Positions 1 through 30,418 of a DNA stretch of 30,418 nt are shown piece after piece (position 1 is the stretch's first letter; each line of letters begins with the position of its first letter). The notes beneath the pieces were generated by a model that was given only the letters and a program-made list of their open reading frames with translations, ran no database searches and was not told the origin of the DNA. A program made the position numbers and the translations under genes. Where the stretch lies: IMG/VR virus record IMGVR_UViG_3300037991_003814, positions 1-30,418 of that record; one strand, given 5' to 3'. This DNA comes from a virus (taxonomy: Duplodnaviria > Caudoviricetes).

Positions 1-81
1 GCTTCCTATAAATAAGACCACCTTTTGGGTGGGGGGGGTCAGCCCGACTTGCCTTATATTACCCGTCATAACCATCTGACT

Positions 82-543
82 ATGACTGCAAACCGAAAAG
101 CGGCGGCCTTGAAAGCTCTCCAGGGCAGCGAGAGACCGAGCCGCGAACTCACACCGATGCTCAAGAAGCTTCCTGAGAAGCCACGACCTGTGTTCACCCT
201 CAGCGACGCGGAGCTTGAGATCTACCAAAACCTCATCGAACACCTGAGCGAGTACCAACTGCTTCACACCGTGGACAGCATCGGACTCAGCGTCATGGCC
301 AAGAACATCGCCATCATGCGCTGGTGCGCGGATGAACTCGAAAGCATCGACGATGTAATCCAAGTCTTCGAGAATGGGACGAGCAACGTCAGCGGCTTGT
401 ACACGGCATACACCAAGGCGCAGCAATCCTTCCAGAGCATGATGAGCAAGTGGGGGCTGTCTCCAGTAGACCGTGAGAAGATTGCGGGCATGGTCATCGG
501 CCACGACGAGGATGATGTGTACGAGAAGTTGAAGGCGCAGTAA
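82..543 (+). CDS. terS: Terminase small subunit (P27-like)
   Basis: ATG at 82 lies inside track ORF 25..543. The N-terminus (ALKALQGSERPSR) and C-terminal 'WGLSPVDREKI' match the P27-type terS pattern (LGLTP..R). It is the first gene of the packaging module. Confidence 0.8.
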   Translation: MTANRKAAALKALQGSERPSRELTPMLKKLPEKPRPVFTLSDAELEIYQNLIEHLSEYQLLHTVDSIGLSVMAKNIAIMRWCADELESIDDVIQVFENGTSNVSGLYTAYTKAQQSFQSMMSKWGLSPVDREKIAGMVIGHDEDDVYEKLKAQ

Positions 544-884
544 TGCCCTATGTCAACAGGAAAGAGAAGCGCAGGCCGTGGAAGGCCAAGGCGAAGGGCA
601 AGAAAGCCAAGCCTCAGCAAGGTCGGACGTCCTCGCCCGATCGCCGCTACCACACATCCCAATGGCAACGCACGCGACTGCTCGTGTTGCAACGCGACCC
701 AATCTGCGTGCTGTGCGCCAAGCTCGACAGGGTCACACCAAGTCACGTCGCCGACCACCACCCACCCGTGCGCATGCGGTGGAACTGGCCTGACGACAGG
801 TTCTACGACATCGAAACAATCAGGGGATTGTGCGACCACTGCCATGCTAGGGTTAGTGGACGGCAAGCTCACGGAAAAGCATGA
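543..884 (+). CDS. HNH endonuclease (HK97 gp74-like terminase cofactor)
   Basis: Y..S.W...R...L.RDP.CxxC, 'VADHH' and 'LCDHCH' zinc/HNH motifs. The gene overlaps both terS and terL. Confidence 0.88.
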   Translation: MPYVNRKEKRRPWKAKAKGKKAKPQQGRTSSPDRRYHTSQWQRTRLLVLQRDPICVLCAKLDRVTPSHVADHHPPVRMRWNWPDDRFYDIETIRGLCDHCHARVSGRQAHGKA

Positions 885-2587
885 GTACGCTACCGACATA
901 TGCCCAGTATGCGGACGACATCACTTCGGGGAAGATCAAGTCGTCGAAGTACGTTAGGCTAGCCTGTGAGAAGTTCTTTGATCTCTTTGATGATGAGAGG
1001 TTCTACTTCGACTCGGATTCGGCCTCACGCTACATAGCCTTCTTCGACCAGTTCCTTCGCCACAGCAAGGGCAAGTTTGCAGGCCAACCATTCACGTTGC
1101 TGCCGTGGCAAGAATTCATAGTGGCCAACATCTTTGGCTGGAAGCATGTCGAGACGGGTCATCGCAAGTACCGCACCGCCTACATCCAAGTTGGGCGGAA
1201 GAATGGCAAGTCGACCTTGCTAAGTGGATTGAGCCTAGCTATGCTGGACTTTGACAATGAGCCTGGCGCGGAGGTGTACTATGCTGCCGTCAAGAGAGAT
1301 CAGGCCCGCATCGTGTTCGAGGAGGCCCAACGCATGGTCAAGGCCAGTCCTATCCTCAACAAGCGTATTGGGTGTCACCGTGCCAACATGCATGTGACCA
1401 AGACCAACAGCAAGGCGGAGCCACTTAGCAGCGACAAGAACAGCTTGGATGGTTTGAACAGCCACCTTGCCGTAGTTGACGAATACCACGCCCACCCAAC
1501 CAGTCACGTCTACAACGTGCTCAAGTCCAGCATGGGTTCGAGGCTACAGCCCTTGATGATGACAATCACTACAGCGGGGTTCAATGTAGAGGGGCCGTGC
1601 TACCAGTTGGCTCGGACATGCAAGGAGGTGCTAGAAGGAAAGAAAGAAGACGAGAGTCTGCTAGCCCTTATCTACGAGCTTGACGAGGACGATGACTGGA
1701 AAGATGAGGAGGTGTGGATCAAGGCGAACCCCAGCCTGCACGAAAGTATCAGCATGGACTACCTGCGTGAGCAGAGTGTACAGGCACGGAACTATGGCGG
1801 AGCAGAGGAAGTCAACTTCAAGACCAAGCATTGCAACCTCTGGGTACGCAGCGAGGTTACTTGGATTCAGGACGATGTGTGGATGGAGAACGAGCATGGT
1901 CGGTTCACACCCGAACAGGGTCAGCTATGCTACGGGGGTCTTGACTTGGCAAGCGTAAATGACTGGAGTGCGCTGTGCCTGGCTTTCCCAAGAGAAGATG
2001 GCGGGTATGACACGAAGCGATTCTACTGGCTACCTGAGGCTGCCGTCGAGCAGAGGCTGTACAAAGACGAGAACACCATCTACCTACAACTCAAGGATGC
2101 CACGGAGGTCACGGTGACGCCAGGCAACGTCTGCGACTACGACTACATCCGAAAAGCCATCAGCGGGTACTACGTTGAGAACGGGCAGGTCAAGTACGAT
2201 GAGGATTGCATCATGAGTCGGTACAACATCAAGAGCATCGCTTATGACCGATACAATTCCACGCAGCTAGTAATCAACCTACAAAACGACGGGGTGGAGA
2301 TGAGTCCCATGGGCATGGGTTTCGTCAGCATGAGCGCCCCCATGAAAGAATTGTACCGACTGGTGCTAGAGGGCAAGATTAACCACGAGGGCGATCCTGT
2401 GCTGCGGTGGATGGTAGGCAACGTCAGCGTGGCCTATGACCCAGCCCTAAACATGAAACCTGACAAGGCAAGGAGCGGAGACAAGATTGACGGCGTAGTG
2501 GCACTAGTCTGTGCCATCGGAGAGGCTATGACGTATGAAGATGACAACAACACACTTCCTGATGATTTCAACATACGATTCATATGA
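881..2587 (+). CDS. terL: Terminase large subunit (Terminase_1 / HK97-like)
   Basis: 'LLPWQEF' Q motif, Walker A 'GRKNGKS', Walker B 'VVDEYH', 'ITTAG' motif III, nuclease 'GGLDLA' and 'KIDGVVAL'. Confidence 0.97.
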   Translation: MSTLPTYAQYADDITSGKIKSSKYVRLACEKFFDLFDDERFYFDSDSASRYIAFFDQFLRHSKGKFAGQPFTLLPWQEFIVANIFGWKHVETGHRKYRTAYIQVGRKNGKSTLLSGLSLAMLDFDNEPGAEVYYAAVKRDQARIVFEEAQRMVKASPILNKRIGCHRANMHVTKTNSKAEPLSSDKNSLDGLNSHLAVVDEYHAHPTSHVYNVLKSSMGSRLQPLMMTITTAGFNVEGPCYQLARTCKEVLEGKKEDESLLALIYELDEDDDWKDEEVWIKANPSLHESISMDYLREQSVQARNYGGAEEVNFKTKHCNLWVRSEVTWIQDDVWMENEHGRFTPEQGQLCYGGLDLASVNDWSALCLAFPREDGGYDTKRFYWLPEAAVEQRLYKDENTIYLQLKDATEVTVTPGNVCDYDYIRKAISGYYVENGQVKYDEDCIMSRYNIKSIAYDRYNSTQLVINLQNDGVEMSPMGMGFVSMSAPMKELYRLVLEGKINHEGDPVLRWMVGNVSVAYDPALNMKPDKARSGDKIDGVVALVCAIGEAMTYEDDNNTLPDDFNIRFI

Positions 2588-2814
2588 AACCCAAGCGCAC
2601 ATGCGAGGAGGAGCTGGCCCTCGCTAAAAAGCTCAGCAGTCCCGAAGGCTTCTTGGAGGAATACCAAAGTCGCCTGTACGACTACACAAGGAACATCGAT
2701 GCTTACTACAGCGTGGAGGACGACTTCATGCGAATCTTCGGTCGGACGAGGTATAGCTGCTATCAGAGTTTCCACACGATTATGCGCCGCATCATCAAGA
2801 GTCGAACAAAGTAG
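2584..2814 (+). CDS. Hypothetical protein between terL and portal
   Basis: 76-aa ORF with an ATGA overlap to the terL stop. It fills the gap before the portal gene. Confidence 0.7.
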   Translation: MKPKRTCEEELALAKKLSSPEGFLEEYQSRLYDYTRNIDAYYSVEDDFMRIFGRTRYSCYQSFHTIMRRIIKSRTK

Positions 2815-2850
2815 TAGGCTTGATTGTCGTGATAGCCTATACTTGCGACC

Positions 2851-4092
2851 ATGGCTGAAAACCGCAATGGCCTCTTTGGCCGAATCCGCAAGGCATTTAG
2901 CCAGGACAAGCAGACGGAGGAGCGTTCATTTGCCAACGTGCATATGGGAGCGTCCTTCCCCTTCGTGCCGACTACGACTGGATTCTCACTTAGTGAGGAC
3001 GGAGCGTTAGCGGTCAGCGCAGTTTACGCTTGCGTCAACAAGATCAGCAGCACCATCGCCAGCATGGACCTGCACTTGTACGAGAAGGAAGAAGACGGCA
3101 AGCGCATGGTAGATGCGCACCCCAGCCTCTCCTTGGTGAGCATGGCTCCCAATGAGTACTTCAATCCATTTCAGTTCTTCCAGCACCTCGTAAGCGACGC
3201 CTTGATTCATGGATGCGGTTACGCCGAAATCAAGCGCAATGGCGCTGGCGACCCCATGAGCCTTGAGCTTATCTCACCCACGAAGGTCCGCATGAAGACC
3301 ATTGATGGCCGCCGCATGTACATCCACGAGGACTACAGCGACGCCTTCTACAATGATGACTTGCTGGTGGTAGAGTGCTTCCGTGGTCTCTCACCTATCC
3401 GTGAGCACATGGAGAACATCTCCTTGGGCTATGCTGCACAGATGTACGGCAGTAGCTTCTTTGGCAGCGGAGGCAACATGAGCGGGGTCTTGCATACGGA
3501 CAAGATCCTGACTGAGGAGCAGTACAACAGACTTATGCAGACTTGGGACGCTAAGTATCACGGGATGAACGCAGCGCACAGCACCGCCGTGCTGGAAGCT
3601 GGTCTGCGTTACGAGCGTGTAGGCATCCCGCCCGACCAATGTCAGTTCCTTGAGACCCGCAAGTATCAGGTCGAAGAGGTCTGTCGCATCTTCAATGTGC
3701 CTACATCAATGGTACAGATGGACGCGAACGTCAAGTACAGCAACCAAGAACAGCAAGACCTGTTCTTTGCTAAGCACACCATCGCACCGTGGCTTCGCAA
3801 CATTGAGCAAGAACTCAACAAGAAGCTGTTGAAAAAGGCAGAGCGCAACACGCGCATGTTCAAGTTCAACATGATGAGCCTGATGCGTGGTGACATGCAA
3901 GCCCGTGCCAACTACTACCAAACTCTCTTGTCTAGTGGCGTATTCTCAATCAATGAGGTGAGAGCCATGGAGGACAAGAACAAAGTGGCAGAGGGGGACC
4001 AGCACCTCGTCCAAGTCAACCAAATCCCATTGGACAGCATGGCTGCATATGCAGCGAGCATCACGGGATCAAAGCCTGAGAGCGATGGCTGA
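2851..4092 (+). CDS. Portal protein, HK97 family
   Basis: 'AVYACVNKIS', 'PNEY', 'GLSPI', 'QFLETRKYQVEEVCRIFNVP' and 'SINEVRAMED' are typical HK97 portal motifs. Confidence 0.96.
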   Translation: MAENRNGLFGRIRKAFSQDKQTEERSFANVHMGASFPFVPTTTGFSLSEDGALAVSAVYACVNKISSTIASMDLHLYEKEEDGKRMVDAHPSLSLVSMAPNEYFNPFQFFQHLVSDALIHGCGYAEIKRNGAGDPMSLELISPTKVRMKTIDGRRMYIHEDYSDAFYNDDLLVVECFRGLSPIREHMENISLGYAAQMYGSSFFGSGGNMSGVLHTDKILTEEQYNRLMQTWDAKYHGMNAAHSTAVLEAGLRYERVGIPPDQCQFLETRKYQVEEVCRIFNVPTSMVQMDANVKYSNQEQQDLFFAKHTIAPWLRNIEQELNKKLLKKAERNTRMFKFNMMSLMRGDMQARANYYQTLLSSGVFSINEVRAMEDKNKVAEGDQHLVQVNQIPLDSMAAYAASITGSKPESDG

Positions 4093-5326
4093 CACCTACG
4101 GAGGCTACCCTAAGGCTGCCCGTGCGGCTGCCCGTCGCGCCCTTAAGCACAAAGCTGACAAGGGGTCTAGCTGTGGCACGCCCGTAGGATGGGAGAGAGC
4201 CAATCAGATTGCATCAGGCGAGAAGCTTAGTCTGACAACGATTAAGCGCACCTTTAGCTTCCTGTCACGCGCTGGCGTGTACAACCAAGGTAAGTTCTAC
4301 GACGAGGACGGCAAGGAGATTTGCGGCAGCGTCATGTACGCAGCATGGGGTGGGACGAGCATGCGCAACTGGTGTTCAGGCATCATCAACAAGAGTAAGC
4401 GTAGCGCAGAGGAGGCCCGCAACATCACGGCCACGGTGAAGAAGACTTTGGAGGGTAAGGTGAAAGACCACAATGAAGGCAACCCCAAGCACAAGGCTAC
4501 ATACGGCATGTTGGCTGCCTGCTTCCGCCGTGGCATTGGAGCATACAAGACCAATCCAGAAAGTGTGCGACCCAGCGTCAAAAGCCCTGAGCAATGGGCC
4601 TTCGCCAGAGTCAACGCCTTTCTGTACGCTTTGCGTAACGAAAAGTTCAAGGGCGGTAAGTTTGACACCGACCTTTTGCCTAGCAGCCACCCGCTGTCTA
4701 GCAAGAAGAAATCAGAAAAAAAGAGCGACACTATGAACGACTTTGAAAGACGTTGCGGGGACATCCAGTTCCGCGATGAAGACGAGGGTCGTGTCGTTAC
4801 GGGTTACGCTGCTGTCTTTGACGAATCTACTCGCATTGGCGAGGTGGACGAGGTCATCAGCCGCGACGCCTTCAGCGACAGCCTCAATGACGATGTGGTG
4901 GCTTTGTTCAACCACGATATGAATATGGTCCTTGCCCGCAGCACGGGTGGCGAGGGCACTCTCCGTATGGAGATCGATGAGAAGGGTCTCAAGTACACCT
5001 TCCGTCTTGGCAATCAAACGTATGCCCGCGACTTGGAGGAATCCATCGCTCGTGGCGACATCAAGGGAAGCAGCTTTGCTTTCACCGTGCGGGAGGACCA
5101 GTATGAGCGCCAAGACAATGGCCGCTACCTCCGCCGCATTGAGAAAATCGGACGTCTCATCGATGTATCCGTTGTCTCAGTGCCCGCGTACCCACAGACA
5201 TCTGTGGCCATGCGCGACATGATTGGTGCTCTTGAGGCACAATCGCAAGAAGAAATTCCAACCTCTAAGGCTCATCTCGTGAAGCTGGCTGAGGCACAAT
5301 TGTCCATTCACAAACTAAAATCCTAA
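4085..5326 (+). CDS. HK97-type prohead protease with ~215-aa N-terminal extension of two extra modules
   Basis: The C-terminal part from ATG 4733 has 'VTGYAAVFD', 'ALFNHD', 'SSFAF' and 'DVSVVSVPAYPQT' (Peptidase_S78 pattern). The likely start is ATG 4085, overlapping the portal stop. Confidence 0.9.
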   Translation: MADTYGGYPKAARAAARRALKHKADKGSSCGTPVGWERANQIASGEKLSLTTIKRTFSFLSRAGVYNQGKFYDEDGKEICGSVMYAAWGGTSMRNWCSGIINKSKRSAEEARNITATVKKTLEGKVKDHNEGNPKHKATYGMLAACFRRGIGAYKTNPESVRPSVKSPEQWAFARVNAFLYALRNEKFKGGKFDTDLLPSSHPLSSKKKSEKKSDTMNDFERRCGDIQFRDEDEGRVVTGYAAVFDESTRIGEVDEVISRDAFSDSLNDDVVALFNHDMNMVLARSTGGEGTLRMEIDEKGLKYTFRLGNQTYARDLEESIARGDIKGSSFAFTVREDQYERQDNGRYLRRIEKIGRLIDVSVVSVPAYPQTSVAMRDMIGALEAQSQEEIPTSKAHLVKLAEAQLSIHKLKS

Positions 5327-5330
5327 CAGG

Positions 5331-6569
5331 ATGAAAAACTCTCTCTCTCTCAAAGAGGAGCGCGGTGCCAAAGTCGCAGAACTTGAGGCGCTCGTGCAGG
5401 GTGCGAAGGCCGCTGACCGCGACTTCACCCAAGACGAGGAATTGCGTCAAGCAACCCTCAACGATGACATTGCCGACCTCGACGGCAAGATTGCTAACGC
5501 GGAAAAGACTGAGGCTATCTTGGCCCGCAACGCTGCCATCACGGCTAGCGAGACTGCTGAGGATCGTGAGATCGCCAAGGTGCAGCGCAGCTACAGCTTC
5601 GGCAAGGCTATCCAAGAGGCCGCAAGCACTAAGGGCTTGACGGGCTTGGAAGCAGAGATGCACCAAGAGGCACGCAACCAGGCTAAGAACGCTGGTGTGG
5701 CCACTACTGGTAACCTCCAAATCCCCATCTTCGAGCAGCGTGCTAACGTTGTCGGAGCGGCTTCTTCTGTCAAGGGTACAGAGCAGCTCAACACTTTGGC
5801 TGCCTTGGTGCCTAAGCCTCTCATCGAGACCTTGGGTGCTCAGCGCATCACGGGCGTGTCAGGCGACATCAAGTTCCCTAAGTTGAACGCTGCCGCCACG
5901 TTGCAGACTGACGAGGCTACTACAGCTACCGAATCTGCTGGCTTCGACACTGCTGTGACGATGTCTCCCGAGCGTGTTGGTGCTCGCCTCGACGTCTCTA
6001 ATCAGACGTTGGCTCAGCTCAACGGAAGCTTGGAGGCTGTCTTGGCTGGTCAGATTGCCAACGAGATTGGCTCTGCTGTGGACCGCATGTTCTTCTCAGA
6101 GGTGGTCGGCAATATCGCTGACGACGCTACTGCTGGTACGGCCGCTGCCTTGCCTACATACGCTGAATTGACAGCCTTGGAAGGCACGGTGGGTGATGCT
6201 CACGCTTTGGGCAACAACTGCGCCTACGTCACCACTCCTGGTATGCGCGCCCTCTTGGCGGGTCAGGGTAAGTTCGGTGCTGGCTCAGGTCAGGCGTTCA
6301 TCGAGAACGGCCAGCTCTACGGGTACAACATCGCTGCTACCAACATCGGCGAGTTCAGCAACGCAACCGCTGAGGTTGTGGCCTTGGTGTTCGGTGAGTT
6401 CTCTCACGCAGCCGTTTGCTACTGGAATGGTTTGGATCTCTTGATTGATCCTTACACTGAATCTCCGAAGGGCATTACGCGGATGGTGGCCCAAGTGTAC
6501 GCTCAGGCTAAGCCTATGTACTCAGGTGCATTCACCAAGGTTCTCCTCGACGACGACTTTGCAGCGTAA
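5331..6569 (+). CDS. Major capsid protein, HK97 fold
   Basis: Follows the protease. It has an N-terminal coiled-coil delta domain (~110 aa) and a C-terminal 'LVFGEFS...LDLLIDPYT' pattern, and is followed by a terminator. Confidence 0.93.
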   Translation: MKNSLSLKEERGAKVAELEALVQGAKAADRDFTQDEELRQATLNDDIADLDGKIANAEKTEAILARNAAITASETAEDREIAKVQRSYSFGKAIQEAASTKGLTGLEAEMHQEARNQAKNAGVATTGNLQIPIFEQRANVVGAASSVKGTEQLNTLAALVPKPLIETLGAQRITGVSGDIKFPKLNAAATLQTDEATTATESAGFDTAVTMSPERVGARLDVSNQTLAQLNGSLEAVLAGQIANEIGSAVDRMFFSEVVGNIADDATAGTAAALPTYAELTALEGTVGDAHALGNNCAYVTTPGMRALLAGQGKFGAGSGQAFIENGQLYGYNIAATNIGEFSNATAEVVALVFGEFSHAAVCYWNGLDLLIDPYTESPKGITRMVAQVYAQAKPMYSGAFTKVLLDDDFAA

Positions 6570-6589
6570 TAGCTGATTGAACAAACAAG

Positions 6590-6621
6590 AAAGGGGGAGG
6601 GAATGTCCCTCCCCTTTTTTT
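6590..6621 (+). terminator. Rho-independent terminator after the capsid gene
   Basis: GGGGAGGGA-ATG-TCCCTCCCC stem-loop followed by a T7 tract. Confidence 0.85.
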
Positions 6622-6638
6622 CTCTTAAAACACCGCAC

Positions 6639-7205
6639 ATGGAATTCTACACAAGAACATTAGTGGGAGCAACCTCTGATTGGATTACCCGTGACGAGGC
6701 CAAGGCTCACTTGCGCGTAGATTTCACTAGCGACGATTCATACATCGATTCATTGCTTGCGGCATCACAAGAAGCTTGCGAGAAGATTCTTGGTTTCCCC
6801 TTGGGCAACCACACTCATGTAGGATACGCTAGTGAGTTCAGTCGTGTCATCTTCTTCCGTCAATGCAACCTCTACCAAAACCCCACGGTGGAGTACAAGA
6901 ACGCTGCTGGGTCATATGTGACTCTGGGGCAGTCGGACTACAAGTCAAGCAACAAGTCGTATCCTGGCCGCATTGTCTTTGCGGACACATTGCACCTCTC
7001 CAACGAGCACCACGACCCAGAATGGCTGAAGGTTACGTGGTCTAGCCGATATCAGACCACTCCCGACCTCGTCAAGCAGGCAGGGTTGATGATTATCGGT
7101 CATTTGTATGAGATGCGTCAAGACGTTGGATACAGCCGCGTCTTCGAGGTTCCTATGAACAGCAAGTACCTCCTTGAGAAGTACCGCAAACAATCCTTCG
7201 TATGA
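6639..7205 (+). CDS. Head-tail connector (gp6/gp15-like adaptor)
   Basis: 'ITRDEAKAHLRVDFTSDDSYIDSLLAA' and 'VKQAGLMIIGHLYEMR' motifs. ATG 6639 is preferred because the upstream ATG lies in the terminator loop. Confidence 0.9.
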   Translation: MEFYTRTLVGATSDWITRDEAKAHLRVDFTSDDSYIDSLLAASQEACEKILGFPLGNHTHVGYASEFSRVIFFRQCNLYQNPTVEYKNAAGSYVTLGQSDYKSSNKSYPGRIVFADTLHLSNEHHDPEWLKVTWSSRYQTTPDLVKQAGLMIIGHLYEMRQDVGYSRVFEVPMNSKYLLEKYRKQSFV

Positions 7206-7558
7206 ACCTGAACTTAGGCCGTTTCGATCGGGAGATTAAGATCTACAAGCCTACCTCAGGTGGGCGTGGAGCATTCAATGAGGAGCGCAATGAATTTACG
7301 TTGCACCTCACGTGCTTTGCGTTCCGCAGGGACATCGAGTGGTCTACCATTGGGGAAGAGGTACACGGCAAGCAATTGGTCGTAGAGGCTCGTACCGAGT
7401 TCTACATCAAGGGTTGGCGAGACACCTTCTCAGAGAGAGCTATCGTGCTCTACAATGGCAACTACTACGAGATTACGCGTATCGACGAGATGGAGCGCCG
7501 TCGTTACACACGCATCCTCTGCCTCCGTCGTGACAACTGGACACCTACAATCGTATGA
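7202..7558 (+). CDS. Head closure / head-tail joining protein
   Basis: 'LGRFDREIKI' N-terminus and 'YNGNYYEITRI' C-terminus, plus synteny. Confidence 0.82.
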   Translation: MNLNLGRFDREIKIYKPTSGGRGAFNEERNEFTLHLTCFAFRRDIEWSTIGEEVHGKQLVVEARTEFYIKGWRDTFSERAIVLYNGNYYEITRIDEMERRRYTRILCLRRDNWTPTIV

Positions 7559-8118
7559 GCAGGCTATCGAGCGGGACATATGGTGTGTCGATGAAGTTCG
7601 ACACCACAGCGTTCAAGAAGTTTGCTGAGGACTTGAAGAAGCTTGACCTCAAGGACCGAAAGAACTACATGCAGCAGGCTTGCCGCCATGCTGCTGTGCC
7701 CGTTCGCGATGCCATGAAGATGTATGCCCCGACTGGGGATAGAGGTAAACTCAAGAACAGCATCGATACAACGGACCTCGCAGCGACGGGCCTAGGCTCT
7801 TTCTATGGTGTTCGTGTCGGACCTATCATCCGTGGTCGGAGCAAGAAGAAGGTCAACATCGCACACTTGGTCGAATTAGGTACGACGAAGCAAATTAAGC
7901 GCCCCCGCAAGGGCAAGAACCGCTTTACCTTCCCCAGCCGCAAGAACCCTGGCAAGATTGTGGTGACCCCACGCATCTTCCATGGTCGCAAGGCAGACAG
8001 CTATGTCGCCAAGGCAAAGAGAGGAAAAGAGCAAGTGGTGTACTCCCGTCTTCAAGACAAGATGAAAACCTTGCTCGAAACCAAGATTCGTAAAGCCCTT
8101 AAAAAGAAGTACTCATGA
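7555..8118 (+). CDS. HK97 gp10-like neck/tail-completion protein
   Basis: 'APTGDRGKLKNSI' and 'AHLVELGT' motifs, basic composition, synteny. Confidence 0.82.
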   Translation: MSRLSSGTYGVSMKFDTTAFKKFAEDLKKLDLKDRKNYMQQACRHAAVPVRDAMKMYAPTGDRGKLKNSIDTTDLAATGLGSFYGVRVGPIIRGRSKKKVNIAHLVELGTTKQIKRPRKGKNRFTFPSRKNPGKIVVTPRIFHGRKADSYVAKAKRGKEQVVYSRLQDKMKTLLETKIRKALKKKYS

Positions 8119-8531
8119 TTCACGTAGTTATCGAGCTTCTCAAAACCGTGACTGCTGTGACGGACCTCGTGCCGAGCACAAGCATCATGCCCGTCAAAGG
8201 AGAGCAAACCGTGGAGAGACCTCACATCATTGTGGATCTCTTGAGTACGGACCTCGACCGCACGAAGGAAGGCATGGTCTTCGAGACTTACAACATTGAG
8301 GTGTTCATCGCGCACACCAGCATCTTCCAAGCCTGGCGCATCCACGAAGCTTGTCGCACTCGTCTGGACAACTACACCAATGACAACGCTAGTGTCTTGA
8401 CCCTTGGGCCTTACGACATCAAAATCATTCGCCTAGCGGACATCAGCACAGATGCCCATGAGCTAGACGACTTCTACATCATCAGAACAATCTACGCCTT
8501 GGAGATGGACAAGTGGACGGGCAACGCCTAA
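8115..8531 (+). CDS. Tail terminator protein (putative)
   Basis: Size and position between the gp10-like gene and the tail tube gene, with an ATGA overlap. Confidence 0.65.
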   Translation: MIHVVIELLKTVTAVTDLVPSTSIMPVKGEQTVERPHIIVDLLSTDLDRTKEGMVFETYNIEVFIAHTSIFQAWRIHEACRTRLDNYTNDNASVLTLGPYDIKIIRLADISTDAHELDDFYIIRTIYALEMDKWTGNA

Positions 8532-8600
8532 TCCAACCTAGTTTGTCATCAGGCTTAATAATAAATCGAACTTTCTCTTTCAATTCTAATCTAACAGATC

Positions 8601-9098
8601 ATGGCAACTACAGGATCAGTACAAGGCAACATCGTTGGCCTTTACATCGACGACGCCAACGCAGACGTTGACGGCTCGGACTTCACCGATGGCACGACCA
8701 TCGATACCGCTCAGTACCACTTGGTAGGGGCAAGCACAAACGCTAGCATCAGCATCAACAACGCGTCTTACGAGACCGTGTTCAAGACCACCTCTGCTGG
8801 TGCGGAGGGCGTTGGCAGCAGCGCGCGTAGCTACGGCATCGGCGCTCAGAGCGCAAGCATGAGCATCGAGGGTGTTGTCGCTATGGACGGCAGCTACAAC
8901 ATTGAGTTCTTGGCAGGCTTGGCTATCGACAAGTCCAAGGTCACAGTGGTGTGGGCCACAAACGACGGAGCAGACTACGCTTTGGCTGGGTCAGGCTTCA
9001 TCACCTCTTTCGAGGCTAGCGGCGGCGTGAATGACTTCACGACCTATAGCTGCACCATTGAGCTTGACGGCGACGTAAGCGAGATTAACGCAGCCTAA
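8601..9098 (+). CDS. Major tail tube protein
   Basis: Beta-rich sequence with 'ASISIN', 'SMSIEGV' and 'GSGFITSFEASGGVNDFTTYSCTIELDG' (Phage_tube_2/TP901-type pattern), plus synteny. Confidence 0.85.
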   Translation: MATTGSVQGNIVGLYIDDANADVDGSDFTDGTTIDTAQYHLVGASTNASISINNASYETVFKTTSAGAEGVGSSARSYGIGAQSASMSIEGVVAMDGSYNIEFLAGLAIDKSKVTVVWATNDGADYALAGSGFITSFEASGGVNDFTTYSCTIELDGDVSEINAA

Positions 9099-9101
9099 GA
9101 C

Positions 9102-9623
9102 ATGGCTAGTACAGCGGGAAGTCTAAAAGGCAACAACCTTGGTGTGTACATTGACCGAAGGGTCACCCTCACCGAGGAGCAAGGAATGGAGAACTGGGAC
9201 ACCTTTGAGCCATTCTACAACCACCCTGCTGGTGGAGGCAGCATCAATGCCTTCACATGGATTCCCGTTGCGTACAGCAGCAATGCTACCATTAGCATCA
9301 ATACTGAAGTGCGCAAGTACATACAGCCTGTCATTAAGGCAGACCGCACGGAGAATAAGAGAACAGGAGTGACTAGTGCCACGATTTCGGTCGATGGCCT
9401 AGTCGCTCTTGATCACAGCAACTTCGATTTGGAAGAACTTGTTGATCACTTGATTAACAAGGAGAAACTAATCGTCGCTTGGTCTACCGACAACTACGAT
9501 GACTATGCCATGTTTGGCTTTGCTTATCTGTTGTCTCTGGAGGCCAACGCACCTGTAAACGGCTTTGTCGAATACTCGGCCTCTTTTGAGATATCGGGTA
9601 AACTTCTGGAATTCTATCCCTAA
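9102..9623 (+). CDS. Second tail-tube-like protein (paralogue of 8601..9098)
   Basis: Collinear similarity to the upstream gene from start (MASTAGSLKGNNLGVYID) to end (APVNGFVEYSASFEISG). Confidence 0.8.
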   Translation: MASTAGSLKGNNLGVYIDRRVTLTEEQGMENWDTFEPFYNHPAGGGSINAFTWIPVAYSSNATISINTEVRKYIQPVIKADRTENKRTGVTSATISVDGLVALDHSNFDLEELVDHLINKEKLIVAWSTDNYDDYAMFGFAYLLSLEANAPVNGFVEYSASFEISGKLLEFYP

Positions 9624-9659
9624 GCGATAAAGCTTATATTGTGGCGTAAATCAATCACC

Positions 9660-10037
9660 ATGAATACGTTGTCAGGTCAGTTCGAAGTTTCCTTCAAGGG
9701 GAAGAAGTACAAGTGTCACCTCAGCATGAATGCATTCCGCTTGGTATGCGAATCTGAGGCTATCACCATCACTCAGATGGATCAGTGGATTCAGCGCGAC
9801 CCCATCGCTGCTGTGCCACGCCTCATCTACTACGGGATGGTCAATGCCCTGCACTATGCGGGCGATACCGACACCGTGCTTCCGAACTTCAATCAGTTTG
9901 CGGCACACATGTTCGAGGACGAGAACACCATCGCTGAATACGCCACGCTCATTAGTGTGGCTATGGGTGGTGAGGAACCAGTCGAACCATCTGAAGCCGA
10001 GGACTTGGGAAACGCGAAAAAGACCAAGACCCAGTAA
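9660..10037 (+). CDS. Tail assembly chaperone (lambda gpG-like)
   Basis: Lies between tail tube and tape measure. It ends in ...LGN with the slippery heptamer G GGA AAC at 10007-10013. Confidence 0.85.
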   Translation: MNTLSGQFEVSFKGKKYKCHLSMNAFRLVCESEAITITQMDQWIQRDPIAAVPRLIYYGMVNALHYAGDTDTVLPNFNQFAAHMFEDENTIAEYATLISVAMGGEEPVEPSEAEDLGNAKKTKTQ

Positions 10038-10351
10038 CATGGCAGAGCCTCTATCAAGGAGGCTTATCCATGGGGCTACGGCCCGCTGAGTTTTGGTCTA
10101 TGACCTTTTGGGAGTACACAACTTTCAGCAATAGTATCAAGGAAGAGCAATCAAGATTGTGGTGGCACACCTCAAGCCTTTTGTGCATGCAGGCCAACCT
10201 CAATCGAGATAGCAAGAAGCGACCTACGCCATATAAGCCTCAAGACTTCCATCCATACGCGGATGAAGTCAAACAACAAAAAGACCCTCGCCCAACGCAA
10301 GCAAACGTTGATTGGTTGCAGAAGATGGGCAAATCATTGAGCAATGGCTGA
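10007..10351 (+). CDS. Frameshift extension of tail chaperone (gpGT-like)
   Basis: The -1 frame is open from the slippery site at 10007 through track ORF 10070..10351 ('MGLRPAEFWSMTFWEY', a gpT-like motif). Confidence 0.82.
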   Translation, partial: GKREKDQDPVTWQSLYQGGLSMGLRPAEFWSMTFWEYTTFSNSIKEEQSRLWWHTSSLLCMQANLNRDSKKRPTPYKPQDFHPYADEVKQQKDPRPTQANVDWLQKMGKSLSNG

Positions 10352-13235
10352 TTCTAAACTCTCCTTACAGATAGCCCTAGACCACGAGCGGTTTAGCAAG
10401 GGCCTGAGCAACGTACAAAAGAGGACTGCTCGTGCTGGTCGGTTGATGACCGACGTTGGCAAGAAGATGTCCATTGGCCTCAGCGTCCCTCTCGCTCTGA
10501 TTGGACGTCGTGTAGCGGAGACGGCTACTGAGTTCGAGTACCAAATGGCTCGTGTGGCCGCCATCAGCGGGTCGGCTGCTGACGGGCTTGCTGCTCTCAC
10601 CATGAAGGCCGAGGAGCTTGGTAGTAAGACCATCTTTACGGCACGAGCAGTAGGTCAACTGCAAGAGGAATTCGCGAAACTCGGATTCAGCGCCGAGGAA
10701 ATCAATCAGGTCACCGAGTCCACACTGAGCCTGGCTCAGGTAACGGGAGCTACCCTTCCCCGTGCCGCAGAGATTGCGGGTGCGACTTTGCGCACATTTG
10801 GTCTAGAGGCTAGCCAAATTGAGCAAGTCAACGACGTGGTGGCAGTTGCCATCAGCAAGTCGGCTTTGGACTTTGAGTCCTTTGCGGAGACCATGAAGTA
10901 CGCAGGTAGCCAGGCGGCTGTCAGCGGCATCAGCATGGAACAACTGAGCGCCGCTATGGGCGTCTTGGCCAACACGGGTGTGAAGGGGTCCATCGCTGGT
11001 ACGCGTCTGCGCATGATCTTTGCTAAGCTGGCTCAGGAGGGCGGTGATGTAGAGAAGGAATTCCTGAAGGTAATCGACGGAACGATGACGATGACCGAGG
11101 CCATCGACCGCTTCGGCATCCGCGCTGCAACGGCTATCCCTGTATTGCAGGAGAACCGTGAGGAATTCCACAAACTCAACAGACAACTCAACGACAGCGC
11201 AGGTACGCTTAGCGTTATGCAAGAGGTTATGGACGACACGTCCTTTGCCGTGCAGAAGAAGTTGACTAGTGCCCTTGAGAATCTCAGCATTCAAATTGGC
11301 AAGGCTCTCTTGCCTATGTTGAACGTCGTTCTTGAGATACTCATCAAAATCACCAATGGCTTCGCAAAGCTACCTGCCTTCCTTCAAGGCGTCATCGTAA
11401 CCATTGGGGCTTTGGTGGCGGTCATAGGTCCGTTGCTCTTTGTGTTCGGAAACCTATTGACCAGCATGGTCAGCCTTCAGTTCTTGGCGCCAGGAGTCGC
11501 AGCCGCTTTGAGCACCTACCTCCTTCCCGCCATCATCGCCATCACCGCTATTGGTGGTGTTGTCTCTTTCTTGGCTGGATTGGAGCGAGGCATGCTCAAT
11601 GTTGAGACTGCGGCCCAACGTATGGCTCGTGCAGAAGAGGAGGCGACCAAGAATAGCATCAAGCAAGCGGCCCCTGCTAGAGACCTCATCTACGCATACA
11701 AGAATCAGAACACCACCCTTGACGAACGTCGTGAGATTCTGAAGAAACTCAACGACATGCACCCAGAGACCTTCGGGAACTTGGATGCTGAGGCCACCTC
11801 CGTTGAGGACTTGGAATTGCGCTACAAAGACTTGACGAAGCAGCTCTTTGCTGTTGCCCGTGCACGTGCGTATAGCGCTGAGGCCACCCGCTTGGAACAA
11901 GAGCGTTTGGAGGCCATGAATAAGCAAAACATCGCGCAGCAGACGGTGGACAGCCTGAAGGAGGAGCAAGCGCGTGTAGAAGCCTTTAACAGAGCGCAGA
12001 GAGGCGTGCAGGGCACGAAAGAAGGGGCTGGGGTAGGCATCTTGGCCTTCGGTGGCGTAAGAGAGCTTGCTGAGGCCGAGGGAATCGTCAGAGACCAGCA
12101 GGGCATCATTGACGACGTCACCAATCAGATGGAGGAATTAGAGCGAATGATTAAGGCAGAGGGCCTTGACGCTGTGCTCAAGAATCTGTACGGCGTTGGC
12201 GATGGCGGAGGGATGGGCACTCCTGGCCCCATGACGTTCATCCAAGAGATGGAGCGCGACTTGGCCCGTTTGGAGCGGTTCACGTTCCTGACACAAGGTG
12301 TAGGCGGACAGGACACCATCACCTTCCAAGCTGACAAGCTGAAAATCCTGAACAAGGCTGTCAAAGAGTTCAGCGAGATTGACGACCCCACGGTGCGCGC
12401 CAAGTTTGCCGATGATATCGCACGCATCCAAGAGGAGATTGCGGCCCTTGCGCCAGAGGTCAAAACGCTGAAGGATCAAGAGAGTGCGTTCGATGCATAC
12501 ACCAATGCATTGCTTCGCTTCGCCGACGGACAAGATTCCATTGACCTCCGAAAGGGACTAGGTCTCTTTGCCGACGAGGGAGAGATGCTTGCTGCACAAA
12601 TCAACAACCAAGTGCAACTCGTCAACTTCTTGGCTGACGCGCTAGGTCGTGAGAACGACATGTACATTGAGCAGGCTGCTGTACTCCAAGACCTCATCGA
12701 CAAGAAGGAGAAGTTCAACAGGACGCAGCAAGAGACCGCTCAGGCCGCTGATGTAGAAACCGACAAACTGAGGGCCATCGCCGACATCTCCTTTGGCATT
12801 GGTCAGAATCTCGGTGAGGCCGCTGATGCTAGCAAGACCTTTGGTCAAGCCGCTATGGAAGCATTCAAGGATGCTGCTAAGGCTGCGGCACGTTATGCAT
12901 ACATGCGTTACCTGGCAGCCGTCATGGAGGACGAGAGCAAGCCCGAAGCAATTAGCAAGCTTGTTGCCGCTAGCGTGGGCCTTGGTGTCCTCACGGGTCT
13001 CGTCAACAGCATCCCCGCCTTAGCCGAGGGAGGTATCACCAACGGACCGATGCTCGCAATGATTGGTGACAACCGCAGTGGAAAGGAAGCGGTGATCCCG
13101 CTGGAAAAGCTCCCAAGCCTCATGGGCAAGATGGGAGGCAACAAAGAGATGGAATTAAGCACACGCCTTGATGGTCAGGACTTGGTCTTGGCAAGTCGGC
13201 GGGCTAAGTACAACATGTTCAGAACAGGTAGGTAA
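10344..13235 (+). CDS. Tail tape measure protein (TP901 family)
   Basis: 963 aa and helical, with 'FEYQMARVAAIS', 'AEELGSKTIFTA', 'GVKGSIAGTRLR', a hydrophobic mid-section and C-terminal 'LAEGGI..GP..AMIGD...EAVIPL'. Confidence 0.96.
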   Translation: MADSKLSLQIALDHERFSKGLSNVQKRTARAGRLMTDVGKKMSIGLSVPLALIGRRVAETATEFEYQMARVAAISGSAADGLAALTMKAEELGSKTIFTARAVGQLQEEFAKLGFSAEEINQVTESTLSLAQVTGATLPRAAEIAGATLRTFGLEASQIEQVNDVVAVAISKSALDFESFAETMKYAGSQAAVSGISMEQLSAAMGVLANTGVKGSIAGTRLRMIFAKLAQEGGDVEKEFLKVIDGTMTMTEAIDRFGIRAATAIPVLQENREEFHKLNRQLNDSAGTLSVMQEVMDDTSFAVQKKLTSALENLSIQIGKALLPMLNVVLEILIKITNGFAKLPAFLQGVIVTIGALVAVIGPLLFVFGNLLTSMVSLQFLAPGVAAALSTYLLPAIIAITAIGGVVSFLAGLERGMLNVETAAQRMARAEEEATKNSIKQAAPARDLIYAYKNQNTTLDERREILKKLNDMHPETFGNLDAEATSVEDLELRYKDLTKQLFAVARARAYSAEATRLEQERLEAMNKQNIAQQTVDSLKEEQARVEAFNRAQRGVQGTKEGAGVGILAFGGVRELAEAEGIVRDQQGIIDDVTNQMEELERMIKAEGLDAVLKNLYGVGDGGGMGTPGPMTFIQEMERDLARLERFTFLTQGVGGQDTITFQADKLKILNKAVKEFSEIDDPTVRAKFADDIARIQEEIAALAPEVKTLKDQESAFDAYTNALLRFADGQDSIDLRKGLGLFADEGEMLAAQINNQVQLVNFLADALGRENDMYIEQAAVLQDLIDKKEKFNRTQQETAQAADVETDKLRAIADISFGIGQNLGEAADASKTFGQAAMEAFKDAAKAAARYAYMRYLAAVMEDESKPEAISKLVAASVGLGVLTGLVNSIPALAEGGITNGPMLAMIGDNRSGKEAVIPLEKLPSLMGKMGGNKEMELSTRLDGQDLVLASRRAKYNMFRTGR

Positions 13236-16200
13236 TGGCGTATACAACTCTAGCTGAGTCGTTCTTCGACGACGACCACGGCAATCGATACAAGCTGACG
13301 ATTGATAATCTGCAAGAAAGAAATGCAGACTACAACCCCAGCAATTACTCCTTCACCGTTGGTCAGGACTTAGACATGCCAAGGGGTGGCTGCATGGTCA
13401 GTTTTGAGAATGACCTCAGTAACGGGATATACTCTCCTATCACTACCAGTAAGTTAGAGCTTGACTACTTCGTGACTACAGATGATGAACACGAATTTAT
13501 CAAGTATCTCAGCGAACAGCCTGACTACAAAATCCAAGCACATCTACGGCCTAACACTGCTGGTTCAACTGGTGTTTTCAGAGGGTTCCTTGTGCCTGAT
13601 CAAATCAAGATTGAACTTGGCGGATACCCCTACCAAGTCAAACTTGTCTTTGTTGATGGCTTGGCCCTACTGAAAGATGTGGCCTACAAGGAGCGTGACG
13701 ACAACAGCGTGTACGACGACTACCAGACGCTCAAAATCACCGTAGGAAGAGCCATCACAAGGATACGTGACGCCTACAACTACTATCGAGGATCTACTCC
13801 TCAGCAAGGAGACGCCGTTCCTATCGACATCGTTGAATACATAGACTTGTTCAACAAAAACTTTGGAACGTCCACCACCTTCGATGACGTTAGTGTCCTG
13901 TACACGCTGAAAATCAACCAACAGACATTCAATAAGCCCTCGACACTAGCCAACCCCGTGGGGACGGGCTTTCGTGTTTTCGAGGATACCATGTCCTGTT
14001 ACGAAGTCTTAGAGCATATATGCATTGCCCTAGGGTGTCGGTTGCATTTCCGTGATGACACCTTGTACTTCATCAGCCCAACGACCTACCACGATGGCAG
14101 CACGTGTCGTGGATTTAGGCACAGCAATACAAGCTTGCTAAGCTCAAGTGATGGGGACGACAGACTGGAAGACCCCTCTCTTGCAGGTGATGGCATCACG
14201 GCTCTCTCTGCTCGTGCAGACTTCACAGATTTGGACGAATACGACCTCTTAGAGGGCAGCACAAGGTATCAATTGCCTGCGCTAAGGGGTGTGGTATACA
14301 CGCACAAAGATAGTGGCTCACAGCGCGTCCTAGGCGGTCGCTACCCTATCCCTCGTACAGCACCTCCTCAGTACGCTGAGACTTTCAGCAACATCTCCTA
14401 CAACTTGGAGCAGTACGGGTATGAATCTGGCATCGAGAATGTCTTTACCACACACGTCCTCTACAGCCGCCTACGCAGCGCCCTTGGCACTCCCGACACG
14501 TACTTCGATTTCGAGAACCTGAGTGTGGTCAATAACCCATTCACGGCGCTCACAGCCAAGCACGACTACTACGAGGCCCCTGCTCGTGTGGAGCATGCCA
14601 CGGTGGATAGAGTCACCCTTCAAGGCATCAATTCAACAGAAGCGAGAGAGCTTGTCTCTTGGTCGGAAGACTATCCGCTTGAGGATACTGAGATTGACGT
14701 TCCCGACGACATCCCCTTCCGCTTTCAAACGACAGCCTACGTCAACACCAACTTCGACAACGATGTCACGATTGGTGCTAAGATTGTCTTGCGATTTGTC
14801 ATCAAGGTCGGTGGGTACTATCTCAAGCAGCACGTCACCGCTGCTAGCTATGACGACGATGAGATCCCGCACGAGGATGGATTCGAAATCATCAAGCCAG
14901 GCGGTAATGCTCGATACATGCCTCTCCGTGCCACAGCCGATGCAGAGTGGACTCAGACCGCTACGGACCGATTCGAGATTGTCTTGAACAACCCCGACCT
15001 GTTGGAGCTGCCTAGTGAGTTTGCTACGTTGCAACACATTGATGCTGATGGCAATAGTTACGAATATGGCGGGGGCATCGCCACTATCCTAGAGCCACGC
15101 ACGGATGACAGCGAGGTCGACAGGCTGCGCCACAGAAACAACATGATGGGTTCGCAGGCGGAGAACTTCCACAACTTCCGCATGCCCATCGACATCGACA
15201 TTCCTGCCTTGCCCGATGCGGCAGCTAACCAAACGGGTATCAAGGTGTACCTGAAAGATGTCATCGCATATGATGCGGGTGGCAGTAGTTTCAACGAACA
15301 AGAGATGGACGACTTCCTCCGCGCCAATGTGCGCTTTGAGAATGTCAAGTTCTTCTTGGGTACTGGCGACAAGGGCGATGACGCAACGTACTTCGTTGCA
15401 AGCGATTCACCCGACACCGACATCGTGGAGCGAATGCCGCCTAGTGTGGTTGGGGGTCGCCCTGCGGGATGGTTCGGCACGGCGGGATACCTCTATGCTG
15501 GCAGTCAGGACTACAGCCAGCAATATGCGTCGTTCATCAGCGGTGTTCCATATGTGGCGGCAAGCAAAGACTTGTATGAAGTCCATGCTGAGGAGTACAT
15601 GCGATTCCGTAATTCTGCGCGCTACGTGTACGACCTGAAGTTGCAAGCGCCAGGTTATGTGTCAGGACAGACGTTCCGCGACCTGTTGCACTACGAGGAC
15701 AGGCCCGTCTTCACGATTGACAGCACGGAACTACAGATGTGCCCCATCTCTATCCGCCATGACATCACGCAGTCTATTACGGAGATGACGTGTGTACAGA
15801 TGGGTCGAGACACCGACAGCATAACAGAGGCTCAGGACACAGGCCGAGACCCTACGGGGACTAGCGGAGACGATGTCGGAGGGTTGCCTACAGAGGCTAT
15901 CGATACGACTAGAGAGGCGCAGCGCAGGGGCAAGCGCCCTGGCCTACCCGTGGTGGACAGCAAGAAGTTGAGTCACGTCAATCTCACAGCAGACAAGACG
16001 GGTATCGCTAGCTTCACCGTGAGTGCCACCGAGAACTTGCCTCTCAGCAACTTCGAGAACGTGTTTGCCAGCGGGCAGTCTCGTACGGGCATCACCAATG
16101 ACCGCATCCTCACGGTAACCCCGACACAAGAGGTGGATGAGTTGGGCGCAGGCACAAAGGGTCAGGTACTGAAGAGTGGTGGTACGACGCAAGATCCCGA

Positions 16201-16684
16201 CTGGGGCTATGCCCCGTACATCATCGCGTCCTCCTCAACGCGCATCCCGATGTATTACGCCAACAGGTACTACATGGGTAGTAGCCTGTATGGCTGGGAT
16301 ACCGACACGGGATACAGCACAAGTCAGACTGGGAGAACGAGCCTGCTGGACGACTACGCCCACATGGGCATTGTGTGCCCAACGGACATCAGCACGCTCA
16401 AAATCTTCGGCACCCTCCGCAACGATACCAACGCAGCGGACGTCACCGTCTGGGTGTTGACGGGGGCTGCACCCAATGGCTCTAGCTCAAGCATAAGCCT
16501 GACAGACGTCAAAGAGGTGGCCGTAAGTGTGACCACCACGGATCGTCACTATAGTTTCAGCGGGACAGCTAACAACTTGAGCATCAGCGAGGGAGACCTC
16601 ATCTTCGTCTTCTTCCAGCGTACCGAGCTTCCCAATGGCTCAACCTTCGTCAATACATCATACACAATCCTTGTTGAACAATGA
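13235..16684 (+). CDS. Large tail tip / host-recognition protein
   Basis: 1149 aa, directly after the tape measure. It has a hub-like N-terminus ('SCYEVLEHICIALGCRL'), a fibre motif 'GTKGQVLKSGG..PDW' and a beta-rich C-terminal ~150-aa domain. Confidence 0.75.
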   Translation: MAYTTLAESFFDDDHGNRYKLTIDNLQERNADYNPSNYSFTVGQDLDMPRGGCMVSFENDLSNGIYSPITTSKLELDYFVTTDDEHEFIKYLSEQPDYKIQAHLRPNTAGSTGVFRGFLVPDQIKIELGGYPYQVKLVFVDGLALLKDVAYKERDDNSVYDDYQTLKITVGRAITRIRDAYNYYRGSTPQQGDAVPIDIVEYIDLFNKNFGTSTTFDDVSVLYTLKINQQTFNKPSTLANPVGTGFRVFEDTMSCYEVLEHICIALGCRLHFRDDTLYFISPTTYHDGSTCRGFRHSNTSLLSSSDGDDRLEDPSLAGDGITALSARADFTDLDEYDLLEGSTRYQLPALRGVVYTHKDSGSQRVLGGRYPIPRTAPPQYAETFSNISYNLEQYGYESGIENVFTTHVLYSRLRSALGTPDTYFDFENLSVVNNPFTALTAKHDYYEAPARVEHATVDRVTLQGINSTEARELVSWSEDYPLEDTEIDVPDDIPFRFQTTAYVNTNFDNDVTIGAKIVLRFVIKVGGYYLKQHVTAASYDDDEIPHEDGFEIIKPGGNARYMPLRATADAEWTQTATDRFEIVLNNPDLLELPSEFATLQHIDADGNSYEYGGGIATILEPRTDDSEVDRLRHRNNMMGSQAENFHNFRMPIDIDIPALPDAAANQTGIKVYLKDVIAYDAGGSSFNEQEMDDFLRANVRFENVKFFLGTGDKGDDATYFVASDSPDTDIVERMPPSVVGGRPAGWFGTAGYLYAGSQDYSQQYASFISGVPYVAASKDLYEVHAEEYMRFRNSARYVYDLKLQAPGYVSGQTFRDLLHYEDRPVFTIDSTELQMCPISIRHDITQSITEMTCVQMGRDTDSITEAQDTGRDPTGTSGDDVGGLPTEAIDTTREAQRRGKRPGLPVVDSKKLSHVNLTADKTGIASFTVSATENLPLSNFENVFASGQSRTGITNDRILTVTPTQEVDELGAGTKGQVLKSGGTTQDPDWGYAPYIIASSSTRIPMYYANRYYMGSSLYGWDTDTGYSTSQTGRTSLLDDYAHMGIVCPTDISTLKIFGTLRNDTNAADVTVWVLTGAAPNGSSSSISLTDVKEVAVSVTTTDRHYSFSGTANNLSISEGDLIFVFFQRTELPNGSTFVNTSYTILVEQ

Positions 16685-16869
16685 GTGCCACAGACGTAAC
16701 CGACTACTTCGTCCCTGACAAGCGCCAGGAGATTGGTGACCTGCCAAGTAACCCAACACAACAAGATTTGATTGACAGAATCAATTTGTTGTCGAACATC
16801 GTGAATCAAATGTTGATTGATGTAATTGGTGATACAGGAGAAGACATCCCTCCAGAAGCTAGACAATGA
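16681..16869 (+). CDS. Small acidic hypothetical protein
   Basis: 62 aa with ATGA overlaps at both ends and a short amphipathic helix. Confidence 0.65.
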   Translation: MSATDVTDYFVPDKRQEIGDLPSNPTQQDLIDRINLLSNIVNQMLIDVIGDTGEDIPPEARQ

Positions 16870-18878
16870 CCATGAAACACTTACTCTCCCTCCTCTTGCT
16901 CCTTGTGAGCACGCTGTCTTTCAGCCAGGCTCTGACATGTGGCAATCAATGCAACCACATGGACCACGACTTCGAGGACTGGCTACAAATGCGCCGTGTG
17001 GGCAATCGCAACTCAGACTACTTCGTCAAGTACATCCCCGTTGCCTTCCACTCCTACAATGGCGCCATCACCCCAGAAGTCGCAGAACAAGCGTTCTTGG
17101 TCCTCCAAGAGCAGATGTTGGGAAGCGGCATTGTGCCGTGCCGTGCGGAGGGCAATTTCTACAACGAATGGGACGACCTAGAGACAGAGCATCCCGTCTA
17201 TGACAACCCGCTCTACTATCAGGCTATGCAGGCTGTAGAGCTGGCGGGCACACCAGCTACGGACATCTGCAACATCCACGTCTTCAGCAATGTGGGAGAC
17301 GGTGTGGGTGGGTTCTCGTGGATCAATCAGAACCCCGTCACACGTCCGTGGGATGGCATCTACTTGAGGGCTGACCAGTCCAACACGTCAGTCATCACCC
17401 ATGAGATGGGGCACTACTGCGGCCTGTACCACACGTTCAACGCAGGTAGCTGCAACAACCCAGAATCCAACTGCGAGACACAGGGGGACCGCGTATGTGA
17501 CACACCACCGACTAGCGCCAACTTGAGTTGCGAAGACCCGTTCTGCCCAACAGCGGACTACACCAATCACATGGACTACACGCCCAACGATTGCCGCGAC
17601 CACTTTACGAACGGGCAGATTCTGCGTATGCATGCATTGCTGGTCAATGGCAACAGGGCATCGGTGTGGCAGTCAGGCGCCTGCTCTGACCCCAACGTGC
17701 TCGATGTGCAACTGCTGTCGGTGCGGAACACCCGTCGATGTGACGACACCTTTGTGCCTGTCGTCAAGGTGGCCAACTTCTCTGGCATTGACGCAGAAGA
17801 CGTAGTCCTCAGCGTAATCCTCAATGGTCAGGTGTGGGAGGATGTTGTGGATGTGCCTTCTCTCTCTATTGAGACTTTCGAGGGGCCTGAGATGTCCACG
17901 CCATACATGGGAGACTACCTCGGAGAGGCATACGTCTTCTTGGTGGGGGACCAGAACCCCGACAACAACGTCACCACCTTTGAGTACAACCCACGACCCC
18001 ATGCCTCCTTCAACGTGGTCATCCAGCACGATGCCTGGCCAGAATCTGAGCAATGGAAGCTGTACAAGGAAGGGCAGGTTGGAAGTTCCTTCACGGGGGT
18101 AAACTACTACGCCGCAGCGGGATACAGCACCAGCTACCCCTACGACCAAGTTCAGGATGGATTTACGTTTGAGCCGTACATGACACACGACGAAGTGTGC
18201 CTGACGGGCGGCTGCTATGGAGGGTGGTTCCGCCACCAAGGGTATGCGGGCACTCAGGAATTGTATGATTCGGACAACCCCGATTACGAGGGCCTTATCT
18301 GCGGAGTCGACGTGTACGTTGAGCGTGGATTGGATGTGGATACCCTGTACAGCTACCACGTCACAGCCTTCTCAGATTCATGCGGCCTGACCCTCCTGTG
18401 CGAGGAAGACAACTACGAGTACATGCTCGGATACATTGGAGGGCCTAGCTCTAATTCATGGGAGTACGATTACTGCGTTGAAGACATGTACATGGAACTT
18501 GTAGACGACTTCGAAGAAGAGCCAGAGAACCTGTGCTTGGGAGACTTCAACCTTGACGGAGACATCCAACTCCAAGACCTGCTCATGATCTGTGCTGAGA
18601 TGGGGCAAGGTGGGCCTACCTGCGTGTGCGACATGGACGGTGATTCGTGGGTTAACGTCGATGACTTTGCCATGTTCCTTCAGGTGTACGGCACAGACTG
18701 CGAAGGATCACAACTCGCACCACCGACAACGCGGGAACTGGAGGAGCTTGGGTACGCACCCATCTACTACACCATGGAAGGCAAGAGAGTAAACGAAACA
18801 GAGTTTTTGGCGCAGGGCATCTATCTGGCTGAGATTGAGGTCGAGGGCGTAAGGCTCAGAATAAAAGTAATGAGATGA
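16866..18878 (+). CDS. Secreted M43 (pappalysin/ulilysin-like) zinc metalloprotease with dockerin-like repeat and putative T9SS C-terminal sorting domain
   Basis: Signal peptide MKHLLSLLLLLVSTLSFS|Q, CG pro-motif, HEMGHYCGLYHTF, GDRVCDTP, Met-turn NHMDY and FTNGQILRM. Paired GDFNLDGDI/CDMDGDSWV Ca-binding loops. C-terminal YTMEGKRV...LAQGIYL...KVMR. Confidence 0.88.
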   Translation: MTMKHLLSLLLLLVSTLSFSQALTCGNQCNHMDHDFEDWLQMRRVGNRNSDYFVKYIPVAFHSYNGAITPEVAEQAFLVLQEQMLGSGIVPCRAEGNFYNEWDDLETEHPVYDNPLYYQAMQAVELAGTPATDICNIHVFSNVGDGVGGFSWINQNPVTRPWDGIYLRADQSNTSVITHEMGHYCGLYHTFNAGSCNNPESNCETQGDRVCDTPPTSANLSCEDPFCPTADYTNHMDYTPNDCRDHFTNGQILRMHALLVNGNRASVWQSGACSDPNVLDVQLLSVRNTRRCDDTFVPVVKVANFSGIDAEDVVLSVILNGQVWEDVVDVPSLSIETFEGPEMSTPYMGDYLGEAYVFLVGDQNPDNNVTTFEYNPRPHASFNVVIQHDAWPESEQWKLYKEGQVGSSFTGVNYYAAAGYSTSYPYDQVQDGFTFEPYMTHDEVCLTGGCYGGWFRHQGYAGTQELYDSDNPDYEGLICGVDVYVERGLDVDTLYSYHVTAFSDSCGLTLLCEEDNYEYMLGYIGGPSSNSWEYDYCVEDMYMELVDDFEEEPENLCLGDFNLDGDIQLQDLLMICAEMGQGGPTCVCDMDGDSWVNVDDFAMFLQVYGTDCEGSQLAPPTTRELEELGYAPIYYTMEGKRVNETEFLAQGIYLAEIEVEGVRLRIKVMR

Positions 18879-19078
18879 ACGTAGAGACCATCACCGCCCT
18901 TGTTCCCAGCATACTAGTAGCCATTGGCGTTTGGGTTTCAATGAATAGTGAGGTGGCCAAGTTGAAAGGGCGCGTGTACCGCTTGGAATCCGATCAGGGA
19001 GAGATGAAAGAGATGTTGCAGAAGTGCGTTGACGGCATCCATGAGCTTAAGCTCTTGTTGGCCAAGAAGGGTATTTGA
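18875..19078 (+). CDS. Small membrane-anchored coiled-coil protein (holin/lysis accessory candidate)
   Basis: One N-terminal hydrophobic helix followed by a heptad coiled coil. It lies at the start of the lysis region. Confidence 0.6.
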   Translation: MNVETITALVPSILVAIGVWVSMNSEVAKLKGRVYRLESDQGEMKEMLQKCVDGIHELKLLLAKKGI

Positions 19079-19111
19079 CAAAAGTGTCTATCTTGCGCCA
19101 AAATAAAGAGC

Positions 19112-19804
19112 ATGTTCAGTTATTATGGCAGCAAGAGTAAGATCGTCAATCTGTACCCAGAACCTGCGCACGACCTAATCATAGAGCCTTTTGCGGGAAG
19201 CGCTAGGTATTCTTTGAGATATTGGCAGCGCGACGTCATTTTATGCGACAAGTATCAGGTGATTACGGATGTGTGGAAGTGGCTTCAAAAGTGCAGTGCA
19301 AAGGATTTAGATGCGTTGCCCCTACTTCGCGCAGGAGATAAACTTGAAGACTACGACCTTTGCGATGAAGAGCGGAACTACCTAGGTTTTGTCATCAGCG
19401 AAGGAGTAAGTAGCCCTAGAAAGACCGTGACTCAAAGAGCCGCGAAGAAAGTCAACTACAAGATTCAGAACACAAAAAACATTCTCCATAAGATTAGGCA
19501 TTGGAAAATTGTTTGCGATTCCTACCAATCTATGAGGTCATTGCAAACTGAGGCAACTTGGTTTGTAGACCCTCCTTACCAGAATGGAGGCGAGCACTAC
19601 CCTTGTTCTTCCAAACAAATAGACTACAACGACTTAGCCGAATTTTGTCTAACTCGTAATGGACAGGTGATTGTGTGTGAAAACAACAACGCTAATTGGC
19701 TGCCTTTCAATAACCTGAAATCTGTTTGGGGAGGTCGCAAGTCCAGCACAGAAGTATTATATTGCAACAACCAACCCATTCAGCATGGACTTTTTTTTCA
19801 ATAA
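19112..19804 (+). CDS. DNA adenine methyltransferase (D12/Dam-like, group alpha)
   Basis: 'FSYYGSK', motif I 'EPFAGSA' and catalytic 'FVDPPY'. Confidence 0.9.
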   Translation: MFSYYGSKSKIVNLYPEPAHDLIIEPFAGSARYSLRYWQRDVILCDKYQVITDVWKWLQKCSAKDLDALPLLRAGDKLEDYDLCDEERNYLGFVISEGVSSPRKTVTQRAAKKVNYKIQNTKNILHKIRHWKIVCDSYQSMRSLQTEATWFVDPPYQNGGEHYPCSSKQIDYNDLAEFCLTRNGQVIVCENNNANWLPFNNLKSVWGGRKSSTEVLYCNNQPIQHGLFFQ

Positions 19805-19955
19805 CTGGAGTGAGATTCTTCTCACCATCATCACCGCAGCGGGTACAATCACCGCGCTGACCGAAACCGAGAAAGACGATAAAATCGTCGATGTACTGAG
19901 ACGCATCCTTCAAGCTGTCGTCTTGGGAAAGAATCGTCGCCGCCTCAAAAAGTAA
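19785..19955 (+). CDS. Putative holin (56 aa, not in ORF track)
   Basis: Translated by hand as MDFFFNNWSEILLTIITAAGTITALTETEKDDKIVDVLRRILQAVVLGKNRRRLKK: a hydrophobic helix with a basic tail. It ends 2 nt before the amidase ATG. Confidence 0.7.
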   Translation: MDFFFNNWSEILLTIITAAGTITALTETEKDDKIVDVLRRILQAVVLGKNRRRLKK

Positions 19956-19957
19956 GC

Positions 19958-20407
19958 ATGAGGCCCGTCAACAAGATCATCATTCACCATACTGCAACTA
20001 AACGCGAGGAGCAGTACGATGTGGAATGGTGCAATCGCCTTCACAAGTCCTTTGGATGGAAGATGATTGGCTACCACTTCTTCATTGAGCATGATGGCAA
20101 GTTGAGTGCTGGTCGCCCACTTGGCATGACAGGAGCGCACGCCAAGGGGAACAACTACGACAGCATAGGGGTCGCTTTCGTCGGTGGGAGGGACACACGC
20201 AACAAGGATGCTTGCACAATCACAGAGGCGCAATGGTTGACTCTACAGAAGATTTGCAACGCCTTCCGTGTGCTCTACGGCGACAACATTCCTATACATG
20301 GCCACCGCATGTACAAGAACACCTTTTGCCCTGGCTTTGATGCCGAGAAGATAGACTGGGATGGCACGTGGGAAGACGCGGAGAAAGTCATCTACCCGAA
20401 AGGGTAA
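19958..20407 (+). CDS. Endolysin, N-acetylmuramoyl-L-alanine amidase (Amidase_2, T7 lysozyme-like)
   Basis: 'IIIHHTAT', 'IGYHFFI', 'GAHAKGNN..SIGV' and 'HGH....TFCPGF' zinc ligands. Confidence 0.93.
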   Translation: MRPVNKIIIHHTATKREEQYDVEWCNRLHKSFGWKMIGYHFFIEHDGKLSAGRPLGMTGAHAKGNNYDSIGVAFVGGRDTRNKDACTITEAQWLTLQKICNAFRVLYGDNIPIHGHRMYKNTFCPGFDAEKIDWDGTWEDAEKVIYPKG

Positions 20408-20789
20408 GATAAGTCCTAGCGAATTCGAGGTGCAATGCGCCGTCGTGGACTACGTAGACGCTCACGCCCCCGATCTATTGTACTGCGCCACCGTAGGTGG
20501 TGCTCGGATGTCAATAGCTGAGGCAAAGAAGATTAAGAGGTCAGGGTATCGCAAGGGTATCCCTGACCTCATCTTTTATGAGCCACGCGGCATCTACAAG
20601 GGCTTGATGATTGAGATCAAGCGTAAAGGAGGAAGAGCCAGCGACCATCAGAAAGAATGGCTACTGGCTCTAAACGAACGTGGCTACAGAGCAGAACTCT
20701 GTTTCGGAGAGGAGGAATGCCTGAACGTTATTCGGGGATACTTTGCTTGCGACAATATTGTTTGGCCTCTGAGCGGTCAAACAGACTGA
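20361..20789 (+). CDS. VRR-NUC domain nuclease (putative Holliday junction resolvase)
   Basis: 'SEFEVQ', 'G.RKGIPDL' and 'GLMIEIKRKGGRASDHQKEW' PD-(D/E)xK pattern. Confidence 0.88.
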   Translation: MARGKTRRKSSTRKGKISPSEFEVQCAVVDYVDAHAPDLLYCATVGGARMSIAEAKKIKRSGYRKGIPDLIFYEPRGIYKGLMIEIKRKGGRASDHQKEWLLALNERGYRAELCFGEEECLNVIRGYFACDNIVWPLSGQTD

Positions 20790-20982
20790 CGCTGACAGCT
20801 ACGTCCAACGCATCGGCCCATCGGCCAATGGTGTCGAACTTAGGTGTGAGCTTGCCATTCTCATAGCGACTGAGGTTGGCCTTACCGATGTTGCTGGCGT
20901 CAGCTACTTCATCGATGGTGATGCGACGCTCACGGCGGATACGCTTGAGGTCGGCACAGAGGTCTTGGAGGATATCATTCAT
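20728..20982 (-). CDS. XRE-family helix-turn-helix regulator
   Basis: 'LKRIRRERRITIDEVADASNIGKANLSRYENGKLTP' is a classic HTH_3 pattern. Confidence 0.9.
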   Translation of the reverse strand: MNDILQDLCADLKRIRRERRITIDEVADASNIGKANLSRYENGKLTPKFDTIGRWADALDVAVSVSLFDRSEAKQYCRKQSIPE

Positions 20983-21728
20983 GACTCTAGGATTTGATTC
21001 TGGACGCGAATATAGCCATTTTTGCTAACATCCACAATAGCGTATCCATGTTGCCAATCATTTCTGGGGTGATACCGTGGGTTTGGCTCCCCAAGATGCC
21101 CAATGACGTGGCATTGAATGAGCTTGCCAGCCCCATCTCTAGTGTAGAAGACGTCAGGTCTGTGTAGGTGTCCACACATGGCGCTCTTATGCATCTTGGC
21201 AAAGAGCTTACGGCTGGGGTTGACACCACCGATGCCGCGCATCTCATGCCCATGGAGGAACGTCATGTCGCCGCAATGAATAAACCCGTTTTTGATGTAG
21301 GGTATCTCTATCTCCTCCAGCCCCAACAACGCCTCCATACGCAAGCTTGGTAGGTCGCTTAGCTCATTGGCATTGCGTTGAATGTACGCGTCTAGGCGCA
21401 CCTCATGGTTGCCCTCGACGTAGTAGATCTTGGCGTTGGGGAACCGCTCTCTGATGCCGTACAGCAATTGCTTGCCAATGATGAGTTCCTCCGTAAAGGA
21501 CAGCGTGTCGTTGTCATTGGGATACTTGCTGATACGATGGAAATCCAAAACGTCACCCAAGAGGATGACGCTGTCTGGATCTTCGATGCTGGACATGGCT
21601 TGAGTCAAGGCTTCCACATCGTGGTATGGACAATGGATGTCGCTAAGGACAAGGATCGTCTGATTCCGAGGAATCTTGATGTCAGCCTTACGCTTCTTGT
21701 AGAACGATTCGGGGATGTTGAGGTTCAC
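20979..21728 (-). CDS. Calcineurin-like metallophosphoesterase
   Basis: SDIH, LGDVLD, GNHE, HGH and GHLH motifs occur in the correct order. Confidence 0.92.
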   Translation of the reverse strand: MNLNIPESFYKKRKADIKIPRNQTILVLSDIHCPYHDVEALTQAMSSIEDPDSVILLGDVLDFHRISKYPNDNDTLSFTEELIIGKQLLYGIRERFPNAKIYYVEGNHEVRLDAYIQRNANELSDLPSLRMEALLGLEEIEIPYIKNGFIHCGDMTFLHGHEMRGIGGVNPSRKLFAKMHKSAMCGHLHRPDVFYTRDGAGKLIQCHVIGHLGEPNPRYHPRNDWQHGYAIVDVSKNGYIRVQNQILES

Positions 21729-22036
21729 GGTTCAAGTCCTGATATCATACGGATGAATGCCGCTACTCTTTTCTGCGAGGGGGCATACTCATAGCGCACA
21801 TCTAAAACATGTCCGTCGAAGTAGTTCCGCAACTTGTCGTACTTCTCCCACGTCAGGTCCGAATCTAGAATCTCTTCCACATAGTGCTTGTGAACATTGT
21901 CTTCGAACTTACAGCGGTCTAGCAACGCCAGGAGGCGGTCCTGAATCTTCCACAGATCCTGTTCTGCTATCTCGTCTTCCTTACTTTCGATCGTGCCTTC
22001 AACGGCATCGAACATGTCATCTATCCAGTCGCTCAT
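21725..22036 (-). CDS. Hypothetical acidic protein
   Basis: 103-aa ORF overlapping both neighbours in the - strand operon. Confidence 0.7.
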   Translation of the reverse strand: MSDWIDDMFDAVEGTIESKEDEIAEQDLWKIQDRLLALLDRCKFEDNVHKHYVEEILDSDLTWEKYDKLRNYFDGHVLDVRYEYAPSQKRVAAFIRMISGLEP

Positions 22037-22958
22037 ATTGCTCTATTGCTTTGAAGATTTGATAAGCCACTTGCGGGACTATGGCGTTGCCGTAGGCTTT
22101 GATGGATTCCTTTCGCCACTTAGAAAAGGTGACAGAGTCCAGTTCTCTGGGAATCCCATCATCTCCTCCACAAACAGGGGGTTGAGTTGGGAAGGATTCA
22201 AAGTTGGGTCTTGCATGTTTTCCCCCAGTGTCTTCATGACAACGGTCAGCCCGATCTGTTTGCCCTTCTCTAATCGACGCTGATTGCACGCGTTGTTCAT
22301 GCTTCCCCTGTCTCTGTTGTCCGCTGCGTTCGGGGTGGGTAGAAGCCCATGGGCTGATAACTTCATCATGGTCGGCATGTAATTGCTCATGATCTCTTGC
22401 GCTAATGTCCCGCTGTCTCCGCTGACAGGATTCGCCTTGCCACTTGTCACATGAGCGTCCATCTGCGTTGGCGTCTTTAGCAATGTACCATACACGCTGT
22501 CGCTTGTGGGGAGCGTTGACGCTTGCAGCAGGAAGTAAGAACGGTTGTACGGCGTACCCAAAAGCTTCCAAGTCAGCGCACACCTCTTCGAAGACCAGCC
22601 CTCCATTCCAACTAACAAGGCCGCGAACGTTTTCGCCCACGACGTAGCGCGGGGTGCATTCTCGAATAATGCGCAGCATCTCTGGCCACAGGTGGCGCTC
22701 ATCACCTTTTCCCCGCCTTCGTCCGGCTGCGCTGTATGGTTGGCAGGGAAATCCTCCTGTGAGGATATCAATTCGTCCAGCGTAAGCTGTCGCGTCAAAT
22801 TCTTTGATGTCTCCATATTGTTTCGATTCTGGAAAGTGGTGTCTCAGCACTCGTCTCGGAAACTCCTCCCACTCGCAGTTAAAGATGTTGTTCCATCCCA
22901 TCCATTGCGCTGCAAGGTCGAAGCCACCGATTCCAGAGAAGAGGCTACCATGGTTCAT
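22017..22958 (-). CDS. DNA cytosine-5 methyltransferase, catalytic (alpha) chain
   Basis: Motif I 'SLFSGIGG', IV 'GGFPCQPYS', VI 'ENV', VIII 'HKRQRV' and X 'YGNAIVPQVA'. There is no motif IX in this frame. Confidence 0.93.
   Translation of the reverse strand: MNHGSLFSGIGGFDLAAQWMGWNNIFNCEWEEFPRRVLRHHFPESKQYGDIKEFDATAYAGRIDILTGGFPCQPYSAAGRRRGKGDERHLWPEMLRIIRECTPRYVVGENVRGLVSWNGGLVFEEVCADLEAFGYAVQPFLLPAASVNAPHKRQRVWYIAKDANADGRSCDKWQGESCQRRQRDISARDHEQLHADHDEVISPWASTHPERSGQQRQGKHEQRVQSASIREGQTDRADRCHEDTGGKHARPNFESFPTQPPVCGGDDGIPRELDSVTFSKWRKESIKAYGNAIVPQVAYQIFKAIEQYERLDR
22079..22816 (-). CDS. Nested +1-frame ORF: putative C5-MTase beta chain carrying TRD-like repeats and motif IX
   Basis: 245 codons are open entirely inside the MTase gene. 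They contain 'LLKTP', 'LLPTP' and the motif-IX-like 'LNPLFVEEMMGFPENWT'. The start is uncertain (22816 or 22702). Confidence 0.75.
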   Translation of the reverse strand: METSKNLTRQLTLDELISSQEDFPANHTAQPDEGGEKVMSATCGQRCCALFENAPRATSWAKTFAALLVGMEGWSSKRCALTWKLLGTPYNRSYFLLQASTLPTSDSVYGTLLKTPTQMDAHVTSGKANPVSGDSGTLAQEIMSNYMPTMMKLSAHGLLPTPNAADNRDRGSMNNACNQRRLEKGKQIGLTVVMKTLGENMQDPTLNPSQLNPLFVEEMMGFPENWTLSPFLSGERNPSKPTATP

Positions 22959-23359
22959 TCTTTGCCGTCTAGCTCATCCTCACCAAGGATGTTGTGTTGG
23001 TACAGGCCCACAAGCTTCAACACCACACGAGAGAGAGCACGTTTCTCCGCCATCTCAGGCAGGTAGGCCGTCTGGCAGTTCTTAGGGCATGCCGATCCAT
23101 AAGTCTGCATCTCCACAAACTGCTTCGTGTTCTCGTATTCCATCAGGATGCGGCCCGTCGCCTTGACACAGAAAAACATAGGCTCTGTCAACACCTCATC
23201 GTAGGTCACCGTGATGCCGTAGTTCGCTTGGATCTTTTCGATGCCCTTGCGCTTGATGATGCAGTAGTGCTTGTGGAAGTGGAAGTCGTCCTTGACCAAA
23301 CCACACTCGTCTGCGAGGAGTCGGAATTCCGTCTTTTGCTCTTCAGTAAGTTGTCCCAT
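22955..23359 (-). CDS. Hypothetical protein, possible Rad52/Sak-like single-strand annealing protein
   Basis: The ORF is well supported by an A-rich leader and an overlap with the MTase start. The function is guessed only from 'EMAEKRALSRVVLKLVGL...GEDE'. Confidence 0.5.
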   Translation of the reverse strand: MGQLTEEQKTEFRLLADECGLVKDDFHFHKHYCIIKRKGIEKIQANYGITVTYDEVLTEPMFFCVKATGRILMEYENTKQFVEMQTYGSACPKNCQTAYLPEMAEKRALSRVVLKLVGLYQHNILGEDELDGKE

Positions 23360-23370
23360 TTTTTTTTTGG

Positions 23371-23496
23371 TTAGTAGCCCTGCTTGCTGCCAGGCTTAGT
23401 GAATCCTTTCTTGTTCTTCAAGTTGGCAAAGACCTTCTGGCGCATCTCCAGGCGCTCCTTGGCTTTGCGGGGTTTGACGTATCCTCTTTTACTCAT
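23371..23496 (-). CDS. Small basic protein (41 aa, not in ORF track)
   Basis: Translated by hand as MSKRGYVKPRKAKERLEMRQKVFANLKNKKGFTKPGSKQGY. It exactly fills the gap between two operon genes. Confidence 0.65.
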   Translation of the reverse strand: MSKRGYVKPRKAKERLEMRQKVFANLKNKKGFTKPGSKQGY

Positions 23497-23498
23497 TG

Positions 23499-23756
23499 TC
23501 AGTTGTTTTGTGAATCTTCTTCTTCTTTCACGATGATGGCCACCTTGGCTAGGTTCAGCAGAATATCGTATTGATCAAACAGGAACAAAAAGAGATCAAG
23601 CAATTGAGCCTCATTCCCGTTGATCGCCACGCTGAATCGTTCGCCACATGGGCTGCTCCTGATGTAGATGTGCCCTATGCCTTCCTCTCGGAGCTTCTCC
23701 GTGAGAATTAGAATGTTGTCATCGATCAGGCTGTATTCGTCGTCGTCTAAGTCCAT
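23499..23756 (-). CDS. Hypothetical protein
   Basis: 85 aa, tightly packed in the operon. Confidence 0.65.
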   Translation of the reverse strand: MDLDDDEYSLIDDNILILTEKLREEGIGHIYIRSSPCGERFSVAINGNEAQLLDLFLFLFDQYDILLNLAKVAIIVKEEEDSQNN

Positions 23757-24076
23757 TTCTCTATGCTTCGTTTGAGGGTGTCTACTTCTTTTTGCAATCT
23801 AAAGTTTTCTTCCTCAAGCTGCTGCACACGTACTTGGCTTTTCAGGCTAACATTTCTCTCGACGGCCAGACTATGGCATATCTGCCCATATCTGTTCTCC
23901 AGTCCCCACTCCTGATCGAGCATGATCACCAAGCAGTTCTCCATGCTTTTGAGTCGGCGTTTCCACCGTGAATCCGTTTCTTCTTGGTGCCATTGCCGTA
24001 TGTTCTCCATAAAGCCGCCAACACGCAGTCTGTTGCTGATTCTCTCTAGTGTGCTCTTTTGGTCCGCATACATCAT
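23747..24076 (-). CDS. Hypothetical coiled-coil protein
   Basis: 109 aa, with an ATGA overlap to the helicase stop and C-terminal heptads. Confidence 0.7.
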   Translation of the reverse strand: MMYADQKSTLERISNRLRVGGFMENIRQWHQEETDSRWKRRLKSMENCLVIMLDQEWGLENRYGQICHSLAVERNVSLKSQVRVQQLEEENFRLQKEVDTLKRSIEKWT

Positions 24077-24972
24077 ATGTCCTCAAAGTGATTGGTTTGT
24101 CTGTTCAGGCGAAGCTTGGCCGTGCCCAGCCGACCTGTGCCCTTAGGCTTGCTCTTTTGGTTGATGATCCACGTTTCGCCATCTTGAATGATTGGCTCTC
24201 CCTCCCGCATAATCTGATCGACAGGTGGGCGATACACCAACAGCATTGTAAAGGCCCTCCGATACCATGCCTGGCCACCCGCCCACTCTTGTGGTAGGGC
24301 TGGCTTCTGATACCTCTTGCCTCCCAATGTCGTTGCGTCAGCGTTGAGCTTTGCGATGTGGTTGCAGATGATGTCCACCCGATCGTGCTTGGCGCTGTGG
24401 AGCCTGACCTTACGCAGTTCCTCCGTTAGCCATACGTCCTCGCGCCCACCTACATTTCTCAGGTCGCGGGCCACGTCGTTCCATGGGTCAATCACCGTGG
24501 TGTCCACCTGTAGGTCTGCGGCTGTAGCGTAAAACAGATCGGGGGTGAACCCGCTGTCTCCCACAGCGTCCCCATCAAAGAAGGTGAAGTGATCGTTGAC
24601 CCATCGTACAGCCACCTCGAATTCGGTGTCTGTCATGTGGGCTTGTTCCTTCCCTCTCCAATCAATTCGCCTAGCAGGCTTGCGCACGTACAATTCGCAG
24701 AAGTCTAGGATGAGTTCATCCACGCTTCCTTCCTCGCCCATGTAGACGAAGTGCTTCCACTGGTGGCGCTCACTCCAACACGTTAGAAGCCACTTAAGAA
24801 ATAACGATTTGCCATGATGCGGAGCACCCGCGACGAAAAGCGGATATCCTTTTCTCGGAATGTATAAGTCGTCAAGTTGGGCATTCCCCGTAACGACTGG
24901 ATCAGGTCTTTGCTCATTGCGTAAGTTTTGCAATCCAGCATACCTCTCGCTTGCTTTCTGTGTCAGGTTCAT
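24073..24972 (-). CDS. SF4/DnaB-like replicative helicase domain
   Basis: Walker A 'GAPHHGKS', 'MGEE', Walker B 'VIDPWN', 'NHIAK' and 'QKSKPKGTGRLG'. It lies directly after the initiator gene. Confidence 0.82.
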   Translation of the reverse strand: MNLTQKASERYAGLQNLRNEQRPDPVVTGNAQLDDLYIPRKGYPLFVAGAPHHGKSLFLKWLLTCWSERHQWKHFVYMGEEGSVDELILDFCELYVRKPARRIDWRGKEQAHMTDTEFEVAVRWVNDHFTFFDGDAVGDSGFTPDLFYATAADLQVDTTVIDPWNDVARDLRNVGGREDVWLTEELRKVRLHSAKHDRVDIICNHIAKLNADATTLGGKRYQKPALPQEWAGGQAWYRRAFTMLLVYRPPVDQIMREGEPIIQDGETWIINQKSKPKGTGRLGTAKLRLNRQTNHFEDI

Positions 24973-25493
24973 ACTCCCGTGAATTCATCGTTCCACTTCA
25001 CCTGATCGAATGGCAGTTGCTGGATACGGGTAAGTTGCAGGTACTCCTGAAATTTTTTTCCAAACAACGTACTAGGTCTAAGGTGTTGCCTCATCCTACG
25101 ATCCGGCTGCCATTCTCTGGCGCGGTCCTCAATTACTGCTCCATAGTCCTCAAGCTTGTTGTGTCCAGACTTGTACAGGATGCTTACATATGGACTCACA
25201 TCATCTACGCCGTAATCTGTCCCAAGGACGTCATTCAGCTTGCGCACCACCTTTGCACAGAACTTGTTGATGTCGTCGCTTAATGGTTGGCAAAAAAGGG
25301 TGGACAGCCGTTGCCGCCCACCCTTATGAACCAAAAAAGAAACTAGAGCACGAGAATCGCTCTCGGACAAATCTAGTTGTTTCACGACGTCATTGACGTT
25401 CTGTCCATAGTGAATTTTCACCAATGCTTTCAACATGGTCAGCCCCTCGAAGTCAAGAGCCGCAAGCTCAGTCAAATTCACTTGGATCAGCAT
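24969..25493 (-). CDS. Replication initiator-like protein with conserved phage C-terminal domain
   Basis: C-terminal 'EW..D.RMRQHLRPSTLFGKKFQEYL' (Phg_2220_C-like), adjacent to the helicase. Confidence 0.75.
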   Translation of the reverse strand: MLIQVNLTELAALDFEGLTMLKALVKIHYGQNVNDVVKQLDLSESDSRALVSFLVHKGGRQRLSTLFCQPLSDDINKFCAKVVRKLNDVLGTDYGVDDVSPYVSILYKSGHNKLEDYGAVIEDRAREWQPDRRMRQHLRPSTLFGKKFQEYLQLTRIQQLPFDQVKWNDEFTGV

Positions 25494-25795
25494 CAGAACG
25501 GCAAGTCCTCACCGTTTGCAACATTGCCAGGCGCCGCTGGCTGAGCATTTCCAGAGGGTGTCCCTTGCGACTTTGGCTTGAGGTATTTTGCAAAGCCCAA
25601 CAGCGGGCCTTTGATGCCCTTGTCGTAGTCTTCCTTCGGCACCTTAACCACGCAGCAGTAGTCGCTGTACTGCTTGTTGTCCAGCTCGATCATGCGCATG
25701 TTGATGTACTGCTCGCCGTTCTCGGCTGTCACAGCAAATTTCATGGCCTCTCTCAGGGCGGAGACCTTAACACCCAAATCAATGATTTTCTTCAT
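25493..25795 (-). CDS. Putative single-stranded DNA-binding protein
   Basis: Beta-rich core, Pro/Ala/Gly linker and an acidic 'EDLPF' C-terminal tip. Confidence 0.7.
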   Translation of the reverse strand: MKKIIDLGVKVSALREAMKFAVTAENGEQYINMRMIELDNKQYSDYCCVVKVPKEDYDKGIKGPLLGFAKYLKPKSQGTPSGNAQPAAPGNVANGEDLPF

Positions 25796-26144
25796 AAGGG
25801 TAACGGTTTAAAATTGTCAATGCTTTGTTGTAGAATTCCATGGTGATGGGGTCACCAATACCCAACCGCTCGTTGGTCTTCTTTACGTGATAACATACCG
25901 TGGTGCGGTCTTTCTTCAGGAGATCTCCGATGTCGTAGTCCATCATCGAGAAGTGTTCCCGAAGCACATACATGATCATAGCGCGGACTTCGATGATTTT
26001 TTTTCTGCGGTTCAATTCTTGGACCGACTTCAGGCTCACCTTGTTTGCCTGCAAATAGTTGTAGACGAACATGCGGGAACTCATGCTGTGCGTGCTCTCT
26101 GGAAGGCCAGGAAACACGTAGGGGCTAGGTTTCAGGACTGGCAT
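25779..26144 (-). CDS. DnaA C-terminal-like HTH DNA-binding protein
   Basis: 'RRKKIIEVRAMIMYVLREHF.....IGDLLKKDRTTVCYHVKK' resembles DnaA domain IV. The start is placed at MPVLKPSPYVFPGL (26144). Confidence 0.78.
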   Translation of the reverse strand: MPVLKPSPYVFPGLPESTHSMSSRMFVYNYLQANKVSLKSVQELNRRKKIIEVRAMIMYVLREHFSMMDYDIGDLLKKDRTTVCYHVKKTNERLGIGDPITMEFYNKALTILNRYPYEENH

Positions 26145-26437
26145 GGTTTGTCTGTCTGTACTTGAAACATGGGAATGTAGTTGTTGCCTCGTCGTGTGGC
26201 GCCTAGCCATTTGACATGCCCCATGAAATCCAGCATGCAAACACAATGCTGAACCTCATCAAACTTGGCCTCAGGCATGTGCTCTTGGACATACAGGTAG
26301 GCATCGTTGTACGTGAACCTGTTAAGCTCGCCCTCCTCAATGCCCTCTCTCAGGCACATGAAGATGTCGTACTGCTTGTCTCGGACGGGGTTGATCCTGT
26401 CGTTCACAAGTCTCTTCAATTTCTCAAAATAGTTCAT
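26132..26437 (-). CDS. Hypothetical protein (possible winged helix)
   Basis: 101 aa, the first gene after an AT-rich intergenic region with a promoter-like motif. Confidence 0.65.
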   Translation of the reverse strand: MNYFEKLKRLVNDRINPVRDKQYDIFMCLREGIEEGELNRFTYNDAYLYVQEHMPEAKFDEVQHCVCMLDFMGHVKWLGATRRGNNYIPMFQVQTDKPCQS

Positions 26438-26459
26438 GAATCATTTTTGGTGCGGGGGA

Positions 26460-26491
26460 CAATGTACGGACACACTTGTGATTTCCGCAAA
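26460..26491 (-). promoter_or_regulatory. Bacteroidota-type promoter candidate for the replication operon
   Basis: The - strand reads TTTG-N21-TACATTG about 22 nt upstream of the 26437 ATG. Confidence 0.5.
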
Positions 26492-26638
26492 TTATTTCCG
26501 AGATGTCCCCATCGCGAGAATTTAGAACATGTTTTCCTCTCTCTTTTTTTTTTGGGGCCATATACTTAAGTATATATTATATACCTAGATAGTCAAATAA
26601 GTAAGAAATAAGAGAGAGAATAATATACTTAGATAGGT

Positions 26639-26857
26639 TCACCCATCCCTTCTGCTTTCGTAGGCGTGATCCTCGTAACTCGGCACCCAGATGGTGCCAG
26701 GCACGCACCCACAGCCTTCGCATTCCCAACACGTCTCCGTGCCGCTGCAATCTACGGTGAACACCTCACCAGCCCCGTAGCATTCTGGGCATTCAGGTTT
26801 GTCGTCAACTCGACAGCCATCGACCACCCAGTAACCACCACCATCCCACGTCCTCAT
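26639..26857 (-). CDS. Small zinc-finger protein (DnaJ-like CxxCxGxG repeats)
   Basis: 'CPECYGAG' and 'CWECEGCG'. Confidence 0.7.
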   Translation of the reverse strand: MRTWDGGGYWVVDGCRVDDKPECPECYGAGEVFTVDCSGTETCWECEGCGCVPGTIWVPSYEDHAYESRRDG

Positions 26858-27060
26858 GGCCTAAAGAATTTAGCGATTCCTTTCGCAAGGTCTACGCTGT
26901 CCCACTCACGTTCTCGGTACTTGGTGTACATCTCGCTTTCCCACGAGTAGAAGAGGGCTGTTTTGAGGCTCTGGAGGGCCTGAGCGCCCTTGGGTATGAT
27001 TCGGCCTGTCTCGAAACATTTGGTATCGAATTTGACCGTGATTTCTCGAAACTTGCTCAT
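26854..27060 (-). CDS. Hypothetical protein
   Basis: 68 aa with ATGA overlaps on both sides. Confidence 0.7.
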   Translation of the reverse strand: MSKFREITVKFDTKCFETGRIIPKGAQALQSLKTALFYSWESEMYTKYREREWDSVDLAKGIAKFFRP

Positions 27061-27413
27061 GACGTGCAGATTGCCTCAATTTTGAGCATGAACGCATCGA
27101 TCTGCTCGTCGGTGTGGGTGTCGGGGTGGGTGCATTCGCGGGCGAATCGAATGACGCCGTCAATTGTACGCAGCGTACAGAGCATGCGGCCCGTGCCATG
27201 GCGATCCCATGGAATGAGAAAGGTGTTGTACTGCTCTTCCTCGCCGTTGTCCTCGGTGCTGTTTGGCAAAAACACGGTCAAGCCGTCAATCATGACTTCC
27301 TTCGCTGTAGCGTTGCTGTAGGCGAAGCACTCAGGCTCGAACCCTGCTGCCTCTAAGGCTTCAACTGCTGCTGTCTCGATCGCGTTGTATCGATAGTTTG
27401 TGATCATCTTCAT
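27057..27413 (-). CDS. Hypothetical protein
   Basis: 118 aa, operon-packed. Confidence 0.7.
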   Translation of the reverse strand: MKMITNYRYNAIETAAVEALEAAGFEPECFAYSNATAKEVMIDGLTVFLPNSTEDNGEEEQYNTFLIPWDRHGTGRMLCTLRTIDGVIRFARECTHPDTHTDEQIDAFMLKIEAICTS

Positions 27414-27431
27414 AGCTCTAAAAACTGAGGG

Positions 27432-27701
27432 TTACCACGCGGTGACGTTGCGCTCACCAAAGTACGATTCCACTCGATCATAAATGTGGTGCGCACCTTC
27501 AAATTCACAACTAAGCCAGTAGGTGCCTTGCCCGTCATCTTGAAGCCTAATCTGACCATACAAGGACTCAAACTGGCCGGTATAAGGGCATCGCAGGTCG
27601 ATCGTGTTCCATGCGTTGTATAGGTTGTGACGTTGCACCATCTCGCGAATGGCTTTCTTGGCTTCGGCAACTTCTCGTGGGGAAATAATGATATCAATCA
27701 T
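27432..27701 (-). CDS. Hypothetical protein
   Basis: The start is moved to ATG 27701 (MIDIIISPREV), after a poly-A leader. Confidence 0.65.
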   Translation of the reverse strand: MIDIIISPREVAEAKKAIREMVQRHNLYNAWNTIDLRCPYTGQFESLYGQIRLQDDGQGTYWLSCEFEGAHHIYDRVESYFGERNVTAW

Positions 27702-27738
27702 GGTATTTTTTTTTTGGTTCGATTTTTTTTTTTTTTTC

Positions 27739-28107
27739 TCAGCAGGTCTCGACAAGGATCACAGCGTGACCCTTCTCAAGGTGGAACACCTCTGGGAATG
27801 ACCAATTGAGTTGGCTTGTGTGGCCTGCGAAGTCCATGCACACCTCCAGTAGGAGGCAAGACCAATCGTTGAGGTCTTCGCATGGGGCAGAGGGGTTCTC
27901 CCAGAACTTGACTTGGATGCTGTGCTTGGTTTGACTTGCCTTGGCAAAGAGACCAAAACTGTTGCAAGCATGCTCGAGGGCCTCGAGTACTTTGTAATCA
28001 CAAGAACCAAAGACAATATCTTGTTGGTGCTTGGCAAAATCGCGCTGGTCTTTGCGGGCGTCGAATTCGGCTTGAAGTTCAGAAAAAGGACACATGAAAT
28101 AAAACAT
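27739..28107 (-). CDS. Hypothetical protein
   Basis: The start is moved to ATG 28107 (or 28095) because the longer ORF would run through the promoter at 28151-28180. Confidence 0.62.
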   Translation of the reverse strand: MFYFMCPFSELQAEFDARKDQRDFAKHQQDIVFGSCDYKVLEALEHACNSFGLFAKASQTKHSIQVKFWENPSAPCEDLNDWSCLLLEVCMDFAGHTSQLNWSFPEVFHLEKGHAVILVETC

Positions 28108-28150
28108 TAAAGGGTTCTGAATGAGGCCGTCACGGTGACAAGCTTCGATG

Positions 28151-28180
28151 CAAAGATAGACAGGAATGACAACAAAACAA
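28151..28180 (-). promoter_or_regulatory. Bacteroidota housekeeping-sigma promoter (-33/-7)
   Basis: The - strand reads TTG-N19-TATCTTTG, a perfect match to the TTG/TAnnTTTG consensus. Confidence 0.8.
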
Positions 28181-28304
28181 GAGATTGAGAAAAAAATGTT
28201 GATCATTTGCCAGCATCATTCGTAGAGCCTAGGCTACATGGGCTTTTAGACCCCCTTTAACATTCAAAACCCCTGAATCCCATCGGGTTAGTAGGGTTAA
28301 AAAC

Positions 28305-28339
28305 TGGAACCCAGTGGTAGCGCGGGTTTCAGAGGGTCG
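28305..28339. repeat. Copy of the GAAACCC-N11-GGG dyad element (inverted relative to the copy at 30289)
   Basis: The reverse complement of 28310..28339 matches 30289..30318 at 25 of 30 positions. Confidence 0.7.
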
Positions 28340-28502
28340 CAAAGTTCAGATCAGACGCGGCCTATTTTAAAGGCCATACAAGGCGTTCTGCGTTGCTAGG
28401 TATATCAACATACCCGCGAAACGGTGAAAGTCGCTCAGAAGCGCTAAAAATGCGTCTAGCCAGGAAATCGCCCAAATGCATGCGCTGCACACTCCAGCGC
28501 AC

Positions 28503-28525
28503 AAAAAAGGCGCCCGAAGGCGCCT
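28503..28525 (-). terminator. Rho-independent terminator after the GP88-like gene
   Basis: - strand AGGCGCC-TTCG-GGCGCCT followed by a T tract (cUUCGg tetraloop). Confidence 0.88.
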
Positions 28526-28548
28526 ATTCTGCATGTGGTGTGGGTTGG

Positions 28549-29478
28549 TCAGATCTGAACAAAGAACCCGCTAGCTAACGCCTTGCGTTCTCCTTCCACC
28601 GTGGAACGTTTCGCGCGTAGGCCCACGATGTAACCGCCTGCCTTGGGCGCGCCTTCGATTCGGTCCATGAATCGTGCGTCGGTTTTGTCGCCGTCAAATA
28701 CGGGGAACGTCCAGATCTGCTGCCCGTCTGCATCGAGTTCACCGAACGTCGTGGGCAACGTTGCCGCCCGCGCGACCTTGACGCGGCCCGCTGAATTCAG
28801 ATCTGCAAAGGGAACAGCGACAGAATGCCCGTCCTCCATCAGCGCGACTGCATCGGACCAAGTACGCCCGTCCGTCCATGAATACGTCAACGAGTAATTG
28901 GCGGGCCATGTTTGGCGGGCACGTCCCCACACTTTCGTGTAGTCGTAGAAGGAAACGTCAGGGAACGTCTGCAGCACGTCAAGTCCGTCCACCTTGAACG
29001 CGCGCGGGCTGATGTCGGACGTCCCGTTCAAACGGACGGCAAACGCGCGCCCGTTCCTTTCGGCGCGTGCTTTCGCTTTCGCGATCTCGTCGAACAACAA
29101 CACGGCGAAGTGCTTTCGGCTTGCTCCGTACAGACATGTCCGCAAGATGCGCGCGCGGTTGACGCCTTGATCGAAGGAGGCCCGCCCGCTATTCACCAAA
29201 CACGCAGCACGGCAGCCCTCGGACGCGGCTGGGCACGTGTTCACGACGCCTGACATGTCAGACGCGGCCAAATACACGATGAACGTGTCAAGGTTCAACG
29301 TTTCCCCCTTGACGATCTTACTAGACGCGTTAACGCTGCCGAGGTAGCTAGGTGCTTTCTGTCCATGCATGTCGCACACGTACCGAAACGTTTCCTTGAT
29401 ATCTGCGACGTTGTCGAGATCTGTCGCGACGTGCCCCAAGTATTGGCGCAGATCATGTGTAATTGCTGCGGTGTTCAT
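28549..29478 (-). CDS. GP88-family protein (radical-SAM-like Cys cluster)
   Basis: 'NASSKIVK', 'TCPAASEGCRAACL', 'RLNGTSDI', 'FPDVSFYDYTK', 'NYSLTYS', 'DGDKTDARF' and 'IVGLRAK'. Start at MNTAAITHD (29478). Confidence 0.8.
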   Translation of the reverse strand: MNTAAITHDLRQYLGHVATDLDNVADIKETFRYVCDMHGQKAPSYLGSVNASSKIVKGETLNLDTFIVYLAASDMSGVVNTCPAASEGCRAACLVNSGRASFDQGVNRARILRTCLYGASRKHFAVLLFDEIAKAKARAERNGRAFAVRLNGTSDISPRAFKVDGLDVLQTFPDVSFYDYTKVWGRARQTWPANYSLTYSWTDGRTWSDAVALMEDGHSVAVPFADLNSAGRVKVARAATLPTTFGELDADGQQIWTFPVFDGDKTDARFMDRIEGAPKAGGYIVGLRAKRSTVEGERKALASGFFVQI

Positions 29479-29750
29479 ACGTTCCACGTCTTGTAAGTGA
29501 ACACGGCCAAACGACCGACGTGGGCGCAGACCCAAAGACAGCCGAAGACAGAGAGAGAGAATACAAAGACATACGCAGCGGCCAAACGGGCGCCGAAGAC
29601 AGCGCACAAAGGCGCGGCAAAGAACACGCCGAAACCGCAAACGACGACGGCAACGACAGCAAACGCGTCAAAGACGTCTTGAGAGGTAGCCCGCGCGGCT
29701 GAGATGAATTCAGCGCGCTGGCGGGTAGTGTACAAATTTGAATGGGACAT
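29475..29750 (-). CDS. Small membrane protein (2 TM)
   Basis: Two long hydrophobic segments and an ATGA overlap with the GP88-like gene. Confidence 0.65.
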   Translation of the reverse strand: MSHSNLYTTRQRAEFISAARATSQDVFDAFAVVAVVVCGFGVFFAAPLCAVFGARLAAAYVFVFSLSVFGCLWVCAHVGRLAVFTYKTWNV

Positions 29751-29774
29751 GACGTAAGAATTAAGGGTTCAGAA

Positions 29775-30041
29775 TTATTTGACGAAATCGATTTGAACAA
29801 ACGTTGTGCCCTCATTGTCGCGGGCGTGTTCGATGATATCGAGCGAAGGCGAAAGGCGCATGTACTTGTAGCCGTCGCGCTGGCTTGCAAAGGCTGTAGC
29901 GTAGTCCTCGACCGCATCGATTGTGTCGAACGTTAGGCGCTTCCGGTCGTCACCACAGAGGTACGTTGTGAATACAGAGGGACGATCGTTGAGGCTGTCG
30001 AAGACTGAGCGTTCAGCGTTGATGAGTGCGATACAAAACAT
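29775..30041 (-). CDS. Hypothetical protein (first early gene)
   Basis: 88 aa, starting ~45 nt downstream of the promoter candidate at 30086. Confidence 0.62.
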   Translation of the reverse strand: MFCIALINAERSVFDSLNDRPSVFTTYLCGDDRKRLTFDTIDAVEDYATAFASQRDGYKYMRLSPSLDIIEHARDNEGTTFVQIDFVK

Positions 30042-30085
30042 AAAAACAGATATAAAAAGTTGGCGTTTGTCCCTTGCGGACGTGG

Positions 30086-30115
30086 CAAAGATCGTTCAAT
30101 TGTTCGTTCTGTCAA
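30086..30115 (-). promoter_or_regulatory. Bacteroidota-type early promoter candidate
   Basis: The - strand reads TTG-N19-GATCTTTG, one mismatch to TAnnTTTG that creates a GATC. Confidence 0.62.
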
Positions 30116-30148
30116 CACTTGAGGCCAACTATTTGCTGAGAAAGTTTC

Positions 30149-30365
30149 GAAACCCAGCAACGACGGGCCTTTCAGCGGGTCACGAATTCGTGAACGATTC
30201 CAGATCTGAACCCGCGCCGTCCAGATCTTCGGCAGATCTGAACAAAGGCCAACCAAGAAACCCAGCAACCACGGGGCTTTCAGAGCCTCGACCTCCTGAA
30301 ACCCGCGTAAACACTGGGCTTCAAGGCCGCGAAACCGTGAAACCCAGCAACCACGGGGCTTCCAG
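30149..30365. repeat. Cluster of four ~27-bp imperfect dyad repeats (GAAACCCagcaaccacgGGGCTTTC consensus)
   Basis: Copies start at 30149, 30257, 30298 and 30339. The 30257 and 30339 copies share 23 identical bases, and the last three are spaced exactly 41 bp apart. Confidence 0.85.
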
Positions 30366-30418
30366 GGGTGGGGGGTGCGAATCTCATGTTCGAACAGCAA
30401 CAGAAAAACCAACACGAC
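30364..30418. other. Candidate cos/packaging region (continues into positions 1-45)
   Basis: G-rich tracts (GGGGTGGGGGGTG at the end, GGGTGGGGGGGGG near position 27) would lie directly upstream of terS if the window is circular. This is where cos sits in HK97-like phages. Confidence 0.45.

Follow-up and report, generated by a model that had tools for sequence, protein, structure and literature searches.

The window analysed here, a stretch of 30,418 nucleotides from a tailed-phage record (IMGVR_UViG_3300037991_003814), raises the question of why a phage of this size would keep a gene for a secreted protease among its late genes, and where such an enzyme would act. It had been proposed, in a first-pass annotation, that the protein is exported through the host's type IX secretion system (T9SS). 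We put the probability of the whole chain, in which a T9SS-exported protease trims the surface proteins of its host, at about 0.5, and export by the host T9SS taken alone, as judged from sequence comparison and structure models, appears fairly likely.

A protease zymogen among late genes

The gene (16866-18878, plus strand) is an open reading frame of 670 amino acids with no internal stop, and its frame, a PF05572 match and a set of invariant residues identify it as that of an M43 (pappalysin-family) metalloprotease zymogen; the product contains 24 Cys, and 104 Asp and Glu vs 28 Lys and Arg. Inspection by eye placed a Sec signal peptide at residues 1-20 (16866-16925, plus strand), with Lys and His, a Leu-rich core and Ser-Phe-Ser before Gln21, the residue before which cleavage is predicted and which is invariant in 26 of 26 aligned proteins; a second in-frame ATG lies at 16872. 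The pro-segment (about residues 21-48, 16926-17009, plus strand, its end inferred) carries Cys25-Gly26 (16938-16943), likewise invariant (26/26), which corresponds to the cysteine-switch motif as defined in the available part of PMC6949598; the switch is seen by sequence only, the model there being below pLDDT 50. The catalytic domain (17019-17690, plus strand) matched PF05572 at 59.2 bits against a cut-off of 23, and the HEXXHXXGXXH zinc motif with its catalytic Glu (17400-17432; H179, E180, H183, G186, H189) as well as M236 of the Met-turn (17565-17579) and the downstream Y238, both alignable to mirolysin, were invariant in all 26. Thus the signal peptide cleaving before Gln, the Cys-Gly pro-segment and the intact M43 domain that had been read from the letters were borne out, and the alignments support the assignment of the protein as an M43 cysteine-switch zymogen. 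A virion-structural role was considered and rejected because a signal peptide is present.

It had further been suggested that the gene is stitched into the late operon, between tail-tip and lysis genes. A probable tail-tip gene (13235-16684, plus strand; 1149 aa) was named from its position 3' of the tape measure gene, has no family match, and encodes a protein with 56% identity to its counterpart in locus L110. ATGA overlaps were found at both ends of the protease gene, with a 62-aa ORF without PHROG match at its start (16681-16869, plus strand), which separates it from the tail-tip gene, and with the gene of a 67-aa holin-like membrane protein at its end (18875-19078, plus strand; phrog_1296 holin, a weak match, E 1.4e-4), which is its usual neighbour across loci. 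The amidase endolysin (19958-20407, plus strand; PF01510, 54.6 bits; phrog_822) is separated from the holin-like gene by an adenine methyltransferase (19112-19804, plus strand; PF02086), and is preceded by a 56-aa hydrophobic ORF (19785-19955, plus strand) which from its appearance is a possible second holin and which matches phrog_9685 and phrog_402, of unknown function. The methyltransferase is a strain-variable insert, missing from contigs of runs X5 and X7 (joint 19079-19758), in which protease, holin-like gene and amidase still stand together. The overlaps therefore hold, and the placement between tail tip and lysis genes holds with one ORF intervening on the tail-tip side.

As had been claimed, there is no visible integrase: none was found in the 38 window ORFs scanned or by PF07508, and across phage records PF00589 matched 0 of 43 (0 of 19 near-complete ones) and PF07508 0 of 44. 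A temperate life without integration may be compatible with this. The terminase gene has the same GC3 as the protease gene (0.69), and its best matches, to Streptococcus phages (42%), are uninformative on the host. A Shine-Dalgarno 5-mer was found at 1 of 40 gene starts in the window. TAnnTTTG, a Bacteroidota promoter consensus, occurs 7 times in the window vs 12 expected, with one well-spaced site at 28158 (minus strand), and since the motif is rarer than expected this site alone is no evidence.

The neighbourhood could indicate that the protease is an accessory to lysis, the zymogen accumulating in the periplasm and acting on envelope proteins or a protein matrix when holin and endolysin open the cell, with its C-terminal tail a secondary add-on. 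The overlap with the holin-like gene and the persistence of the trio where the methyltransferase is lost are in keeping with this, as is the finding that 43 of 79 loci have a lysis gene no more than 1.6 kb away (same strand in 38) vs 37 of 210 other genes, a stricter count that replaces a looser 53 of 79 (clusters labelled by appearance). However, since these related loci all have the gene at their centre, the adjacency count is not independent; 36 of the 79 have no nearby lysis gene, and others place the protease by GroEL/GroES or at the end of a replication operon. In L005 and L024 the gene is on the opposite strand to the lysis genes, and seven loci have a TAnnTTTG site directly upstream of it. 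Such varied neighbours, strands and sites suggest a moron slot more than a role in lysis, and we regard the lysis reading as rather unlikely.

The C-terminal half and its T9SS-like tail

The Ig-like domains that had been noticed after the catalytic domain were recovered in part. The first is a CARDB-type domain (17691-17999, plus strand; Foldseek to 2kl6 and 3idu, E 9e-5; rmsd 2.8 over 109 columns with 2kl6), and in homologue L078 PF07705 scored 28.3 bits against a cut-off of 22.7. The second (18000-18500, plus strand) is mostly beta, a predicted beta-sandwich delimited from AF2 strands and from profile matches to cellular M43 homologues, which extend to profile positions about 490-530 and cover it; the search gave it no family name, and an ESM Atlas score of 0.83 for residues 376-548 was uninformative. 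The full-length AF2 model is poor (pLDDT 58; residues 187-276 below 50) and was used for the CARDB and family-level matches only. A Cys-bracketed, dockerin-like double Ca-loop domain follows (18534-18701, plus strand), defined by its fold and invariant bracketing Cys. In the predicted structure the two Ca loops with their helices match a dockerin, 2y3n, with an rmsd of 1.1 over 54 columns, and a structure comparison gave a Z of 7.7, but the corresponding HMMs stay below cut-off (PF00404, 14 vs 22.9 bits; NF041540, 12-14.7 vs 29), so that the repeat first described as dockerin-like keeps that name by fold. NF041540 represents a GC-type dockerin anchor, with which the domain was compared below the cut-off.

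The protein ends in a short T9SS type-A-like CTD (18720-18875, plus strand), with a predicted PorU site after Pro-Thr621 (18720-18728) followed by 49 residues, which hold motif B (18765-18782), motif D (18813-18827) and the Lys of motif E (18864), all on the plus strand. The C-terminus had been read as a type A signal. TIGR04183 and PF18962 gave no match to it, and the PNP motif and seven-strand sandwich are missing; three strands are predicted (633-635, 652-659 and 662-669; model pLDDT 89). The motifs themselves stood: the Gly of B, the G-x-Y of D and the K of E occur without exception in the phage tails (36 of 36 and 25 of 25). When compared by hhalign with PF18962-positive CTDs the tail gave a probability of 86% (E 5e-6), and a separately aligned tail 94%, vs 20% for the best non-overlapping window of the protein, 0.15% for the reversed tail and 4.6% for the best of 30 shuffles. 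Tails in sister records match positions 23-71 of a TIGR04183/PF18962-type model (E 5e-4 to 9e-3), and 3 of 29 homologues without PF18962 show a match below cut-off (12-13 bits). Its best structural match, the C-terminal region of HBP35, is weak (Foldseek E 0.26; VIA Z 4.5, in a range the tool calls common).

In the available part of PMC11969387, cleavage and glycosylation were demonstrated for CTDs of 43-55 residues and three strands in P. intermedia, which is described there as the one species known to have short CTDs, with 6-11 residues from the site to motif B and 1-6 from B to D. The motif criteria of these CTDs (B and D Gly, GxY, terminal basic residue) were all found in the phage tail, as were their length and strand number, and the spacings are about 11 and about 5 residues, the motif bounds being set by our own reading. 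The tail evolves at a dN/dS of 0.23 (16 unsaturated pairs of 78), and since it is under selection it is unlikely to be unused; its invariant motifs thus also speak against the add-on that the lysis reading makes of it. Taken together, the motifs, the hhalign result and the modelled strands point to a CTD-like tail, which would be a CTD shortened to three strands rather than one of canonical type A.

Besides the missing HMM matches and PNP motif and the weak structural match, two results count against T9SS export. A profile of the tail, searched against 5 candidate hosts, gave 6 matches, all of them long type A CTDs, and no short CTD in those 5; as links between the tail and type A CTDs the 6 matches also count in favour. 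Furthermore, a dockerin-like domain without any CTD is seen in 43 of 105 complete phage homologues, which would suit a lysis accessory, and forms of this kind are the sister group of the window's clade (support 0.984). T9SS export is therefore no family-wide trait.

Spread among phages and the probable host lineage

By search, 63 and 80 viral loci with the protease were found, and more than 120 overall, with 26 full-length homologue clusters at 43-82% identity; duplicates (L135-L140, L142, L144, L145) and a fragment (L128) were left out of locus counts. The phage backbones that carry the gene are unrelated to one another. Of the 63 viral representatives in the tree, 60 fall into a single clade that sits within the M43s of one PorV-bearing Bacteroidota order; the single clade is read from topology, supports are FastTree local supports, 20 cellular rows (a 400-aa paralogue group, and long branches) were dropped, and sequences more than 88% identical were collapsed. 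A scan of genome contigs for the close-clade motif turned up 12 loci, whose M43 matches were all partial and distant, and no RNA run was among the sequencing runs listed with the gene. It could be argued that the gene is a one-off, decaying capture from a host, as no homologue was found among 50,697 cultured-phage records, apart from one weak 12% match. The number of clusters and loci, the single large phage clade, a dN/dS of 0.03-0.24 indicating purifying selection, about 98% identity in runs ten years later and a GC3 equal to that of the terminase make this extremely improbable, and in the survey of relatives that had been called for the gene is thus conserved. Of the findings that had been named as counting against the proposal, neither absence from relatives nor a tail unlike a CTD was seen.

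Other phage proteins in this group may also be T9SS cargo. Type B cargo adjoins the protease in sister phages (PF13585, 49-55 bits, 4 of 4 scanned), one phage M43 (L129) ends in a type B CTD, and TIGR04183 was matched over its cut-off in 9 of 43 phage records.

The host is probably a member of a T9SS-bearing Bacteroidota order, as judged from the tree and the shared dockerin-like domain. PorV was present in 8 of 8 genomes tested of the nearest cellular clade. Long type-A-like CTDs end the cellular homologues in 24 of 25 loci, the remaining one being cut by the contig end, and the 2 that were scanned both pass TIGR04183. The order of G001 was dropped as donor, since the dockerin-like domain turned up in 0 of its 401 genomes and its score was the lower one (310 vs 453 bits).

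The same dockerin-like domain occurs 12-54 times per genome in some genomes of the candidate host order and forms the C-terminus in 16 of 16 and 14 of 15 of the rows looked at from host-lineage genomes; half a copy of it stands at the end of one cellular M43 (L246). Since it is also found in 94 of 105 complete phage homologues, the short tail following it in 51, the domain might itself be the sorting or anchoring signal of an undescribed host pathway, used alike by long and short forms, with the CTD-like tail optional. No partner or pathway was found, cohesin PF00963 matching in 1 of 3 candidate host-lineage genomes, and 27 short forms have a further 25-37 residues after the domain. As the tail is moreover under selection, we consider this quite unlikely.

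As secreted proteases, the cellular M43 homologues are widespread, being present in 238 of 401 genomes in one order and in 76 of 251 in a second, and a relative, cytophagalysin, is gelatinolytic (available part of PMC11674741). A T9SS-exported phage enzyme could thus digest outside protein and supply nitrogen and amino acids for virion synthesis, a reading to which a TonB-dependent receptor in the long viral record L077 would also lend itself. The candidate host lineage, however, already has M43 enzymes of its own, and a 30-kb phage spends 2 kb on the gene in its late operon. The S1' pocket also argues against it: Asn241 (codon 17586-17588) sits where mirolysin has Asp289, the window's clade has Asn in 14 of 21 proteins, His in 5 and Asp in none (0/21), and such a residue of its own suggests a chosen substrate. 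The nutrient reading is accordingly held to be unlikely. Asp was found at this position in 24 of 24 Flavobacteriales homologues. In the nearest cellular clade Glu, Gln and Asp are mixed, so that loss of the Asp is not phage-specific, and the idea that it was a phage innovation was dropped. The missing Asp weakens any claim to the same specificity but leaves M43 membership intact.

Proposed mechanism and comparison with known systems

In the reading that we prefer, surface trimming by a T9SS-exported protease, the zymogen would be expressed from the late operon, carried by Sec to the periplasm, and folded there with disulfides and calcium while Cys25 keeps it latent. The three-strand tail would bind PorV and pass the SprA translocon, and PorU would cut after Pro-Thr621, leaving the dockerin-like domain near the new C-terminus and the enzyme at the cell surface; removal of the pro-segment would then activate it. 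Many secreted proteins of the host lineage also have the dockerin-like domain near their C-terminus. In flavobacteria, resistance to phages has been traced to genes for the T9SS and for gliding, and adhesins exported by the T9SS are believed to act as receptors (available part of PMC9804748). Trimming of surface proteins, such as adhesins that are likely phage receptors, might lower superinfection as well as the loss of progeny on the host cell, debris or protein matrix. Against surface trimming counts that late expression in a lytic phage leaves the product little time for its work, and the proximity to lysis genes also fits release at lysis.

A more specific possibility, for which we would give long odds, is that the exported protease docks through its full dockerin-like tag on a host docking site and cuts it. 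It supposes that the host docks dozens of secreted proteins by the Cys-bracketed tag and that phage tail proteins copy half of it to bind the same site. In 6 related loci the tail-region proteins do carry a half-dockerin motif (21-28 bits vs 4.7 in reversed controls), which is missing from the window's own tail-tip protein. If this is true, a lytic phage removes its own receptor from outside, and an anchoring system so far undescribed is revealed in abundant marine Bacteroidota.

If surface trimming is true, lytic marine phages routinely use the host T9SS to place an enzyme on the surface of the infected cell, a way of manipulating the host for which there is one published proposal, and extracellular proteolysis by Bacteroidota, driven by phages, would bear on the turnover of marine particle protein. 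The 49-residue tail offers a ready case for a minimal T9SS signal outside Prevotella, and as it escapes the standard HMMs the T9SS cargo of phages has probably been underestimated in number. More than 120 uncultured viral loci gain a possible host marker in the shared dockerin-like domain, which also hints at a surface-docking system that has no name yet.

Several known systems resemble parts of this protein. Mirolysin and ulilysin (available part of PMC6949598) have the same zinc motif, Met-turn with downstream Tyr, and short Cys-Gly pro-segment, and cytophagalysin CPL1, in the part of PMC11674741 available, likewise has Ig-like domains and a proposed T9SS CTD. These unicellular pappalysins differ from the window's protein, which is phage-encoded, with a dockerin-like domain added and a three-strand tail; as it has Asn for the S1' Asp and its pro-segment has no Arg at the second position before the Cys, it would not be expected to show Arg/Lys specificity. 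Cellulosome dockerins (2y3n, 2ozn; PF00404) share the two Ca loops, each with a following helix, but here both HMMs stay below cut-off, invariant Cys form brackets and no cohesin partner was found. P. intermedia's short CTDs (Ye et al. 2025, PMC11969387, in part) agree in the roughly 49 residues after Pro-Thr, the Gly in B and D, the GxY, the basic residue in motif E and after B, and the three predicted strands; they are chromosomal, cleaved and glycosylated, whereas the tail described here is predicted and belongs to a marine phage.

In the literature searched no paper on a phage M43 was found; the supplements of PMC7468147 list phage peptidases, which may include M43. The gene had been put forward as a candidate for a new system, a claim that has to be withdrawn, since the available part of PMC7468147 already proposes phage T9SS cargo and the system is thus not categorically new. 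The Cryophage of that work (Bellas et al. 2020) is a Bacteroidota phage predicted to send type A cargo through the T9SS of its host, with superinfection exclusion suggested as the benefit. It is, however, one 76-kb phage, with endoglucanase, GH39 and PA14 cargo varying between its variants, whereas the protease family described here occurs on unrelated backbones in more than 120 viral loci, and its tail goes unseen by the standard HMMs.

The protease and its specificity

The record of 30,418 bases, rated 100% complete, carries terminase, portal, capsid, tail tube, tape measure, amidase and replication genes. A tandem pair of tail-tube-like genes lies at 8601-9623 (PF06199, phrog_1407), a GP88-family gene (PF17338; 28549-29640, minus strand) opens a leftward operon, and a short motif is repeated within the last 200 bases (30200-30418). 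The anatomy of the protease (16866-18878, plus strand) could be established. Its product has 670 residues, and the ATGA overlaps described in the first-pass annotation are present with both neighbours. A signal peptide, judged by eye, precedes Gln21 and is followed by Cys25-Gly26, a complete zinc motif and a Met-turn; PF05572 scores 59.2 bits (cut-off 23), and the M43 domain is intact, as had been claimed. PDB matches of the family profile were pappalysins, mirolysin and ulilysin. Modelling suggests a CARDB-like fold for residues 276-378 and a dockerin-like fold for residues 557-612 (2y3n, rmsd 1.1 over 54 columns; Z 7.7), so that the dockerin proposed earlier is borne out by predicted fold, but scores under both the Pfam and NCBIfam cut-offs.

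For mirolysin, Guevara et al. (2020, PMC6949598) assign the preference for Arg/Lys to Asp289, and hold Cys23 and Arg21 responsible for latency, whereas the window protease has Asn241 at the Asp289 position and no Arg equivalent to Arg21. Asp occupies the specificity position in none of 21 window-clade proteins, compared with 24/24 homologues from the Bacteroidota order of genome G001; the nearest cellular homologues have a mixture of Glu, Gln and Asp. Judged from sequence, the enzyme would work like a pappalysin, with a preference differing from Arg/Lys.

Spread and genomic position of the gene

The M43 protease is an old phage gene. The possibility raised earlier, of a one-off decaying host capture missing from related phages, is contradicted by 26 related clusters (43-82% identity across 96-100% of length), by 124 loci and by low dN/dS (catalytic part 0.12, CARDB 0.24, second sandwich 0.03, dockerin 0.15, tail 0.23; 13 genes, unsaturated pairs only, 7-17 of 78 pairs per domain). 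Searches of viral contigs gave 63 loci with the window protein and a further 80, retained out of 90, with a profile of distant relatives; removal of duplicates and one fragment leaves the 124, the window included. GC3 is 0.69, the same as that of the terminase gene, and two seawater runs of 2024, both belonging to a single study, have contigs that keep the gene at about 98% identity. The tree, built from 136 catalytic domains, places 60/63 viral representatives in one clade (local support 0.984) together with nine proteins of unknown origin; none of the sampled cellular genomes falls in this clade, and the other three viral proteins lie outside it. The gene was absent from the cultured phages searched. 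Some larger viral records carry two tandem M43 paralogues (L113:3926-8169, L114, L115).

The gene also moves between phage backbones. In the viral locus L110, whose tape measure, tail tip and holin-like gene are 66%, 56% and 85% identical to those of the window, the slot is filled by an M43 gene from another clade. In agreement with the earlier remark on integrases, searches of 43 phage records (19 near complete) for a tyrosine integrase and of 44 for a serine recombinase gave no match. Within the lysis region, the adenine methyltransferase and its upstream intergenic stretch (19079-19758) form a mobile insert, missing in the 2024 seawater contigs, where the holin-like gene is joined to the amidase region.

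It is possible to regard the protease as a lysis accessory, since in 43/79 loci with both flanks a holin-like gene or an endolysin is found no more than 1.6 kb away (38 same strand, 5 opposite); for other long genes the figure is 37/210, a descriptive comparison because the loci are related. Elsewhere it precedes GroEL/GroES or ends the replication operon, and in seven loci it lies behind a site of the TAnnTTTG consensus. To us the position suggests a slot for accessory genes at the ends of operons more than a lysis function, and we consider a lysis role unlikely. Short M43 forms lie directly 5' of phage GroEL/GroES or GroES in L026, L028, L030, L031, L034, L035, L038, L044-L050, L055, L057 and L059.

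The C-terminal tail and predicted type IX cargo

The tail proved to descend from type A C-terminal domains (CTDs) of type IX secretion systems (T9SS). It aligned to PF18962-positive CTDs with 86% probability (E 5e-6), while among the controls the best window that does not overlap the tail reached 20%, the best of 30 shuffles 4.6% and the reversed tail 0.15%, and two Gly, one Tyr and one Lys are invariant in 36/36 tails. A phage-tail profile had six matches in five candidate host genomes, every one in a long type A CTD and none in a short one, confirming this descent. The type A assignment made at first holds as to ancestry; TIGR04183 and PF18962 did not match the tail, and the PNP motif is missing. 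The tail model has three predicted strands (pLDDT 89). Its best structural match was the HBP35 C-terminal region, at scores that are weak in themselves (E 0.26, Z 4.5); the CTDs of NucA and RgpB ranked lower.

Sister phages encode predicted T9SS cargo as well. In a second clade of phage M43, the next gene encodes a protein that has both a signal peptide and a type B CTD (a cluster of 34 ORFs; PF13585 49-55 bits in 4/4 scanned, TIGR04131 above cut-off in 2/2), and the L129 phage M43 protein itself terminates in one. TIGR04183 matched above cut-off in 9/43 phage records. The neighbour protein, which is conserved, of 300-350 aa and encoded directly 3' of the M43 gene (L091:2752-3759 and the rest of the cluster, L078-L131), has longer versions in L076, L077 and L122-L125. 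Other phage proteins (L094:9755-12196, L099, L111, L131), roughly 690-810 aa long, carry a type A CTD and are accompanied by a 121-aa signal-peptide thioredoxin-fold protein and a 343-aa protein resembling an outer-membrane barrel, which together make a secreted-protein island. At L077:1239-3953, in a 113-kb viral record that is possibly not all phage, the M43 gene has as neighbours a gene for a TonB-dependent receptor and one for type B cargo.

In a set of 105 complete proteins from phages, the dockerin is followed by a short tail in 51 and by a non-CTD extension of 25-37 residues in 27; it is the end of the protein in 16 and is missing from 11. This mixture, together with the position of the window's clade as sister of CTD-less short forms (support 0.984), counts against a family-wide T9SS role.

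Candidate host lineage and the shared dockerin-like domain

A Shine-Dalgarno 5-mer precedes 1/40 window starts, and the base at -12 is A for 26/40, a pattern fitting Bacteroidota. M43 homologues occur in 238/401 genomes of G001's order, and the dockerin-like domain in none of the 401. Homologues from a second Bacteroidota order, that of genome G541, score higher (76/251 genomes at E <= 1e-100), the dockerin-like domain is found in 16/121 of its genomes, and in the tree this order and P0050 (labelled Flavobacteriales bacterium by NCBI) surround the phage clade. Loci from four of five 2.0-2.4-Mb genomes have a GC of 0.51-0.61, close to the phage 0.525, and those from the fifth 0.43-0.47. Sequencing runs containing window DNA carry marine or seawater labels. 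PorV was found in 8/8 genomes tested of the host-candidate lineage.

These eight host-candidate genomes have 12-54 dockerin-like matches each, and the domain is the protein end in 16/16 and 14/15 inspected rows. Bracketed by Cys, it ends many secreted proteins (L211-L225, L264-L279; G541, G545, G527, G906 and relatives) and is possibly a sorting or anchoring signal in that order. That the dockerin-like domain is the true signal of the phage protease we hold to be unlikely, slightly more so than the lysis and nutrient readings. Half of the motif was found in tail-region proteins of six related loci (L078:368-4504, L079:755-4582, L081:218-4225, L086:3556-4956, L088:3297-4721, L116:3285-4709) at 21-28 bits, with a reversed control of 4.7 bits over 2,198 genes and no evident signal peptide; it was not found in the window's own tail tip. 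It is possibly a receptor-binding mimic. A single dockerin-like Ca loop occurs in phage proteins of 54-71 aa (L122:11332-11547, L076:11416-11604, L103:2305-2469), the two scanned having no PHROG match.

The protease would be exported by Sec as a latent zymogen, recognized by PorV and cleaved by PorU, and then be retained and activated on the surface, where it might trim host surface proteins. We give this whole chain about an even chance. Trimming is favoured because, in flavobacteria, genes for T9SS and gliding are where resistance to phages maps and adhesins secreted by T9SS are regarded as receptors (PMC9804748), and because no integrase was found in these phages. A nutrient enzyme is a slightly less probable purpose than the lysis role.

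No paper on phage M43 or pappalysin was found in the literature searched (main texts, with few subscription journals covered). New here are a widespread clade of phage proteases, a docking domain common to host and phage proteins, a narrowed host lineage and, as predicted from sequence, a minimal CTD outside Prevotella. According to Ye et al. (2025, PMC11969387), P. intermedia, the sole species reported there with such short CTDs, has cleaved and glycosylated three-strand CTDs of 43-55 residues with a PT-type site; the window tail would comprise 49 residues after Pro-Thr621 and has the same invariant residues. Both T9SS cargo encoded by a phage and superinfection exclusion were put forward earlier by Bellas et al. 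(2020, PMC7468147).
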